In this document: one piece after another, positions 1-64,000 of the stretch
Numbering within the stretch: the first letter of the stretch is position 1
Layout of the letters: each line of letters opens with the position of its first letter
Source of the DNA: Candidatus Thorarchaeota archaeon
GTDB lineage: Archaea; Asgardarchaeota; Thorarchaeia; Thorarchaeales; Thorarchaeaceae
Direction of reading: 5' to 3'
DNA length: 64,000 nucleotides
Assembly (NCBI GenBank): GCA_020348985.1
Contig: CP070761.1
Span: 2,800,021 to 2,864,020, forward strand
Translations under genes and position numbers: made by a program
The notes under the pieces: model-generated
Told to the model about the DNA's origin: nothing
The model's input: the letters and a program-made list of their open reading frames with translations, nothing else
Database searches by the model: none

Positions 1-278
1 CATTGGCCGCAGTAGGCCGTTGCTGGAGAGACAATTCTGTCCCCCACGGCAACACTCTGAACATCTTGACCAATTTCGACAACAACACCTGAGTACTCAT
101 GACCTAGAACAACTGGAGGTGTATAGAATGACTGATCATGTTTGATGTGAATGTCGCTGCCGCAGATGCCAGCGGCTTTGACCTCGATTAGAACCTCATT
201 GGGCTTGGGTCTCGGTTCTTCCAAATCCTGAAGTTCGAGATTACCTTCACCTCGTGCTGTCTTGACAAGTCCTCTCAT
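1..278 (-). CDS. Zn-dependent medium-chain alcohol/polyol dehydrogenase, N-terminal part (runs off window start)
   Basis: Not in the ORF track. Manual translation from ATG at 278 gives MRGLVKTARGEGNLELQDLEEPRPKPNEVLIEVKAAGICGSDIH...VLGHEYSGVV...YCGQ, with the catalytic Zn motifs CGSD and GHE. Confidence 0.9.
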   Translation of the reverse strand, partial: MRGLVKTARGEGNLELQDLEEPRPKPNEVLIEVKAAGICGSDIHIKHDQSFYTPPVVLGHEYSGVVVEIGQDVQSVAVGDRIVSPATAYCGQ

Positions 279-333
279 CAACCCATTCCTCAACAGGGTC
301 ATTGCCATGGAACTATAGAATCTTGCGGATTGA

Positions 334-603
334 TTAGCCTAGAATCCTCAGAAAATTAGATGGTTCCTCACCCTCGTCCAACGACCAGACTCTGTAACCA
401 TTCCCATACTCGGTCTTCAGGTTCTGTGCTGCATGAGCACTAATGAATCTCATTCGAACACCTGCGGTGCGACCAAGCCAAATGTAGATCTTAGCGCCCT
501 CTTTGTCAACTATCAGGTATGCCTTCTCTGAGGCCAGCTTCGCTCTGTTCACCTCAATCTCAAGTGATGTTCCATCATCTTGGATTTCATACCCGATGGC
601 CAT
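334..603 (-). CDS. Single-domain gelsolin-like protein
   Basis: AYLIVD...KIYIWLG...RFISAHAAQNL...LDEGEEPSNFL matches the gelsolin repeat pattern (xYxWxG, helix, EGxEPxxF). Confidence 0.85.
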   Translation of the reverse strand: MAIGYEIQDDGTSLEIEVNRAKLASEKAYLIVDKEGAKIYIWLGRTAGVRMRFISAHAAQNLKTEYGNGYRVWSLDEGEEPSNFLRILG

Positions 604-787
604 AGTCAGTCGCCATTCAAACCCCGTTTAATGCTTTCCTTGTAGGAGAGAAGGACCACGCTAGGCCTTCAATTGATGTCAGTCAAGAACCCAAGTATTA
701 CCTACTTCGGTCATGCCGCGGTCAGTCGAGGAATGATATACAATCGTTCCGATGTAATATATTCGTATGTAGGACGGACGACACTGT

Positions 788-1147
788 TCATATACGCTCA
801 AACTGGGCCTTGACAGTCCCACCACAGTAACCACATTTCGCTTCTAGGGGCCCAGTCCATTCCACTGACTCATGGCTTATATCTGCTCCACAAGATGAGC
901 AGAAATTCGGAAGCCTTACTGCCCGAACATCCGGACTCTGTGGAGTATGCGGGGTTCTCGTATCTCCAGATCTCTGAGGATGTAAATATGACGGCATCTC
1001 CAATCTAAAGCCGCGACGCGGTGTGTTTGCCCCTTTGCAGATCCGGACAAAGACGATTATGATGACGACAAACATGAATAGCGGGACTATCATGAAAAGA
1101 ATCCCGAAAGCACTAAAGAAGTCAAAGAAGTCGAAGGGTATCTGCAA
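788..1147 (-). CDS. Membrane-anchored zinc-ribbon protein
   Basis: N-terminal hydrophobic helix; C-terminal CSSCG...CGYCG. Confidence 0.75.
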   Translation of the reverse strand: MQIPFDFFDFFSAFGILFMIVPLFMFVVIIIVFVRICKGANTPRRGFRLEMPSYLHPQRSGDTRTPHTPQSPDVRAVRLPNFCSSCGADISHESVEWTGPLEAKCGYCGGTVKAQFERI

Positions 1148-1308
1148 GTGAAAATCCTCTTTTATCTCTGTTTTCGAGCGTTGCGGACCCTCATGCCTTA
1201 TTACCTTTTGGTGGGAAGTGTTGTTTTAGGGATTCAGTGCAGTACTGCCTCTACGGAAGGTATAAAGGGCAGCCGCAGAGCTAGCGGAATCAGGAGGCTA
1301 CACAAAAG

Positions 1309-1668
1309 ATGCAGATTCCAGCATTCCTACTTAGAAAGCTCTACGTGAAAGGGAGCCTCGAGAACGTTGATGGTGGATTCCAGTTTAGAATCAAGAATTC
1401 ACTCGCACCTGCAACCTCGATTGCTATGGACCCGCTCAAAGTGAACGACGAGGAGTATCCTCATGATGCAGTGATTGTCAAGTCAGACGAAGGCGAGGTC
1501 AAGGCGAGTGAGATCTCTGAGAGCAATTCATTCGCTATCAAGGTCGGGGTTGAGATTACAGTCTTTGTGGCGGGAGACTCCTTGCCCGAAGGTGAGTACA
1601 AGCTCGACATTGGCTTCACTACCAAGGAAGCCGGCAAACTTGCTTTCGATGTAACAGACGCCCTTTGA
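1309..1668 (+). CDS. Conserved hypothetical small all-beta protein
   Basis: AGGAGG upstream; predicted beta-sandwich pattern (LYVKGSL.N...GFQFRIKN); followed by a hairpin. Confidence 0.75.
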   Translation: MQIPAFLLRKLYVKGSLENVDGGFQFRIKNSLAPATSIAMDPLKVNDEEYPHDAVIVKSDEGEVKASEISESNSFAIKVGVEITVFVAGDSLPEGEYKLDIGFTTKEAGKLAFDVTDAL

Positions 1669-1684
1669 TCCAGGATATACGGAT

Positions 1685-1710
1685 ATGCAGAGGGTTGCGT
1701 TCCTCTGCAT
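1685..1710. terminator. Hairpin between convergent genes
   Basis: ATGCAGAGG-8 nt-CCTCTGCAT, a perfect 9-bp stem between the stops at 1668 and 1735. Confidence 0.55.
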
Positions 1711-1734
1711 TCCAGGATTCTTGCGTATCTTCTG

Positions 1735-3282
1735 CTAGGATTTCCTTTTGAGCGCTATAACGACAACTACTACCACGATTCCCACTGCACCAATTATCAG
1801 AAGAGGAAGAGTGGGATCTAATGGCGGGGGCGGTGATATGGTTGTGGTGCCAGGAGCTCTGAACATATACTGCTCGTGAGCCCACACGCCGTCAGAACCC
1901 TGAGCGTACACGTCAAGCGTGTGGTACCCAGGCCCTTCCGGAAGACCGGTTAGAGTTGTGCTATTTGAAGCAGAGTCCCAAGAGTAGTAGGTCTGTAGTG
2001 GTGGTTCGCTGTAAAGGATTTCAGGCATCGAACCAGGCTGCTTGACGCTGGCATTGGGAAATGCCCTCAGTGTAATCTCGATATGACCCGTGTAGGGCAG
2101 GTCGTATCGCTCTTCGACCTCGCTATTCACTTTGATTGCTTCGAAGCTCACATGATTCGGGCTCACATGGACTCGAGTGTAGTGGTGGTAGGCTTCTTTC
2201 CACCATGTGCTATAGAGTGGAGCTCCTGCACCTCCAGTTGTGATATGAACAACCCCGTTCACTGTTATCCTGATGAAAACATGATCATGCGCATTGAATA
2301 CAGCAGTGACATTCTGCTCTTCAAAGAACTGCTGCAATGCATCTCGTTCACTTTTTACGGTGTCAACTCCATTGTCAATATGGAAGACCGGATAGAAGGG
2401 GCGATGAAGCATTACAAACTTCAGGGGGCTATCATCGTTTGTTAGGTCGTCTATGAGCCAATCATATTGCTCACCAACGAATCTACCCCAGTAGTCAGTC
2501 TCCTCTGTATCAAGGGAGACAAAGTGAACTCCGGCATAATCGAATGAGTAGTAAGTTCTTGGTTCAGCAGGTAATTCGAACGCATCCAAGTAGTACTCTA
2601 GAATTCGTGGACCTTCCTGTCCTTCATCATGATTACCTAGCACGGTATAGACCGGTGCATAATGTCCCAGCATGTCAGTAATGTTAGTCACTTCCGCCCA
2701 TTTCTCAAGCGCCAACTCATGGTCTGTCGGAACCTCATATAGGAAATCACCTGGCATAAGAATCAAATGCGGCTCTTCTGCAGCAACCAATTCAGCTAGT
2801 TGATGCGTAATCTCAGGTATGGGTTCATCCCTAGTGCCAGGTCTTGTATCTCCGTAAACAATCATCTTGAAAGGAGCGCCGTCGGCCGGCGCAGTCAAGA
2901 AGTGGTATATCTCACTCTCGGTGCCATTGGACACTACTTGATACCAGTACTTCGTGTCAATCTCGAGACTCTCCAAAGTGATACGATGGTCAGTGTCAAG
3001 AGTGGAGTTTGTTTCGGATTCCATGACGCTCTCATTTAAGCCGTATCTAACAGTTGCATCTGTCGTTTCGTTCGTCCGCCAGAATATCATGGCCGAGTGA
3101 TTTGTGACGAAATTCACAGTTGGCCCCCTTATGAAGAATTGATCCTCAGCTGGAATAACCTTCGATGCGACGGCCACTTCACTTGCTAGTGTAGTCGGAC
3201 CTGCAACCCAGGCAAACAAGGGCATCACAATCAAAGAGATGATGACGGCATAGCCTAACAGCTTTCGCATTACGAGCACCAA
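1735..3282 (-). CDS. Secreted, membrane-anchored purple acid phosphatase-like metallophosphoesterase with FN3-like N-domain
   Basis: Signal peptide; motifs GDTR, GDF, GNHD, LHRP, AHDH; C-terminal TM helix with KRKS tail. Confidence 0.9.
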   Translation of the reverse strand: MVLVMRKLLGYAVIISLIVMPLFAWVAGPTTLASEVAVASKVIPAEDQFFIRGPTVNFVTNHSAMIFWRTNETTDATVRYGLNESVMESETNSTLDTDHRITLESLEIDTKYWYQVVSNGTESEIYHFLTAPADGAPFKMIVYGDTRPGTRDEPIPEITHQLAELVAAEEPHLILMPGDFLYEVPTDHELALEKWAEVTNITDMLGHYAPVYTVLGNHDEGQEGPRILEYYLDAFELPAEPRTYYSFDYAGVHFVSLDTEETDYWGRFVGEQYDWLIDDLTNDDSPLKFVMLHRPFYPVFHIDNGVDTVKSERDALQQFFEEQNVTAVFNAHDHVFIRITVNGVVHITTGGAGAPLYSTWWKEAYHHYTRVHVSPNHVSFEAIKVNSEVEERYDLPYTGHIEITLRAFPNASVKQPGSMPEILYSEPPLQTYYSWDSASNSTTLTGLPEGPGYHTLDVYAQGSDGVWAHEQYMFRAPGTTTISPPPPLDPTLPLLIIGAVGIVVVVVVIALKRKS

Positions 3283-3369
3283 CTAGTCAATACTACTGTC
3301 CTGTACTTAAGGAATCGGATTCCTCGACGAGACCCAATAGAGTTTTGAGGTTTCAACACACGAGGCTAT

Positions 3370-4293
3370 TTGGTGGGCAATTTGTACGTAAAGATAAGGA
3401 CGGATGGAGCCCTAGGAATAGGACGAGGAACCGAAGGCAAGGCTGAGATTGCAATTGGGTACGGCGAGGCACACATGATAGCGGCCGCCCTTGAGAAACT
3501 CGCTCAGACTGCACGCAGTTACAGGCAGACTTACAGAAAGACAACAGATGTTGGCGCTGGAAACAAAATCGATTTCGAACGTGCAGATGACGGCAGGATT
3601 TCTCTAATCGGCGATGGTCAGCAGTACTACTGTACGGAAGAGGAGATTCGAGAGCTTGCTGAGAAGCTCAAACACTTGCCACCGGTGGAAGTGGCTCCTG
3701 CTTCTGACTACGTAGAGAAGGCAGCTCCTAAAGATGGATTCTGTGTCCTCGTCAAGAATGGCGGCAAGCAGATTAAACTAAAACTGCCTGATGCAGCACT
3801 CGTCAAGGCTGCTGTCAAATCAAGTCTTGATAGCAGGTTCTTTGAGGAGAATATCAAGATTGGTGACAGAACTCTGGCGATCAACAGGAGCAGCGATCTG
3901 AAATGGTCACTCAGTTCTGACAATGAGTCGGTCAGGTTCACTGCGTATGAGGTGGAGGCACTTCTGGCCGGACTTCACAACACAATCCTGGATGTGCTGA
4001 TGGATGCTGTGAAGTCGAAGGGGTCTGACAAAATCGCAGACATCAGAGTAAAGAGCCAGATTCAACGAATCGAGCAAGAAGCGACAAAGGTACTTGCCGA
4101 ACATAGTAAAGGTAAGGGGATCATCAAGCAGCTGACAAAGGTGGCCAATCAGATTCTCGGCACCGGCACAGACGCTGATGCAAGAGCACATGATTTTATC
4201 CGGCTGTGCAACTACATCCATTCCAAGCTTGAGCCGGAGTTCCTTGAGCCACTATTTGAGATTCTCTCATTTACGCTGGTCACTGACACCTAG
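3370..4293 (+). CDS. Hypothetical protein with repeated beta-beta-beta-alpha units
   Basis: Long ORF with protein-like composition; no family motif recognised. Confidence 0.8.
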   Translation: MVGNLYVKIRTDGALGIGRGTEGKAEIAIGYGEAHMIAAALEKLAQTARSYRQTYRKTTDVGAGNKIDFERADDGRISLIGDGQQYYCTEEEIRELAEKLKHLPPVEVAPASDYVEKAAPKDGFCVLVKNGGKQIKLKLPDAALVKAAVKSSLDSRFFEENIKIGDRTLAINRSSDLKWSLSSDNESVRFTAYEVEALLAGLHNTILDVLMDAVKSKGSDKIADIRVKSQIQRIEQEATKVLAEHSKGKGIIKQLTKVANQILGTGTDADARAHDFIRLCNYIHSKLEPEFLEPLFEILSFTLVTDT

Positions 4294-4321
4294 TGCTTGT
4301 TCAATAATCTCCGCAAGTCTT

Positions 4322-5224
4322 ATGAAACGGGCCAAGTCTAGATTCGTCGAAGAGGAGGCCGCTAGAACGAGCTACTTGGAGCAACTAAGACGCCGTTGGG
4401 GACTTAGAGCACCTCGACAGCTTCTCAAAATGTTCAGAAGACACCGAACTTCATTCGAGACCATTCTTGCGAATATCTTCGAGGTACTGGATTCGAATGG
4501 AGGGAAGTTTGCCTTTCCCACGGTGGCTGCCGTAGCGAAGATGCGTCCGGAACTTGTGCAAGAGATTGTGAAGGAGGGGTGTGAAGTCGCAAGCCATGGA
4601 TACAATCACTTGAGATATCCCACGCTGACTCCAGAAGGCCGCCTTGAAGATCTCACTAGAAGTCTCAAGACCTTCAAACAGATGGGAATAAAGATAGACG
4701 GATTCAGGGCGCCATATGACAACTACACCGATGACATGCCAGCAATGTTAGAGAAACAGTCTCTGGTTTGGGACGGCGGTTTTGGCTACCGAAGCGAACA
4801 TCGCGAGAAGGACTACTTCTTCAATCTGGAAATAGAGGGACGCACCTCAGGTGTGACCTATATTCCTCTCAGCATCTGGAGCGATGACAAGATGATTGAT
4901 GAGATGGGAATGAATCCCGAGGCGGTTTCAAAACGACTCAAACTCGAAGTTGAAAGGACCTCGAAGAATGAGGCGATGGTAATGTTTGACCTTCATCCCA
5001 TTAGGATTGGACAGCCGGAGTTTGTACACTGTTTGGATGATGTCCTACAACATGCCAATTCACTTGGAGGATGGAGTTCTACACCTGTAGAAGCTGTTAG
5101 ATACTGGAACAAACACAGAACCTGGAAGTCTGATGCAACATTCTGTCTTCTTCTCACTGGTGACATTGATAACTGGGTTTTCTCAGACTATCTAAGAAGA
5201 GTGCTTTGGAAAAGAATGAGCTGA
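4322..5224 (+). CDS. Polysaccharide deacetylase (CE4/NodB-like)
   Basis: EVASHGYNH, GFRAPY and DLHP motifs. Start moved to ATG 4322 to avoid overlap with the upstream gene. Confidence 0.85.
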   Translation: MKRAKSRFVEEEAARTSYLEQLRRRWGLRAPRQLLKMFRRHRTSFETILANIFEVLDSNGGKFAFPTVAAVAKMRPELVQEIVKEGCEVASHGYNHLRYPTLTPEGRLEDLTRSLKTFKQMGIKIDGFRAPYDNYTDDMPAMLEKQSLVWDGGFGYRSEHREKDYFFNLEIEGRTSGVTYIPLSIWSDDKMIDEMGMNPEAVSKRLKLEVERTSKNEAMVMFDLHPIRIGQPEFVHCLDDVLQHANSLGGWSSTPVEAVRYWNKHRTWKSDATFCLLLTGDIDNWVFSDYLRRVLWKRMS

Positions 5225-5686
5225 ATGGAGACGAGAAAGATGGGGAAAATCATTGGGAGGTTTCTTAGGATACTAGCTTGGCTTGCTCCGTTCTATCAAT
5301 TCCGTGTGTCTGTACACAGGAAGTGCGGAATCAAGATTGGTAAAGGCGTTTTCATTGGACCCAATGTGATGTTTGATAGTGAACACCCAGAGTACATCGA
5401 AATCCAAGACTGGGTGGCAATTGGACCTGGTGCGATAATCATGGCACACGGAGGTGCCAGTGCACTTCACCAGAAACTGAAACTCTACGACCAGCCTCCA
5501 AAGAAGATCACAATTGAGAAAGGAGCGTGGATTGCAGCGGGGGCGATAATCCTCCCTGGCGTCACCGTGGGCCAGGGGGCCGTAGTAGCTGCAGGGGCCG
5601 TAGTCAGCAGAGATGTACAACCAATGACACTCGTTGTGGGCAACCCAGCGAGGGCTGTGCAAAAGCTAAGCCGGTCAGGCGACTAG
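5225..5686 (+). CDS. Hexapeptide-repeat (LbH) O-acyltransferase, MAT/GAT-like
   Basis: IGKGVFIGPN, IEKGAWIAAGAIILPGVTVGQGAVVAAGAVVSRDV...GNPAR; abuts the deacetylase stop. Confidence 0.9.
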   Translation: METRKMGKIIGRFLRILAWLAPFYQFRVSVHRKCGIKIGKGVFIGPNVMFDSEHPEYIEIQDWVAIGPGAIIMAHGGASALHQKLKLYDQPPKKITIEKGAWIAAGAIILPGVTVGQGAVVAAGAVVSRDVQPMTLVVGNPARAVQKLSRSGD

Positions 5687-5687
5687 G

Positions 5688-5921
5688 TCAGAGCTTGCTT
5701 GCAAGGACCTTCTTGAGATCACCGATAGTCCAGATATCAACGACCTCGTCATCGTCGAAGAAGATATTGAATCTGCTCTCGACCTCACTGATGAGTAGCA
5801 GATGCGCCATAGAATCCCACGGTTCGTAGTCCTTCCTCTTCAGGTCATCCGATATCTCGTCTTTGTCAAGCAGAAGGACAAGTGAGACAATCTCAGCAAT
5901 ACGATCGTCTATTTCGGTCAT
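5688..5921 (-). CDS. Acyl carrier protein
   Basis: 77 aa, acidic; WDSMAHL phosphopantetheine-Ser motif; E-x-x-F-x-I pattern; adjacent to fkbH and acpS. Confidence 0.92.
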   Translation of the reverse strand: MTEIDDRIAEIVSLVLLLDKDEISDDLKRKDYEPWDSMAHLLLISEVESRFNIFFDDDEVVDIWTIGDLKKVLASKL

Positions 5922-5924
5922 TAT

Positions 5925-7769
5925 CTATTCCTCTCTAACCTCGATCCACTCGGGTATCTCGACTGTCTGCTCATCGAGATTGAGAATCCAAGATGTTACA
6001 CCAGCCTCATCCGTTGTAGGCATTCCAAATCCATGACGTTCGTACAGATCCGAAGCAGGGGGGTTCTTCTTTGTGGGTATGTATTCACCAATCACGCGAG
6101 AGGCTCCAGCGGCTCGCGCATCGGCGATTATTCTCGCCAAGAAAGCGGTCTCGACCGACCGTCCTATTACTCTGCAGCTCATCAAGAACGAATCAATAAT
6201 CCTGTCACCATTATTTGCTTTCACAATGGCGACGCCTACGACACCCTCGTCTCCGAATTTGTCGGTGACAGCCATGCTGTATACGGTTGAATCCTCCGAA
6301 TCTCGGAACTGCTGTACTTGAGCGTCTGTATATCTTCTAGTCGTCAAATTGAACTGATTCGTCTTGCCTATCAATTGGACTACCCTAGGTGTGTCAAAGT
6401 CGCTGACTGGTTGTATCAGAACCTTGAGATCCAGAGTCTTCAAGAAATCATCAAGTGATCCTGCATCCCTCTCTAATTCAGCACGCTTTCGCTTCCCAAC
6501 GTACATCTCTCCGCGCGCCATGTCTTCCTTAGTGAGAGACAATACATCAAACACGTCTAGGTTCTCTAAAGTCTGGCGATAGAGTCGGGGATTCTCAGGA
6601 AGGTCAACGACCAGAACCTCAGGTAATGTCTGTCTTACCTGCTCCCTTTCCACGGGACTGTCGTCAATGAAGACAATGCTGTCTAGACCAATGTTTATCT
6701 CTTCAGCGAGTTCGATCAGATTCGTAGGTTTGTTCTGCCAGTTGATTCTTAGCGCAGCAAAATGCTCCTCACGGAGAACTTGGTAAGGATGTTCTCTGAG
6801 CACCTTAATTGCGTCCTCGAAATTGTTCTTGCTGTTGACTGCGAGAATGATTCCGCGGTTGTAGAGACTGAGTAGCACTCTTTGGAAGTCCACATATTCA
6901 ATACCAGGAGATGTGTTGCCTAGCTTGATACCTTCCATACCATCTTCGCCGATGATTCCTCCCCAGAGTGTGTTGTCAAGGTCAAGTACGATGCACTTCT
7001 TGGCCAGACCTCGAATGGCCCGGATGTAGCGCAAGTATCCCTCAGCTACGACGGGTGTGAATTCCTCGCTGAATGGAATCGACCCTCTGTACATTGTATT
7101 CCAATTTACGACTCGGTCTTTGCCAAAGGCTGCAGCCGTAGAGTCCAGATCAACAACATGAACCCTATTTGAGGTACGAAACTCTTCAGCAAGAGCTCTG
7201 TTTGCGTCCGCGAAGAAGTCTCTGATTCCCAATTGCTGTTTGGAGTCGGCAACTCCTAGAGGAGAGAATACCGGGACGATGAAGTTGTTGACAAGTACCA
7301 AGGCAGACGTGCTCTTCTCCAGCTCTTTCGCTACTGCAGAAACAGCTTTGACGATCTCCTTTTGGGAAGACTTCCTTTCCTTGTCATTCATCCTTGGAAA
7401 AGATGATAGAAAGAGTTGATCAAGCAGAGACCATGCGTCAACAGCAAGCACGACAACATCCGGGTCCAGCTGACGAAAAGGTGACATTGGATCGAGAGCT
7501 TCCTGACGAAATGTGTTGAAGCCCCCAATGAATGTCTGAGGATGCAGGCCCTCCAGTCTAATCATAACATCAAGACAGGCTGCTACTGGTTCCAGTGTTG
7601 ATGAGCCGATCACAGCCACACGTATCAACTGCGTTTCGTCTTCAGGAGGGGGAATCTCGAGGCGCTCGATCTTCTTGAAGACGCTCCAGTATCCAAGATA
7701 GGACGGGTTCTCACGAACGGTTTCGAGAAGGTCTGAGATAGCTTTATCGTTGTCACCCATATGCCTCAC
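5925..7769 (-). CDS. fkbH: FkbH-like HAD-IIIC glyceryl-transferase/phosphatase
   Basis: KCIVLDLDNTLWGGIIGEDG, FIDDSPVERE, KTNQFNLTTRRY, DKFGDEG, FLMSCRVIGR. Confidence 0.93.
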   Translation of the reverse strand: MRHMGDNDKAISDLLETVRENPSYLGYWSVFKKIERLEIPPPEDETQLIRVAVIGSSTLEPVAACLDVMIRLEGLHPQTFIGGFNTFRQEALDPMSPFRQLDPDVVVLAVDAWSLLDQLFLSSFPRMNDKERKSSQKEIVKAVSAVAKELEKSTSALVLVNNFIVPVFSPLGVADSKQQLGIRDFFADANRALAEEFRTSNRVHVVDLDSTAAAFGKDRVVNWNTMYRGSIPFSEEFTPVVAEGYLRYIRAIRGLAKKCIVLDLDNTLWGGIIGEDGMEGIKLGNTSPGIEYVDFQRVLLSLYNRGIILAVNSKNNFEDAIKVLREHPYQVLREEHFAALRINWQNKPTNLIELAEEINIGLDSIVFIDDSPVEREQVRQTLPEVLVVDLPENPRLYRQTLENLDVFDVLSLTKEDMARGEMYVGKRKRAELERDAGSLDDFLKTLDLKVLIQPVSDFDTPRVVQLIGKTNQFNLTTRRYTDAQVQQFRDSEDSTVYSMAVTDKFGDEGVVGVAIVKANNGDRIIDSFLMSCRVIGRSVETAFLARIIADARAAGASRVIGEYIPTKKNPPASDLYERHGFGMPTTDEAGVTSWILNLDEQTVEIPEWIEVREE

Positions 7770-8218
7770 TCTCTCTGCAAAAGCTCTAGGACAGCTCTGT
7801 CTATCTTCGCCTGAATATCACCCAGTTCTAGTGATCGAGCACGTGGATACGAAACCGCAACTGCAACTGCGTGGGTCGAAGAGAACGATAAACTCACTCT
7901 AATCTGATTCCCGTCCGGACCGTCTAACAGCCTCACATTTGGGACTCCTTCAGTGCTCCTGATTATCTCGATACTCGCAATTCTGCCAATGTTATTCAGT
8001 TCTAGTGCCTTTGCAACGGCTTCCTTTCCCGCAAACGTAACAGCTAGATGCGGTGCGGGATCCTGAAAGCTGAAACAGTACGAACTCTCAATTCTCGTGA
8101 AAACCCTCTGGACAAACGGGGAATCTTCGGTAAGACCTCTGAATCGCTCTATTTCAACGATGTCTGTTCCTATTTGTGCTTCTTCAAGCTCTGAGGTCTC
8201 GACCTCGTCACTACACAA
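7766..8218 (-). CDS. acpS: Holo-ACP synthase (4'-phosphopantetheinyl transferase)
   Basis: IGTDIVEIERF and FAGKEAVAKAL; GTGA overlap with fkbH. Confidence 0.9.
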   Translation of the reverse strand: MCSDEVETSELEEAQIGTDIVEIERFRGLTEDSPFVQRVFTRIESSYCFSFQDPAPHLAVTFAGKEAVAKALELNNIGRIASIEIIRSTEGVPNVRLLDGPDGNQIRVSLSFSSTHAVAVAVSYPRARSLELGDIQAKIDRAVLELLQRE

Positions 8219-8278
8219 CTTGACTCGACCGCCCTATCTTCTGGAGTCTCTTATAATGATATGGAAGAACCAATAGGA

Positions 8279-9718
8279 TCAAAGCTTAGAATCCTGCACA
8301 AGTTGAGCCGAGGACCACGGATAACGTTCTAGGATTGAGTCCAGAAGAGCCTGAACCTTCCTAACCTCTGAGGTGCCCTGATACGCCAGCAGGAGAACCA
8401 ACCCGCCCCTCGTACGCTTGAATTTCTGGTACATTGTCTTGCTCGTACTTATCGTGTCACAGACCACCATCACATCAGCCTGCGGGATGTCTAGGTCTCG
8501 CTCTCCAACTGGAGACATTACGAGGACTTCGACATCCTCGTTCTCCCGGAACTCCCTCAGAATCTCACCCTTGTCACGAGTCTGGCCTGTGATTGTGATT
8601 GTGGATAACCCAGCCCTCGTCAGTGTTTCCTCAATTTGAGCAACCATTTCGAGATACGAGGATAGCACGACCGTCTTTCGATATTGCTTGGCGATCTCAA
8701 GGACTCGAAGTGTCTTCAAAGATATCTCGGACAGACTCTTGTGTAGATGAGCTACGTTGAAATATCGTTTCAAATAGTCAGTATGGAACATCCGAAGGAA
8801 TCTATTGGCGGGCATGGCGTAGACGTACTTCCGGATGAGCAGCAGGCCCGAATAACGGCTCTTCAGTTCATCACTTATTGGTAGTCTTTCAATCATCAAA
8901 TGTATTCGTCTAACATCTCCTTCCACTAGGTCAAGATTTCCGGATTCATCCAGTTCCTGCAAAATCTCTTGGCGTGTGTTTCGGATTAGCTCGTCCAAGA
9001 CGACAAGAATCGACCGAATCTTCACATCAGTGACAAGGTTGATTGTGAGGAACGTAGGCTCAATGTGTTCTTCTACATCGGTGCCATAGAGATCTTCCAT
9101 GGAGATTACTTCAGATTCCGGTATCTGTTCCCTCAATGTGCGAAGCTCGTTTCGTATTTCCAGCTGTTCTTCCGTAAACACCGCATGGTCGTCGCGTAGT
9201 GTTCCGCTCATACCGATAATCCACTTCCCTGCAAAGAAACCCAGAATGGTTCGCCATGGAAAGACGACCGTGGTTCTGCCTCCAGTTCTTTTGATTATAG
9301 TATCAACTTCGTTGATTAGTATCATATCGTAAGCTTCCAGAAGTGAGGGTTCTTTCTCCACCATCCTAGCCAATATCTGAGGAGTTGCTACAACAACCCT
9401 CTTCTCCCGTAATACAATGGGTCGGAGGGGAGACCTTACTCTGGATGATAGCTCTCCAAGGTCATCCTCGAGACCACCATACTCGCTCCTCAGATAGTCC
9501 ATGGTTTCTGCGAGAGATGATGACGAGTGAACAACTATGATGATTCTCGTCTCAGGAAACCGCTCAGCAACAATCTGATGAGTGATGAATCGTTTCCCCA
9601 GTCCGCAATCTAGCTCAAGCAATAGATTAGTGCCAGCCATCGAACTAATCCTGTCAAGGATGTAATTCTGGTATCCCCTTGGGGTGTACTTTGTCTGGGC
9701 ACTTGGCATTGCATTCAC
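8279..9718 (-). CDS. SF2 helicase-like protein (Hef/ERCC4-helicase-like) with degenerate motifs
   Basis: PRGYQ Q-motif, LDCGLGKR, VVATPQ, INEVD, GMSGT, GERDLDIP, QKFKRTRG. Confidence 0.8.
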   Translation of the reverse strand: MNAMPSAQTKYTPRGYQNYILDRISSMAGTNLLLELDCGLGKRFITHQIVAERFPETRIIIVVHSSSSLAETMDYLRSEYGGLEDDLGELSSRVRSPLRPIVLREKRVVVATPQILARMVEKEPSLLEAYDMILINEVDTIIKRTGGRTTVVFPWRTILGFFAGKWIIGMSGTLRDDHAVFTEEQLEIRNELRTLREQIPESEVISMEDLYGTDVEEHIEPTFLTINLVTDVKIRSILVVLDELIRNTRQEILQELDESGNLDLVEGDVRRIHLMIERLPISDELKSRYSGLLLIRKYVYAMPANRFLRMFHTDYLKRYFNVAHLHKSLSEISLKTLRVLEIAKQYRKTVVLSSYLEMVAQIEETLTRAGLSTITITGQTRDKGEILREFRENEDVEVLVMSPVGERDLDIPQADVMVVCDTISTSKTMYQKFKRTRGGLVLLLAYQGTSEVRKVQALLDSILERYPWSSAQLVQDSKL

Positions 9719-9809
9719 TTGAGATTCTTGGACTCAACCAACCGTGCACTTCATTCGGTCTTAAGAACCTAGAGTATAGGTGGTTCCATAAGGAATCTGA
9801 CAATCACTT

Positions 9810-10682
9810 CTAGTCGTCCTCATTGAGGGCGTCTACATGGTCCTCGACATTTCTGATTTGCACTGGGTCCGCCATTCCATGGAAGGTGACCTCGGAAGTC
9901 GATTCGACGTCACCCCTTCTCAATGGAGTCGCCCTTCCGCTTACCCATATAGTGCCAGCCTGAATCTTGCGATTCTTTGGAACAACCGAGTTGGCCCCAA
10001 TGACCGCGTTGTCTCCAATCTCTGCACCAGGCATGATAATCGCGTAACCCCCAACAGTGACATTGTCACCAATCTTGACCTTCTTGAGGTACAGCGAATT
10101 GCCTTCAAAGACATGAGCAGATATAATCGCGCCGTAGCCTGTATAGCAATTCCTTCCGATTTCGACTCGCTCTGGTGTGAACACGAGACTATTGCCCAGT
10201 ACTGTGTCCTTTCCAATCTTGGCCCCAAATTGAACCTGCCTTACCCTACCATCGATATACGGTGCAAAGAGCCAGATGAAGTGTCTTAATAGAGCATAGT
10301 AGGTTTCGCGGAACTCGTAGATCAACCATTCATCAGAGTCCCGAGTATAGTAGCCTTCATCGACCATGGGTATCGCCAAACGGGACAACTTGAACATTGC
10401 CACCAGGACAGTGAGAAACACAGTGTAGCAGACCAAGCCGATAGGTACGACTAGAATGAGGAACCAGAACTTCTCGTACACAAACTGCGGAAAAGCACCT
10501 GCAAATTGGATTTCGACGAAGGCCTGAATGTCTTGGAATGGCCATCCGAAACCATTAATCACGGGGTCGAGATTCTGAAGAGCATAGAAGAACATGAAGA
10601 CCGGAATGATTGATGCTATCGCCATACTGATTAGAATCGATAGGGCCATGTAGATTCCGTATACTCTGGTCTTGACTTTCAG
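9810..10682 (-). CDS. Membrane LbH (hexapeptide) acyltransferase-like protein, paralog 1
   Basis: N-terminal TM helices, then FGAKIGK...KKVKIGDNVTVGGYAIIMPGAEIGDNAVIGANS. Probable CTG start at 10682 after AGGAGG (ATG at 10649 is the alternative). Confidence 0.85.
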   Translation of the reverse strand: MKVKTRVYGIYMALSILISMAIASIIPVFMFFYALQNLDPVINGFGWPFQDIQAFVEIQFAGAFPQFVYEKFWFLILVVPIGLVCYTVFLTVLVAMFKLSRLAIPMVDEGYYTRDSDEWLIYEFRETYYALLRHFIWLFAPYIDGRVRQVQFGAKIGKDTVLGNSLVFTPERVEIGRNCYTGYGAIISAHVFEGNSLYLKKVKIGDNVTVGGYAIIMPGAEIGDNAVIGANSVVPKNRKIQAGTIWVSGRATPLRRGDVESTSEVTFHGMADPVQIRNVEDHVDALNEDD

Positions 10683-10782
10683 TTTCCGGCCTCCTATGCC
10701 AATGATTTTCCGTCACCGGAATCAGTCGGAATAAGAACCTTCCCGTGCAGTGCTTCCGACGTTTTCTGAAGAATTCTTTGCT

Positions 10783-11637
10783 TTACGCTTCAGATGGTTC
10801 GGACGGACCATCTTCATCTTCAACTGATTTGGCCGGATTGGTAATCGCCTGAATGCTAACCGGGTCCATGTCTTTCCGGGGTATCGCGTTCCCGTTGATC
10901 CAAATGGAGTTGGGAGGAATAATGCGGTCCTTGCCAACCACTGTGTTGGCGGCAACAATTGAGTTGTCGCCTATTTCAGTCCCCGCGAAAACCATAGCGT
11001 GACCTCCCACGGTCACATTGTTGCCAATCTTCACGGTCTTGATATACAACCTGTCTCCATCATACATGTGCGGACATAGAAGTGAGCCATACCCAACGAT
11101 GCAATTCTTACCGATTTCCAACCTGTCAGGAGTCAAGACGTGCCCTCCGCCAATGATCGTTCCTCTTCCAATCTTGGCTCCGAAGTAGATGTGTAGAAGT
11201 CGTGCATTCAGGAAGGCCGAAAAGAACCAGGTGAAGTGTGAGAAGATGGTATAGTACGATTGGTACATCTCGTAGAAGAGCCATTCACCATTTGCTTTGT
11301 AATAGACTCCTTCGTCAAGATGGGGAATCGCCCGCCTGGAAAGGACAAACATGGCGCACAACACTGCAAGAAACATTCCATAGCAGAACAGACCGAGGGG
11401 TACAATCAAGACAAAGAACCAGAACCTCTCAAGTGCAATCGCAGGAAGAACGCCTGCGAAAGCACCAGCAAAGAAACTCTGGATATTTGCGAATGGCCAA
11501 CCGAAGCCTGTTAGAACTGAGTCTAGATTCTCAAATGCTGCCAGGAATACGAAAACCGCTGGCATCGCTGCGATGAAGATACTGAGGAGCATTGACAATG
11601 CCATGTAAAGGGCATATGCAATGTACTTAGGCTTCAG
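10783..11637 (-). CDS. Membrane LbH (hexapeptide) acyltransferase-like protein, paralog 2
   Basis: Clear paralog of 9810-10682 (GFGWPF, E[RK]FWF, FGAKIG, VKIG.NVTVGG). Probable CTG start at 11637 (ATG at 11604 is the alternative). Confidence 0.85.
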   Translation of the reverse strand: MKPKYIAYALYMALSMLLSIFIAAMPAVFVFLAAFENLDSVLTGFGWPFANIQSFFAGAFAGVLPAIALERFWFFVLIVPLGLFCYGMFLAVLCAMFVLSRRAIPHLDEGVYYKANGEWLFYEMYQSYYTIFSHFTWFFSAFLNARLLHIYFGAKIGRGTIIGGGHVLTPDRLEIGKNCIVGYGSLLCPHMYDGDRLYIKTVKIGNNVTVGGHAMVFAGTEIGDNSIVAANTVVGKDRIIPPNSIWINGNAIPRKDMDPVSIQAITNPAKSVEDEDGPSEPSEA

Positions 11638-11783
11638 CTTCAGACGCTCCTCTAGGGCTCTTAATCGTGGTCAATCGCCAGACTCCATTTTTCAAGGTTT
11701 CCGGTACGGGCGGATACGATTTTGTCCTCGCAGAAACAGATATAGAGCCCACCAAATCGAGTCCGTAAGCCGCACTTACCCCT

Positions 11784-13031
11784 TTGGTGAAAGATATGAC
11801 CTACGATCTCGCGATTGCCGGAACTGGCCCAGCAGGTTTGATGACCGCTGACCGAGCTTCAGAGAAGGGACTAAGGACAATCGTTCTCGAGAAACGGAAC
11901 CACGTTACTGATTCCCTAATGGGCGAGCTAGTTACCGACAACGCTCTAAGACTGCTTCGCGTCAAACCTGATTCTGAATTTATCGGCAACAAGTATAGTG
12001 AGATCGTGGGAGAGAGCCTAGACACTGGCGCAAACGTAGTAGTCGGTAAGGAGTTGCTAGGTAATGCATACCTTTTCGATGAAGACAAGTGTCAGGAGCT
12101 CATGAGAGACCGTGCCGAGGCAAATGGAGCAGAGTTCAAGTATGGAGCACGTGTCAGGTCGGTGATCAAAGAGAATGGCTCAGTTGTAGGGATGAAGTAC
12201 AAAACCGACGATGAAGTTAGGGCCAAGCTCACTGTCGGTGCTGACGGTGCGTTTAGCAGGGTCTCAGAGACCGCAGGTTTTAGGTCATTTGTCAAGAAAT
12301 GGCTGCTGAGTTATGGATATCGATGGAAGCTGGAAAACTGCAAGGGCGTTGATCCTAACGTGGCTTACTTTTACGTTGGCAAAGATGTCGGATTGGGCTA
12401 CCTATGGTTGTACCCGAGGAGTGAGTCCGAGGTCAATCTTGGAATAGGCCGTGTTCCATCTTCAAAGACAAATTGGGATGCGCTTCCGCCCATGCAGGAA
12501 GTCTTGAGGAAATACAAGAACAGCCATTCTGAGACAAAGGATGCGACGATTGCTTCGGTAAATGGTGGCGTCGTACCTTGCGCGGGAATAATCCCCCGTT
12601 TTACTGATGCTGGCGTGGCTCTTTGCGGAAACAGTGCAGGCCAGGTCTCGTCGATCGTCGGCGGTGGCGTGACAACTTGCTTTCACGCAGGCACTCTTCT
12701 GGCCAAGCATGCCGCCAGAGCTATCGAAGAAGATGATGTTTCAAAGAAGAGCATTGAGAAGTATGAGAAGGAGTACAGAAAGACCAAGCTCGCCTACAAC
12801 ATAACCCAGACAGGCAAGGGGATGTGGGCAGTGTCCAAGTTTGCAATGTTCAACGATCCAATTGATGCAGCCGAGGTAGTGCTAGAGTCACTTGATGCAA
12901 GGACACTGAATGCTGCGATTCAGGGAAACATGAAAGTGAGTGACATCATGACTCTGCTGACCGACTTCTTGCCCATGGTGATGACAATAGGAAAGGGTTA
13001 CCTTCGGAGCATAGCAGTGAGTGGGCTCTGA
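11784..13031 (+). CDS. Geranylgeranyl reductase-family FAD oxidoreductase
   Basis: AGTGPAG, VGADG, GYLWLYP, NLGIG, GNSAGQV...GGG. Confidence 0.85.
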   Translation: MVKDMTYDLAIAGTGPAGLMTADRASEKGLRTIVLEKRNHVTDSLMGELVTDNALRLLRVKPDSEFIGNKYSEIVGESLDTGANVVVGKELLGNAYLFDEDKCQELMRDRAEANGAEFKYGARVRSVIKENGSVVGMKYKTDDEVRAKLTVGADGAFSRVSETAGFRSFVKKWLLSYGYRWKLENCKGVDPNVAYFYVGKDVGLGYLWLYPRSESEVNLGIGRVPSSKTNWDALPPMQEVLRKYKNSHSETKDATIASVNGGVVPCAGIIPRFTDAGVALCGNSAGQVSSIVGGGVTTCFHAGTLLAKHAARAIEEDDVSKKSIEKYEKEYRKTKLAYNITQTGKGMWAVSKFAMFNDPIDAAEVVLESLDARTLNAAIQGNMKVSDIMTLLTDFLPMVMTIGKGYLRSIAVSGL

Positions 13032-13047
13032 ATAGAGAGAATAAGGG

Positions 13048-13181
13048 GTAACACAGCGGCCCACTCGATTCCCAACTCTCTTGTTCGAACAGTGGTGTAC
13101 ATTGTTCGTGCCCTCATGCTGGAAGAAGACTCGCCCAGCGCGAATGGGCCCATGTGTTACAACGACATCATCGTTGATGTC
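13048..13181. repeat. Imperfect inverted repeat enclosing two hairpins, plus an adjacent perfect hairpin
   Basis: 13048-13067 GTAACACAGCGGCCCACTCG vs 13141-13160 CGAATGGGCCCATGTGTTAC (17/20 complementary); inner stems 13086-13108 and 13118-13139; GACATCA-TCGT-TGATGTC at 13164-13181. Confidence 0.6.
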
Positions 13182-13537
13182 ACTAATAAATCTGTTACCT
13201 GCGTTAACATTTATCGAGTTATTGTTTTGTGAATTTTCAATTCTGATTTCAAAATAGATGCAATTCAGAAAAGGAGAGAGTAGGTGAGGGGGGCCGTCAC
13301 ACGCCAGCTAATGCGGGGACCACCCCCTCGCCACCTGTTTTCGCCTAAGCAGAATGCCTGCCCATGCCCAGCACGAGGCTGAGTCAGCACTTCTGTGCGA
13401 GAAGCACTTGATACCCGCTCTAATGCAGGAGTGTGTTCAGCACGACAGATATAAGAGTATTGTCGGGCGTTAACAGCACTTAAGTTACTAAATAGCGACA
13501 ACTAGAGCTCCATTTGGGTTAATTCGGAGTGGATGGC

Positions 13538-14620
13538 ATGGCTAGAGCAAAATCGGTCAACAAGCAGAGAGTATACGGCGCCTTGGCAAAGCTAGGGTTG
13601 AAGATGGAAGATGAACAGGAGTCAAGATCAATCAGTCTTCTTCGGACAATACTAAGACTCCAGCAAAATGCAAGAAAGCCACTGATGTTCTCGGAAATCT
13701 ATGGAGACTTCACAAGAGAGGGAGCTGGGGAAGGTCTCACAAAGGCATGGGTGCACCGCGTACTGAAGAAGCTTGTAGACGCCGGATTCGTTAGAGTCGA
13801 GAGCCCCACTGCTCACAGAAAGAGATACACCTCTGATGTCAATTCTATTATGAACGCTCTGGAGAAGCTTCGAAGTGAGAGAATTGAAGGGATTTCGAAT
13901 CTCATGAAGGATCTTGAAGACGACTTGAGTGAAGTTGAGAAGATCGACCCAGGCGCTCTTGCTCAAGAACTTTTCCGGCAGGTCGCTGGAAGAGAACAAC
14001 CAATTGGCTCTAGGTCCATCAAGGGCCTAGATGAATGGCACCGCGTGACGGATAGCACAATATTCCAGAAAGCGGAACCAGGAGACATCATACGGACTTC
14101 TGTCATGAACATCGGCCCGTTCCTCCAAGGTGTGGAGAAAAGAATAGGAAGAGTCATTGCGGCGGGATCTCGAGGAGTGGATATTCGCTACATGATTCCA
14201 CCGGCAATCTTCCGCCAGGACGATGAGATTAGAGAGAGGGTCCAACGTGAGTGGCTGGTGAACGCTCTAGGGCAATTTGCGGAGTTGGTGAACAAGGGAA
14301 TGAGATTCGACGCCAGATTGAATGTAGGGATGGGCAGGTCTTTTGCATTTATCAGCCTGAATGATGAGTGTATAGCGTTGATGATCTCGGAGAACCCGAT
14401 AATGGGAGCATGGATGACAAGAGACTTCAACCCCCATTTGATTGACAATGCATTAGCGGCATTTGACGAGACTTGGGAGAAATCGAGGTCTATTATTGGG
14501 TTGACACCATCTGACCTTGCGAAAATAGGTGCAAGTTCTGAAAGTTATCTTCATTCAATGATAGAGAAAGGTCAAGAGAGGGCAAAGAAGCGGCAAGGGG
14601 AAGACGAGGGTGAGAAGTAG
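13538..14620 (+). CDS. TrmB-like regulator (wHTH + coiled coil + PLD-like effector domain), copy 1
   Basis: TKAWVHRVLKKLVDAGFV helix-turn-helix; AEPGDIIR; NPHLIDNALAAFDETWE. Confidence 0.75.
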   Translation: MARAKSVNKQRVYGALAKLGLKMEDEQESRSISLLRTILRLQQNARKPLMFSEIYGDFTREGAGEGLTKAWVHRVLKKLVDAGFVRVESPTAHRKRYTSDVNSIMNALEKLRSERIEGISNLMKDLEDDLSEVEKIDPGALAQELFRQVAGREQPIGSRSIKGLDEWHRVTDSTIFQKAEPGDIIRTSVMNIGPFLQGVEKRIGRVIAAGSRGVDIRYMIPPAIFRQDDEIRERVQREWLVNALGQFAELVNKGMRFDARLNVGMGRSFAFISLNDECIALMISENPIMGAWMTRDFNPHLIDNALAAFDETWEKSRSIIGLTPSDLAKIGASSESYLHSMIEKGQERAKKRQGEDEGEK

Positions 14621-14622
14621 AT

Positions 14623-15561
14623 TTGAACAAGGAGGACTTCTCAAGAGCACTTGAGCTAGTAGGCATAAATCTACATGATGGACGTTCTCGCATTCTCCGA
14701 GCAATGCTCAGAGCTCAGCCGTCTCTGGGAACTCAAATCAGTTTCAAAGAGATGTATCAACAGCTCGGAAGGGAAGAAGGGGGAAGAGGGATGGCGAGAC
14801 CCTTGGTGTATCGCTATCTCAAATCACTTGAAAAGGATGGACTAGTCGCCGTTGATAGAAGCGCGTATCGGCACACTTACTCTGTAGGTCTTGAAACTCT
14901 CACAAGTGCAATCGAGAACCTTCGCCTGCGCGCTTTGGAGAAATTAAGATTAGAGTTTGAAGCTGAGACGCAGAGACAAGAGGCAGTCGTTATGCCCTCA
15001 GCGGCCAGCATCGCTGCGGAGTTTATGATCTTCTTGGTCGGAAAACCAGAGAAACCTATACCAAAAACGGTGACTGGTCTTGAAGACATCCAGAGACTAA
15101 TCGATACCGAGATTTACGCGACTGCCAAGGAAGGCGATGTTATTCGTGCAACCATGGACTGGATAACACACGACAGAGACGTGGAGAAAGCCAGATACCA
15201 AGAAGCCCAAAGGCTGTTGGACATGGGTGTAGAGTACAGGACACTCATTAGACGACCATGGGCCCTTGATACGTCAATTGGCAAAATGCGTCGAAGATTC
15301 TATCAGGAGGCAAAGGACAGATACAAAGTCACCTATAGGTTCATGGACAAGAGAGAATGGGCCTACCAGCTTGTCGGAAAGAACCGTGATGGCATTGTAT
15401 TGGTGGTTTCAGAAGATCCTATTACAGCCATCTGGATACCGAGAAGCACAAACCCGATGATTGTTGATGATGCTTTGGACAGCTTTGACCAGGAGTTTGA
15501 GGAGGCACAAGATATGTTGGATGGGAGTCTTGGAGAGGGAGAAACCGAGTATGGAGATTGA
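14623..15561 (+). CDS. TrmB-like regulator, copy 2
   Basis: ARPLVYRYLKSLEKDGLV; AKEGDVIR; NPMIVDDALDSFDQEFE. Confidence 0.75.
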   Translation: MNKEDFSRALELVGINLHDGRSRILRAMLRAQPSLGTQISFKEMYQQLGREEGGRGMARPLVYRYLKSLEKDGLVAVDRSAYRHTYSVGLETLTSAIENLRLRALEKLRLEFEAETQRQEAVVMPSAASIAAEFMIFLVGKPEKPIPKTVTGLEDIQRLIDTEIYATAKEGDVIRATMDWITHDRDVEKARYQEAQRLLDMGVEYRTLIRRPWALDTSIGKMRRRFYQEAKDRYKVTYRFMDKREWAYQLVGKNRDGIVLVVSEDPITAIWIPRSTNPMIVDDALDSFDQEFEEAQDMLDGSLGEGETEYGD

Positions 15562-16516
15562 TAGAGAAGAATTGTGGCGTCATTTTGTCCCTGGATTGAG
15601 AACAAGAGAAACACAGGTCCTCCAGGCCATTCTTGAGATTCATCAAAAGCATGCAAGAGCAGCCACCTTTGAGGAGATTCGGGACGCCCTGACGGTTCTA
15701 CTGGGCCGGAAACCAAGCAGAGTATGGGTGTATAAATGCATCAATGGAATCAGAGATGCCGGATTCCTTGAAGTGATACCTCATCCCACATCGAATCGCT
15801 ATCTGGCGAACGAAGAGATCATCTCACGAGCAATTCGACAGAAGAGGGAAGCAGTGGTCTCAGATTTCGAGGCGAGGAAGGCTGAGCTGCAGGAACAAAT
15901 AGGATTCTTAGAGAATCTTGACTCGTACGCTCTCGCCGTCAGAACACTTAGAGCATTGACTGAAGGACGGGGAGACACTTCGGCCAAGATTGTTGAGGGT
16001 ATCAATAATGTGAGGCAGACCATTATTGATGAGATACTCGAAGTTGCCAAGCCAGGTGATGTGGTCAGAATACACCAAGACATCGAGCCACTGTCAACAC
16101 TCAGAGGCCCAATGGGACCTGTTGAGATGAAACTTATTGAGATTGCCACAGAGGGAGTAGACGTTAGAGGGTTCATGACGGGAGGGCAACTCAAGGAGAA
16201 TGAATTCGGAGCACTAGCCAGCTTCTTCAGTAAGGCTGCGAGCAACTTGATAGAAGCTGCTGTAGGTGGGAATCTTCACTTTAGAATGAAACCGGACCTC
16301 AGTGCGACTTACAGGATTGTGGCACTTAACAGGGAAAGAATGATTCTAATCATGTCCGAGGGGGCACATCCCGATACGGTCATCTTCATGACTCGAGAGT
16401 CAAACCCAAGACTAATAGATGATGCAGTGAATGTGTTCGACTCATTATGGGGAGAGAGTATAGACCTTCTAGCAAGACTTGGTGATATGGTAGCCGACCT
16501 GAAAACGTCTCATTAG
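15551..16516 (+). CDS. TrmB-like regulator, copy 3
   Basis: SRVWVYKCINGIRDAGFL; AKPGDVVR; NPRLIDDAVNVFDSLWG. Start set to ATG 15551, overlapping the copy 2 stop. Confidence 0.75.
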   Translation: MEIDREELWRHFVPGLRTRETQVLQAILEIHQKHARAATFEEIRDALTVLLGRKPSRVWVYKCINGIRDAGFLEVIPHPTSNRYLANEEIISRAIRQKREAVVSDFEARKAELQEQIGFLENLDSYALAVRTLRALTEGRGDTSAKIVEGINNVRQTIIDEILEVAKPGDVVRIHQDIEPLSTLRGPMGPVEMKLIEIATEGVDVRGFMTGGQLKENEFGALASFFSKAASNLIEAAVGGNLHFRMKPDLSATYRIVALNRERMILIMSEGAHPDTVIFMTRESNPRLIDDAVNVFDSLWGESIDLLARLGDMVADLKTSH

Positions 16517-16538
16517 CTCAAAATATCAACTGAAGCGA

Positions 16539-17615
16539 TTATGACTCTTGGGCATCATTCAGCCAAGTCCTATTTTCTGTCAGTGTCAGGAAGATATCGT
16601 CACAGACAGCCTGAAAGATCTCCCATGGACCGTACTCGCCACCTGCAGCATAGGGATGTCCGCCCCCTTTGAATAGCTTCGCAGCCATATCACATAGTAC
16701 GGATTCGCTACCTCTGCGAAATCCGAGCATACCACCCTGTGTCAGGGTAATCATAAGATCAGCACGAGCTAGTTGCCGCCCTTCTACAGCCAGGTTGGTT
16801 TCTTCAGCCATGAACGTACCAATGTCAGTAGTGGTGATGCCCAGCGGTATTTGCACAATCCTGATGAGTCGTTCATGGACCTTCTGGTCGCAATGGTCTT
16901 TGAGAGCTCGCTTCATTTTCTTGAGCCGCTCTTTCCTGTAATTCCTTACCTGTTTTTCAAGCAGGTCATCTTTCAGTCGTTTTGCATCATCGTCCCAGAC
17001 TTCTTCGAGCCCCCCGTTAGCGATAGATGTGAGTAGTGGGCGGAGCGCTTCCGTCATATCGTCTTTTGATGCTATGGCCGCGAATCTTAGAACAGCTAGG
17101 GCATCAGCAAGCGCAGTAGCGGCTTCGACCTCACGGAGATTAAAGTCTGTGTCGTGAGCGATACGAGCAAGCTCTGCGCACACCTCATCTCTCGGCATCA
17201 GCGTCTTGAACGCGATTTCAGCTGCGCAGAAGTCAGGATTCACTCTGAGAATCGGCTTGTTAGGAAGGGAGACAATCGCTTTCATAGACCGCGTAGCCCA
17301 ATTATGATGGTCCAGCCATACAATCTTGCAGCCCTGGGAGATGGCTCTTTTCAAACCTGAAGTGACCTGAGGAAGGATATTCTCATCCAGTCCCAAGTCA
17401 GTGATGACTATGATCGAATTCTTTCGGCTACCGATCTTCTTGAAGACCACGTCCATTGTGCCATAGTCGGTTAGGATCACATCGAAGTCCATACCTTTGC
17501 TCTCTGCGTACCTAGCAACTATCGCTGAGGCACAGAGACCATCGACGTCCTTTTCATGAGATACGGAAAGAATCGAACTGATCTTGGCGGTCTTGGGTTG
17601 GCCGCTTTCTGTCAT
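16539..17615 (-). CDS. DHH/DHHA1 family phosphoesterase
   Basis: HEKDVDG, TDL, LDHH, GGGHPYAAG. Confidence 0.9.
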   Translation of the reverse strand: MTESGQPKTAKISSILSVSHEKDVDGLCASAIVARYAESKGMDFDVILTDYGTMDVVFKKIGSRKNSIIVITDLGLDENILPQVTSGLKRAISQGCKIVWLDHHNWATRSMKAIVSLPNKPILRVNPDFCAAEIAFKTLMPRDEVCAELARIAHDTDFNLREVEAATALADALAVLRFAAIASKDDMTEALRPLLTSIANGGLEEVWDDDAKRLKDDLLEKQVRNYRKERLKKMKRALKDHCDQKVHERLIRIVQIPLGITTTDIGTFMAEETNLAVEGRQLARADLMITLTQGGMLGFRRGSESVLCDMAAKLFKGGGHPYAAGGEYGPWEIFQAVCDDIFLTLTENRTWLNDAQES

Positions 17616-17764
17616 TATGCGGTTGTCTCCAGAATGAGAATAGCCCTTTTAGGCTTCAAATAACGGTATTGGTAAAGCACTATCTAGTCGGCTATAGGCT
17701 ACAAGCACACTTGTGGTTTGAATATCCACAATACAAATTAATGCTAGGCAGTCTAGGACAATGC

Positions 17765-18337
17765 ATGGTGAGTGTGTTTAGGGGGCCACCAGAGCCATAC
17801 GAATTGACCTTCAAGCTAGCAGCTCTCGGCGACGCAGCCGTAGGCAAGACGAGCTGCCTGAGACGATACCGAGAGGGAACGTTCGATGCAGACTACACAC
17901 CCACGTTGGGCGCTCTCTTCTCAAAGATGATGGTAGAGCTTGCTTCGACTTCTGGTCGGAAGATAATGACGCAGCTTGTTTTGTGGGATCTTGCAGGTCA
18001 GGAATTGAAAGCAAGCTTGGTAAAGAAATACGTTGCAGGTGCTCGATTGGCGATTATTGTATATGACGTGACCAGACCTCAGACCTTCAAAGATGTCGAT
18101 TTATGGTATAACATTCTGAAAGAGGCCGAACCTGACGCTACTGTCGCAATCGTTGGTAACAAGGTGGACTTGGTCAAACATGTTCCTACAGAAGAGGCTA
18201 AGGCATATGCTGACTCAATTGATGCCTTGTTCTATGAGACCAGCGCCAAGACAGGACATAACATCGAGTGGATGTTTACAGATTTGATTTATCATTTCTT
18301 CAAGAAACACGAAGAAATCAAGCTACTCAAACACTAA
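17765..18337 (+). CDS. Rab-like small GTPase
   Basis: GDAAVGKT, YTPTLG, WDLAGQE, NKVD, ETSAK. Start set to ATG 17765. Confidence 0.92.
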   Translation: MVSVFRGPPEPYELTFKLAALGDAAVGKTSCLRRYREGTFDADYTPTLGALFSKMMVELASTSGRKIMTQLVLWDLAGQELKASLVKKYVAGARLAIIVYDVTRPQTFKDVDLWYNILKEAEPDATVAIVGNKVDLVKHVPTEEAKAYADSIDALFYETSAKTGHNIEWMFTDLIYHFFKKHEEIKLLKH

Positions 18338-18429
18338 TGCTTGGCTCGTTGACACGTCGATTTGACCGGCCTTTAGTTCTTACAGTAATCCTTTTGCTGT
18401 CCCGATGTTTCAGATTCTTCGGATCTACA

Positions 18430-19608
18430 ATGACAGATGACGAAAGAGCAATCTCCACAAGATGCGTTCACGGCAAGGATGTGCGGACAGCAGGACCCGT
18501 GGCTACACCGATAGCTCAAACATCTACGTTCGTCTTCGAGGATCAGCAGCAGATCATCGATTCGGTTTCTGGCGTGTCTGGCCGCCACTTGTATACGAGG
18601 TGGGGCAACCCTACTACTCATCAGGTCGAACAGAAGATAAGCGCCTTGGAGGGGACCGAAGAGAGCATTGTGTTTGCATCAGGGATGGCAGCAATTACGA
18701 GTACGATTCTGGGTCTCGTGAAGAGTGGAGAGATGATTCTTTCCACGGATTCGATCTATGGTGGATCGTTCAATCTCTTTCAGAAGTTGAGCAATGAAAT
18801 GAGATTCGGGATAGACTTTGTGGACTGTGATGATTTTGTGGATAGAATCAAAGACTCAAATGGGTCCTACAAGCTATGCTACTTCGAGAGCCCCACCAAT
18901 CCGACTCTGAAAGTAGTTGACATCAAGGCAGTCGCTGAGGCGTCTCGTTCGACTGGCACAATCAGTGTGATAGATAGCACGTTTGGGACGCCCATAAATC
19001 AGCAACCACATCGCATGGGTATTGATGTCGTAATGCACAGTGCAACAAAGTATCTTGGTGGCCATTCAGATCTCATTGCGGGAACAATCTCCGCGAGCTC
19101 AGAACTCATCAAGAGCATCAGAAAGTCATCAAAGCTCTTTGGCGGCACGCCAGATCCATTTGCAGCATTCTTGCTAGATAGAGGTATCAAGACACTTGCA
19201 GTTAGAGTCGAGCGGCACAATGAAAATGCAATGTTTCTCGCTTCAAAACTGTCAACAGACAAGAGAGTCAGACAAGTGCACTATCCAGGGCTTCCTAATC
19301 ATCCCAATCATGATATAGCCAAGTCTCAGATGTCAGGTTTTGGGGGAATGCTGTCAATTGACCTCGATTGCGGCCGTGAGGAAGCGATGACATTCGTTGA
19401 CTCGCTAAACCTATTTCTCAATGCGGTGTCGCTAGGTGGAGTCGAGAGCCTAGTCAGTATTCCGACACTGACAAGCCACCATGACATCAGTCAGGAGACT
19501 CTATCTGAGATGGGTATCTCTGAGTCTACAATCCGGCTATCAGTAGGTATCGAAGATGCCAACGATTTGTACGCGGACATTATGCAGGCACTCGAGAAGA
19601 TCTTTTGA
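18430..19608 (+). CDS. PLP-dependent Cys/Met metabolism enzyme (cystathionine/methionine gamma-lyase family)
   Basis: YTRWGNPT, FASGMAAI, ESPTNP, HSATKYLGGHSD, SLGGVESL, RLSVGIE. Confidence 0.93.
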   Translation: MTDDERAISTRCVHGKDVRTAGPVATPIAQTSTFVFEDQQQIIDSVSGVSGRHLYTRWGNPTTHQVEQKISALEGTEESIVFASGMAAITSTILGLVKSGEMILSTDSIYGGSFNLFQKLSNEMRFGIDFVDCDDFVDRIKDSNGSYKLCYFESPTNPTLKVVDIKAVAEASRSTGTISVIDSTFGTPINQQPHRMGIDVVMHSATKYLGGHSDLIAGTISASSELIKSIRKSSKLFGGTPDPFAAFLLDRGIKTLAVRVERHNENAMFLASKLSTDKRVRQVHYPGLPNHPNHDIAKSQMSGFGGMLSIDLDCGREEAMTFVDSLNLFLNAVSLGGVESLVSIPTLTSHHDISQETLSEMGISESTIRLSVGIEDANDLYADIMQALEKIF

Positions 19609-19678
19609 TGATTGGGGTTGACAGTCTGGTCGAAACTGTTTTGAGCCGGCCCAAGATGTTGTTCGACGGCGGACTATC

Positions 19679-21553
19679 ATGATCGAAAGGGGTACCTCCG
19701 AAGTTCTAATGAGTGGAAATGAGGCATTTGCCAGAGGTGCCTTGGAGGCAGGGATTGGTTTCTGCGCGTCCTACCCCGGCACACCTTCAACAGAAATCAC
19801 TACAACTCTTATGAGCTTGGCCAAGATACATGGAGTCTACGTCGAATGGAGTACAAACGAGAAGGTCGCTCTTGAAGCATGTGCGGGGGCATCTTGGGGA
19901 GGAATCGCGGCCATCTGCCCAATGAAGTCGCTAGGCCTCAATGTTGCTTCCGACTTCCTCCTTAACCTCAATCTGTCGGGTTCTGGACCTGGCGGACTTG
20001 TCATCATTGTATGCGACGACCCCAGAGGACACAGCTCAAGCAATGAGCAGGATTCGAGGTTCTATTCAAAGGCATCGTATCTTCCTCAATTTGAGCCGTC
20101 AACATGCCAACAAGCCAAAGACGTTGTTCCCGTCGCCCTGGACATCTCAAGGGAATATCAAATACCGGTCATTGTCAGAAGCACAACTCGGTTAAGCCAC
20201 TCGAGGGGTATTGTGAAGCTGGAGAAGGTGCCAAAAAGGAAGCATTCCGCCGCGAAAGACATCCCGGATGACCTTTACAACGTCCCCAGTCCTCATCTCA
20301 GACATCGGATGCTGTTGGATAAGCTGGGTGACATAGCCATCGAGTTTAGCTCATCACCACTGAACTCAACTACCAAGACCGCAGGGGCGGACACGCTGAT
20401 CATAGCAACTGGTGTTGCACATAGATACGCCTTGGAGGCCGCATCCCTATTCGACTCAATGTCATTGGAAGTAGCGAACTTGGTGACTTCGAATCCACTT
20501 CCTGGCACTCTCCTGAAAGAATGGCTTAGAGGAAAGAAGAGTGTACTCTTCGTTGAAGAGGTGGATCCTTTTGTTGAAGAGCAAGTGCTTACACTCTGCG
20601 CCAAGGATGACCTCTCAGCAATTCAGTTCTTTGGCAAGCACGATGGAACAGTCCCGTCACATGGGGAACTCAACACAGATATTGTTGTAGACGCGGTTGC
20701 GAGATCTGTCGGTCTGGATGTTGAGCTTCTCGGCGATACGACTCCGAAAACAATCGAAAAAGCGAAGGCGCTTCTCGTACCACGTCCTCCAACGTTCTGC
20801 ACCGGATGCACGCACAGGAATGTATACTGGGCAATTCGCAAAATCAAGCAGCGACTTAAAGACAAACTAGTTGTTGCGGGAGACATTGGCTGCTATTCAC
20901 TTGGAGTGTTCTATGAACACGCCATGGACACCATGCAATCGATGGGGTCGGGAATAGGAACAGCCTGCGGTCTCGGACAGCTCCATCGCTTTGGCTTCGA
21001 GAGCAAGGTCATCGCTGTTGCAGGGGACTCTACGTTCTACCATGCCTGTATTCCAGCACTGATCAATGCCAAACACAAAGGTGCAGACGTGACATTCATC
21101 GTCATGGATAACGCAACTACGGCAATGACTGGATTCCAGCCCCATCCGGGCTCAAGCATTCAAGAGGATGGCATGGTACAGATGTCACTTGACCGGATAG
21201 TAGATGCAATCGAACCAGATTTCTTTGCCCGGGGGAATGCTGCAGACATTCCGGATGCGATTGACCTCATCTGGGATGCAGTCCAAAAGGACGGACTCAA
21301 AGCCCTCGTTTTTGACAGCATATGTCGGCTGGAAGAACAGCGTCTTGGGGTGGCCTATGAGGACCAAGCCAAGGTGACCGTTGACATTGACAATTGTTGG
21401 GGCGAGAAATGCAAGATCTGTGTGGCTCAGTTCTCGTGCCCAGCTCTAGAATGGAATGAGAAAACTGACCATCCGGTAATACTCGAGCATGAATGTATTC
21501 GGTGTGGGGCCTGTATTGCAGTCTGCCCACATGATGCCTTGAAGGAGGAGTGA
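19679..21553 (+). CDS. iorA: Indolepyruvate ferredoxin oxidoreductase alpha subunit
   Basis: SGNEAFARG, YPGTPSTE, NEKVALE, SSNEQDSR, RPPTFCTGCTHR, GDIGCY, C-terminal ferredoxin. Confidence 0.93.
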   Translation: MIERGTSEVLMSGNEAFARGALEAGIGFCASYPGTPSTEITTTLMSLAKIHGVYVEWSTNEKVALEACAGASWGGIAAICPMKSLGLNVASDFLLNLNLSGSGPGGLVIIVCDDPRGHSSSNEQDSRFYSKASYLPQFEPSTCQQAKDVVPVALDISREYQIPVIVRSTTRLSHSRGIVKLEKVPKRKHSAAKDIPDDLYNVPSPHLRHRMLLDKLGDIAIEFSSSPLNSTTKTAGADTLIIATGVAHRYALEAASLFDSMSLEVANLVTSNPLPGTLLKEWLRGKKSVLFVEEVDPFVEEQVLTLCAKDDLSAIQFFGKHDGTVPSHGELNTDIVVDAVARSVGLDVELLGDTTPKTIEKAKALLVPRPPTFCTGCTHRNVYWAIRKIKQRLKDKLVVAGDIGCYSLGVFYEHAMDTMQSMGSGIGTACGLGQLHRFGFESKVIAVAGDSTFYHACIPALINAKHKGADVTFIVMDNATTAMTGFQPHPGSSIQEDGMVQMSLDRIVDAIEPDFFARGNAADIPDAIDLIWDAVQKDGLKALVFDSICRLEEQRLGVAYEDQAKVTVDIDNCWGEKCKICVAQFSCPALEWNEKTDHPVILEHECIRCGACIAVCPHDALKEE

Positions 21554-22176
21554 CAATGGTGGATAGACCGCTCAACATTCTGATTGCAGGAGTAGGCGGA
21601 CAAGGAAGCCTGCTTGCCGGAGATGTTCTTGCCACTGCAGCCGTTTCCCATGGCTACAGGCCAGTAGTGGGTCAGACATTTGGTGCTCCGCGAAGAGGGG
21701 GCAGTGTACTCACTCACCTTCGGTTCTCGGATATCGATCTGGGACCGTTGATTCCATACGGAAAGGTGGACGTCCTCATTGGACTTGAGCTGATGGAATC
21801 ACTGAGGGCCGCAATCTCACATTGCGGACTAAAGACTAGAGCAGTCGTCAGTCCAATTCGAGTACATACTGCAGCAACCCTCTCAGGTGAAGAGAAGTAT
21901 CCTGAAGAGGGAGCTGTCCTTGATTCGCTCGCCAGCATCTGTGGTGAGGTTTATGACCTTGATAGATTGTCGGAGCTGGACAAGGCCCTAGCTTCCCGCT
22001 CCCTGAATATGTATTTGGTAGGATTTGCGGCAGGCCTGGCTGAGGAACAGCTACCGAGTAAGAAAGTCAGAAAGGCCATCTCGGATATCGTGTCTCCTCC
22101 TGAGCCCAGCCTGGAGTCATTTGACAATGGACTTGCTGCTCTGAAAACGACACGTTCGTACAGGTCGGAAATCTAG
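21550..22176 (+). CDS. iorB: Indolepyruvate ferredoxin oxidoreductase beta subunit
   Basis: AGVGGQG, RRGGSV; GTGA overlap with iorA. Confidence 0.9.
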   Translation: MTMVDRPLNILIAGVGGQGSLLAGDVLATAAVSHGYRPVVGQTFGAPRRGGSVLTHLRFSDIDLGPLIPYGKVDVLIGLELMESLRAAISHCGLKTRAVVSPIRVHTAATLSGEEKYPEEGAVLDSLASICGEVYDLDRLSELDKALASRSLNMYLVGFAAGLAEEQLPSKKVRKAISDIVSPPEPSLESFDNGLAALKTTRSYRSEI

Positions 22177-24446
22177 ATGCCCTTCTTCTTCTCTTCGAGC
22201 GTTCTTCGGGCCTCACGCCACATTAGTTCCGCCAGAACAGTGAACATGTCGGCTACTCCCTGACCTGTAAGAGCCGAGCTTTCCATGTACAAGAAGCCCT
22301 CGTCTTCAGCCCACTTCTTTGCCTCATCTGACGGTACTGCTCTGTCTGGCAGGTCGACCTTATTTCCAACACAGATACCTGCCACTCGCATGCCAATGGA
22401 TTCGTCAGCCTCCGAGACCCACTTTATGAGCTCAGCAAAGGAACGTCGCCTCGTCACGTCAAAGACTAGTATAATCCCTGCCGCTCCGCTGTAGTACATC
22501 TTACGGACCGCCTTGAATCGGGCTTGGCCTGCTACGTCCCAAGCTTGCAGTTTGATCCCTACTCCATATTCTGATTCAGGAGGCGAAACGTGAGTGAGTT
22601 TGACGGCGAATTGAGACCCAATTGTGGTCTTGTAGTCTTTCTCGAAAGCACCCGTGGTGTATCGGTTAACAAGCGCAGTCTTTCCGACGGCACCCTCCCC
22701 TATGACCATGACCTTGAACAAGTATGCGTATGTATCTGGAGCGATTCCTGGACGTTGGGGCTTCGCAGGGCGGGCTCTAATCTCTGAAATCATAGTGCTC
22801 TCAGGAGATACAACAGTTGGCGCAGCAGGTGTTACAGCCGGCTCTGCAGCAGGCTCTTGAATGTCAAGGATCTCTGCTCCTCCGATTTGCTCTCCAAACA
22901 GCTTGTCTAGCAGCGCCTCGGCTTCGCGCAGCTTCGAATCCTCAACTGCAGGAGCCGCGGAGGAGACGGTTGTCTCAACATCTATCGGCTTCGCAGCAGC
23001 CTCTGAGGTCTCAGAGGCCGCAGTAAACAGTGCAGAAGACTCCATCTCGGCCGCCTGAAAACCTGGCTGAATGTCCGCAGCTGCAGCTATGGCAGCTCCT
23101 TCCTCCACAAGGACGGCAGTTTCAGGTGTAGTAACCTGCCTGACTTCCCCATCTGCCTCTGTCCACATCAACACAATCGGTCTGACGATCACTGAGCCCT
23201 GAGCCTTGGGAACCAGTTCGAGCTCCATGGATTTTGTTTCGTGAGGTTCCAAGTCAAACCTAATCTGTTGTGGAGAAATGTCCATGTTGTCCTTCGGGAA
23301 CCAATACAGCTTGCCAGATACTCCCCTTAATGGTTTGTCAGTCACGTTGACGACCGTCAGTTTTCCTCTCAGATTGGCTCCTGCCGCGGCCTCCCCGAGG
23401 ACTTCAAACTTGGGGATAATCTGATAGAGACCCTCGATGACTTTGAGGGGGCCATTGGAGACCCCAACCAATACCTCTCTTCTCTCGTCGCCGCCCGCAT
23501 CACCAACTGCGATTGAAAGGATCTTGTATCCCAAATCCACTTCGGCAATCTGTCTCAATTCTGCCATGTACAGGCTATAGAAGAGAATCTTGTAATCAGA
23601 GGTGGCTACGACTATCTCATCCATATGGTCTGAGTTCATCTCGGCCATTCGGACAGATTGTGCATTGACGCCCTCGAGTTTAGCGAACAGGTCGAGCTTG
23701 CTTTCTTCATTTCGATATACTCTGATGGAACCGTCGTGAGTTACAACACCAAGTTCCATCTTGCGGTCTCCCAGAATGTCTCCTGCTGCAACCGAAATGA
23801 CGGGGCTTGGAAGCTCGAGTGCCTCAATTTGCTCTACTGAGTGATCCTTGACTTTGAGCACTCTGAGCGTCCTGTCCCTGTTTCCAGTGACAATCTCTTC
23901 GATTTCATCGCCAATTACATCGCAGGTACCAATAGCAAGCGGCATATCGTCCAGTTGATACCGAATGATTTCAGTGCAGTTGTTTTCCGAGTCCATTGAG
24001 AGTATTCTCAGTGTTGAATCGCTTCCTCCAGCAATTATCTCGTTTTTGCCATCACCAGTTACATCCGTTACATAGACGGATGTCACGAAGCGATCTATAG
24101 CATGTTCTGCAAGAAGCTCGAACGCACCACTCGGTGCAAATCGATAAACTTGGACCGTTCCAGCAGATCCTGCGGTCTCTCCACCCCCAATGCTTCTGCC
24201 TACAACGATCTCCATGAGACCATCATTATTGGCATCAGAGATCTTTATCGATAGGATGCTACCATTCACATCTCGTGATGCCAGAAGGCGAATGACCTCC
24301 TGGTTGGCGTCATATAGTCTGAGGACTCCATCACGGCCACCCGTGCAGAGTTCTGCGAGTGCGGAGTTCGTGACGTTACCTACATCTATAGCACTCGTAC
24401 TCAGCTCATCGTCAATCTCGAATAGTATACGAGGAGTTGTCAACAT
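22173..24446 (-). CDS. Beta-propeller (7 FG-GAP-like blades) + Ig-like domain + C-terminal Rab-like GTPase fusion
   Basis: Seven repeats of the type DVTGDGKNEIIAGGSD; Ala/Pro/Glu linker; GEGAVGKT, YKTTIGSQF, WDVAGQ, NKVD, ESSA. Confidence 0.88.
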   Translation of the reverse strand: MLTTPRILFEIDDELSTSAIDVGNVTNSALAELCTGGRDGVLRLYDANQEVIRLLASRDVNGSILSIKISDANNDGLMEIVVGRSIGGGETAGSAGTVQVYRFAPSGAFELLAEHAIDRFVTSVYVTDVTGDGKNEIIAGGSDSTLRILSMDSENNCTEIIRYQLDDMPLAIGTCDVIGDEIEEIVTGNRDRTLRVLKVKDHSVEQIEALELPSPVISVAAGDILGDRKMELGVVTHDGSIRVYRNEESKLDLFAKLEGVNAQSVRMAEMNSDHMDEIVVATSDYKILFYSLYMAELRQIAEVDLGYKILSIAVGDAGGDERREVLVGVSNGPLKVIEGLYQIIPKFEVLGEAAAGANLRGKLTVVNVTDKPLRGVSGKLYWFPKDNMDISPQQIRFDLEPHETKSMELELVPKAQGSVIVRPIVLMWTEADGEVRQVTTPETAVLVEEGAAIAAAADIQPGFQAAEMESSALFTAASETSEAAAKPIDVETTVSSAAPAVEDSKLREAEALLDKLFGEQIGGAEILDIQEPAAEPAVTPAAPTVVSPESTMISEIRARPAKPQRPGIAPDTYAYLFKVMVIGEGAVGKTALVNRYTTGAFEKDYKTTIGSQFAVKLTHVSPPESEYGVGIKLQAWDVAGQARFKAVRKMYYSGAAGIILVFDVTRRRSFAELIKWVSEADESIGMRVAGICVGNKVDLPDRAVPSDEAKKWAEDEGFLYMESSALTGQGVADMFTVLAELMWREARRTLEEKKKGI

Positions 24447-24635
24447 TCAGACCTCTGGACAATGTGGATTCCAATACTGTTTGTTGTCACTAGCGTTATG
24501 ACTATGGACTCTCACAACTTGGTTATGATTGTTTCACTAGTGCCCTTTTAGTACTTTGTTGGGTTCATCACAATAGTGTCTTCTTAGGGATTACCTTTTA
24601 TCTGGATGCTTCACGTGCCTCATTGGGTGACATGG

Positions 24636-25415
24636 ATGTCGAAGCTCTCAGTTCGCAATCTGAGAAAATCGTACTCGAATGACGATAATGATGTCACCAG
24701 CGTATTGGATGGGCTCTCCTTCGATGTTGGAAAAGGCGAATTCCTGAGCATCGTTGGGCCATCAGGATGTGGCAAAACAACCCTTCTCAAGATTATTGCT
24801 GGACTCATGAGTCAAGATAGCGGTGAGGTTCTAATTGATGACATTCCTGTGGGGCTAGACCACCATCAGGTTGGGTTCATATTTCAGGAGGAGAGCCTCT
24901 TTCCCTGGCGAACTGTAAGACAGAACATTGAATTTGGTCTAGAATTAGCGAAGTTCAATCTGGATGAGAGGAAGGCCCGATGTGATGAGATGATATCTCT
25001 GGTCGGACTCAAGGGACTCGAGGACAACCTTCCGCACGAGATTTCTGGAGGGCAGGCGAGGAGGGTAGAGATGGCACGCAGCCTAGTCACAAAACCCGCA
25101 ATCCTTGTTTCGGACGAGGGGTTATCCAACCTGGATGCACAGACGAGAAACTTCGTACAGGAAGAGTTCTTGCGGGTCTGGCAGAGTACCGGCTCCACGA
25201 TCCTCTTCGTATCTCACAATGTTGATGAAGCCGTGTTCATGTCAGACAGAATCTTGGTCATGAGCAATATTCCTTCGAAGATTATAGCCGAGTATGATGT
25301 TGAAGTGGATAGGCCCAGAGACCGTGCCAGTCCAGAATGCAGGGCATATCGTTCACAGATTCTAGAAGTTCTACGAGTCGAACAGGAGAAAGCCATGAGT
25401 AGACTCGCGGCCTAG
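24636..25415 (+). CDS. NitT/TauT-type ABC transporter ATP-binding subunit
   Basis: GPSGCGKT, FQEESLFPW, ISGGQ, VSHNVDEA. Confidence 0.92.
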   Translation: MSKLSVRNLRKSYSNDDNDVTSVLDGLSFDVGKGEFLSIVGPSGCGKTTLLKIIAGLMSQDSGEVLIDDIPVGLDHHQVGFIFQEESLFPWRTVRQNIEFGLELAKFNLDERKARCDEMISLVGLKGLEDNLPHEISGGQARRVEMARSLVTKPAILVSDEGLSNLDAQTRNFVQEEFLRVWQSTGSTILFVSHNVDEAVFMSDRILVMSNIPSKIIAEYDVEVDRPRDRASPECRAYRSQILEVLRVEQEKAMSRLAA

Positions 25416-26275
25416 ATTGATACTTCTTTGCGCCATCTAAGAAGTTGCTTCTCTATATACAGGAACATGTAGCTAATCAGGAAACCAATCAGGCCAATGA
25501 CAAGCATAGCTGATATCGTCTCTGCAGTTCTGCCTAACTGTTCGGTGACAATGACAAGGTGGCCAAGTCCGATTCCCCCACCAATCATCTCTGCTGCAAC
25601 AAGACACATCCAACCAATCCCAAAGCCAATACGGAGTCCTGCAAAGACTTCAGGTGCTGCGGAAGGAACCACGATTTTCTGAAGAACCTGAATCTCGCTC
25701 GCACCGAAGGTCCTTGCTACATCAAGATGAACAGTGTCGGTTCTTTTGACGCCGGCGGTTGTATTCAGAAGTATCGGGAAGAATGCCCCAATCCAAATTA
25801 TGAAGACTTGTGATCCCAGGAAGTTTCCTTGGTACATTAGAATCGAAATGGGGATCCAGGCGATGGGTGGAATGGGACGAATTGCCTCAACAACCGGACC
25901 CAGGATAGAGTTCACAATCCTGTAGCGACCTATCGCGATTCCGAGGGGCACACCTGTGAGAATAGCTGCAAGGAATCCTAGCGCAACCCGAAACATACTC
26001 AGTCCTGTATGTTCCACCATTGTGCGACCCTCTGTGTCTCCTTCAGATACTAGTTTGGCGAAGGCCTCCACAATGTCTAACAGACCTATTGGTGACTGCA
26101 GATGGCGACTTGCTACATATGCGACCAGCTGCCATATGACCAAGAGTATGGCGATTGGGGTCAGGACTCTTAGAAGAAACCGTGTGGATCGACGTTCATC
26201 ATTTCGAAGCCTCTGGAGAAATGATTCGGTTTCGGCTTCTGTTTGTCTTACGGTGGAATCCACATCTTGCGTCAT
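25412..26275 (-). CDS. NitT/TauT-type ABC transporter permease
   Basis: RPIPPIAWIP, ARTFGAS, LVAAEM. Start set to ATG 26275. Confidence 0.92.
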   Translation of the reverse strand: MTQDVDSTVRQTEAETESFLQRLRNDERRSTRFLLRVLTPIAILLVIWQLVAYVASRHLQSPIGLLDIVEAFAKLVSEGDTEGRTMVEHTGLSMFRVALGFLAAILTGVPLGIAIGRYRIVNSILGPVVEAIRPIPPIAWIPISILMYQGNFLGSQVFIIWIGAFFPILLNTTAGVKRTDTVHLDVARTFGASEIQVLQKIVVPSAAPEVFAGLRIGFGIGWMCLVAAEMIGGGIGLGHLVIVTEQLGRTAETISAMLVIGLIGFLISYMFLYIEKQLLRWRKEVSI

Positions 26276-26327
26276 AGCGTCCGCGTGAGCTCGAATGGCA
26301 TACCTTTTGTCTTTGTCGCTTCTAGTG

Positions 26328-27353
26328 CTAGCAGCTACATGTAGCAAGAGCATAAGTATCGTCGATGAACATGTCCAGGAAATCATCTACTTCAGACAAG
26401 TCCATCTCTACTATATCCTGCTCAATCAGGAACACTAGATACCGTTCAATGCCAGACTTGTTCACGTTGTAGTCGTAGATAATCCGATTGAACGCAGTCT
26501 CAACGGTGGTCTCTGCCATACCAAGCCAGTTGATTGCTATATCGAGGGCCAACGAGGGGTTGTTCGCAATCCACTCTGTGGCCTGTCTGTGAATATCGAC
26601 TACCTTCTGTACGGTCACGGGATCTCCTTCAATGAAATCGTTGGAAGCTGCAAGAACGCAACAAGGATGTCGTGCCCAAATGTCGCCCGACAAGACTAAT
26701 GGTTCGGCCAGCCCGTCCGCCTGCGCTCTAGCAGGGAATGGTTCCCAGGCGATGAAAGCTGGGGAATCGACGGTAAGGGAGATTGCCATGTCTTGAGGCC
26801 TTGACTGCTCCAAGAAGACGTCGTTGACTGTCATGCCTGATTGATTCAGGGCCAATCTAAGCAAGAAGTTCTGCACCGTCGAGGGTCCCGGATGATAGAT
26901 TGTCTTACCTGCCAGATCTGTTATGTCTGAAATCACCCCTGCGTCATAGAGATCCTTCTTGACCATCAGAGCTGAGCCTTCATAGTTGGCCGCAGCAAGA
27001 ATAGTGACTTGTATCTGGGAGTTGATACCAAGTGTCAGGGCCGGCGCGGCGCCTAGGTAACCCATGTCAATCTGTCCTGCTTGGAATCCTCGCATCTCCT
27101 CAGCACCATTTCCATAGACAACCGTTTCGACTGTGAGGTTGGCTTCCTCAAACATGCCGTTATCCTGTGCTACTTTCAGAGCCAACTGATGGAGATCCTG
27201 GGACAGAAAGCCGATTCTGACATCGGGAGCAGCCGGTCGTGGCCAGAAAGCAATTACCGCTACTCCGGAAAAGACAACAATAATGGCGACTACCGCAGCT
27301 AATTCCCGATTTTCAAGACTTCGAACCAAGTGAACCGCCAATTCCAATTCCAA
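26328..27353 (-). CDS. NitT/TauT-type ABC substrate-binding protein
   Basis: N-terminal TM anchor; IDMGYLG, AWEPF, HPCCV. Confidence 0.9.
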   Translation of the reverse strand: MELELAVHLVRSLENRELAAVVAIIVVFSGVAVIAFWPRPAAPDVRIGFLSQDLHQLALKVAQDNGMFEEANLTVETVVYGNGAEEMRGFQAGQIDMGYLGAAPALTLGINSQIQVTILAAANYEGSALMVKKDLYDAGVISDITDLAGKTIYHPGPSTVQNFLLRLALNQSGMTVNDVFLEQSRPQDMAISLTVDSPAFIAWEPFPARAQADGLAEPLVLSGDIWARHPCCVLAASNDFIEGDPVTVQKVVDIHRQATEWIANNPSLALDIAINWLGMAETTVETAFNRIIYDYNVNKSGIERYLVFLIEQDIVEMDLSEVDDFLDMFIDDTYALATCSC

Positions 27354-27522
27354 GAAACTAGTCTTATAGAGATTGAGATACAGGATTGAGGCGCGATTGC
27401 TCAGGACAGAAGTAATATCTAGTATTCTGTTAGGGTCTCAATGTGCGGTTTAGGAGATCATTCACTATCCTAGATACGCAAGAGAAGGAGTGCGATTAGG
27501 TTCACGGGTGGTGAGACCTAGG

Positions 27523-27810
27523 ATGTCTTACAATCTTCCTGAAAGTGCAGTCATTGTTCTCGGAAGACTGCTGGATGGACCAAAATCGCCCAGGGAACTA
27601 AGTAGAAGTTCTAGGTTGCCTTTGCGAACGGTCTCGTTCGCGCTTCGCAAGCTCATGGAGCTTCGACTCTGCAAGAAAGTTCCCGATTTGCTTGATATGC
27701 GCAAAGCCGTATACTGTGTCAACACTAAAAGAATCGCAGAGCTGGAGATACGTTTGGATCAGATCCGTGCGATGGCCCGTCTGTATATGCGGTCTCTGGG
27801 ACAAGGATAA
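27523..27810 (+). CDS. Small winged-helix DNA-binding protein
   Basis: GPKSPRELS...LPLRTVSFALRKL...PDLLDMRK; divergent from the ABC substrate-binding gene. Confidence 0.75.
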   Translation: MSYNLPESAVIVLGRLLDGPKSPRELSRSSRLPLRTVSFALRKLMELRLCKKVPDLLDMRKAVYCVNTKRIAELEIRLDQIRAMARLYMRSLGQG

Positions 27811-27959
27811 CCGTTTAGGATGCAGGTCGACAACATGGCTCACTTCAGTCCCTACTGTCTACTCTTAATGTCGATGACGTCATGAATGGCGCCTGGTCAT
27901 CCACTCTTCCCCCACGTGAAAGGCTACTTTGTCCAGCAGATTGATTAGCGAGTCAGCGT

Positions 27960-28346
27960 ATGAACGAGAGTATGACCTTGCGTGACCGAATCCCAGAGCA
28001 ACTCAGGCTTAGAGATGAGGTAACGTCTGTTCAGATGGATGAGGACGTCGCGGTCTTTCCAACCAGCGAGTATGTCCTATTGGAGATATCACACAAGGTT
28101 GGCAAAATCAACGTTTTCAAGATTGCAGGTACTGTAGGAGATCTCGTCAAGAATGACAGACGAATGGTAGCGATTAGAGGCTATGGTTTCAAGGGAATCG
28201 GACTCTCTGTCAGAATTGCTCATGAGCTAAAGAAGCGAGAGAAGAGATTCCAATACGTGATGACTTTCGACACCTTCGATGCTGCAGAGGCAGACAGCGA
28301 CAGTGAGCTGACGAGCGTACAGATAATCGTCATGCCGCCCGAATAG
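27960..28346 (+). CDS. Divergent Alba-like nucleic acid-binding protein
   Basis: VAIRGYGFKGIGLSVRIAHELKKR...TFDTF...TSVQIIV parallels the Alba core (VxIKARGxAIxxAVxVAE...STIEI). Confidence 0.6.
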   Translation: MNESMTLRDRIPEQLRLRDEVTSVQMDEDVAVFPTSEYVLLEISHKVGKINVFKIAGTVGDLVKNDRRMVAIRGYGFKGIGLSVRIAHELKKREKRFQYVMTFDTFDAAEADSDSELTSVQIIVMPPE

Positions 28347-28376
28347 CGGAGAAAACTGGAACAAGGAAAAGATCCC

Positions 28377-28988
28377 ATGTCAAACGAGAGCCCGGAGCAA
28401 GAGGATTTTGACGTCGAGTCTGTAGAGGGAGTAATCAGAGTCAAGGTCTCAGAGATTCAATTCCCTGAAGTCTGCCCGGTCTGTCTTGAGGATCCCGAGG
28501 ATTTGGTGGCCATAACAATTACTCAGACACCCCGAACTGGGAAGAAGGATTCCAACATAAGCAGTGCTTGGACTTCAGGAAGGAAGGAGGTCGATGTAGC
28601 TATAGCTGCACTTGAGGCGGCTGCTACATTCTGGGTGCCAGCTTGCATGTCTCATGGCTCTAAATCGGTGAGGACTCAAAGAAAGAGAGCAGTCGCATGG
28701 GTGTCCTTCTTTGTCTTCTTCTATCCCATCTTGATATCCATTCTTCTCACTGCAACGGCAATTCATTACAACATGTCGCTTCTTGAGCCGCTCGTGGGAC
28801 TAGCTCTCAGCTCGGGGCTATTCCTCCTGTTTGTAGGCTATGGGTATTATCCACGTGCTTTGGAAAAGGCAGTCCGCTTCATCGAATTAGACAGGCCCAG
28901 CAATAGTATATTCCTTCAGATAAGAGGCACGGAGTATAGGGAGATGTTTCTTGAACTCAACGGTATGAACGCGGATCTTCTCCAATAA
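28377..28988 (+). CDS. Membrane protein with CxxC / CxxH putative Zn site
   Basis: FPEVCPVC...VPACMSH; two TM helices. Confidence 0.75.
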   Translation: MSNESPEQEDFDVESVEGVIRVKVSEIQFPEVCPVCLEDPEDLVAITITQTPRTGKKDSNISSAWTSGRKEVDVAIAALEAAATFWVPACMSHGSKSVRTQRKRAVAWVSFFVFFYPILISILLTATAIHYNMSLLEPLVGLALSSGLFLLFVGYGYYPRALEKAVRFIELDRPSNSIFLQIRGTEYREMFLELNGMNADLLQ

Positions 28989-29038
28989 CACAGGAAGACT
29001 TTGAACGTTACATTGAAATGAATAGTATCTCCAGGTAG

Positions 29039-30286
29039 TTGGGAAAGACCTCAGGAGAAAGAGCAGTGGGCCGGGTGACGAAAACAACTGCATCACTTGC
29101 AATCGTTTTGATTCTCATCTTCATGACAGCTCCAGTTAGCCTGCAATACACGAGGTCTCCGGTTCTAGAAGTGCTCACAGGCACCAATCCTACTCTTGCT
29201 CAGGAGTACACAGAGAGTCTACCAATAAGGATAGAAGGCAACCTGTTCTTTGCCAACGGGCCTTGGAATGGCTCTGGCACCTCCGTGGATCCATATCTAA
29301 TCGAAGGACTAATGATTGAGGCGACAGAATCAGCCATTGAAATCTCTGGGACAGATGCTCACTTCGTAATCTCAGACTGTGTGCTGGTTGGCGATTACAC
29401 AGGCGACTCAGTAGGGATTCTTCTCTCCGATGTGACAAACGGACATATTCGGAACGTGATAGTCGAACACACGAGATACGGCATTCGCATCGCGAGTTCG
29501 GTGAACAACACAGTCAGCAACGTTTCAGTGAGTGGAAATTTCATTGGGCTTCAAATCGATCAGAGCAATCGAACATCGGCAGATTGGAACAGACTTTTTG
29601 GCAACACTTACGGAATTCATCTAGTCGGCGCTCGCGAATGCAATCTTACTGAGAACGTAATCTACGGCAACGAAGTTGTGGGTATCCTGATGGATGGGGA
29701 ATCGCAGAATTGCACGGCACTTCGAAACACCATCGGGTGGAATGGGCCGTCAGCGACAACCCCAAGCAACGCCATGGACAATGGTGCATTCAACCTCTGG
29801 TACGACGTAAATGAAAGCGCTGGAAACATGTGGTCCGACTACATTGGGGCTGGGCGGTACGAAATTAACGGAACATCAAACTCATTCGATCTCTACCCTG
29901 GCTTCTTGACTGATTTCATACAGCCAACTGTAGACTCACCTGAAGACCTGCGTCTCGAAGAGGGAGGGAATCCGGAGTCAATCTTGTGGAATGCGTCCGA
30001 TGAATATGCTAGAATGTATGAAGTCCTTCTAGACGGAGTTCGTATCATCTCCGACATATGGCGTGGTGGAACAGTGAACGTCACAGCCTTTCCAGAGCGC
30101 GTCGGGGCATACAACTACACATTGATTATCCAGGACGCAGTCGGCAATACCGCCATGGATACCGTGTATGTTGTAGTCATTCTACCGATGTTTGGAGGGC
30201 TAGGTACGACACAGATTCTCGTGTCTTCTGCCATGAGCGTCCTGGCAGTCATTCTTGTGGTTGTAATAATCAAGAAGATGCGCTAA
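29039..30286 (+). CDS. Secreted, membrane-anchored NosD/right-handed beta-helix protein
   Basis: Signal peptide; GSGTSVDPYLIE; Asn-rich PbH1 repeats; GNMWSDY; C-terminal TM. Confidence 0.85.
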   Translation: MGKTSGERAVGRVTKTTASLAIVLILIFMTAPVSLQYTRSPVLEVLTGTNPTLAQEYTESLPIRIEGNLFFANGPWNGSGTSVDPYLIEGLMIEATESAIEISGTDAHFVISDCVLVGDYTGDSVGILLSDVTNGHIRNVIVEHTRYGIRIASSVNNTVSNVSVSGNFIGLQIDQSNRTSADWNRLFGNTYGIHLVGARECNLTENVIYGNEVVGILMDGESQNCTALRNTIGWNGPSATTPSNAMDNGAFNLWYDVNESAGNMWSDYIGAGRYEINGTSNSFDLYPGFLTDFIQPTVDSPEDLRLEEGGNPESILWNASDEYARMYEVLLDGVRIISDIWRGGTVNVTAFPERVGAYNYTLIIQDAVGNTAMDTVYVVVILPMFGGLGTTQILVSSAMSVLAVILVVVIIKKMR

Positions 30287-30336
30287 GGGGAACTCAAATA
30301 GCCACCTCCTTGACCCTCGATTTCGAGGAGATAGGC

Positions 30337-31638
30337 ATGATCGTTAAGTGCAGAGTTGCTGTCTTGATTGCCGTTGCTCTGCTGGTGGCTCTTGTTGTTC
30401 CTATTTTTGCACTACAGCATGGAACGATCTTCAGCTTTGTACACGATGAGAGCACACGAATCTCTGAAACCCACGTTGACCACGACCCAATCTCGATCGT
30501 AGGAAATGTCGACTTCCTGAATCAGGCATTTGCTGAAGGTTGGCCAGGAACAGGGACAGAGAGTGACCCAATCATAATCTCCGGTTTGAGAATCCAGTAT
30601 TCCGGACACATGTTCCGGGTTATAGACTCAGACCTCCATTTTGAGTTCACGGACAACATTCTGAATGGAATTGACCAAACATGGTGTGGACTATACATTG
30701 CAAACTCTTCGAACGGGAAAGTAATCAACAACACAATCTACAATGCGGCTGCAGGAATTCATGTTCTGTGGATCAATGATACAGTCATTACATCAAACAA
30801 AGTCTTTGAAAACTCCAATGCCGGAATCGCATTTGAGCGGGCCTGTCATAGGAACAACATTTCATGGAACTCGGTCCATTCGAATTTCTATTTCGGGATT
30901 GGTCTTGATTACAACTCCACCGCCAACGTTGTACACAACAATCTGATCACAAACACTCTTGGTAATGGCGTAATGCTCTGGGACGATTCCTATTTGAATC
31001 AAATCTACAACAACACAATCTTCGAGAACAATGGCAGTGGCGTGACAATCAGAGGGCATCACCAAAGAGTATACGACAATGTCATTGCGAACAATACACA
31101 GGATGGCATTCTAGTCTCTGCATCTTTCTGCCAAATCGAGAACAACACTCTATTGGGAAACTCTCGATCTGGGGTTCACATGTACACATTTTGGGATGAC
31201 GAAGTAGGGAATGAGATATCCGGCAACTCGATACTCAGCAATGGCAGATATGCAGTGGACATCGGCGCACGCTGTGACAACAACACTGTCGAGTACAACA
31301 ATATCATCGACAACTGTGAAGGTTCTCAGGTTTGCGACAACGGCCTACACAACGTGATTCGGCACAATTACTGGAACCCCTGGAATGCAACAGACACTGA
31401 TTTTAATGGAATTGTAGATTACCCATATCTGGCCTTGGGCTCGTCAGAGAACGTTGACTCCTCTCCAGCACTTGAGCCTTTTGATGGACTTCCTACTGAC
31501 TATGTATTCAGTCCGAATGCTGCTTCAGAAGTCCAGGATTCGGACTCGCAGCCTTACGAAGCGATTTTCGTGGCTTCTGTGGGCATCCTCATTGTTGCCT
31601 TAGCAGTCTGGCGTCTTAGGAAAAGAGATTTCTCTTGA
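30337..31638 (+). CDS. Secreted, membrane-anchored NosD/right-handed beta-helix protein
   Basis: GAGGAG then ATG 30337; WPGTGTESDPIII; PbH1 repeats; NYW; C-terminal TM. Confidence 0.85.
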   Translation: MIVKCRVAVLIAVALLVALVVPIFALQHGTIFSFVHDESTRISETHVDHDPISIVGNVDFLNQAFAEGWPGTGTESDPIIISGLRIQYSGHMFRVIDSDLHFEFTDNILNGIDQTWCGLYIANSSNGKVINNTIYNAAAGIHVLWINDTVITSNKVFENSNAGIAFERACHRNNISWNSVHSNFYFGIGLDYNSTANVVHNNLITNTLGNGVMLWDDSYLNQIYNNTIFENNGSGVTIRGHHQRVYDNVIANNTQDGILVSASFCQIENNTLLGNSRSGVHMYTFWDDEVGNEISGNSILSNGRYAVDIGARCDNNTVEYNNIIDNCEGSQVCDNGLHNVIRHNYWNPWNATDTDFNGIVDYPYLALGSSENVDSSPALEPFDGLPTDYVFSPNAASEVQDSDSQPYEAIFVASVGILIVALAVWRLRKRDFS

Positions 31639-31706
31639 GTACGCCACTAAATAAATAAGTCCCGCACTTCGAGCCTCCCTCGTTGCATCTCCGCTGTAGG
31701 TGAGAT

Positions 31707-32285
31707 ATGATGGCGCTTGATTTCGCGAAAGGTATCACTGAGTTCAGATGGCACGGTCGCGGCGGGCAAGGTGTTGTAACATCCAATCAGATGCTTGGCA
31801 AGGCTGCACTTGCCGAGGGAAATTACATTCAGGCTTTTCCAGAGTTTGGACCGGAACGAACCGGAGCCCCCGTTCGAGCCTTCCTGAGAATGAGCAAGAA
31901 TCCTATCCAGATATACGCCCAGGTCTATTCACCAGACGTTGTAATCTGTATAGACCCGACGTTGCTGGACGTGGTCGACCCAACAAGCGGCCTCAAGGAA
32001 GACGGCACTCTTGTTGTCAACACCACGATGAGTCCACAGGAGGTTAGGGACAAGTATGGCTTCAAGACTGGTACTGCTGTCACAGTTGACGCAACCAGAA
32101 TTGCATTGGAGGTTATGGGACGACCATTCTACAACATGCCAACGATGGCGGCGGCCATAGAGGCCACGAAGGTCGTCAAGATAGAGACCGTCATCGACGC
32201 AGTCATGGAGCGATATCCTGGGAAAGTTGGAGAATTGAACAAGACGGCTATTCTGAGAGCCTGTGAGGAGGAGCAAATAGGATGA
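31707..32285 (+). CDS. porG: Pyruvate/2-ketoisovalerate ferredoxin oxidoreductase gamma subunit
   Basis: EFRWHGRGGQG, FGPERTGAP. Confidence 0.92.
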   Translation: MMALDFAKGITEFRWHGRGGQGVVTSNQMLGKAALAEGNYIQAFPEFGPERTGAPVRAFLRMSKNPIQIYAQVYSPDVVICIDPTLLDVVDPTSGLKEDGTLVVNTTMSPQEVRDKYGFKTGTAVTVDATRIALEVMGRPFYNMPTMAAAIEATKVVKIETVIDAVMERYPGKVGELNKTAILRACEEEQIG

Positions 32286-32578
32286 GCGAGAAGTTTGACG
32301 AGATTCCCATGGCAGGGAACATAATCAAGCCAGGAAACGCGGAGGAATACAAGACAGGCGGTTGGCGTGCTGAGAGACCACTCCACACACCAGAGACCTG
32401 TCTGTGGGTGAAGAACGGTAGCTGCGGAAGATGCTGGATCTATTGCCCTGACATGTCTGTGGTTCTTACCGAGAAGGACGGCAAGCACTCCCATCAGTTC
32501 AACTATGACTACTGCAAGGGTTGCGGCATCTGTGCAAATGAATGCCCGACTGACAGTATCAGAATGGAGGGCGAATAG
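32282..32578 (+). CDS. porD: Pyruvate/2-ketoisovalerate ferredoxin oxidoreductase delta subunit
   Basis: YKTGGWR, CWIYCPD, YDYCKGCGICANECP. Confidence 0.92.
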   Translation: MSEKFDEIPMAGNIIKPGNAEEYKTGGWRAERPLHTPETCLWVKNGSCGRCWIYCPDMSVVLTEKDGKHSHQFNYDYCKGCGICANECPTDSIRMEGE

Positions 32579-32579
32579 A

Positions 32580-33755
32580 GTGACAGAGATTGAAGGACTA
32601 ACTGGCGACGCTGCTATTGCACACGCTCTGAAGCAGTGTGATGTAGATGTTCTTGCGATGTATCCAATCACACCTCAGACCATCATTGTTGAGGACTACG
32701 CACGGTTTGTGGCAAACGGCGAAGTAAACACCAAGCTGATTGCAACGGAATCAGAGCATAGCGCCATGTCTGCATGTGTAGGGGCATCAGCGGCAGGTGC
32801 ACGAGTTGCCACAGCGACTGCATCAGCGGGTCTTGCTCTGATGTGGGAGATTCTGTACTGTGCAGCCTCCATGCGAATGCCCATCGTACTGACTATTGCG
32901 AATCGAGCATTGTCGGCACCAATCAACATTCACAATGACTGGAGCGACACCTACGGAGCCAGAGACAGCGGCTTCATCCAGCTGTACTGTCAGAGCTCTC
33001 AGGAGGCATATGACACCACAATCATGGCCTTTCGGATAGGAGAGGACAGCGATGTGCTCCTTCCTGTTATGGTCTGTATTGATGGCTTCATTCTGAGTCA
33101 CAACGTGGAGAGAGTTGAGATGCTTCCGGACGAGAAGGTACAGAAGTTTGTCGGAGTTAGGAAGCACTACCAGAATCTAGATCCTGCCAACCCAATCACG
33201 ATGGGCCCCTTGGCATTAACAGACTACTACTTCGAGTTCAAGGAACAGCAGGACAGAGCCATCAAGCGAGTCCCGGAGGTCTACAAGAAAGTGGAGGCCG
33301 AGTTCAAGAAGATGACCGGCCGCTCCTATGGTATGTTCGAGGAGTACAAGACTGACGATGCAGACATCATCATCTTCACACACAGCACTCCCGGTGGTAC
33401 AGCAAAGGTTGTTGCTGACGCCCTGAGAGAGAAGGGTGAGAAAGTAGGAGTTCTGCGGCTCAAGATGTTCAGACCGTTTCCTGCGAAAGAGGTGGCGGAG
33501 GCGGTGAAGCATGCAAAGGCTGTGGCAGTCTTCGAGAAGTGCATGTCGTTCGGAGCGGCGGGAAATCCTCTTGCCCTCGAACTTCGGACTGCATTGTATG
33601 ACCAAGACACGAAGCCTATGGTGACCAATTTTGTGATAGGTCTGGGAGGAAGAGATGTCCCGCCGAGTACGCTGGTTGAAGGTCTTGAGAAGACGAAGGA
33701 GTACTTGACAAAAGGAGAGGCTCCTCTCTATGAGACACTGGGGGTGCGGAAATAA
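32580..33755 (+). CDS. porA: Pyruvate/2-ketoisovalerate ferredoxin oxidoreductase alpha subunit
   Basis: YPITPQT, ESEHSAMS, NRALSAPINIH, GLGGRD. GTG start at 32580. Confidence 0.92.
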   Translation: MTEIEGLTGDAAIAHALKQCDVDVLAMYPITPQTIIVEDYARFVANGEVNTKLIATESEHSAMSACVGASAAGARVATATASAGLALMWEILYCAASMRMPIVLTIANRALSAPINIHNDWSDTYGARDSGFIQLYCQSSQEAYDTTIMAFRIGEDSDVLLPVMVCIDGFILSHNVERVEMLPDEKVQKFVGVRKHYQNLDPANPITMGPLALTDYYFEFKEQQDRAIKRVPEVYKKVEAEFKKMTGRSYGMFEEYKTDDADIIIFTHSTPGGTAKVVADALREKGEKVGVLRLKMFRPFPAKEVAEAVKHAKAVAVFEKCMSFGAAGNPLALELRTALYDQDTKPMVTNFVIGLGGRDVPPSTLVEGLEKTKEYLTKGEAPLYETLGVRK

Positions 33756-34696
33756 TGGCAATGAAGCTCAAAGACATGATTGCAAAGGATGAGATTCTCA
33801 GCTCCGGTCACAGGATGTGCGCAGGATGCGCCGCGCCGACCGTGGTTAAGCTCATGGGTATGGCTCTGAGAGGACCCACAATAGTCTGCGAAGCGACTGG
33901 ATGCCTTGAGGTTGCAACCACCATCTATCCGTATACAGCGTGGAAGATTCCATGGATACACGTGGCATTCGAGAATGCAGCAGCCGTAGCATCAGGCATA
34001 GTCGAGGGAATAGACGCCATGAGGGAGAAAGGCCGCTGGGAACACGAAACGACCGATGTCATCGCAATCGGAGGAGATGGGGGTACCTTCGACATTGGTT
34101 TTGGTGCCATCAGCGGAGCCTTGGAACGAGGTCACAAGTTCGTATATCTCTGCTACGACAATGGCGCCTATCAGAACACAGGCATCCAGAGATCCGGTGC
34201 GACATTTCCAGGCCAAGAGACTACAACGTCCTGGGCAGGCAAGGTTGAGCCGGGCAAAAGACAACGCAAGAAACCGCTGGCAGAGATTGTTGCGGCCCAC
34301 AAGATTCCCTACGTTGCCACTACAACCCCATACCATCATAGGGACTTCATCCAGAAGTTCCAGAAGGCATTGGAGGCAGATGGCCCGGCTTTCATCCATG
34401 CATACTCTCCCTGCCCGAGAGGTTGGAGAGTTGAATCATCCAAGAGCATGGAGCTGGCCAAGCTTGCTGTCGAAGTAGGTCTACACCCATTGTTTGAGGT
34501 CATTGACGGTGAAGAGTTCATCATGTCAGGCCCAAGTAAACGTCTGAAGGAACTCAAGCCTCTTGATGAATACCTGAAACCTCAGGGACAGTTCAAGCAC
34601 CTCTTCACACCTCAATGGGAGTACTTCCGAAAGGAGATTCAGGAGCAAGTCAATAGAGACTGGGAACTTCTGAAAAAGAAGTGTGGAATTGAGTAG
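33755..34696 (+). CDS. porB: Pyruvate/2-ketoisovalerate ferredoxin oxidoreductase beta subunit
   Basis: GHRMCAGC, TGCLEV, GGDGGTFDIG, DNGAYQNTG, SPCPRGW. Confidence 0.92.
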   Translation: MAMKLKDMIAKDEILSSGHRMCAGCAAPTVVKLMGMALRGPTIVCEATGCLEVATTIYPYTAWKIPWIHVAFENAAAVASGIVEGIDAMREKGRWEHETTDVIAIGGDGGTFDIGFGAISGALERGHKFVYLCYDNGAYQNTGIQRSGATFPGQETTTSWAGKVEPGKRQRKKPLAEIVAAHKIPYVATTTPYHHRDFIQKFQKALEADGPAFIHAYSPCPRGWRVESSKSMELAKLAVEVGLHPLFEVIDGEEFIMSGPSKRLKELKPLDEYLKPQGQFKHLFTPQWEYFRKEIQEQVNRDWELLKKKCGIE

Positions 34697-34764
34697 TACA
34701 GCAGTTCAGACTCAGATTCCTGGCTTAAGTAGGACTTAAGGACAATGCCGCCCTTGGCGAGTCG

Positions 34765-35580
34765 ATGACAGAATACTTTCCGTTTGACAAAGACCGACCA
34801 TTGATCATGGCACACTGGAGCAATCCGTTGGCAGCACCGCAGAATACGCTGGAGGCTTTGAGGAGCGGCGTAGAGGCTGGAGCAGACGTATTGGAAACGG
34901 ACTTGAGGTTGACTAAGGACAACGAACTAGTTCTCTTTCATGATGATAACATGCTTCAAACATCCGGAATAGATACCACAGTCCGAGACCTTACGCTGGA
35001 CGAATTCTTGGATACCGACATCTGCAGTGCCACTTCCTATGACGGTGGAGATACCTTCCCTTTCAGTGGATGGGGAGCAAAGGGAGTCTCCCTTAGAGAT
35101 GCGCTGAGTGAATTCCCGGAGATGGTCTTCAATCTCGACATGAAGGACAGCTTCAAGGAGGTTCCGGACATTCTTACTGATCTAATCAGGGAACTGGGCC
35201 GAGAGCAATCCGTGATTGTTGCTAGCTATAACGACGCACAGATTGATCGATTTCGTCATCTGATGCCTTCTGTTCCAACGTCTGCGTGTCCCTCTGAAGT
35301 CTCGCGATTTGTCTTTGCTGTCAATATGAGGCTCACGAGAGCGGTTGCCAGAAACCCACAGTATCGAGTCTTCCAAGTTCCACTTGACTACGGAAGGATC
35401 AAGGTGCTAGACACCAGATTCGTTGAAGCGGCGCACAAACGAAACATAGCTGTACATGCCTGGACCATCAATGATAGAGAGACAATGGAGCACTTGTTAG
35501 ATGTAGGTGTTGACGGGATTTTCACCGATGACCCCAAGATGCTAAGAGAGTTGCTCGCGGACAGAGGCTTGTTGACCTAG
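34765..35580 (+). CDS. Glycerophosphodiester phosphodiesterase family protein
   Basis: LETDLRLTKD...FHD, WTIND, GVDGIFTD; first motif is altered (AHWS). Confidence 0.85.
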   Translation: MTEYFPFDKDRPLIMAHWSNPLAAPQNTLEALRSGVEAGADVLETDLRLTKDNELVLFHDDNMLQTSGIDTTVRDLTLDEFLDTDICSATSYDGGDTFPFSGWGAKGVSLRDALSEFPEMVFNLDMKDSFKEVPDILTDLIRELGREQSVIVASYNDAQIDRFRHLMPSVPTSACPSEVSRFVFAVNMRLTRAVARNPQYRVFQVPLDYGRIKVLDTRFVEAAHKRNIAVHAWTINDRETMEHLLDVGVDGIFTDDPKMLRELLADRGLLT

Positions 35581-35697
35581 TGTGGATTAATGCCCCCCAA
35601 TTATCTTAATATGTATGGAGAAGTGCATTGGTTTAGTTCCCATCTCTGCAAACTGTGAGATGTGGGGCAGCCTACGACCAATGCTGAGGAAATAACG

Positions 35698-35832
35698 ATG
35701 GCCTGTCCTGAATTTGACGCAGCGGAGAACAAGTGTGGAGTTGACGGTTTCAAATTCTACACGGGCATGCAGAAACCTTGTGAGACCCCTGGAATTAACA
35801 AGGAAAAGTGTCCGCGGTTTGCCATGCAATGA
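35698..35832 (+). CDS. Unannotated 44-aa four-Cys small protein
   Basis: Manual translation MACPEFDAAENKCGVDGFKFYTGMQKPCETPGINKEKCPRFAMQ; GAGGA upstream; below the ORF-track size cutoff. Confidence 0.55.
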   Translation: MACPEFDAAENKCGVDGFKFYTGMQKPCETPGINKEKCPRFAMQ

Positions 35833-35985
35833 GAATCTGAACATCTGTTGATCAAGCTTGCTTTTCCAACGAAACACTTCGGGCTGAGTGGGGTGCGCGA
35901 TAATCGCATCCCTCAGTCCATGCTATTACCCTTCTGACATAGTCGAGAGGAATATAGGTCTCCGAGACGCCATCTTGTGTGTTAC

Positions 35986-36018
35986 TATATTCATCAGATT
36001 TATATAAACTAGGTTTAT
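35986..36018 (+). promoter_or_regulatory. TATA box overlapped by inverted repeats (putative ArsR operator)
   Basis: TTTATATA at 35999-36006, 21 nt before ATG 36028. Imperfect IR TATATTCATC-A-GATTTATATA (35986-36006) and perfect ATAAAC-TAG-GTTTAT (36004-36018). Confidence 0.55.
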
Positions 36019-36027
36019 CCAAAGACC

Positions 36028-36420
36028 ATGTCTCAGGAGCATGAGGTTCGCCTGGAGAACTTGGAAAAGGTCCACAAAGAGGCCCCTGAAAAAGCGCCGT
36101 CTTGCGCCCCATACACAGCGAGGCGGCAGGTTATCGATGACTTTCTTGATCATTTCCAGGCAGCCGGACCAGACGTGTTCACAGCATCCATCAGGACTGG
36201 TGTTGTTCTCCTTCTTCTAAAACTCGATGCGGCATGCGTCTGCGAGATACAGTGTGCACTGGATGAGCCTCGTCAACCACTGCTTTCACATCATTTGCGA
36301 GAGATGAAGAAAGCAGGATGGTTGAATAGCGAGAGGCGCGGGAGATGGACCTACTACTCTCTGGAAGATAAGAAACGAGAGTCTATGATTCGGCTCATAA
36401 AGTTCCTTGGAGCAGAATAA
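36028..36420 (+). CDS. arsR: ArsR/SmtB family metalloregulator
   Basis: ACVCEIQCAL, QPLLSHHLREMKKAG, ERRGRWTYYSL. Confidence 0.88.
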   Translation: MSQEHEVRLENLEKVHKEAPEKAPSCAPYTARRQVIDDFLDHFQAAGPDVFTASIRTGVVLLLLKLDAACVCEIQCALDEPRQPLLSHHLREMKKAGWLNSERRGRWTYYSLEDKKRESMIRLIKFLGAE

Positions 36421-36422
36421 CA

Positions 36423-38159
36423 ATGGCAGTAGCATACATGGAACGTTTGGAGCGGTTTCCTGAGACATATGACGAGGCCTTTGACGAAGTCCTTGAAGGA
36501 AGAGGAAACCAAATCAGAGAACGCATTCTTGATATGATCAGGCCAGGAATGCGTGTTCTTGATTTGGGCTGTGGTCCCGGCCTCTTGGCAATGGAAGCAG
36601 CTAAGAAAGGAGCAACAGTATTCGGAGTCGACGCGAATCCGAGGATGATTGGTCTCGCGAAGATTAGATCTGCGTCCATGGAAAAACCTCCGAACTTCCT
36701 TCAAGGTGACATTCTGACCTTAGGAGAAGAAATCGATAGGATTGACATCAATACCGTCGATGCTAGCGACCTTCACCAACAGAAGTTTGACCTGGTTGTC
36801 AGCACATTTCTCTTATCAGAGCTCAAGCCAGCTCATCGCAGTGTCTTCATGCACATTGTCAAGACGATGCTCCGTGATGATGGCTTCTTTGCAGTCGCCT
36901 CTGAGACCCTTCCCGCGTCCAGATCTGATAGGAAGGAATTCTGGAGGAATCGAAAGGAAGTAGAGGTCGAATCCGGAAAGCGCCTTCTTCCTCCCGTTAC
37001 TGACTTGGAGAGTCTTGCCACTTCAGTCGGGCTGGTTGTTGATAGCAGTGATAAGTTTGGATCCGAGATCACTTTCATTGTTGGCCGAAAGAACGACTCT
37101 GAAGTTTCCAGTGTGTTTCGAACTAGGTCCAGAGCCTATCTTGGGGCGCGGGCAAGAGCGAGAATATGGATAGACCATACGACAGGAGGATGGCGGGGCA
37201 TTCCAATCGAGCCCGGCCTCTACAAGATTGGTGAACCCACACCAGAAAGTCCGGTAATCGTGACTGCAAACTACGAGTTGACCTACTACACAGTAATGAG
37301 AGCTCTAGACAAAGATCAGATAGATGCGTGGGTGATGGTCTGTGACACCAACGGTATCAACGTTTGGTGTGCGGCCAGAGGAGTCCACTTTGATAGCGAA
37401 GATGTCATCCACATGATCCGTCTAACAGGTTTGTCAGAGATTGTGAGTCACAGAGAGCTGATCCTGCCACAGCTGGCCGCTGCAGGAATGGACCCTACGA
37501 TGATTCACAGAAGAAGCGGATTCAGAGTACGATATGGCCCCGTTAGAATCCAAGACCTATCGAGATGGTTCGAGCTAGAAAAGCCAAGGCCCAAGCCAAG
37601 AGATATGGCCACAATCACATTTAACTTCAGAGAGAGAATGGAACAGACAGTTGCACATATACCATTCCTTTTTGCGGTCCTTCTGTGGAAACCAATGTTC
37701 GCGATACTTGGGATCCTAACATTGGTCAACGTTGGTCTGTTCGTTGGACTGCCATCAGCTTTTGCCACCCTTTATCCTACTACTATGGCTATTCTTCTGC
37801 TAATTGGAGAATTCCTTCTAGCACTATTCGGGAATGCAATTGTTCTAGGCGTGGTTTTTCCGGTCTTGCCTTCGAAGGGTAATTCATTCTGGAGAAGAGG
37901 AATCGGGTTGGCGGCTATTACAATGCCACTTGCGGCGGCCATCATGCTACTTATCGGTGTTCACTGGACCGAGTTTGTGGTATGGGAGGCAGCTCAGTTT
38001 GTAATGGTCACATCTTTGACAATGGACTGGTCAGGAATGACAACAGTGAGCGACCCGAAGGTAATAAGAAGGGAGTATCCGTATATGATATTGACACTCA
38101 AGATTGGTGCTGCCTTCATCATCGGATTCAATATACTTGTAGCACTTATGGGATGGTGA
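36423..38159 (+). CDS. hgcA: Class I SAM methyltransferase fused to an HgcA-like corrinoid membrane protein
   Basis: N-half VLDLGCGPG, DANPRM, FDLVVSTF. C-half PGLYKIGEP..SPVIVTANYELT, DTNGINVWCAARG, HRELILPQLAA, GFRVRYGPVR, about 5 TM helices, SGMTTVSDP.V.RE. Confidence 0.85.
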   Translation: MAVAYMERLERFPETYDEAFDEVLEGRGNQIRERILDMIRPGMRVLDLGCGPGLLAMEAAKKGATVFGVDANPRMIGLAKIRSASMEKPPNFLQGDILTLGEEIDRIDINTVDASDLHQQKFDLVVSTFLLSELKPAHRSVFMHIVKTMLRDDGFFAVASETLPASRSDRKEFWRNRKEVEVESGKRLLPPVTDLESLATSVGLVVDSSDKFGSEITFIVGRKNDSEVSSVFRTRSRAYLGARARARIWIDHTTGGWRGIPIEPGLYKIGEPTPESPVIVTANYELTYYTVMRALDKDQIDAWVMVCDTNGINVWCAARGVHFDSEDVIHMIRLTGLSEIVSHRELILPQLAAAGMDPTMIHRRSGFRVRYGPVRIQDLSRWFELEKPRPKPRDMATITFNFRERMEQTVAHIPFLFAVLLWKPMFAILGILTLVNVGLFVGLPSAFATLYPTTMAILLLIGEFLLALFGNAIVLGVVFPVLPSKGNSFWRRGIGLAAITMPLAAAIMLLIGVHWTEFVVWEAAQFVMVTSLTMDWSGMTTVSDPKVIRREYPYMILTLKIGAAFIIGFNILVALMGW

Positions 38160-38165
38160 TGTGAA

Positions 38166-38495
38166 GTGACAATCGCGGTAGCAGAAACCAAAGAGGGGTT
38201 ACAGTACAATCCCACGCTGTGCAATCGTTGCGGCATTTGCGTTGAAGTGTGTCCGTTTAATGTCTGGGAAATACCAGAGGAAGGCCCAGCAATTCCTGCA
38301 AGATCAGAGGACTGCACGAATTGCACCGCTTGCGCAAAGAATTGTTTGGGTGGCGCCCTATCTGTAACAAACATGGGCTGTGGCTGCGTTTGGAACCAGG
38401 GGGCACAACTTCAGGGCAAATGTTCGGACACAGTCGTAGGAAATTTCTCGCCACAGTCAGATAGTGAAACCGACAGCACTTCTTGTTGTGGATAG
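38166..38495 (+). CDS. hgcB: HgcB-like 2[4Fe-4S] ferredoxin with Cys-rich tail
   Basis: CNRCGICVEVCP and CTNCTACAKNC, then GCGC and terminal SCCG; starts 6 nt after the hgcA-like stop. Confidence 0.82.
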   Translation: MTIAVAETKEGLQYNPTLCNRCGICVEVCPFNVWEIPEEGPAIPARSEDCTNCTACAKNCLGGALSVTNMGCGCVWNQGAQLQGKCSDTVVGNFSPQSDSETDSTSCCG

Positions 38496-38640
38496 CACTC
38501 TTTGTTCCATCGAAACTGACGTCCACACTGGTCGGAGTCCGTCAACACATCTGTTAAAAGAGAGAACACATAGAGTGCAGTAGGACGTCTATTAGGAGGC
38601 GACAGGGATTACTCCGAAAGTTCTATCGAGAAAGCCGTTT

Positions 38641-39393
38641 GTGTTGATGCTTCAAGATGACTCAGGTGAATTGACCCCGGTCAAGCTTGATCCAGCCCTT
38701 GTTTCAAGTGACAACGCAATCATCGTACTTGATGAAATCAATGACACTTGTTGGGTCTTCATTGGGAGGCATGTGAATATGCCGACCCGAATGCATGCTC
38801 TCAGAATGGGCAAGTCAGTGGCGAAGTCTGGATACAAGATTGGCGTCACGACAATAGGAATGGGATCAAGTCGTATCGTCGAGATGCTAGAAAAGGACGA
38901 CAGTGACGCGGATGTTGTAGCAGCCATAGCGGAATTTAGGGATACCCTCTCGGGAAGATGGGCCTTTGACGACAAGGTTCTAGCCTTCCGAGGAGAGGTC
39001 GTGGAAGAACCGATCGCAGGCGCTCCTGAGCCAACACCAGCACCAGAACCCGTGGAAGCATATGAGGAACCAACTCTTGTTGCTGAGACAATCGAAGAGG
39101 AACCAGAGGTTCCAGCTGAGGTGCCTGCTCCGTCCCCAGAGCCAACAGTTACGCTAGGCGAAAAGAAGCTTGCCTACCTACTCTATTCTGCGGTGAAACA
39201 CTCTGACCTGATCTATACGGAGAAATTCGAAAGAGATGGGAAGATGGGCGTGAAAGTAGAAGCACCGGGTACAATGGTAATTGAGGTTATCATGGACGGG
39301 GACGATCTCAAGGTTGATCCAGCAACCTTCGGTGACAGCGAAATGGCTCAGAGTGTAAAATCTGAGTACGAGACTTGGCTAGGAAAGGTTTGA
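38641..39393 (+). CDS. Gelsolin-like domain + Pro/Glu-rich linker + small C-terminal domain
   Basis: IIVLDEINDTCWVFIGR...RMHALRMGKSV resembles a gelsolin repeat; PEPTPAPEP linker. Confidence 0.7.
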   Translation: MLMLQDDSGELTPVKLDPALVSSDNAIIVLDEINDTCWVFIGRHVNMPTRMHALRMGKSVAKSGYKIGVTTIGMGSSRIVEMLEKDDSDADVVAAIAEFRDTLSGRWAFDDKVLAFRGEVVEEPIAGAPEPTPAPEPVEAYEEPTLVAETIEEEPEVPAEVPAPSPEPTVTLGEKKLAYLLYSAVKHSDLIYTEKFERDGKMGVKVEAPGTMVIEVIMDGDDLKVDPATFGDSEMAQSVKSEYETWLGKV

Positions 39394-39406
39394 AGGGACA
39401 AGAGAT

Positions 39407-39435
39407 TGGGGCAAGATGTGTATTGTCTTGCCTCA
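39407..39435. terminator. Hairpin between convergent genes
   Basis: TGGGGCAAGAT-7 nt-GTCTTGCCTCA between the stops at 39393 and 39454. Confidence 0.5.
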
Positions 39436-39453
39436 CTTTGTTTCTAGCTAGGG

Positions 39454-40209
39454 TCAGTTTCTTCTGACTCGGTACCAGTATCGATAGACTTCCTCGAATC
39501 CTAACTTATTATACAGCCGTAGGGCGGGCTTGTTCTCTGTTTCTACCTGTAGATAGCACTTCGCCGCCCCTCTTCGCCGACCCCATTCAGCTATAGCAGA
39601 GTTGATTGACAATGCCACTCCCTGTCTCCTGTAGTTGTCCAATGTAACTAATGAAAAGAGACCAACCCACTCATTCTCGCGAACTCCGAACCCTACACCG
39701 ACAATCCCGCCGTCCATTGACACACTAGCGAAAACCTTCTCAGGTAGCGTTCTATCCATGATACCCTTCCGCGTCGCAAGACTATGACGATCGAAATTCC
39801 CGCCCTTTGCGTAAGCATTCAACCAAGACGGGGTCGGCGCATCTATCAAATCAACTTCATGTTTTCCGCCGTTACTTGCGACCGAGTCGATTGGCGCAGT
39901 CTGGATCGAAACGGTCAACCCCAATTCAAATCCAAATGCTTGAACGGTATCATCGAGATTCGATGGCTCGCAAGCCGGGCTCATCTGAAAACGAGGAGGA
40001 AGTCCTCGGCTTTCGTAGAATCCTATCACATGTTCTATGGCTTTCGAGGTCTCCATCTTGGGTGATCCGATAGGGAGTGCGCTGTTTGCTCTTCGAGTTA
40101 TTCCATCGTTTGCTCTCAGAATCCATTCACCAAGGTACTCCAAGTCACGTGCCCGCCAAGCGTTGAATGCGATTCTTTCGAGTTTGGCAATCTCTTTGAG
40201 GGGCAACAA
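39454..40209 (-). CDS. GNAT family N-acetyltransferase
   Basis: TRRANS, YRRQGVA, YLQVETENKPALRLYNKLGF. Confidence 0.9.
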   Translation of the reverse strand: MLPLKEIAKLERIAFNAWRARDLEYLGEWILRANDGITRRANSALPIGSPKMETSKAIEHVIGFYESRGLPPRFQMSPACEPSNLDDTVQAFGFELGLTVSIQTAPIDSVASNGGKHEVDLIDAPTPSWLNAYAKGGNFDRHSLATRKGIMDRTLPEKVFASVSMDGGIVGVGFGVRENEWVGLFSLVTLDNYRRQGVALSINSAIAEWGRRRGAAKCYLQVETENKPALRLYNKLGFEEVYRYWYRVRRN

Positions 40210-40309
40210 TTGGCATATACCTCCGTGTCATATCGTCTGAGAGATGCCATGTCACGCTGTAGTCACATTAATGAACCTGACTCCTGCACATTTCTAATGT
40301 GACAGGACC

Positions 40310-41248
40310 ATGAGCAGGCTTCGCTGGAACATGATTCTAGGAGAATGGGTTATAGTCACGCCTCATAGAGCTGATAGACCGTTTCAAGACCCAAGCAGGG
40401 ACTGCCCTTTCTGTCCAGGAAAGGAAGAAACCTCTGGAGATTGGACCGTGCTGACTTTGGATAACAAGTTCCCATCATTGCATCCGGAGCCAGGCATTGT
40501 GCCTTTGGACGCTAATGTAGTTTTAGAGGCCCCAGCATATGGTGAATGCAAGGTGATAGTCTATTCTCCCAACCATGAAGCACAAATTGAGAATCTGGAT
40601 GATGATGAAGTAGGCCGGATTCTTGGTGAATACATACGGGTGTTCAATAGCCTCGATTCGAAGCAGGGGGTAGAATATGTTTACCAATTCGAGAACAGAG
40701 GCGAAGCAATTGGAGTGAGTCTGAGTCATCCCCACGCTCAAGTGTACGCACTTCCCTTCGTACCACCTCGAATCAAGAGAGAGCTCGGACAGGTTGAGAA
40801 GTGGCTGAAGGAGGACGGGAGCTGCTTATTCTGTCACATGCTCCAGAAAGAGGTCGAAGCGGGACAAAGAGTCGTCGCTGAAACAGACAACTTCGTCACA
40901 ATCGTTCCGTTTGGTGCAAGACTACCATTTGAGGTGCATATCTATCCAAGAGATCATGTATCCAGTTTGACGGAGCTAGAAGGGGTGCTGCACGAACTTG
41001 CATCTGTGATTAGGGATGTCGTTCAGAGATTCTCGAAACTCTTTGACGAAAACTCGTACGTTATGGCGTTTCATACAAGACCCTCTAAAGGTGACTTCTC
41101 TCACTGGCACTTCCACATAGAGTTCTACCCGCCTTGGCGAGACCGTTCAAGAATCAAGTACCTGGCAGGTCTAGAGACTGGCACCTGGGTATATACTAAT
41201 GACACAATCCCCGAGAATGTGGCTCAAGAACTTAGAGAGGCGCTCTAG
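40310..41248 (+). CDS. galT: Galactose-1-phosphate uridylyltransferase
   Basis: RADRP, CPFCPG, NKFP, FENRG, SLSHPHAQ. Confidence 0.93.
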   Translation: MSRLRWNMILGEWVIVTPHRADRPFQDPSRDCPFCPGKEETSGDWTVLTLDNKFPSLHPEPGIVPLDANVVLEAPAYGECKVIVYSPNHEAQIENLDDDEVGRILGEYIRVFNSLDSKQGVEYVYQFENRGEAIGVSLSHPHAQVYALPFVPPRIKRELGQVEKWLKEDGSCLFCHMLQKEVEAGQRVVAETDNFVTIVPFGARLPFEVHIYPRDHVSSLTELEGVLHELASVIRDVVQRFSKLFDENSYVMAFHTRPSKGDFSHWHFHIEFYPPWRDRSRIKYLAGLETGTWVYTNDTIPENVAQELREAL

Positions 41249-41250
41249 CT

Positions 41251-42417
41251 ATGCAAGTTCCAGATGGAATGTTGGATGAACTGGAAAGACTACTGGAACA
41301 GACGACACCTACGTACTTGGTGTCCAGAGCCCCCGGAAGGATTGAAGTCCTGGGGAATCACGTTGACTATAATGGCGGCATTGTTCTTGCAGCTACAATA
41401 AATCGATTTGTATGGTCAGTAGGTGTTCAGACAGAAGAACTCGTTGTGCATTCGATGAACATGAATGAAACCCGCAGAATCCAGAGAGAAAACATCAGCC
41501 CGGTGACAGGTCCGGAGTGGCACAGCTATGCGGAAGGGATCTACTGGGCGTTTAAAAGAAGGAACCATGATGTTCTGAATACGACATCCGTCATCTCGGG
41601 GGACGTTCCAATTGGATCAGGTCTGAGTTCTTCTGCGGCATTTGAGGTCTCCCTTGCGAATCTTGTCGCCAGATTAAGTGGAATCAATCTCAATCCCAGA
41701 GCAATGGCAATGATTGCCTTTGAAGCTGAGCGATTGTACTGCCAGGTTTCTTGTGGGGTAATGGATCAATTTACGTCACAGGTAGGTAAACCCGATTCTC
41801 TCCTCGGCATCTTCTGTGCGAATCTGCAAGTCAGACACATTCCATGGCCAAATGACGTTGGACTCGTTATCAGCGATTCAGGAGTCTCGCGTTCTGCGGT
41901 AGAATCACTCAATGAGCGAAGGAATGAATGTCAAGCCGCACTACGCCAATTGACAGAAGGAGGATTCGAAATCAATAATCTCTCAGAGATAGGACAACAA
42001 GAGCTCAGCGATGTTAATGATCTTCTCTCAGAGAGGCTGTTTAAGCGTGTACGTCATGTGGTAGACGAAAACATGAGAGTTGTGCAGGGGATGACGGCTC
42101 TGAGAGAAGGAAACTCGAAGGAATTTGGAAGACTCATGTTCGAGTCCCACGAAAGCTCAAAGAACTTGTACGAGGTGTCTCATGAGAATCTTGACTTGCT
42201 GGTCAATATGGCACGAGGTCTACCAGGTGTCCTTGGAAGCAGACTTACTGGTGCAGGATTGGGCGGGAGTACGATTACTATGGTGAAGGCAAGACATCTT
42301 GCTGAATTCGTGAAGGAGATCGGGAGTGAATATGAACGAGAGTCTGGTAACCAGCCTTCAGTTTATGCGACTCAAATCCCAGGCGGAATCGTCGTCGAGG
42401 AGTGTGGCAAGAAATGA
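41251..42417 (+). CDS. galK: Galactokinase
   Basis: APGRIEVLGNHVDYNGG, PIGSGLSSSAA, CGVMDQ, RLTGAGLGG. Confidence 0.92.
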   Translation: MQVPDGMLDELERLLEQTTPTYLVSRAPGRIEVLGNHVDYNGGIVLAATINRFVWSVGVQTEELVVHSMNMNETRRIQRENISPVTGPEWHSYAEGIYWAFKRRNHDVLNTTSVISGDVPIGSGLSSSAAFEVSLANLVARLSGINLNPRAMAMIAFEAERLYCQVSCGVMDQFTSQVGKPDSLLGIFCANLQVRHIPWPNDVGLVISDSGVSRSAVESLNERRNECQAALRQLTEGGFEINNLSEIGQQELSDVNDLLSERLFKRVRHVVDENMRVVQGMTALREGNSKEFGRLMFESHESSKNLYEVSHENLDLLVNMARGLPGVLGSRLTGAGLGGSTITMVKARHLAEFVKEIGSEYERESGNQPSVYATQIPGGIVVEECGKK

Positions 42418-45344
42418 ATGATATTGATGGTTTAGTCATAAGTGAGACCCATTGGGATCGCGCATGGTATCGAACGTTTCAGCAATTCAGACTTCGCTTA
42501 GTCAGGATGGTGGACAACCTCCTCGACATTCTTGATGAGAATCCGGATTTCAAGCATTTCACATTTGATGGACAGACAATTGTGCTTGAGGACTATCTAG
42601 AGGTCAAGCCGCACAATAGAAGAAGGCTGGAGAATCTAATCCAGAGGCAGCGCATACTGGTTGGACCGTGGTACGTGTTACCAGATCTCTTCTTGGTTTC
42701 TGGGGAGGCTCTAATTCGGAACCTGTTGATCGGTCACTCTATTGCGTCAGAGTTTGGTCACGTGATGAAAGTTGGTTATGTGCCCGACCCGTTTGGACAT
42801 GTTGGCCAGATGCCTCAGATAATGTCGCAGTTTGGAATTGATTCATACGTTTTCGCGAGAGGTACAGGAGACGAGGTAGACGATCTTGGCTGCGAGTTTA
42901 TCTGGCAAGCTTCTGACGGCACGGAGGTACTTGCCCACTGGCTGCCTGAGTCATACGGAAATTCAGCGAACCTGCCCGACGATGTTGATGAAGCTGTCTC
43001 AACTCTCGAGTACAATATGTCAATTCTCAGACCTTGGTCAAGAGTAGGCACCTGTCTTCTGATGAATGGGTCGGACCATCTAGAGGCCCAAGCACATCTG
43101 CCAGAAGTGATACGAGCTTACAATAAGAAGAACGACAAGAAGATCGCCTTTGGCACTCTGCCCATGTTTGTCGATCGCATGCGAGACAATCGTGAGAAAC
43201 TGAAGTGCTACAGGGGCGAATTCAGGAAATCCAAGCATCAGAATCTCCTGTCCGGTGTGTACTCTACCCGAATCTACTTGAAACAGACAAATGAGTATAG
43301 TCAGCGGCTTCTAGAGAGATTAGTTGAGCCTATTAGCACAATGGCTCACGTAGTTGGAGGACAATATCCTAAACACGAGATACGACAGGCGTGGAAGTAC
43401 TTGATTCGAAACCACCCCCACGATGACATTTGTGGATGCAGCATCGATCAGGTTCACGATGATATGATGCAAAGATATCGCTGGATCGAAGAGATTGGAC
43501 AGTATGTCCTCGAACAAGCATTGATGAGTCTTAGTAGTAATCTGTGTGACCCTGGACGGTACATCGTAGCATTCAACCCTGTTCCTAGGCAAAGGTCTGG
43601 AGTCGCGATTGCCCAATTCCCCATGTCAGCTGTTAGATTCAGTAGGCTGCCAGCTGTCCAATTGGTAGACCCGTCACTTGTTCCATCGACTCCGCTCGAA
43701 GCCGCGAAGAATGAGGTGCACATTGGGTTCCTGCGGGACTATGGACTAGACCTGTCGCCTGATCATACCAGGACAATCACTGTTGGCAACCAGAGTCTCA
43801 CCGAGTTCGAGTTTGATATCTCAGGTGGTGTTCAGATGTTGCCTATCTTGGAAGAAATCCTCTGTCAGCTATCCACAGCCTATCGAGTCCGCGTCAATGA
43901 TAACAACGAGGTCGTGGAGATATGGGCAAGAAAACATGATGCTGAGTCCACAACAGAAGGAGAACCCGTCCTGACCGACCTTGATGGAAACGAAATACCT
44001 GTTCAAGTAATTCAGAAGGTCGTCTGGTCTGACCCGCGGTCAACAATAACCACGGACAAGGAGGAGTATGTCCAAGTGGCCTTCTGGAATTCAGATACAG
44101 AGGGACTTGGACTCAAGAACTACGGTCTGTCCGTTTCGGACAATATGACCCCAATTCAACCACCAGACGTAGTCAAAGCAACGAAGAATAGCATAGAGAA
44201 TTCACTGGTCAGGATTACAGTAGACAAGAGGGGATTGGTGAATATCGTTGACAAAACCACTGGTGAGGCCTATACAAATCTATTGATGTTCGAAGATTCG
44301 GGGGACACTGGTGATGAATACGACTACTGTCCTACCAAGGAGAATCAAGTCATTCGGAGTGCCGGTGACATCCATTCCATCGAGATACTACACACGGGAC
44401 CTCTTGTCGGAGCAATAAGAATCACAGGAGTGCTTGAGATCCCTGAGGCAATCACGCCTGATGGTGTAAGGAGAACAGCGGAGTTGACTGCGTGTGAATT
44501 CTCAAACGAGCTTTGGCTAAATGCAGGCAGTCCCACTGTAGCTGTTTCCACCGAGTTCGCAAATCTCGCCTTTGACCATAGGCTCCGGGTTCTTATACCG
44601 ACAAACACCAGTGCACAGACGTGTCATGCAGACAGTACCTTTGACATTGTCGAAAGACCCTACGCGTCCAAGCCTGAGAATGACTGGAAACAGCCCACCC
44701 AGCCAACTTACCCGATGAGGAGTTACGTATGCATGAGCAACGACAGAAGGGGCCTCACTGTTACTACTAGAGGGTTGATTGAATTCGAAATGTTGGAGGA
44801 TTCAGGAGGTACAATAGCTCTAACCCTTCTCAGATCAGTGGGATGGTTGGCAAAACCGACATTGGACACAAGACCTTCAGGAGCGGGTCCGAAACTTGAA
44901 ACGCCGGACGCCCAATGTATCGGCGACCATGTCTTCGAATATGCAATCACCCCTCACATTGGGGGCTGTCTCGATAGCGGGGCAACTTCGGAAAGCGAGG
45001 AATATCTGCTCCCCATTATGACTGACCACGTTTGCGTGTCGGATTGCCGTGAGAAGCAAATCGGAAGCCCATCTCTAACTCTTGAGCCAGACACCTTGAG
45101 ACTCTCAGCACTCAAGATGGCGGAGGACAGCTCTGACTACATTCTGAGAGTCTGGAACATGTCGGACAAAGCTGAGACTGCAACTGTAAGTCTGGGATTC
45201 GAAATTGTAGAGGCAATCGGAGCCAAGTTGGATGAGGATATCGATTCCAATGTTGCTGTTACCTTGAAGGATTCTCGGACAATAGAAATGCAAGTCCCAT
45301 CCAAAAGAGCAGTGACTCTCAGACTAAGAACCGACAAAGCTTGA
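42414..45344 (+). CDS. Glycoside hydrolase family 38 (alpha-mannosidase/mannosylglycerate hydrolase-like)
   Basis: THWDRAWY, DGQT, GPWYVLPD, PDPFGH, NGSDH, HDDICGCS, TLLRSVG. Confidence 0.93.
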   Translation: MNDIDGLVISETHWDRAWYRTFQQFRLRLVRMVDNLLDILDENPDFKHFTFDGQTIVLEDYLEVKPHNRRRLENLIQRQRILVGPWYVLPDLFLVSGEALIRNLLIGHSIASEFGHVMKVGYVPDPFGHVGQMPQIMSQFGIDSYVFARGTGDEVDDLGCEFIWQASDGTEVLAHWLPESYGNSANLPDDVDEAVSTLEYNMSILRPWSRVGTCLLMNGSDHLEAQAHLPEVIRAYNKKNDKKIAFGTLPMFVDRMRDNREKLKCYRGEFRKSKHQNLLSGVYSTRIYLKQTNEYSQRLLERLVEPISTMAHVVGGQYPKHEIRQAWKYLIRNHPHDDICGCSIDQVHDDMMQRYRWIEEIGQYVLEQALMSLSSNLCDPGRYIVAFNPVPRQRSGVAIAQFPMSAVRFSRLPAVQLVDPSLVPSTPLEAAKNEVHIGFLRDYGLDLSPDHTRTITVGNQSLTEFEFDISGGVQMLPILEEILCQLSTAYRVRVNDNNEVVEIWARKHDAESTTEGEPVLTDLDGNEIPVQVIQKVVWSDPRSTITTDKEEYVQVAFWNSDTEGLGLKNYGLSVSDNMTPIQPPDVVKATKNSIENSLVRITVDKRGLVNIVDKTTGEAYTNLLMFEDSGDTGDEYDYCPTKENQVIRSAGDIHSIEILHTGPLVGAIRITGVLEIPEAITPDGVRRTAELTACEFSNELWLNAGSPTVAVSTEFANLAFDHRLRVLIPTNTSAQTCHADSTFDIVERPYASKPENDWKQPTQPTYPMRSYVCMSNDRRGLTVTTRGLIEFEMLEDSGGTIALTLLRSVGWLAKPTLDTRPSGAGPKLETPDAQCIGDHVFEYAITPHIGGCLDSGATSESEEYLLPIMTDHVCVSDCREKQIGSPSLTLEPDTLRLSALKMAEDSSDYILRVWNMSDKAETATVSLGFEIVEAIGAKLDEDIDSNVAVTLKDSRTIEMQVPSKRAVTLRLRTDKA

Positions 45345-46078
45345 GGAATTCGACCTTGATAAGTGATGAAGACGCCCTGATGGAAGTTGTCCGCGACTAC
45401 GCGCCCATTCTCCATTTTCATCCTAATGAGGGATCTCACTGCTGCTATCCTTCAGATGCAGAAGAAATCTATGAGAGATATTCAATGGATTGGTCTTTGT
45501 TTGAGGAAGATAGGACCCCCTCTTGCCTCCTTGCGTCCACACCCTGCTACTACGAACTGTGGAATGAAAAGCAGATGCTTCAGATACGCTATTGGTTCTG
45601 GTATAGATTCAACAGCTTTCCTGCACCAGGGAAGCGCGGCGACCATTTGGGCGACTGGGAACACATCGAGGTGAGGTTGTACAACGAGCCAGTTGATGAG
45701 AGCATTGCGATATGGCTCCTATCTAACCACCTGACGGCAAGGCTAGTATCAAGACCCCAAGGAGTAATACTCGAGGGCTTTGTTTCAGAGACTGCTATTC
45801 TGACAGGAAATCACGTACACTCATGGGTTGCATTGGGATCTCATGCCCACTATCCATCCCCATCAAGCAGACCGCAATGTTATGCTAAGTTCTTTTGCGA
45901 CAAGATTGCTGATGCAGGAGAAAGATGGAAGACATGGACGAATCTTATACCCTTGAGTGAGACCAATTTCGCAGAGTATACTGGAAGATGGGGCGATTCC
46001 CGGGCCCCAAGAAGTCCGACTAGCGAATACAACAATCGTTGGAGAAATGCGCCGAATTTAGCACCTCTTCAAACCTGA
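45341..46078 (+). CDS. Vps62-like protein
   Basis: YAPILHFHPNE, YWFWYRFN, HLGDWEHI, ALGSHAHY, YTGRWG; TTGA overlap with GH38. Confidence 0.75.
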   Translation: MRNSTLISDEDALMEVVRDYAPILHFHPNEGSHCCYPSDAEEIYERYSMDWSLFEEDRTPSCLLASTPCYYELWNEKQMLQIRYWFWYRFNSFPAPGKRGDHLGDWEHIEVRLYNEPVDESIAIWLLSNHLTARLVSRPQGVILEGFVSETAILTGNHVHSWVALGSHAHYPSPSSRPQCYAKFFCDKIADAGERWKTWTNLIPLSETNFAEYTGRWGDSRAPRSPTSEYNNRWRNAPNLAPLQT

Positions 46079-46117
46079 AATGTCAACGCACGAAGCCTTT
46101 AACAGAAAAGATGTGAC

Positions 46118-46801
46118 GTGGACGTGAGCATTATGGTGTTCGCACGGCACCTCACCAAAAAGGAAATCGAGATTCTTCTCCGAATGCAAGATTTCGTGAA
46201 GGAAGCCCACGCGGATAGTGATAGTCACGACTACTCACACGTCTTCACGGTTTGCTTGTATTCGATTGGAATCGCGAAGAATGTTCCTGACAAGTGTGAC
46301 CCGTTCATTGTCATTGCAGGTGCATTGTTGCATGACATAGGAAAGACGAATCGCGTGTTTTCACATATCCATGGTCTGCTTGGAGGAGGATTAGCAGAAG
46401 AGTACTTGGAAGGCCTGAGTGTTATGCCGTCTCTAATTGATGCAGTGTCTCAAGTTGTTGTTCGGCACACGCCGACTTCCATGATACCCCCTAGAACCGC
46501 TGAAGAGAAGGTTGTCTATGATGCAGACACTCTTGATCGCTTGGGCCTGATGGGGCTATTAAGAGGCTTCGTAGGAAAAGAAGGTAGCATGGAAGGCATT
46601 CTCACGAAGTATATGGAAAAACGAAAGGCCGACTACGCGAAGCTTAACTATGATTACAGCAGAGAGATTGGAGACTCCCTCCACAGCGAACTACTGGATT
46701 TCGTCTTCATGGTTGAGGACAGGCTGAAAGCACGATTGGCATCAATCGAACACATATTCGAGAAGGAAGGCCTCGTAGCAGGAGGCTCCAAAGCCCGATA
46801 A
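46118..46801 (+). CDS. HD-domain metal-dependent phosphohydrolase
   Basis: HDYSH, LLHDIGK, RH, YDADTLD. Confidence 0.88.
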   Translation: MDVSIMVFARHLTKKEIEILLRMQDFVKEAHADSDSHDYSHVFTVCLYSIGIAKNVPDKCDPFIVIAGALLHDIGKTNRVFSHIHGLLGGGLAEEYLEGLSVMPSLIDAVSQVVVRHTPTSMIPPRTAEEKVVYDADTLDRLGLMGLLRGFVGKEGSMEGILTKYMEKRKADYAKLNYDYSREIGDSLHSELLDFVFMVEDRLKARLASIEHIFEKEGLVAGGSKAR

Positions 46802-46803
46802 CG

Positions 46804-48063
46804 TTGATGAAGAAGGTGAGAAGAGAGATGTCTTGGAGATTCGAGAATCTTTCCCATGAAGAGATTCTGGGACGGGCACGCGGCCATGTTTTCTCAACTG
46901 GCGTAGATGACTCTGCAGACATGTTGTGCAGGGCCAACATGAGCTATGGAATTGCAATGACTCACTGTGTCCAACATGAATTAGGTTTGGAACCAGATGC
47001 TACGTTTGTTGGTGCGCCAGATGCAACAGTAACTCGAAACGAGAAGAGATGGAAGAGTGGGTTTGGATACGGAGGTAAGATTTCGTGGGGGCCAGGAGAT
47101 GAGAAGCTAATAATCCTCAACTCGATGCCTAACGCTTGTGGAATGCTCGTGGGCGAGATGGACAAGCTTCCATCAATGGATATGCTTCTCGAGCGTCTCT
47201 CCGATATAATGAGTGAAGAGGATGAAGTCGATGGGATCTCAATGGAGTGGGATTTCGCAATTGGCAACCACTTCATCGATCTCTATCGCTGCAGGCCAAT
47301 CTCGCCTGATGACGACAGCCATCTTCACTACGCATTCATAATACATGGCTCAGTTCCCGAGCTGAAAGGTGATAATGAAACCAAGTTTGGCTTTGGTCTA
47401 TACTATCACAAGAGCAAGATCCTGAGAGAGATGGCCGAGGTCATGGAGACTCCGTTCGGGGATGCACATATCTTGACAGGGGATAGCGTGTCCAAGTATA
47501 TGGAACTGCACAAGTTTGCCGTCGAGCTCAGCCAGAAGAAGAGACTAAGAGCTGCTAAACGCCTTTTCGATGATTTCGTGGAGGTTGCAAATCCGGTACA
47601 TCAGGGCTTGCTAAGTATGAATAGGATAGCGCTGGGCTGCCAGGACTCGGACCAGAAGACTCCGAAAGGCCTGCTTCCGATTGCTCTTCGTTCGGACTTA
47701 CCAGCATACCTTGTACGTGGAAAACCGAATCTCAAAGAGGAGACCGTGGAGCATCTTGGTTTCATGAAACGCGCGGAAAAATACGACGTTATGGACAGAC
47801 TCTTGAACGCAAATATCCTGCCGCATGGTGGCGGTTACCACTTCCCCGCCATTCTTAGCGTCAACAGGGTTGTCGAGGATGGCAGAAAGTCGAGATTCTT
47901 TGTATTAGATGTTGCCACTGGTCATGAGACAGAAGAAGTCATCTCGAATCCTAGAGAGCTAGAGTTCACTTATCGTGGCCGTCAGGTGGTCAATCGCTCA
48001 GTAAGCCTAGGACTTTGCGACGTTGAGGTGCGACTAATGCCTCGACTAGTCGTGAAAATCTAG
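46804..48063 (+). CDS. Divergent RtcB-like protein
   Basis: PDA, GYGG, NACGM, GNHF, IHGS, VHQ and PHGGG in RtcB order. Confidence 0.65.
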   Translation: MMKKVRREMSWRFENLSHEEILGRARGHVFSTGVDDSADMLCRANMSYGIAMTHCVQHELGLEPDATFVGAPDATVTRNEKRWKSGFGYGGKISWGPGDEKLIILNSMPNACGMLVGEMDKLPSMDMLLERLSDIMSEEDEVDGISMEWDFAIGNHFIDLYRCRPISPDDDSHLHYAFIIHGSVPELKGDNETKFGFGLYYHKSKILREMAEVMETPFGDAHILTGDSVSKYMELHKFAVELSQKKRLRAAKRLFDDFVEVANPVHQGLLSMNRIALGCQDSDQKTPKGLLPIALRSDLPAYLVRGKPNLKEETVEHLGFMKRAEKYDVMDRLLNANILPHGGGYHFPAILSVNRVVEDGRKSRFFVLDVATGHETEEVISNPRELEFTYRGRQVVNRSVSLGLCDVEVRLMPRLVVKI

Positions 48064-48064
48064 A

Positions 48065-49657
48065 CTACGCCTGGATGACAGGCTCATATCCTTTCCTGAC
48101 CAGGGTATCAACGGCCTCATTTGCCAGGCTCGGGTAGTCTTTGTTGAAATGGGCGCCTCTGGACTCTCTCCTCATTCTTGCCATCCTGATAATGAGTTCT
48201 GCAACAGTTGCGATGTTCCTAAGTTCCAGTAGATCGCGAGTGACCTTGAAGTCCCAGTAGAAAGTGCCTATCTCCCTTGCCAGGAAGCCTATTCGATTAC
48301 GAGCTCGAATCAGCCGCTTGCTAGAACGCACAATTCCGACATAGTTTGCCATCAAGCGACGAATCTCATCCCACATATGGCTGACGACAACCAGTTCGTC
48401 AGGATCTGTTGCCGCCCCCGGATCCCAAGGGGGTATCTCAATAGGAGGGCCCAGTCTTTCCAGTTCTGCATCTAATTGTTGTGCAGCATTCAGCGCTGAT
48501 ACTGACGTTTCCAGCAACGAATTTGAGGCAAGCCTATTTGCACCATGAAAACCAGTACAAGCGGTCTCTCCGATTGCGAAAAGACCATTCACATCAGTTC
48601 TACCATTGATGTCTGCACGGACCCCACCCATAACATAGTGAGCAGCAGGGACCACCGGAATAGGTTCTTGGGTTATGTCAATTCCTGCCTCCAAGCACTT
48701 CTCATAAATGGCAGGGAATCGTTCGACGATGAAGTCCGTATCCTTGAAAGAGATGTCGAGCCAAACATGGTCGGCTCCTGTCTTCTTGAGTTCGTTGTCT
48801 ATGGCCCGAGCTACAATGTCTCTTGGTGCCAGCTCTGCATCAGGATGATAGTCCGGCATGAACCTTCTACCATCATGACCTTTGAGAATTGCACCTTCAC
48901 CACGAAGAGCCTCAGTTATGAGGAATGATCTTATCTTGGTGTGGTACAGGAGCGTTGGATGGAATTGGACCATTTCCATGTTGACTATCGATGCTCCAGC
49001 CCGATAAGCCATAGCAATTCCATCACCAGTCGCCACGTCCGGATTGCTGGTGTAGAGAAAAACCCGGCCAGTCCCCCCTGTAGCAAGAACTGTAATCCTT
49101 GAAGAGAAACGCTCTACATCCCCCATGTTGTCATCAAGCACGTATGCTCCGAACACTTGGTTGTTCCTAACATAGAGATTCACGCCCATATGATTCTCGA
49201 ACACAGTAATGTTGGGAGCTTCACTGACTCTTTCGGTCAGGGTTTGCTCAATGTCTCGTCCTGTATGGTCCTTTACATGCAAGACCCTTCTCTTGGAATG
49301 ACCTCCCTCTAGACCAAGATCATACTCGTTGTCGTCCGAATCCTTGCAGAACTTTACTCCAAGATTGGTCAATTCCTGCACAATTCGCGGTCCCGAGGCA
49401 ACAATACTCTTCACAACATCCGAGTGGCAAAGTCCTGCACCCACGCGTATAGTGTCAGCTACGTGACTGTCGAATGAATCGTTCTCGCCGATGACTGTGG
49501 CGATTCCGCCCTGAGCCCTTGATGTTGATGACTCTGTAACTGTACCCTTAGTTATGATATTGACGGACCTGCTTCGCGCAATCTTGAGTGAATAGAGAAG
49601 TCCGGCCAATCCACTTCCAATGACAAGGACGTCTGATTCGAAGATCTTTCCGGCCAT
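48065..49657 (-). CDS. nadB: L-aspartate oxidase
   Basis: GSGLAG, AQGGIA, EGGHSKRR, QFHPT, ITEALRGEG, ELAPRDIVAR, HGANRLASNSLLE. Confidence 0.95.
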   Translation of the reverse strand: MAGKIFESDVLVIGSGLAGLLYSLKIARSRSVNIITKGTVTESSTSRAQGGIATVIGENDSFDSHVADTIRVGAGLCHSDVVKSIVASGPRIVQELTNLGVKFCKDSDDNEYDLGLEGGHSKRRVLHVKDHTGRDIEQTLTERVSEAPNITVFENHMGVNLYVRNNQVFGAYVLDDNMGDVERFSSRITVLATGGTGRVFLYTSNPDVATGDGIAMAYRAGASIVNMEMVQFHPTLLYHTKIRSFLITEALRGEGAILKGHDGRRFMPDYHPDAELAPRDIVARAIDNELKKTGADHVWLDISFKDTDFIVERFPAIYEKCLEAGIDITQEPIPVVPAAHYVMGGVRADINGRTDVNGLFAIGETACTGFHGANRLASNSLLETSVSALNAAQQLDAELERLGPPIEIPPWDPGAATDPDELVVVSHMWDEIRRLMANYVGIVRSSKRLIRARNRIGFLAREIGTFYWDFKVTRDLLELRNIATVAELIIRMARMRRESRGAHFNKDYPSLANEAVDTLVRKGYEPVIQA

Positions 49658-49806
49658 TGGTGTTCAATCCTTACGAGGATGCATGTTGTTTGCGGCCGCA
49701 GGACCATATACAGATTGTGAATTGATCCACATTCTTTGTGTATCAATGCAAACTATCTTTAAATCACACCAGTTGACTCGAACATTCTCCCTCGCAGGTG
49801 TCATAG

Positions 49807-50706
49807 ATGGACATAGAAGGAGTCATCATATTCGACTCACATACTGGAGTACCATTATTCTCGAGGCTCAGAGAGAACATCGATCCCTCTCTCTTTTCTA
49901 GCTTTATAGCTGCAATCGGCCATTTTTCAAACGAACTCCGCCTTGGGGGCCTATCGTCATTCACAACAGAGGAGAAAGTCATCTTTCTTGCCGCGCGTGA
50001 GAAGATAATCACTGCACTTGTCTCACCAAAGAAACCAGAGTATCAGGAAGCGTACTCATTGGCAAAAGAACTTGGAAGACAGTTCGAGAGCCAGAACATC
50101 AATGGTGATAGCTTCGACGTCTACCAGCAAGACGAATTCGCTCTCATTGTCGATGACTTCATGAGAAAGATCAAGAATCCGTTTGTGAGCCGAGTTGCAG
50201 AGTTCCTTCACACCAACTATGGAGGAAGTGTCTCAATCAAGACCAGAATGATGAAAGTCAATGGCTCCCAAGGAATCATCGATGCTGTTGTCAACTTGGG
50301 AATCAAACACACTGCAGAAGACAATGGCAAGAAGAAGAGGGATACTGCAGACCTTGTCTCTGAGAACTTCATCTTTTGCAAGGTAAGTGATGGACGCCTA
50401 AGTAGAACTGAGTTGATTGACTTCCTTGACTCTGTCGATGGTTACGGTGTTAGAATAATGAAAGGAGATGAACTCACATTCGTGCCCTACTATCCGTCAC
50501 GTTCCGTAGTAATCGCGCGTGCGTTTGCTCCTGAAGCAATCGAGTTTCTTGGCAGACTCCCTAACGACGGAAATGGTCCTTATCTGGACGGAACACATGT
50601 TTTCTTGGGACATGAGAAACAGTCATCGCGAACGACGAAATGCCCCTTAGATGTCTACGCTTGGAAAGATAGTGAAGAACCAGTGATCCTTTCTGTACAA
50701 TCCTAG
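49807..50706 (+). CDS. Longin-like N-domain fused to a degenerate PD-(D/E)XK/Mrr-like domain
   Basis: VIIFDSHTGVPLF...LFSSFIAAIGHFSNEL...ELGRQFE (longin pattern). C-half GIIDAVV...FIFCK...ELIDF...VVIARAFAPEA. Confidence 0.65.
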   Translation: MDIEGVIIFDSHTGVPLFSRLRENIDPSLFSSFIAAIGHFSNELRLGGLSSFTTEEKVIFLAAREKIITALVSPKKPEYQEAYSLAKELGRQFESQNINGDSFDVYQQDEFALIVDDFMRKIKNPFVSRVAEFLHTNYGGSVSIKTRMMKVNGSQGIIDAVVNLGIKHTAEDNGKKKRDTADLVSENFIFCKVSDGRLSRTELIDFLDSVDGYGVRIMKGDELTFVPYYPSRSVVIARAFAPEAIEFLGRLPNDGNGPYLDGTHVFLGHEKQSSRTTKCPLDVYAWKDSEEPVILSVQS

Positions 50707-50716
50707 ACTCTCGCTC

Positions 50717-53173
50717 CTAGCGGTGAAATGTAAACACAACTCTCTCAGTGAGTGGGACCACCTTTACGTAGGGAGAGTCCTCTCTTGGGAAACGACCCAC
50801 GATTCCGGCTCCAAATACTTTGACCAAGGGTATCGAGAAACTCATCGGTACATGAAGGTCAATCTCTTCAGGGAGGTGAGTCATGGAAACCTCCATTTGG
50901 TACTGGTTGGCAGAAGCTCCCATCTCGAAGTCCAGAGGGCCAAAATTCGTCGGAATTCTCTTGATCGTGAGACCGGTGCTGGATGTGTACCAATCCTCTG
51001 GAATGCCAGGAAGAAGAATCAGACTTGGTCCTTCCTCAACTAGTATCATACCCCTCGCTAGAAGGAAAAGGTCAGCGGCTGCTAGCATACTTGAACCGCT
51101 ACCGAAGCTTCCACCACCAGATTTTGGATCCACGTACTCGGGAAGAGTGTGATAGTCTGAGAGGTTCTCCAATGCTTTCTCCAGAAGTACTTCGGCATCA
51201 TACCTTTGCTTCTGTGATACGTAGAAGTGAGCAAGACGCAGTGACAGATGACTGGAGAACCTTTGGGGAGGCCCCTGTAGACGAATTAAGCCGCTGGATA
51301 TTCCTGTTCTTGCCAACGAAAGCAGATCTGAGATAGAATCGGATTTGGAAAGTTCGGCAACTCCTAGGAGGGCCATATCCGAAAGGAAGTGAAGAGCATC
51401 CAACATAGATGTGCTCTTGATTGTTTGACTGTCCAAGGCCGATTTCAGGTCCTTCTCAAAGTAAACAAGGAATCCCACGATGAGTAGAGACTTGTCCGAT
51501 TCTCCAACATCCTTTAGGAAGTCTCTCGCAAGTTTCAACACCTCAATGCTCCATAACTTGAGTCGAACAAGACGAATGTCATCATGTTCCACAAGTTCGC
51601 CCTCCTTGGCTAGTAGTGAATCCTCTGCTGGATTCTTGTCAGTTACTTTCTTAACCTCATCACGTAACTGTCTGATCCATTCAGGCTCAACAGATTTCGG
51701 TGACTCTCTTTCCTCTACGTCTCTTATTTCTTCAACCTCTTCTGTTCCCTCTGCTTCTTCTTCCTCTAGTTGCTCTATTTCTTCTACTTCTTTTACCACT
51801 ACTGGCTCGGGAAATTCTGGTTCAACACGTGTAGCTATTGACTGATACAGGAGAGATAGAATGGGCCGCAATCCTCGAATGAGCATTTCCCTGGCCCAAG
51901 ATTGGTGGTTTGACAATGTTCCAGAATTAAAACTGCGTAGAATTGTCCACATGAAGGGACTATGGAAAGAAACCCCCAACTCAGCTCCTTTGCTATTCGC
52001 CCGCTCATCGATCTCTTGAGCGAGATCCATAGCCAGGTCCGAGCAGCCACTGGTGATCAATGCGTGGAGAACCCGGGCAACCTCATACCAATCTGCCAAA
52101 TCTGGACTGGCTAGACACTCATTGATGAAGGAGCGTGATTGACTGACAAGGGATGCTTTTGCTTGTGCCAGAGCTTCACTCAGATGGCGCTCAGGCAGTA
52201 TGCTTGCAAGACCTGGCCCGGAATAATCAAACCATCTCTCAACGCTCTTGTCACGGACAGTCGTTTCGAACTCGAATTGGGGTATTGATTCGTTTGCCTT
52301 AGGCGGCGCTATTGGGCAAGTGAAGAAGAACCTTTCAGAGCCGGCCGGAGGAAGTTCAATGGTGAATCTCATAATCGCAGTGCCGAGACCCCTTGGAGTG
52401 GAGTATTCCTGGTCCATCCTACCTGCAGACATGGCAGCCGAAAGGAGATTTGGATTGTCCGCAGTTGACATTACTACGGCGGATGGGTTTCTGTCCATGG
52501 CGCAGGCCAAGAACCCATTGACATACAGAATGCCTTTCTCCAAGTCGAATTTGAGATTTTCAATTGGCTCCACTCCAGCAACGGACATTGGGCGCACTGC
52601 CATATAGAAATCAAAACGCGTCTTCTCGAGTGTGTAGTTTCTCGCTACAATCTCGTTGTATACGACTTCCATATCATCGTCAACAGCATGATAGACGAGA
52701 CGACGAAATTCTACTGGACCAGACAGAATAGTCATCTCGAAGACCTGATCTTCGGGCGAAAGGAGCTCTAGAACTGCAGACTCTTCCAAGGCAGGAAAGA
52801 CTGGCCCATTCTCGCTGCTTGGCCAGAATTCGATGGAACCACAGTCAGGAGAAGCCGTCAAGAGACCCTTCTTGTCGGTGATGGCGAAACTCCTGCTGCC
52901 CACTCCGCCGACGATTGCCCAGTTGCGATAGCTGATGTTCGGGAATCCTTCTTCCGGCGTCCTTGGTTGTCGATTCCGCTCAATGGTAGTTGTTACCCAA
53001 TAGGGACGCATCCAGGGCTCGGCACTGACGAATGCCTGCCAGTTCAAGCGACTCTGATAGAAATCGCGCAGAGTTGATATATTCTGAGGTTGTTCATCAG
53101 GTGCAGGAATCCGATTTGCCTTGGCCACTCTTCCTAAGCGCTCAATGTATTCGCTTGTGATTCCTGTCGGCAT
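50717..53173 (-). CDS. Six-hairpin glycosidase-like protein with Glu-rich insertion, probably degenerate
   Basis: Beta-rich N-half (NISYRNW), helical core, PEYVDPKSGGG...LLPGIPEDW...PTNFG C-terminus. Confidence 0.6.
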   Translation of the reverse strand: MPTGITSEYIERLGRVAKANRIPAPDEQPQNISTLRDFYQSRLNWQAFVSAEPWMRPYWVTTTIERNRQPRTPEEGFPNISYRNWAIVGGVGSRSFAITDKKGLLTASPDCGSIEFWPSSENGPVFPALEESAVLELLSPEDQVFEMTILSGPVEFRRLVYHAVDDDMEVVYNEIVARNYTLEKTRFDFYMAVRPMSVAGVEPIENLKFDLEKGILYVNGFLACAMDRNPSAVVMSTADNPNLLSAAMSAGRMDQEYSTPRGLGTAIMRFTIELPPAGSERFFFTCPIAPPKANESIPQFEFETTVRDKSVERWFDYSGPGLASILPERHLSEALAQAKASLVSQSRSFINECLASPDLADWYEVARVLHALITSGCSDLAMDLAQEIDERANSKGAELGVSFHSPFMWTILRSFNSGTLSNHQSWAREMLIRGLRPILSLLYQSIATRVEPEFPEPVVVKEVEEIEQLEEEEAEGTEEVEEIRDVEERESPKSVEPEWIRQLRDEVKKVTDKNPAEDSLLAKEGELVEHDDIRLVRLKLWSIEVLKLARDFLKDVGESDKSLLIVGFLVYFEKDLKSALDSQTIKSTSMLDALHFLSDMALLGVAELSKSDSISDLLSLARTGISSGLIRLQGPPQRFSSHLSLRLAHFYVSQKQRYDAEVLLEKALENLSDYHTLPEYVDPKSGGGSFGSGSSMLAAADLFLLARGMILVEEGPSLILLPGIPEDWYTSSTGLTIKRIPTNFGPLDFEMGASANQYQMEVSMTHLPEEIDLHVPMSFSIPLVKVFGAGIVGRFPREDSPYVKVVPLTERVVFTFHR

Positions 53174-53362
53174 CGGACTTCTCTCTGCGTTTATCAGCCT
53201 GTCTCATTCAGAGTTAGACTGAAACGGCTGTCGTATATATGTCCAGTGTGGATAGTTTGCCTATATCCTTAATAGCAGTTGACTGGCCTTCAGTTGTGTT
53301 GCGCGCCTAGAAGGGCAGATTTCACATCAATGCAGCACGAAGAAGACTGGAAGTGGACAAGC

Positions 53363-54526
53363 ATGGCCGAGGTCTTTACCAAACCATATGGCAGAATCAG
53401 GAATATGGTTGCCAAAGAACTTCGGCTTATTGTCAAGGACAAGGTTGCTCTATTTCTGATCTTCCTGCTTCCTGCTGCGCTTATCGGAATGCTTGCCTGG
53501 GTTACTCAGGAGAGCTCACTTGGAGGTGTTGGCCTGGGAGGAGGCTCAGGCGAAGACGATGGATTTGGGAGCACCGATGTGGCCATCGGTCTGATCGATC
53601 TTGACACAACGAGAACTTTCGATGGAGATGATCTCTCCGAGGAATTCACTGACGCCCTGGGCAACATAACAGAGGGTCTCGTAATCTACGAAAACGAATC
53701 AGATGCATTCCAAGACCTGTATGATAAAGTAATACTAGGATACGTTGTCATTCCCGACGGATTCGAGGCCAATCTCACGATTAACGAACCGACCTACATA
53801 GAGATGCACATAGACGCGACAGCACTGATAGAACAGAACACGGTTATGGGTGTAGTACAGGGTGCCGTAATCTCGTTTAGAGCAGGACATCTCTGGATTC
53901 GCTCAGAGGTCTTCCCTTTGCTGACAATTGAGTTCGCTCCGGAAGGGGGATACCTTGAGAGCGTGTTTGGAGGATTCATTATCATCTTCTCAAGCTACTT
54001 GGGAATTGCTATGACCGCAGCCCAATCCATTGTGGGAGATATTCCGCTGCGCAGAATGCTGCTTACACCAACGAACAGACTTGAAGTGATAGTTGCGAAG
54101 GCTCTTGCATACCTCATGATTGGGTTCTTCCAGTCTCTGCTACTGATATCCCTCTGGGTCATAGCGTTCGATCTAAGTCTGAACACGGGGTTTGAAATGC
54201 TCATCTTCATAATGAGCTTGACTTCACTCACAGGGTCAGCGACAGGGATACTCATCTCTGCGGTGGCTTCGACGAGGCTACAAGCAAATCAGATGTTCTT
54301 GTTCGTTCTGTTTGCCACCCTTATCATGGCGGGTTTCTTCATTGATGTAGGAATACTCGACGAAATCCTGCCGATGAATCAAGGCCTGCAGGTACTGATC
54401 GACACGGCCTTCAAGGGACTCACACTAGTTGACGTCTTGGAACCAGTGATGAAGCTAGTTGGGTTTTCGGCATTGGCAATATTGGGTGCTACGTTCATCT
54501 TCAGTAAAAAGCCAACTTTGGGTTAG
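53363..54526 (+). CDS. ABC-2 type transporter permease
   Basis: KELRLIVKD, extracellular loop (DLD...IPDGF), RMLLTP, six TM helices. Start set to ATG 53363. Confidence 0.9.
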   Translation: MAEVFTKPYGRIRNMVAKELRLIVKDKVALFLIFLLPAALIGMLAWVTQESSLGGVGLGGGSGEDDGFGSTDVAIGLIDLDTTRTFDGDDLSEEFTDALGNITEGLVIYENESDAFQDLYDKVILGYVVIPDGFEANLTINEPTYIEMHIDATALIEQNTVMGVVQGAVISFRAGHLWIRSEVFPLLTIEFAPEGGYLESVFGGFIIIFSSYLGIAMTAAQSIVGDIPLRRMLLTPTNRLEVIVAKALAYLMIGFFQSLLLISLWVIAFDLSLNTGFEMLIFIMSLTSLTGSATGILISAVASTRLQANQMFLFVLFATLIMAGFFIDVGILDEILPMNQGLQVLIDTAFKGLTLVDVLEPVMKLVGFSALAILGATFIFSKKPTLG

Positions 54527-54537
54527 GTGAGAAAAGA

Positions 54538-56220
54538 ATGGTATTTGGAATGGAGGGAAGGCCAGAGGAAGTCACAGAGGCTCCAAGGTTCGTAGAAGAG
54601 TCTTTCTTCTCAGGGTCAAGAATCGGTGAGGCTATAGACTGGGCTCTTGCAAGAAGAGACCGAGAGATCCATTGTGACATTCAGGGAGTGCTCATATCAA
54701 CCGGAAGTGCAGTGAGATTCAGAGGCAGACTTCTCAAAGTGAAGAAGAGCGTACTGGCTCGTCGTATCGCAGTCCTAGTCGAAGAGGATCTGAGAAGAAG
54801 AAAGACGGATGAATTGGATATTGTGCTCACCGTTGGTGCAGAGGGCTCCACAAATGCTGATGTTGCTGCAAGCGAGATTACGATGTTGAACTATCTCAAA
54901 AGGAATATCGCCGATGACATGTTCTATGATGGTCGCGATCTTCAGCAAGCTGTCAAAGACGTCAGCAAGATGAAAAGCAGTCACCAGATTTCGTGCACTG
55001 TTTGGGGCCGAAGAGCATCAGATCGGCTTCCCATAATGATCTCAGGAACGCTGATAGGCTCCTCGTCCATGCCCGCGCCAATCTTGCCTGAAGGCTTCCT
55101 GGAGGTCAGAGTTGAGCCTGAGGGTTCTGTTGGAGACCCAAAAATCTTCCTTGTAGCACAGCCTCAGCTACTGATCGGTCCGCGATCCAACCCCAACCTC
55201 ACCATCATGGCGGAGAAGGTCTACATTCAGCCGTACGCTTGGAGAGAAGCTCCGGCATACCGAGATGTTCTCGAAGCGAGAAACCTCACCGTGACTATCC
55301 GTGGAGGAATGAAGCTCATCGAGAATGTGTCTTTCTCAATACAGGAAGGTGAGATGCTAGCGATAATCGGCGAATCAGGTGCAGGTAAATCGATGACAAT
55401 CAAGTCTCTCATCGGGGACGTTCCTAGCACAGGAGTGGCCAGAATAGCAGGGGTTGATTCAAGGCAGACCAGCAAGGTTCGTTACTTCTTCGGTTACTGT
55501 CCGCAAGATCTAAACTACATGTATGAGACCTTCACTCCAATGGAAAACATCATTGCATTCGGAAAACAGTATGACATTCCAGAGTGGCAACTGATAAACA
55601 GAGGAAAGCAGTTGCTGAAGGACTTCAATATACTTGACAAGGGCAGCAATTTGACTCGAGAGTTGAGCGGAGGAGAACAAAGGAGGGTCTCAATCGCGAT
55701 AGCTCTTGTACATAGACCCAAAGTCCTATTGATGGACGAACCTACAAGCGGCCTTGACCCTGACAATAGGAATGAGCTTTGGCATTTCCTAGATTATGTG
55801 AATCAGGAGTATGGAACATCGATTGTAGTTGTGACTCACTATCCTGCGGAGGCAGAGTTCTGTGACAAAGTGGCTGTCTACATGAGGGGAAAGAGTCTCG
55901 TAGCCTTTGGCAGTCCAGCAAAGCTGAAGGAGTCAATGCCCGCGAGAGGATTCTCTGTTGGCGTTGTCCTCGAAGATGTTGATCCCAGAGCAAGAAAGAC
56001 TCTGGAGGAGGTCAAGGGCGTTCAGTTTGTCCTGCAGAGAGGTGAGCTTCTCAAAGTCTTCACAGAGGAGCCTTTGGAGGTAATTGCGGAGAGCTGCCTT
56101 CAAGCTTTGAAAGACAAAGGAATTGCAGTCAAGATTGTGAAGACCAAAGCAGTAGCTGATATGGTAGACTACTACATAGCAATAACTCGTGGCCTAATAA
56201 CAGGCACAATCGAAAAGTGA
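54538..56220 (+). CDS. ABC ATP-binding protein with ~245-aa N-terminal extra domain
   Basis: GESGAGKS, YCPQ, LSGGEQRR, MDEPTSGLD, VTH. Confidence 0.9.
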   Translation: MVFGMEGRPEEVTEAPRFVEESFFSGSRIGEAIDWALARRDREIHCDIQGVLISTGSAVRFRGRLLKVKKSVLARRIAVLVEEDLRRRKTDELDIVLTVGAEGSTNADVAASEITMLNYLKRNIADDMFYDGRDLQQAVKDVSKMKSSHQISCTVWGRRASDRLPIMISGTLIGSSSMPAPILPEGFLEVRVEPEGSVGDPKIFLVAQPQLLIGPRSNPNLTIMAEKVYIQPYAWREAPAYRDVLEARNLTVTIRGGMKLIENVSFSIQEGEMLAIIGESGAGKSMTIKSLIGDVPSTGVARIAGVDSRQTSKVRYFFGYCPQDLNYMYETFTPMENIIAFGKQYDIPEWQLINRGKQLLKDFNILDKGSNLTRELSGGEQRRVSIAIALVHRPKVLLMDEPTSGLDPDNRNELWHFLDYVNQEYGTSIVVVTHYPAEAEFCDKVAVYMRGKSLVAFGSPAKLKESMPARGFSVGVVLEDVDPRARKTLEEVKGVQFVLQRGELLKVFTEEPLEVIAESCLQALKDKGIAVKIVKTKAVADMVDYYIAITRGLITGTIEK

Positions 56221-56227
56221 CATTGAC

Positions 56228-59200
56228 ATGCAAAGACAGGAGAGGAGACGAATGAAGCCACAGAGACTGGCAGCAGCACTAATTATGCTCTTATTTCTCA
56301 CCAGTCCGTTTCAGTTCGTCAGTCCTGTTGGTGCTCGTGAAGTTCTAGAAGAGGACCACCTGTCCAAGATTGATGATGGATTACTGAATATGACGGACTC
56401 ATCCGAAGCTGTCGACGTCTTGGTTAAGTATGATTCAGAGGCTGGCGATTTCAAGGCAAAGAATGCTCTTGCATTGGCTGATGAATCAGCTGAGTTCTTG
56501 GAGACTTTCGAAGAACTCTGCATGATACGTGCAAAGATGTCAGCCGATGCTCTGGTAGAGGCCACCAAGAGTGATGTCATCAAGAGGGTATGGCTCAACA
56601 AGGTCAGCACAATCCCACAAGTGCCAACGACTCACCGAGTTGTTGCGGAAGAGGAATACGCGTCACCTGTGGACACGACAGGTGCTAGAGAACTGTGGGA
56701 GCAAGGTTTCAATGGCACAGGCATAATCATTGCAGTCCTTGACACGGGCGTAGATTCATCGCATCCAGATCTGGATGACTTTGATGATGACGCAAACACT
56801 ACCGACACGAAGGTCCCGGTCTATGCCTCTTTCGTGGAGGCCGATTCTCTGCCTACTGACTCTTCAGGACACGGGACATTTGTTGCTTCTGTCACTGCTG
56901 GAACTGGAAACGCTTCAAGCGGGCTCTACGCTGGAATGGCACCTGGTGCTACGATTATCTCGGCGAAGGTAACATTAGGAGGATTGCTTGCACTTTCAAG
57001 CTGGATTGTATCAGGTATAGAGTGGGCAAGTAGCAACGGCGCAGACATCATTCTCATTCCTTTCAATTCAATCCTATCCGTCGGAGATGCAGTTGATGAT
57101 GCAGTGAGAACCGCCACGGAAAAGGGAATTCTAGTTGTTGCTGCAGCAGGTGACGATGGTCCTGACTACCTCTCAATCATGTCTCCCGGAGGTTCTGCGG
57201 AGTCGTTCACTGTAGGAGCCTATGATGTTGCGCGTCAAGAAGTTCCCGACTTCTCAGGAAGGGGACCCTCAATAAGCATGACAACAAAGCCTGATGTTGT
57301 TGCGCCAGGAGTAGGAATCATCGGCGCGAAATCAACAGGCGGTCTCGGAGGTCTGCTGGGAGGCTTAGGCGGTGCTGGAGTTGATGGTGGCACTGTTGAC
57401 ACAGGAGGGCTTGGGAGCTTGACAGGACTCTTCGGATCAGACTTCGGTGAGAGCGTGGATGAGAACTATACAATAGCTGACACAACTGCTGCGTCAGCAG
57501 CGATAACAGCCGGGGCCGCAGCGATTCTTATGCAAGCATTTGACCGAGCCGACCCTATAGTGTTGTCAAACGTGATGAGAGATACGGCAACAAGTCTGGA
57601 GTATGGGGCAAACGATGCCGGAGCTGGACTTCTGAATCTTAGGGCTGCTTTTGATTATCTGAGAATCAGACAACTGCCAGGGGAGCCAGTCAATCGGACA
57701 ACAGGGATGGCACTGATAGCCTTGGGATTCCTTCAGGCTGCCGCGGTCGATGTGTCCTCTATAATGATGATGAGCTCTTTCGGGACGTCGATAGTTGTCC
57801 TAGACCAGCGTGGTGAGTCTGACATGAACGTTCACCTCTTGATGGGAATGTTCTCACTTCGCTGGAACAACATGGGCCCGACGAACTTGATGTTTTTTGA
57901 AGTCAAACGAGAACTTCATGCGATAACAATGGCCACTTCCGCGGAAGACAACTACAACCGATGGATTGGCGTCCTTTCGTACGATGATGAAGTATATGTG
58001 ACGCTTCTAGTTGAATCATATAACCTGACTGAGACTGTGCCAGACCCAGTTGTAGGCTTCAGGGTTACGCCGTTCATTCTAAACATAGGAGACCACCCAA
58101 TTCATAATGTTAGCCTGTTCTTGTCATATTCATTGGACCTGTTCTCAGATGGCGAGTCTGACCACGGAAAATACGACTTGAAGGACGAACAGCTCTTTGC
58201 GTACGGGATTTCAGAAGATTTCGGTGATTTCTACTTTGGTCTCAACTCAAGCAGATCCTTGGCAGATTTCGAGGTAGGCAATTCCTCGGATATATCGTCG
58301 CATGTCTCGGACGACAACTTGACAGGATCCACTACATTCGATGGCGAAGTGGGACTGGCGATGAAATGGGAATTTGGAATTGTGGACCCATTTGCTCCAG
58401 TTAATGTGACAATCACGATGGGTATGGCCGAGAACAGAACCCTACTTGACAAGTCAATAGAGACCCTGTGGGAACTTGAGCCCTCAAGCTACTTCACAGA
58501 GACGGGAGACTTCATCGTAGTGGAGGCAGACATTCCCAGACTCTCTAGTGTTGGTGAGACCTATGTTTCGCAGGCAATTATAATGAACGTAGGCGAAAAC
58601 ACCTCCCAGGCAATAGCAGCAATGGCGAACCTACGAGGAGAGGATGACACAGGTGCCGTATATGCCCAATACTTTACTTTCGACGAGATAGAGCCTTTCA
58701 ATGCGAGGGTGCTAACTGGCGAATGGAGTCCAGTTGAGGAGGGTCTTTTCACTGTCGCATGGGTTGTCTCTGTAGGACTGCCATTCCTGGCAAGTCTATT
58801 ATCTTCCACGGGTCTCATTACGGGAGACATTACTGGCCTTCTGTCGAACATCTTGCCGATACTGGACGATTTCATTCTTAGAGATGCTTTCGTAAAAACC
58901 CCGATAGCATCGGTTTCCGCATTCCCGTCAGTCCTGCCGTATGCGCCGTTCGATATTAGATTTCCCGCCGATTTTGGCATCTATACTATCACCGTGTTCT
59001 CAAACATTGGACTAGGGAATCTGACAGTGGAGAAGCATGGAAACGCAAGCGATTGGGGCAATGTGACGTTAACAAAGAGTGACAATGCTAAGGGTTTCTA
59101 CAATATGTCGTTGTTCTTGCTGGCTCCGCCAATAATGATGGATGGGCTACACACTTGTGACTACGTTGTTGAGACAGAGTATGGATGGACCACCAACATT

Positions 59201-60670
59201 ACTTTCGAACGCGTCATCGAATATCCACGTGCGATGCTGCTTTTTGATACCTCTCATGGCGGCGGATTTGGAGGACTAGGATTTGATGTCGAAGTCGGAG
59301 GCTTGGATCTTGGAGGCGAAGTCGGGAATGATACTGACTTCCTGCCTAGTTTTCAGTTAGCGCAAGACGAAGGAGGCACCGGTGACGCACTCGGTGGCTT
59401 CGACTTGGGGGGAATGGGTGACCTAGGATCTTTTGACGCGCTGTTTGAATCCCTCAGGATGACAACTTTCTCAGGACTTTCCAATCTCAAGAAGTCCATG
59501 GCGGCCAAGGGTCTTGATTTGGTAGAAACGCCTGGTATGCCATTGAGTGCTGATCTCTTGATTCAATTCTCAGCAATCATTATGTTCAATCCAACTGAGG
59601 AATTCAATTCTACTGACCGCGAAATCATTGCCAACTTCACATCAAGTGGCGGCAAGCTCATCATTTTTGGTGACGATGAAGATAGAGCGAACTTCACTGT
59701 GCTCAACAGTCTACTGAGCATGTACGGATACGAGATGCGAGGTTCACACACTGTTGAAAACACAACGGAAATCATCGTGGACTCGGCACTGGGCGCCGAT
59801 GTGGAGTGTATGTGGCTTGGTGGAGGGACATACATCATGAATAACCAGTCTCTTGCTGCTGTCACATTGGGAGGAAATCCCGTTGTTTTGATGGACAATT
59901 CCCCACCAGAGATCGTGCTGTTTGGCTCATCGAGGATATTCCTAAACGACAACCTGAGGAAATGCAACAACAGCATCCTGCTCAGAAATCTGGAGGAATA
60001 CTTGCTGCTGAATACAATCACGGCAGAGACTAGCTTGTCCGAGGACACAACACGATACGAGGCTGGACGCAGTGTATTCGTCAACTTGGAATTGACCGAC
60101 TACAGAGGCGAACCAGTCAACGACCTTTTCGTCGCCATCGCCTATGAGCTGCCTAACGATTCACTGGCCTTCTTCTTCGCCGGGTTTGTTGAGGACGGTT
60201 TGTACTCATCTCAGTTTGCACCCAGCTATTGGTCAAGTTCGGGCAGAATCAACGGCATCTTCATCATCATAGCTGAGGAGTATGCGAATCGATTCGCAGG
60301 AATAAGTTTTGAGCTTTATGAGCCAGATCCCCCGCTGCCGCCAGAGGAACCTGATGTGGTTCTCACAATGGCCCAGATAGCAATGATTTCTTCAGTAGGA
60401 ATCTTCTCTTCTCTTATCATTGCCCTCATCGTCAATCGACGGAGAAAGGAGCGAAGGTATCGCATCGTCGAAGTGACAGAACAGCTGACCATTGACATAG
60501 ACAACTCATTGAATACACTCCTTGCTGCATTGGTCCAGATACAAGAATTAATCCAACGTGAGGACATTGACCGAGTTGAGAAGATTGAGATGCTTAGAGG
60601 GCTAATGACTGGACTAGTTCGGGCCCAAGAGATGTTCGAACGTATTAGCGATAAGATAGGAGGCGTATGA
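56228..60670 (+). CDS. Large membrane-anchored S8 subtilase-like protein (site-1-protease-like architecture), catalytic Ser absent
   Basis: Signal peptide, prodomain, VLDTG, SGHGT, AAGDD, FSGRGP, KPDVVAPG; ADTTAASAA at the GTSMA position; LLFDTSH domain; C-terminal TM and cytosolic tail. Confidence 0.85.
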   Translation: MQRQERRRMKPQRLAAALIMLLFLTSPFQFVSPVGAREVLEEDHLSKIDDGLLNMTDSSEAVDVLVKYDSEAGDFKAKNALALADESAEFLETFEELCMIRAKMSADALVEATKSDVIKRVWLNKVSTIPQVPTTHRVVAEEEYASPVDTTGARELWEQGFNGTGIIIAVLDTGVDSSHPDLDDFDDDANTTDTKVPVYASFVEADSLPTDSSGHGTFVASVTAGTGNASSGLYAGMAPGATIISAKVTLGGLLALSSWIVSGIEWASSNGADIILIPFNSILSVGDAVDDAVRTATEKGILVVAAAGDDGPDYLSIMSPGGSAESFTVGAYDVARQEVPDFSGRGPSISMTTKPDVVAPGVGIIGAKSTGGLGGLLGGLGGAGVDGGTVDTGGLGSLTGLFGSDFGESVDENYTIADTTAASAAITAGAAAILMQAFDRADPIVLSNVMRDTATSLEYGANDAGAGLLNLRAAFDYLRIRQLPGEPVNRTTGMALIALGFLQAAAVDVSSIMMMSSFGTSIVVLDQRGESDMNVHLLMGMFSLRWNNMGPTNLMFFEVKRELHAITMATSAEDNYNRWIGVLSYDDEVYVTLLVESYNLTETVPDPVVGFRVTPFILNIGDHPIHNVSLFLSYSLDLFSDGESDHGKYDLKDEQLFAYGISEDFGDFYFGLNSSRSLADFEVGNSSDISSHVSDDNLTGSTTFDGEVGLAMKWEFGIVDPFAPVNVTITMGMAENRTLLDKSIETLWELEPSSYFTETGDFIVVEADIPRLSSVGETYVSQAIIMNVGENTSQAIAAMANLRGEDDTGAVYAQYFTFDEIEPFNARVLTGEWSPVEEGLFTVAWVVSVGLPFLASLLSSTGLITGDITGLLSNILPILDDFILRDAFVKTPIASVSAFPSVLPYAPFDIRFPADFGIYTITVFSNIGLGNLTVEKHGNASDWGNVTLTKSDNAKGFYNMSLFLLAPPIMMDGLHTCDYVVETEYGWTTNITFERVIEYPRAMLLFDTSHGGGFGGLGFDVEVGGLDLGGEVGNDTDFLPSFQLAQDEGGTGDALGGFDLGGMGDLGSFDALFESLRMTTFSGLSNLKKSMAAKGLDLVETPGMPLSADLLIQFSAIIMFNPTEEFNSTDREIIANFTSSGGKLIIFGDDEDRANFTVLNSLLSMYGYEMRGSHTVENTTEIIVDSALGADVECMWLGGGTYIMNNQSLAAVTLGGNPVVLMDNSPPEIVLFGSSRIFLNDNLRKCNNSILLRNLEEYLLLNTITAETSLSEDTTRYEAGRSVFVNLELTDYRGEPVNDLFVAIAYELPNDSLAFFFAGFVEDGLYSSQFAPSYWSSSGRINGIFIIIAEEYANRFAGISFELYEPDPPLPPEEPDVVLTMAQIAMISSVGIFSSLIIALIVNRRRKERRYRIVEVTEQLTIDIDNSLNTLLAALVQIQELIQREDIDRVEKIEMLRGLMTGLVRAQEMFERISDKIGGV

Positions 60671-60671
60671 T

Positions 60672-61652
60672 GTGAGTAGTCCTGAGGAAAAGGAAATCGA
60701 CATCATAGACCTCAAGGTAGCTTTTGGCAAGTTCTACGCCTTGAAAGGTGTCTCCTTCTTCGCTAACAAGCGAGAGTTCCTGGGCATAGTCGGGGCTTCT
60801 GGCGCAGGAAAGACAACAGTTCTCAGAGTGCTTACCGGTCAGATTCGCCCGACAGACGGCCAAGCGTTTGTCGGCGGATATGACGTAACAAAGAAGAGGA
60901 ACCTCATCAGCTTGCTGGTTGGATATGTCCCGCAGCTAGAGCATCTTAGTCTCTACTACGACTTCTCAGCAATAGAAAACGCTCAGTTCTTCGGCAGAAA
61001 CTTTGGACTGAGGCCGAAAGAGATTGAAGAGCGAGCAAGGAACATTCTCACAATCCTCGGTTTTGACGAGGACCTCAAAACAAAGCACGTGAAGAAGCTG
61101 TCAGGTGGAGAAAGGAAGAGGGTCTCAATCTGCCTAGGAATGATACACGACCCTCCAGTCCTACTTCTGGACGAGCCCACGACTGGATTGGACGCACATT
61201 TACGTCATGAGACCCTGAACTACCTCAAGCAGCTCAACTTCGAGTTGGGCACTACTATGGTTATTATCAGTCACGATCTCGAAATCGTTGACTATTGTAC
61301 AAGAGTAACACTCCTTGAACACGGGAATGTTAGTCAGTTCGGGACACCCGAGGAGCTCATAGCTTCACTGCCAGGAGAAGGGGAGAGCCTAAGGGTTGTG
61401 CTCAAGAGTATGTCCCCGACGTTCCTAGAACGTTTGGCACACATTCCTGGAGTCAAGTACATGGCTCGTGCGGGGCGGAATGCTGTCAAATTGTTTCTGC
61501 CAAGCCCTCACGAGAGAATCGTTTCTGTTGTTGAATCACTCAATGTTTTGAATATACCATTTGAAGAGGTGAGCCTCGTGGAGGCGGACTTCTTCGATTA
61601 CTTTCAGGTCAAGCCGTGGAAGGTCAATGAAATCGGAGGAGATGACCAGTGA
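60672..61652 (+). CDS. ABC ATP-binding protein
   Basis: GASGAGKT, YVPQ, LSGGERKR, LDEPTTGLD, ISHD. Confidence 0.92.
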   Translation: MSSPEEKEIDIIDLKVAFGKFYALKGVSFFANKREFLGIVGASGAGKTTVLRVLTGQIRPTDGQAFVGGYDVTKKRNLISLLVGYVPQLEHLSLYYDFSAIENAQFFGRNFGLRPKEIEERARNILTILGFDEDLKTKHVKKLSGGERKRVSICLGMIHDPPVLLLDEPTTGLDAHLRHETLNYLKQLNFELGTTMVIISHDLEIVDYCTRVTLLEHGNVSQFGTPEELIASLPGEGESLRVVLKSMSPTFLERLAHIPGVKYMARAGRNAVKLFLPSPHERIVSVVESLNVLNIPFEEVSLVEADFFDYFQVKPWKVNEIGGDDQ

Positions 61653-64000
61653 AATCATACCAGTTTGGCATTGTGTTGTTGATTGCCTTGGCATTAATGG
61701 GGATGCAGACCCCCGTAGGAGAACATACTCCCTATAGCTCTCCATTGGAGATAGGTGAACCAGGCTTCTATATGGCCGACCTTGCTCCGTTCCGAACAGC
61801 AATCGTATGGTCAAACATCACCGATTCAGCAATAGTTGATCTCGTTGTTGGCGATCTTGATGCCGATATCAGACACGAGGTTGCTGTCGTCACACAGAAC
61901 GGCACTTTGTGCCTCTTTGATGACAACAACACCAAACTATGGCAGACGGAACTCGGAGCAACACCACTTGATCTAGAACTGATGCGGGCCGATTCCATAG
62001 CGGGTATGGAAATCATCGTGGGAACTGCTGAAGGTATTCTTGTTTACGCAGCCAACGGTACTCTTCTTGCCAATATCTCCTTGGCAGACACAGCCAATTT
62101 GGTTGTAGCTGCAGACCTTGACGGGGACACTTTCGATGAGATTGTGGCGGGATGCGAGGATGATCTTGTCTACGCCTACAATCTCTCGGGTGCTCAACTC
62201 TGGAATCACACTAGCAACGGACCGATTGTCGCTCTTGCTGCGGCTGACGTCGATATTGATAGCAATGACGAGATAATTGCTGGCTCGTCTGCAGGAAGAT
62301 TCTCGGTGCTGGAAAGCAATGGGGCCATGATGTTTGAGAAAACTTCAACCTACGCGATTCGGGAAGTGGGCTACGGAGACTTCGAAGGGACAGCGGCACT
62401 GGAGGTTTTGTACGGAGATTCGAGCGGAAGAGTGGCTGCGTTCTGGCTTAACACCACACAGATGTTCTCATTCATTCTCGATGATGGTATCTCCTCCATG
62501 GTGGTGGGTGACTTTGAGTCAGATGGATCACCCGAGCTTGTTGCAGGAACGGACGGGAGTGAACTTCGAGTCTACAATTCGACTGCAGGGCTGCTTTGGA
62601 ACGAGTCCCTTACGGGCGCAGTTGTGAGTTTAGACCTGCTGAACATAAATGGTGCCGCTGAACTGCAGGTGCTTGCAGGGGTTGATGGCGGACCACTGAC
62701 CCTCTTCAATTCCACCGGGTACCAAATCTCCGAGACCGAAGCATTTCTCTTTTCGGGTACGACAGGCGTAGGTGACTTTGATCTCGATTTCAATACGAAT
62801 GACGAGTTTGTAGCTGGGTCGGACAACGGACAGTTCTTTGTTTACGGTCTCGACCAAGATGGGGACGGACTTGCAGACGCGCGCGAGAATGTGATTGAAG
62901 GAACACGGGTTGACCATCCCGATAGCGATGGAGATTCGTTGAGTGATGGAGATGAGGTACTGGTCTATGATACGAATCCTTTGAGTCGTGACTCGGACTC
63001 TGACAAGCTTAGCGATTTTGCCGAAGTGATTACTCACGGCACGGATCCAAACGACCCCGATAGTGACTCGGACCTTCTGACGGACTGGCAAGAAATCTAC
63101 CTCGGGACCAATCCAAATCAAGCAGATTCGGACCTAGACTTGCTGGACGACTATGAAGAGAACAACATCACGATGACTGATCCTACCGAGGTCGATACTG
63201 ATGAAGATGGTACGAATGATGCCCAAGATGATAATGACGGTGATGGATTAACAAACATCCAAGAGGTCCGTCAGACTGAAACAGATCCTAATGATGTCGA
63301 CACTGACAACGATATGATATCAGACTACTATGACGATGAGGACAGTGACAACCTCGCCAATTGGAAGGAAATCTCCGTGGGCGCGGACCCGTTGGATCCA
63401 GATTCTGACAACGATCTGCTACTCGATGGAGCTGAAGTCAAGATTTGGAAGAGCAGCCCCACGAATCCTGACACAGATGGAGACAATTTGAATGACTGGG
63501 AAGAGGTAACAATCGTCCACTCAAGCCCAATCCTTAGTGATACTGACGACGATGGTCTCAATGACTATGATGAGTATGTCGAGCACGGCACAAACGCCAC
63601 GAATGCTGACACAGATTCAGATGGTCTCGATGATAACGAGGAGATTAACGTTTACTTCACTAATGCAACAAACAGCGACTCGGACGGCGATGGCCTCAGT
63701 GACGGGTTAGAAGTCAATACTTGGGAAACTGATCCCAACTCAAATGATACCGACCTCGATGGACTGTCTGACTATGTTGAAGCTATGACCCACGGTACAG
63801 ACCCTACTTTGAGTGACACGGACAAGGACGGTCTTGACGATGGCGTAGAGATTCTAACTTGGGGTACAAATGCCACAGCAGTGGACACTGACCTAGACGG
63901 CATTCGTGACAAGGATGAAGTGAATCTGTATCCTACATTCAATGCTACTAATGCGTACACTTTCAATAATACCATAAACGATTACAACTGGGACTTCGAT
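61649..64000 (+). CDS. Secreted FG-GAP beta-propeller + TSP3-like Ca-binding repeat protein (runs off window end)
   Basis: Not in the ORF track. Manual translation from GTG 61649 gives MKSYQFGIVLLIALALMG..., blades such as ADLDGDTFDEIVAG, then repeats such as DSDGDGLSDGLEV..T.P. No stop found before 64000. Confidence 0.88.
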   Translation, partial: MKSYQFGIVLLIALALMGMQTPVGEHTPYSSPLEIGEPGFYMADLAPFRTAIVWSNITDSAIVDLVVGDLDADIRHEVAVVTQNGTLCLFDDNNTKLWQTELGATPLDLELMRADSIAGMEIIVGTAEGILVYAANGTLLANISLADTANLVVAADLDGDTFDEIVAGCEDDLVYAYNLSGAQLWNHTSNGPIVALAAADVDIDSNDEIIAGSSAGRFSVLESNGAMMFEKTSTYAIREVGYGDFEGTAALEVLYGDSSGRVAAFWLNTTQMFSFILDDGISSMVVGDFESDGSPELVAGTDGSELRVYNSTAGLLWNESLTGAVVSLDLLNINGAAELQVLAGVDGGPLTLFNSTGYQISETEAFLFSGTTGVGDFDLDFNTNDEFVAGSDNGQFFVYGLDQDGDGLADARENVIEGTRVDHPDSDGDSLSDGDEVLVYDTNPLSRDSDSDKLSDFAEVITHGTDPNDPDSDSDLLTDWQEIYLGTNPNQADSDLDLLDDYEENNITMTDPTEVDTDEDGTNDAQDDNDGDGLTNIQEVRQTETDPNDVDTDNDMISDYYDDEDSDNLANWKEISVGADPLDPDSDNDLLLDGAEVKIWKSSPTNPDTDGDNLNDWEEVTIVHSSPILSDTDDDGLNDYDEYVEHGTNATNADTDSDGLDDNEEINVYFTNATNSDSDGDGLSDGLEVNTWETDPNSNDTDLDGLSDYVEAMTHGTDPTLSDTDKDGLDDGVEILTWGTNATAVDTDLDGIRDKDEVNLYPTFNATNAYTFNNTINDYNWDFD
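62850..63925 (+). repeat. Tandem D[ST]DxDGLxDxxE...TxP protein repeats (about 23 aa period)
   Basis: More than a dozen degenerate copies are visible in the translation of the terminal ORF. Confidence 0.8.

Follow-up and report, generated by a model that had tools for sequence, protein, structure and literature searches.

Five genes in the window (the whole 64,000-nucleotide stretch of Candidatus Thorarchaeota DNA analysed here), encoding a CE4 deacetylase, a small LbH acyltransferase (LbH153), an ACP, an FkbH-family loader, and AcpS, constitute one self-contained cassette that behaves as a unit. We propose, with a probability of roughly one half, that the cassette replaces the acetyl group on an amino sugar with glycerate, by an N-acylation that would involve glyceryl-ACP, the deacetylase, and LbH153. 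No published description of the cassette itself was found.

The initial annotation had described acpS, fkbH, and acp as translationally coupled and converging on the deacetylase and LbH genes; the genes, with acpS, fkbH, and acp tightly spaced on the minus strand, and their junctions were verified (Table 1). The FkbH ATG begins 5 nt past the AcpS stop codon (the overlap would be 4 nt with the GTG start at 7769), 3 nt separate the FkbH stop codon from the ACP ATG, and ACP and LbH153 are convergent, with 1 nt between their stop codons; the deacetylase and LbH153 genes directly abut. Two membrane LbH paralogs (TM-LbH) had also been placed upstream of acpS. They do lie on the same strand, but the helicase gene is situated between them and acpS, so that they are not simply upstream in one unit. 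The genes surrounding the cassette are unrelated to it, and the absence of a glycosyltransferase from its vicinity counts against the proposed reading. The 20 runs listed with the cassette were all DNA metagenomes (sediment, estuary, or marine), with no RNA run among them.

Table 1. Genes of the cassette and its neighbours, with positions in the window
Feature	Position	Strand	Family match or remark
CE4 deacetylase	4322–5224	+	PF01522, E 5.5e-15
LbH acyltransferase LbH153, 153 aa	5225–5686	+	PF00132, E 6.3e-14
ACP, 77 aa, Ser37 in WDSMAH	5688–5921	-	PF00550, 18.8 bits (cut-off 20.8)
FkbH-family loader, long form, 611 aa from ATG 7760	5925–7760, or 7769 with GTG start	-	TIGR01686
AcpS-type 4'-phosphopantetheinyl transferase	7766–8218	-	PF01648 and TIGR00556
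SF2 helicase, 479 aa	8279–9718		Outside cassette
Two TM-LbH paralogs	9810–10649 and 10783–11604	-	Outside cassette

In terms of distribution, all five cassette genes were present in 16 of the 36 genomes compared within the family and were jointly missing from the other 20, one of which (G022) retained decayed remnants of AcpS and the deacetylase, the deacetylase fragment carrying two TAG stops. FkbH, LbH153, and the deacetylase occurred in the same 16 genomes, and LbH153 orthologues were found exactly in the FkbH-positive ones. In all 16, the cassette was located between a PUR-like gene and the helicase gene, which abut in the FkbH-negative loci fetched (n = 12, including G022). The five genes are one insertion/deletion unit in the family. 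The same five genes were found in 15 of 15 loci from other Asgard lineages, with approximately 46% FkbH identity and at least three gene orders, and the cassette-type FkbH sequences formed a single clade (support 0.89). The Hod-type cassettes occupied unrelated contexts (e.g., purH, gyrB) and in 11 of 15 loci contained an additional gene of the VOC/glyoxalase fold. The initial annotation had made its reading depend on the co-occurrence of the deacetylase and LbH genes with fkbH and acp in relatives; because this co-occurrence is perfect (16/16 vs. 0/20 intact in the family, and 15/15 of the other Asgard loci), the association stands for the deacetylase and LbH153.

The TM-LbH paralogs, which had been counted among the module members, were excluded from the cassette by their phyletic pattern. 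They were present in 32 of the 36 family genomes, with or without the cassette, and were missing from three cassette-bearing genomes (G007, G016, and G017). Together with the helicase gene and a geranylgeranyl-reductase (GGR)-family gene, they are conserved neighbours that do not belong to the cassette, and an order-level relative without FkbH (L060) still has TM-LbH next to these two genes. The adjacent GGR-family gene was not accepted as a pointer to lipid modification, because GGR, TM-LbH, and the helicase occur together regardless of the cassette, and Hod-type cassettes reside elsewhere. That the membrane paralogs use the same acyl-ACP, for ether-lipid modification or Pls-like glycerate polymerisation, is highly improbable: they lie 1.6 kb from acpS and weakly match the Pls/PosA terminal domain (TIGR02353, positions 111–208 of 695, 58.8 and 55.9 bits) and a heptaprenylglyceryl-phosphate O-acetyltransferase model, but these scores are far under the family cut-offs (58.8 vs. 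423; 59.6 vs. 300), and TM-LbH was found in none of the 15 Hod-type cassette loci. Their matches to the LpxA and LpxD models were similarly weak (approximately 24–33 bits against cut-offs of 207–242.5). The poly-glycerate synthesis raised in the initial annotation was discarded, its sole basis being the generic LbH match to TIGR02353.

The motifs and genome searches agreed that AcpS, FkbH, and ACP form an intact carrier-loading module without a PKS or FAS partner. AcpS matched PF01648 (E 2.2e-13; 50.6 bits vs. a cut-off of 25) and TIGR00556 (54.6 bits vs. 45.35), and was the sole PPTase match in the genome. ACP fell just below the PF00550 cut-off, a point against the proposed reading, and matched the NCBIfam ACP subfamilies weakly; its top PDB match was 2LML, a putative ACP, and its pLDDT within the complex model was 87–88. 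The WDSMAH motif was present and W35 and D36 were invariant. In one relative (G017), the serine is replaced by alanine, which counts against the proposed reading. The genome searched was a single contig of 3.16 Mb, with an estimated completeness of 86%. The PF00550 search of this genome was uninformative as a negative, because it missed even the ACP of the cassette; a family profile used in its place identified one ACP copy (E 5.8e-36). ACP and AcpS are single-copy in the genome and dedicated to the cassette. The lack of a ketosynthase or MBOAT partner, first noted within the window, also holds across the 3.16 Mb: MBOAT (PF03062) had no match, the ketosynthase model gave only weak, thiolase-like partial matches in thiolase-sized frames and no PKS/FAS-type ketosynthase, and the AMP-binding matches were eight stand-alone frames of 519–693 aa, which are not NRPS-sized.

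FkbH matched TIGR01686 almost throughout (positions 2–320 of 323; E 7.4e-94; 314.5 bits vs. a cut-off of 146.65), as well as TIGR01681 (E 1.4e-22). It consists of an N-terminal domain, a HAD-IIIC phosphatase domain, and a GNAT-fold domain with a conserved Cys, which we take to be the acyl-carrying residue, as in OzmB. The HAD-IIIC catalytic motifs (DxDxT, Ser/Thr, Lys, DD) are present: among 18 sequences with 36–45% identity, D263, D265, K347, D369–D370, and C532 (SCR) were invariant, and T267 and S313 were invariant or nearly so. The protein matched PDB 3SLR (BF1531) in sequence (E 1.4e-45), and its AF2 model (pLDDT 86.5), when searched with Foldseek, resembled 3SLR (TMt 0.86), with a GNAT-like C-terminal domain (TMt 0.70–0.74). 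It has the FkbH domain, HAD motifs, Cys, and adjoining ACP in common with the FkbH/OzmB-type glyceryl-ACP synthases that use stand-alone ACPs (PMC7489565), but differs from them in an extra N-terminal domain of approximately 250 aa (BF1531 type). The literature searched contained no characterised enzyme of this long form, so that glycerate is an extrapolation from short PKS-type enzymes.

The long form of FkbH is represented by more than 15,000 cluster representatives. An ACP gene directly followed FkbH in approximately 65 of 80 loci, spanning many other phyla, in which the gene calls were noisy and the tallies of neighbouring genes are rough. Some loci elsewhere place FkbH in a glycan context, in support of the proposed reading: a Marine Group I thaumarchaeote has FkbH next to genes for an LbH153-like protein, a CE4 deacetylase, a GT2, and two sugar nucleotidyltransferases; a Phycisphaerae locus contained FkbH, ACP, and a CE4 deacetylase amid GT2 and GT4 genes; and a Methanospirillaceae locus contained FkbH, ACP, and a PglD-like LbH gene. 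By the same rough tally, PIG-L de-N-acetylases accompanied FkbH–ACP in some loci, and bacterial FkbH loci additionally contained MaoC, SDR, and methyltransferase genes. These last three, together with the VOC/glyoxalase-fold gene of the Hod-type cassettes, point to acyl tailoring and, like the absence of a characterised long-form enzyme and the lack of a known function for the extra N-terminal domain, would be compatible with a long-form FkbH that loads something other than glycerate, such as another phosphorylated hydroxy-acid, in which case the transferred group would not be glyceroyl. We regard this as improbable, considering that the full FkbH domain scores far over the curated cut-off with its HAD residues and Cys intact, and that no tailoring gene occurs in the Thor cassette, which means that the direct product of FkbH would be the group transferred.

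With regard to the transfer step, the complex model suggests that the small LbH153 takes acyl-ACP, as had been supposed for the LbH enzymes in general. LbH153, in which H75 is invariant, was below every curated family cut-off in NCBIfam (NF007797, 73 vs. 192, and NF058585, 68.3 vs. 300, for the WcaF family and YvoF-type), and LpxA and LpxD models were absent from the best 25 of its 46 NCBIfam matches. Its nearest solved relatives were O-acetyltransferases of the Maa/LacA type and sugar N-acetyltransferases; most of them are acetyl-CoA-using O-acetyltransferases, which, like the scores below the family cut-offs, counts against the proposed reading. When the LbH153 trimer was modelled together with ACP, beyond the calibration of the tool (own alignments, three copies), the median score was 0.75 and the best control scored 0.00. 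Of the solved complexes, 58 of 80 attained this mark, as did 2 of 110 mismatched pairs. Contact agreement between three runs was at least 94% and the partner pLDDT was at least 87; the serine helix of ACP docked onto the trimer, with residues 36–44, including Ser37, contacting LbH153 residues 122–147 at a subunit interface. Solved LbH–ACP complexes exist (LpxA, LpxD), and the model might be biased by them.

The deacetylase is approximately 285–300 aa in length, lacks a signal peptide, and matched PF01522 with 55.9 bits (cut-off 23.1). By its sequence, it belongs to an Asgard-restricted CE4 subfamily, in that the named sequences among its 147 homologue matches were from Thor, Hodarchaeales, or Kariarchaeaceae. 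Residues H92, H96, R129–P131–Y132, D188–D189, D223, H225, D281, and D283 were invariant, as were all five CE4 motifs (Asp-Asp, HxxxH, RxPY, DxxD, and LxH), which occur in the order 2-3-4-5-1. The motif 1 strand (LLLTGDIDNW) is C-terminal rather than N-terminal as in the conventional CE4 neighbours of FkbH elsewhere, and the motif order and predicted strand order suggest that the protein is circularly permuted. The top folds matching its AF2 model (pLDDT 90.4) were PuuE-like and other CE4 enzymes.

In the proposed pathway, AcpS would attach the phosphopantetheine arm to Ser37 of ACP, and FkbH would use the glycolytic intermediate 1,3-bisphosphoglycerate, with Cys532 holding the acyl group while the HAD domain strips the 3-phosphate, and pass the glyceryl group to holo-ACP. 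The cytoplasmic CE4 enzyme would de-N-acetylate an amino sugar, which probably forms part of a nucleotide- or lipid-linked glycan precursor, and LbH153 would move glyceryl from ACP onto the exposed amine to yield an N-glyceroyl sugar. We infer the substrate of FkbH, the role of the deacetylase and the order of its action, the preference for N- over O-acylation, and the identity of the acceptor. The same logic of deacetylation followed by acylation is known from LpxC/LpxD and NodB/NodA/NodF, in which a cytoplasmic de-N-acetylase (a CE4 enzyme in the case of NodB) frees a sugar amine that is then re-acylated by a transferase dependent on acyl-ACP (an LbH enzyme in the case of LpxD). The present system differs in that FkbH, rather than FAS, would supply the acyl group, which would be a C3 hydroxy-acid and not a fatty acid, and in that LbH153 has no above-threshold match to LpxA or LpxD among the best 25 of its NCBIfam matches.

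The same cassette and glyceryl-ACP donor could instead serve an O-esterification, in which LbH153 acylates a glycan or a lipid head group at a hydroxyl and the CE4 enzyme acts as an O-deacetylase or in separate trimming. The top solved matches of LbH153 are galactoside and maltose O-acetyltransferases (E ~3e-15), its top NCBIfam match is the WcaF family, and CE4 includes acetylxylan esterases, which occur among the fold matches of the deacetylase. However, sugar N-acetyltransferases (7S43, QdtC, and WlbB) are nearly equal in score, the strict pairing of deacetylase and acyltransferase fits the unmasking of an amine, as in LpxC/LpxD and NodB/NodA, and PIG-L de-N-acetylases and a PglD-like LbH enzyme lie beside FkbH–ACP elsewhere. 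We consider O-esterification unlikely, although somewhat less so than the loading of a non-glycerate group, and retain N-acylation as the preferred reading.

Compared with other known systems, the cassette resembles Dlt (DltA, DltC, DltB, and DltD) in its small dedicated carrier, which would deliver a non-fatty acyl group to decorate the cell envelope, but no MBOAT was found in the genome, the loader is FkbH rather than an adenylating ligase, and the transfer is predicted to be cytoplasmic and catalysed by a soluble LbH enzyme. Unlike the methoxymalonyl-ACP/tetronate operons (PMC7489565), the cassette is accompanied neither by acyl-ACP dehydrogenases and an O-methyltransferase nor by a FabH-like enzyme or a PKS; acyl-ACP is predicted to be used by an LbH transferase instead, and the archaeal host has to bring its own AcpS. 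For FkbH in glycans or archaea, the literature searched yielded only work on PKS or natural products. N-glyceroyl sugars do exist, such as Pse5Am7Gra of Tannerella forsythia, the genes for which were unassigned in 2017 (PMC5378307). For the Cj1295 locus of Campylobacter jejuni, it has been proposed that an N-acetyl group is removed before di-O-methylglyceroyl is added (PMC3068675); the fkbH-domain gene cj1302 lies in the same locus (PMC7099621). These nonulosonic acids likewise carry a glycerate-derived N-acyl group on an amino sugar, but the de-acetylase proposed in C. jejuni is aminopeptidase-like (PMC3068675) rather than CE4, none of the three papers (PMC3068675, PMC7099621, and PMC5378307) gives cj1302 or an ACP a role, and the Thor cassette gives no indication of a nonulosonic acid.

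Tentatively, several Asgard lineages (Thor- and Hod-type) may use a dedicated ACP to produce N-glyceroyl amino sugars that go into their surface glycans, and the widespread bacterial FkbH–ACP pair may be the genetic basis of glyceroyl-type sugar decorations such as Pse5Am7Gra of T. forsythia and di-O-methylglyceroyl-Pse of C. jejuni. Few archaea have ACP or AcpS; here, both serve only one small cassette, so that their purpose can be pinned down. If the reading is true, this would be one of very few archaeal uses of ACP. It would also be a PKS-free route that puts a glycolysis-derived C3 acid on sugars, and Asgard glycans or lipids would show hexosamine + 88.016 Da instead of + 42.011 Da. The reading offers a testable function for the very large uncharacterised family of long-form FkbH proteins, and would bear on bacterial pathogens, in which the genes behind N-glyceroyl and di-O-methylglyceroyl sugars have yet to be assigned (PMC5378307, PMC3068675).

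The five genes of the cassette are closely packed at 4.3–8.2 kb of the window, where minus-strand acpS, fkbH, and acp converge on plus-strand genes for a deacetylase and a small left-handed beta-helix (LbH) protein, LbH153. At the junctions, the genes are 5 nt, 3 nt, and 1 nt apart, and GAGG-like sequences precede the ATGs. The long FkbH-family protein also matches TIGR01681 (E 1.4e-22), and its nearest orthologues carry the name Candidatus Thorarchaeota; the source genome is a single contig of 3.16 Mb. The genes listed in the initial annotation were correct, but the helicase gene (8279–9718) was omitted. The cassette site is flanked by a gene for a 307-aa protein (3370–4293), which is conserved in all family genomes, with or without the cassette, and for which Pfam and NCBIfam searches returned zero matches.

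Genes of the cassette and of the region upstream of it in the window
Feature	Position	Strand	Evidence or remark
CE4-fold deacetylase	4322–5224	+	PF01522, E 5.5e-15
LbH153, 153 aa	5225–5686	+	PF00132, E 6.3e-14; abuts deacetylase gene
ACP, 77 aa	5688–5921	-	motif WDSMAH
FkbH-family protein, long	5925–7760	-	TIGR01686, E 7.4e-94, 314.5 bits (cut-off 146.65)
AcpS	7766–8218	-	PF01648, 50.6 bits (cut-off 25)
SF2 helicase	8279–9718	-	upstream of cassette
Membrane LbH paralog	9810–10649	-	upstream of helicase
Membrane LbH paralog, second	10783–11604	-	upstream of helicase
Geranylgeranyl-reductase-family (GGR) gene	11784–13031		divergent from membrane LbH genes

To follow the cassette through the family, FkbH, LbH153, the deacetylase, and the membrane LbH proteins were each searched in 60 relatives, and the window proteins were mapped onto approximately 20 kb around the locus from 27 genomes. 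Of 36 other genomes in this family, one identical set of 16 encoded FkbH, LbH153, and deacetylase orthologues with high scores. In every locus of sufficient length, the order of the five genes was constant, with a PUR-like gene on one side and the helicase gene on the other, and in 10 of the 12 FkbH-negative loci compared, these two genes abutted and all five cassette genes were absent. The locus of G022 (L057, G022:C7) is a decaying cassette: between its helicase and PUR-like genes (12594–13110) are a fragment of AcpS (residues 16–59) and one of the deacetylase (residues 59–191 of a long frame, with two TAG stops). At another locus (L029, G017:C218, 8831–9052), the ACP motif reads WDAMAH instead of WDSMAH, so that the phosphopantetheine-bearing Ser is replaced by Ala; the other cassette genes are intact. 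In a wider sample, FkbH was matched in 40 of 85 family genomes, at least 35 of them with the cassette type; among the 40, a type-2 paralogue was all that G369 had, and in G355 the match was only partial (40%). Cassette-type FkbH was also found in approximately 17 genomes from three other Asgard families, and in none of the 135 genomes of the largest family searched.

The other Asgard loci compared (two from a Hodarchaeota MAG and Promethearchaeota DZ3S.51, and 13 from two other families) encode FkbH proteins approximately 46% identical to that of the window. All 15 contain the same five genes in differing arrangements: in most, the operon of acpS, fkbH, and acp begins with the deacetylase gene, and LbH153 is encoded on the other strand, to one side or the other. 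These cassettes lie among housekeeping genes that are unrelated to them (purH and gyrB, for example). A gene set that survives rearrangement is a much stronger sign of a functional unit than an order shared by close relatives, and because the set has been kept through rearrangement in other Asgard lineages, we regard the five genes as a functional unit. In a tree of 87 sequences, which was rooted with a paralogue and in which the foreign sequences were the best 80 matches, the cassette-type FkbH proteins of Thorarchaeota and of these lineages formed a single clade (FastTree support 0.89). Thus, the AcpS-FkbH-ACP module with its deacetylase and small LbH gene, as initially proposed, withstood the synteny check across Asgard genomes, both in the Thorarchaeota family and in other lineages. 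In 11 of the 15 loci, LbH153 is adjoined by an extra gene for a 138-aa protein of the VOC/glyoxalase fold (e.g., L106, 6625–7041; L064, 11093–11506; and L143–L154), which the thorarchaeotal cassette lacks. This protein may act on acyl-ACP, for example as an epimerase.

The membrane LbH paralogs behaved differently from the cassette. They were found in 32 of 36 family genomes, including all cassette-negative genera, but were absent from three cassette-positive genomes (G007, G016, and G017) and from all 15 of the other Asgard loci. The helicase, membrane LbH, and divergent GGR genes (8279–13031) form a conserved trio whether the cassette is present or absent, and they alone are kept in L060, a locus of an order-level relative without FkbH. 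A tandem duplicate of the membrane LbH gene was seen in this window and in G028. Of the initial reading, the AcpS-FkbH-ACP module with the deacetylase and small LbH genes stands, whereas the membrane paralogs do not belong to it, and the idea of a glycerate polymer does not hold. A lipid role for the membrane proteins is a lead only.

The genome appears to hold a single carrier system. The cassette AcpS was its only PPTase match, and an ACP-family profile search recovered only the cassette copy (E 5.8e-36). The genome search found no MBOAT, all eight AMP-binding enzymes are stand-alone and not NRPS-sized, and the ketosynthase model gave only weak partial matches to thiolase-sized frames, as it did in archaeal control genomes. 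Therefore, the user of the acyl-ACP is expected to be a cassette protein; the suggested search for other ACP users in the rest of the genome revealed none outside the cassette.

[quoted passage not shown] The cassette protein belongs to a long-form family that, at E <= 1e-3, comprises 15,118 cluster representatives; among these, many have lengths of 560–760 aa and identities of 36–46%. In a comparison of 18 diverse members, the HAD residues D263, D265, T267, S313, K347, and D369-D370, and Cys532 in S-C-R, are invariant or nearly so. The AlphaFold model (pLDDT 86.5) has three domains, of which the first two match 3SLR (BF1531 of Bacteroides fragilis; TMt 0.86), the sole solved relative, which spans the N-terminal and phosphatase parts; the Cys-bearing C-terminal domain has a GNAT fold (TMt 0.70–0.74 to several GNATs). 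Of the 31 genomes of family f5, 6 carry a second, distant FkbH-like system (approximately 31% identity), as do several from families f1, f14, f21, and f23; examples are L037 (G007:C32, 9330–15859) and L036 (G040:C38, 9335–13518). Next to it are genes for an alpha/beta hydrolase and for a 316–319-aa protein that falls in no known family, and L037 also has genes for a 325-aa LbH protein and an Sfp-type PPTase.

When ACPs were sought with profiles built from the thorarchaeotal proteins, an ACP gene directly followed FkbH in approximately 65 of 80 loci (L062–L141), which span many phyla of bacteria and archaea, including Acidobacteriota, Planctomycetota, Nitrospirota, Gemmatimonadota, Clostridia, CPR, Thaumarchaeota, DPANN, and methanogens. 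An AcpS gene adjoined in loci of CPR, Nanoarchaeota, Micrarchaeota, Methanospirillaceae, Dehalococcoidia, one Acidiferrobacteraceae, and one Acidobacteriota MAG. Our literature search found nothing on long-form FkbH or on FkbH with glycans, and no description of the long-form FkbH-ACP pair. Outside Asgard, according to rough gene calls, the downstream genes include those for GT1, GT2, and GT4 proteins, sulfotransferases, epimerases, methyltransferases, MaoC, and SDR proteins, together with three MBOATs, three LbH proteins, and two PIG-L de-N-acetylases. A thaumarchaeote has FkbH next to an LbH153-like gene (E 4e-31, own profile), a CE4 gene, two sugar nucleotidyltransferase genes, and a GT2 gene; in a Phycisphaerae MAG, FkbH, ACP, and CE4 genes occur amid GT2 and GT4 genes. 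A Methanospirillaceae MAG encodes FkbH, ACP, an SDR, AcpS, a methyltransferase, and then a PglD-like LbH protein; PglD-type enzymes are amino-sugar N-acetyltransferases. These neighbours place the FkbH-ACP pair in glycan-related settings outside Asgard.

The cassette deacetylase belongs to a subfamily found only in Asgard proteins (147 matches, the named ones from Thorarchaeota, Hodarchaeales, or Kariarchaeaceae), and neither a signal peptide nor a membrane segment was found in it. All CE4 catalytic motifs are invariant, in the unusual order HxxxH, RxPY, WSDD, DLH, and then motif 1. Motif 1, a strand that bears Asp residues (LLLTGDIDNW; both D281 and D283 are invariant), is C-terminal; in the conventional DUF3473-type CE4 proteins adjoining FkbH in the thaumarchaeote and the Phycisphaerae MAG, the same motif is N-terminal (GIDFEDWY and SFDIEDWF). 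Because the motif order is unusual and the AlphaFold model (pLDDT 90.4; CE4/PuuE-like fold) ends with a strand (residues 274–279), the protein appears to be a circularly permuted form of a predicted active CE4 enzyme.

When the ACP was modelled with LbH153, as had been suggested, the complex of three LbH153 chains and one ACP had a median score of 0.75 (best of three controls, 0.00), in a run outside the calibration of the tool. Of 80 solved complexes, 58 attained this mark, as against 2 of 110 mismatched pairs. Contacts agreed by at least 94% across three runs, with an ACP pLDDT of at least 87, and placed ACP residues 36–44 (Ser37, helix II) and 57–61 on LbH153 residues 122–147, at the interface of two subunits. 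In Maa/LacA-type enzymes, this is the site that binds the CoA nucleotide and admits the pantetheine arm. LpxA-ACP and LpxD-ACP complexes have been solved, which may help the model; the prediction is support for binding, not proof. The invariant residue His75 occupies the position of the catalytic His in this family. The closest solved relatives of LbH153 are Maa/LacA-type O-acetyltransferases (E ~3e-15) and sugar N-acetyltransferases (7S43, QdtC, and WlbB), none of the curated family cut-offs was reached, and an O-ester rather than an amide is a live alternative as the cassette product.

In LpxC/LpxD and NodB/NodA, a deacetylase is paired with an acyl-ACP transferase, and the cassette deacetylase and its predicted acyl-ACP transferase repeat this pairing logic, which would yield the amide. 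N-glyceroyl amino sugars are real: Pse5Am7Gra occurs in T. forsythia, where its genetic basis has been described as a major challenge (PMC5378307). In the case of the C. jejuni sugar di-O-methylglyceroyl-Pse, N-acetyl removal ahead of re-acylation has been proposed (PMC3068675), and an fkbH-domain gene, cj1302, lies within that locus (PMC7099621). In its predicted chemistry, the cassette combines components of known kinds: a loader of the FkbH/ACP type and, following de-N-acetylation, acyl transfer by an ACP-fed LbH enzyme.

Follow-up and report, generated by a model that had tools for sequence, protein, structure and literature searches.

A CpaM-like methyltransferase fused to an HgcA-like corrinoid protein in Thorarchaeota, a candidate metalloid methylase linked to arsR

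Among the CpaM-type loci that we compared, only those with the cap-helix motif NVWCAARG both keep the metal-binding cysteines of HgcB and have ars genes as neighbours. An operon of this type from Candidatus Thorarchaeota is described here. From its sequence, we propose with moderate confidence that it encodes a repressor-controlled, membrane-bound, cobalamin-dependent metalloid methylase, similar to HgcAB and equipped with its own SAM-binding module, a reading which covers the whole chain of steps and takes As or Sb as the physiological acceptor.

Operon structure and domains of the fusion protein

The operon lies in a window of 64,000 nucleotides (the whole stretch of DNA analysed, to which the positions below refer) and is made up of three genes, all on the plus strand: arsR, coding for an ArsR/SmtB-family repressor (36028-36420; 130 aa), the gene for a methyltransferase–corrinoid–membrane fusion (36423-38159; 578 aa) and a 2[4Fe-4S] ferredoxin gene with a GTG start (38166-38495; 109 aa). 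The coordinates of the open reading frames agree with the tight coupling noticed in the preliminary description, with gaps of 2 nt between arsR and the fusion gene and of 6 nt between the fusion and ferredoxin genes, and all the sequence motifs quoted there were found in these frames. A misassembly at the domain junction had been considered there as well. The host genome is one contig of 3.16 Mb, and a homolog search returned about 55 Thorarchaeota proteins matching the fusion over 99-100% of its length with 50-66% identity, as well as a second group from Loki-, Hermod-, Odin- and Hodarchaeota with about 32% identity; the junction is therefore real. When the same fusion was sought across a sample of 400 Asgard genomes, it was confirmed in at least 94 (a lower bound, counted among the genomes fetched), and it was also present in two Chloroflexota. 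Together with the full-length homologs, this recurrence rules out a misassembly.

Pfam places a class I methyltransferase at about aa 40-170 of the fusion and CdhD (PF03599) at aa 262-354. We divide the protein into a CpaM-like class I SAM methyltransferase domain, assigned with model NF043040 and a tree (36423..37100, +; about aa 1-226), an HgcA-like corrinoid-binding domain (37101..37622, +) and a membrane domain of about five helices, predicted from structure and hydropathy (37623..38159, +). In the AlphaFold model (pLDDT 82.6, pTM 0.74), a Rossmann domain and a corrinoid domain are followed by five long C-terminal helices (402-442, 444-478, 489-511, 515-539 and 545-577) in the region where the hydropathy peaks also fall; with Foldseek, this model matched the HgcA model 9a0b best.

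Two neighbours of the operon deserve mention. A pyruvate:ferredoxin oxidoreductase operon (31707-34696) lies 1.3 kb upstream, and directly 5' of arsR in two relatives (loci L043 and L201); it is a possible electron source, or its position may be mere conservation of gene order. On the other side, a 250-aa protein encoded at 38641-39393 has a Pro/Glu-rich linker and no Pfam match.

Relationship to HgcA, HgcB and CpaM

The presumed cobalt ligand of the corrinoid domain is Cys316, within GINVWCAARG at 37353, which aligns with the cobalt ligand of HgcA (Cys93 equivalent) and is invariant in 78 orthologs. The domain scored 207 bits with the HgcAB-like fusion model NF043039 (cut-off 285), 193.8 bits with the HgcA model NF040863 (cut-off 275) and 93.7 bits with the CdhE/AcsC model NF003195 (cut-off 306), falling below all three cut-offs. 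A maximum-likelihood tree built from the corrinoid and membrane domains gave canonical HgcA (100/100), ferredoxin-fused HgcAB-like proteins (100/98) and CdhE (100/100) a clade each and placed the query in a clade of Thor- and Lokiarchaeota (97/84) outside the HgcA and fused-HgcAB clades; the deep order is left open by this tree. Profile scores and tree thus confirm that the corrinoid half is HgcA-like and not CdhE-like, as had been proposed, and rule out a CdhD/E paralog (93.7 bits versus 207 and 194 for the HgcA-type models). It is not HgcA proper, failing the curated cut-off, clade membership and the canonical cap-helix pattern N(V/I)WCA(A/G)GK, in whose place NVWCAARG is invariant in the clade. 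CdhE has a homologous corrinoid domain but neither the cap-helix Cys nor a membrane domain, and stands apart on a long branch; the CdhE gene of the host itself is located elsewhere in the genome. FastTree hinted that canonical HgcA arose from within the CpaM-linked proteins, but the deep forks are open and, by the AU test, a single clade of all CpaM-linked forms is not rejected (p 0.435). Just before the corrinoid domain, 82% of the clade have a Cys at the position of residue 251 of the fusion, which is Asp here; in lokiarchaeal members this Cys may serve as a further metal ligand.

By Pfam (Fer4) and by alignment with canonical HgcB, the ferredoxin (38166..38495, +) is HgcB-like. Its cluster cysteines are Cys19/22/25/29 and Cys50/53/56/60, followed by the motif GCGC with Cys72 and Cys74, the former matching HgcB Cys73 in the alignment, and by a C-terminal CCG with the pair Cys107-Cys108. 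It shares with HgcB the two 4Fe-4S motifs, a Cys about 12 residues further on, a terminal Cys pair and a gene directly after an hgcA-like gene. The HgcB architecture ascribed to it earlier holds for the set of cysteines, with two small corrections: the CC pair is followed by Gly, and the second cluster motif is CTNCTAC and misses the final Pro. As the clade has CTNCTAC or CTECSAC where C(M/I)ECGAC is present in 75 of 75 canonical HgcB, and the HgcB model NF040864 gives 46.6 bits, below its cut-off of 99, the protein is not HgcB proper. HgcA Cys93 and HgcB Cys73 and Cys94/95 have been reported to be important for Hg methylation (PMC7305189). The counterpart of HgcB Cys73 (GCG) was found in 73 of 77 NVWCAARG-type loci and the terminal pair in 70, the extra Cys of GCGC being an addition of these ferredoxins, whereas none of 33 CpaM loci of the other three arrangements (see below) had HgcB-type cysteines.

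Taken side by side with HgcA/HgcB (NF040863, NF040864; Pseudodesulfovibrio mercurii ND132; PDB 9a0b), the system shares the corrinoid domain with its cap-helix Cys, the five-helix membrane domain, a 2[4Fe-4S] ferredoxin encoded downstream that has a residue of the Cys73 type and a pair of Cys at its end and, often, an upstream arsR. It differs in the N-terminal SAM methyltransferase, the AARG cap helix, the second cluster motif and the extra Cys (GCGC), with about 29% identity and a clade of its own.

The methyltransferase domain found its top family in CpaM (NF043040), with 120.8 bits, below the cut-off of 180 and ahead by 70 bits; a fused homolog (P0078) clears this cut-off with 219 bits. 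With the ArsM model NF008823 it reached 28.8 bits (cut-off 263), and in the tree it clusters with CpaM and away from ArsM; its partner is a corrinoid protein of the HgcA type. Its sole Cys is Cys50, in motif I. The low score, the lack of As-binding cysteines and the tree position rule out an ArsM fused to HgcA and, since the As-binding cysteines of ArsM are all absent, arsenite methylation by this domain alone is unlikely. Both are class I SAM methyltransferases in an ars context and possibly lead to the same product, but ArsM uses cysteines of its own to bind As(III) and works without cobalamin.

NCBIfam already defines CpaM in NF043040 and names it as a partner of HgcAB-like proteins. It was fused or adjacent in 118 of 118 non-canonical HgcA-like loci examined, and the subgroups of the methyltransferase tree mirror those of the corrinoid tree. 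Four arrangements of the three modules were seen: all separate, ferredoxin fused, methyltransferase fused (as in this locus) and a triple fusion. CpaM as a general partner of canonical HgcAB is contradicted by its absence near canonical hgcA in all of 81 loci (best score 65 bits, versus 170 or more at CpaM level) and by the finding that, of 50 genomes with canonical hgcA, only 2 have a CpaM above the cut-off; the methyltransferases beside four canonical hgcA loci are ArsM. Systems of CpaM with the NF043039 HgcAB-like fusion protein likewise join this methyltransferase family to a non-canonical HgcA-like protein, and some Asgard triple fusions pass both models. Here, in contrast, it is the methyltransferase that is fused and the ferredoxin that is separate, and NF043039-type proteins have neither the HgcB-type Cys set nor, in 33 loci, an ars neighbour.

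ArsR, its operator-like element and the ars neighbourhood

The repressor scored 55.2 bits with the ArsR model NF033788 (cut-off 55). An alignment of 11 linked ArsRs shows conservation of Cys70-Val-Cys72 in helix 3 and of the N-terminal Cys26; the third Cys ligand of an As(III)-type helix-3 site is not conserved. Cys76 is present in this copy only. A CVC motif with an N-terminal Cys suits As/Sb sensors, and equally CadC-type sensors of Cd, Pb or Bi. Upstream of arsR, a putative 35-bp operator/promoter-like element (35985..36019, +), whose core TTTATATAAA is at once a palindrome and a TATA-box candidate, is kept in 10 Thorarchaeota orthologs. A matrix built without the host genome ranked 35985-36019 first genome-wide with 43.9 bits, ahead of a second site with 37.1 and the next with 15.9; in 8 relatives there was one copy per genome, and the reversed control gave none. 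Such a palindrome upstream of arsR is usually read as a sign of autorepression, and the ArsR control of the operon put forward earlier is backed by this conserved element. An ars regulon could not be found in the relatives with the operator pattern, and scans for sigma-70 promoters and terminators stayed at chance level. The second copy in the host (contig C1:319501-319534, minus), without equivalent in the relatives, precedes a gene for a 396-aa protein resembling old-yellow-enzyme NADH:flavin oxidoreductase.

Gene neighbourhoods were compared within 5 kb of the 77 NVWCAARG-type and the 33 other CpaM loci. With an ArsR profile that was seeded from the NVWCAARG-type loci themselves, and with kin loci that are not independent, CVC-type ArsR was found at 44 of the 77, Acr3 at 25, ArsC at 6 and ArsM at 1, while none of the four was present within 5 kb of any of the 33 others. 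In 5 of 11 genomes with both kinds of locus, ars genes occurred only at the fusion locus, and the reverse was seen in none. The lokiarchaeal acr3 is usually co-oriented with the operon, 0-56 nt upstream, and in some of these loci it is preceded by DUF166. Linkage of Acr3 and ArsC is confined to Lokiarchaeia-type genomes of two families; in Thorarchaeota ArsR alone is linked (7 of 13 loci, plus this locus), with no Acr3 or ArsC within 5 kb of the 13 loci. A recurring nearby transporter for another metal was not found. The leaning towards arsenic expressed in the preliminary description gains weight from Acr3 and ArsC adjoining the orthologs. Since the host genome also has a separate ArsM, two Acr3 and one ArsC elsewhere, a second arsenite methylase would be partly redundant.

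Canonical hgcAB is also known to lie near ars genes (PMC7438021). With the same profiles, ArsR was detected at 13, ArsC at 5, Acr3 at 4 and ArsM at 4 of 80 canonical hgcA loci, and in Chloroflexota and Methanoperedens (loci L088, L089, L099 and L086) canonical hgcA has arsM immediately upstream or in its vicinity.

Proposed reaction, alternatives and related loci

In the reaction that we propose, ArsR would sit on the promoter palindrome until released by a soft metal(loid), and the ferredoxin, by analogy with HgcAB, would reduce the cobamide ligated by Cys316 to Co(I). The CpaM domain, whose SAM-binding motifs are seen, would then take SAM and hand its methyl group to Co(I), a step which we consider probable. 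The methyl group would finally pass to As(III) or Sb(III) bound to Cys72/Cys74 of the ferredoxin and to its terminal Cys pair, and the methylated product or excess arsenite would be exported. The constant linkage of CpaM and the matching subgroups of the two domain trees speak for this scheme. In purified HgcAB, Co(I) takes a methyl group from SAM, yielding methylcobalamin with Cys-thiolate ligation, without any methyltransferase domain (PMC11588087), which speaks for SAM as donor and, at the same time, counts against our reading in that canonical HgcAB does without such a domain. Methylcobalamin-dependent arsenic methylation has a precedent in a side reaction of MtaA (PMC13262295). SAM synthetase, SAH hydrolase and CdhE are encoded in the host genome (86% complete by markers), in which neither CobS nor BtuF-type proteins turned up. 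Besides this, the ars neighbours of canonical hgcAB, the other ars genes of the host and the unchanged As(III) tolerance of ND132 after deletion of hgcAB (10.1101/2022.10.17.512643) count against the proposal.

Among the alternatives, the one that survives best, although unlikely, is that of a functional though divergent mercury methylase, an Asgard HgcAB that has been overlooked and whose ars context reflects shared regulation only, as in canonical hgcAB. Counterparts of all the important cysteines, HgcA Cys93, HgcB Cys73 and Cys94/95, are indeed kept (PMC7305189), the arsR-hgcAB layout is known, and the inactive HgcAB of Pyrococcus (PMC10083202) belongs to the fused proteins, of which those examined here are without these cysteines. 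On the other hand, both curated cut-offs are missed, the cap helix is AARG, the protein falls outside the HgcA clade and its ferredoxin differs from all 75 canonical HgcB in the second cluster motif. We know of no non-canonical HgcA-like member that methylates Hg. As a side activity, Hg methylation would be compatible with a metalloid methylase.

Somewhat less likely still is a reductive Co(I) chemistry on a metalloid species or halocarbon, fed by the ferredoxin, with CpaM only reactivating or protecting the cofactor as in methionine synthase. HgcAB has been reported to dechlorinate CCl4 (preprint 10.64898/2026.04.26.720869), deletion of hgcAB in ND132 increased sensitivity to As(V) and left tolerance to As(III) unchanged (10.1101/2022.10.17.512643), and the pyruvate:ferredoxin oxidoreductase operon upstream, here and in two relatives, would suit this idea. 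Against it, a methylated cobamide returns to Co(I) only with an acceptor, and the conservation of the metal-binding cysteines suggests that a group is transferred to an ion bound by thiols.

It is improbable that the methyltransferase modifies an independent acceptor, a small molecule or a lipid, bound in its own pocket, with the corrinoid half supplying or handling the substrate and no relay from SAM to cobalt. Its fold is akin to ChlM, UbiE and PmtA, methyltransferases of small molecules, tetrapyrroles and phospholipids; in the ortholog alignment, the invariant Ser132-Glu133-Leu134 and Glu161 sit on the presumed acceptor side; and to our knowledge no class I methyltransferase methylates protein-bound Co(I). 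Nevertheless, the linkage to the corrinoid protein is constant, the fusion is repeated and the sister family has SAM as its donor. The same low probability applies to a relay whose physiological acceptor, at least in Thorarchaeota, is another soft element (Bi, Te, Se or Pb): the ArsR site, which resembles CadC-type sites, the thorarchaeal loci without Acr3 or ArsC and the many metal(loid)s methylated by methylcobalamin would agree with it, but the lokiarchaeal sister clade (97/84) sits in acr3 operons and the neighbourhood has no recurrent transporter of a different metal.

What HgcAB does natively has long been asked, and arsenic is suspected, without proof, to be the answer. SAM as the donor, arsR and ars genes near hgcAB, Asgard HgcAB-like members and the name of the CpaM family are already known; the Asgard members appear within the HgcAB-like subtree of an analysis for which the first 327 columns of the alignment, being poorly aligned, had been removed (PMC10083202). 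The fusion had been regarded as a Rosetta-stone clue to the methyl donor of HgcAB-like systems, and it is real, but the clue was largely anticipated by the published SAM donor, the naming of CpaM and the self-sufficiency of HgcAB. In the searchable literature we found neither the fusion, its retention of HgcB cysteines nor its placement in ars operons, although a prior mention is possible, and nothing on CpaM. This lineage offers a compact test system of fusion and ferredoxin, in which donor site, cobalt ligand and metal-binding cysteines can be identified and which occurs in ars operons of many genomes. If it methylates arsenic, it would be a B12-dependent arsenic methylase of a kind of which we found no description; should mercury be its substrate, a methylation gene discarded by curated HgcA cut-offs and motif filters is present in about a quarter of Asgard species. 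A bolder idea, which we regard as rather doubtful, is that this widespread lineage is a dedicated cobalamin-dependent arsenic methyltransferase beside ArsM which keeps the ancestral job of the HgcAB family, the canonical mercury methylases then being descendants of a CpaM-assisted metalloid methylase that lost the SAM-binding module.

Several related loci were noticed in the course of the comparison. In a second version of the system in the host genome (host contig about 1074326-1076180, minus; L034:6327-8181), the modules are fully split: a CpaM-like gene stands with a gene for a corrinoid-membrane protein (NVWCGSRG) and one for a short ferredoxin that lacks the extra cysteines, and genes resembling those of heterodisulfide reductase are close by. 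Two Asgard families have proteins of 589-655 aa in which CpaM, the corrinoid-membrane domain and the ferredoxin are all joined (L035-L039, L251, L256 and L264), and bacterial methyltransferase-corrinoid fusions in Anaerolineae and Abyssubacteria lie on other branches of the tree (L164, L171; P0252, P0253). At L013:3260-3971 and in more than 20 lokiarchaeal loci, the ferredoxin gene is followed by two small genes without Pfam match, for a CAC-motif thioredoxin-like and a ubiquitin/MoaD-like protein. HgcA-like matches were found in 202 of the 400 Asgard genomes, with only one above the HgcA cut-off; the only canonical hgcAB in this sample (L053, G060:C110) is about 77% identical to Anaerolineales HgcA, which suggests acquisition by transfer. 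In locus L188, just upstream of 6068, arsR has shrunk to a remnant of 16 codons joining its first and last residues while the promoter element is kept, and this operon may have become constitutive through the loss of arsR.
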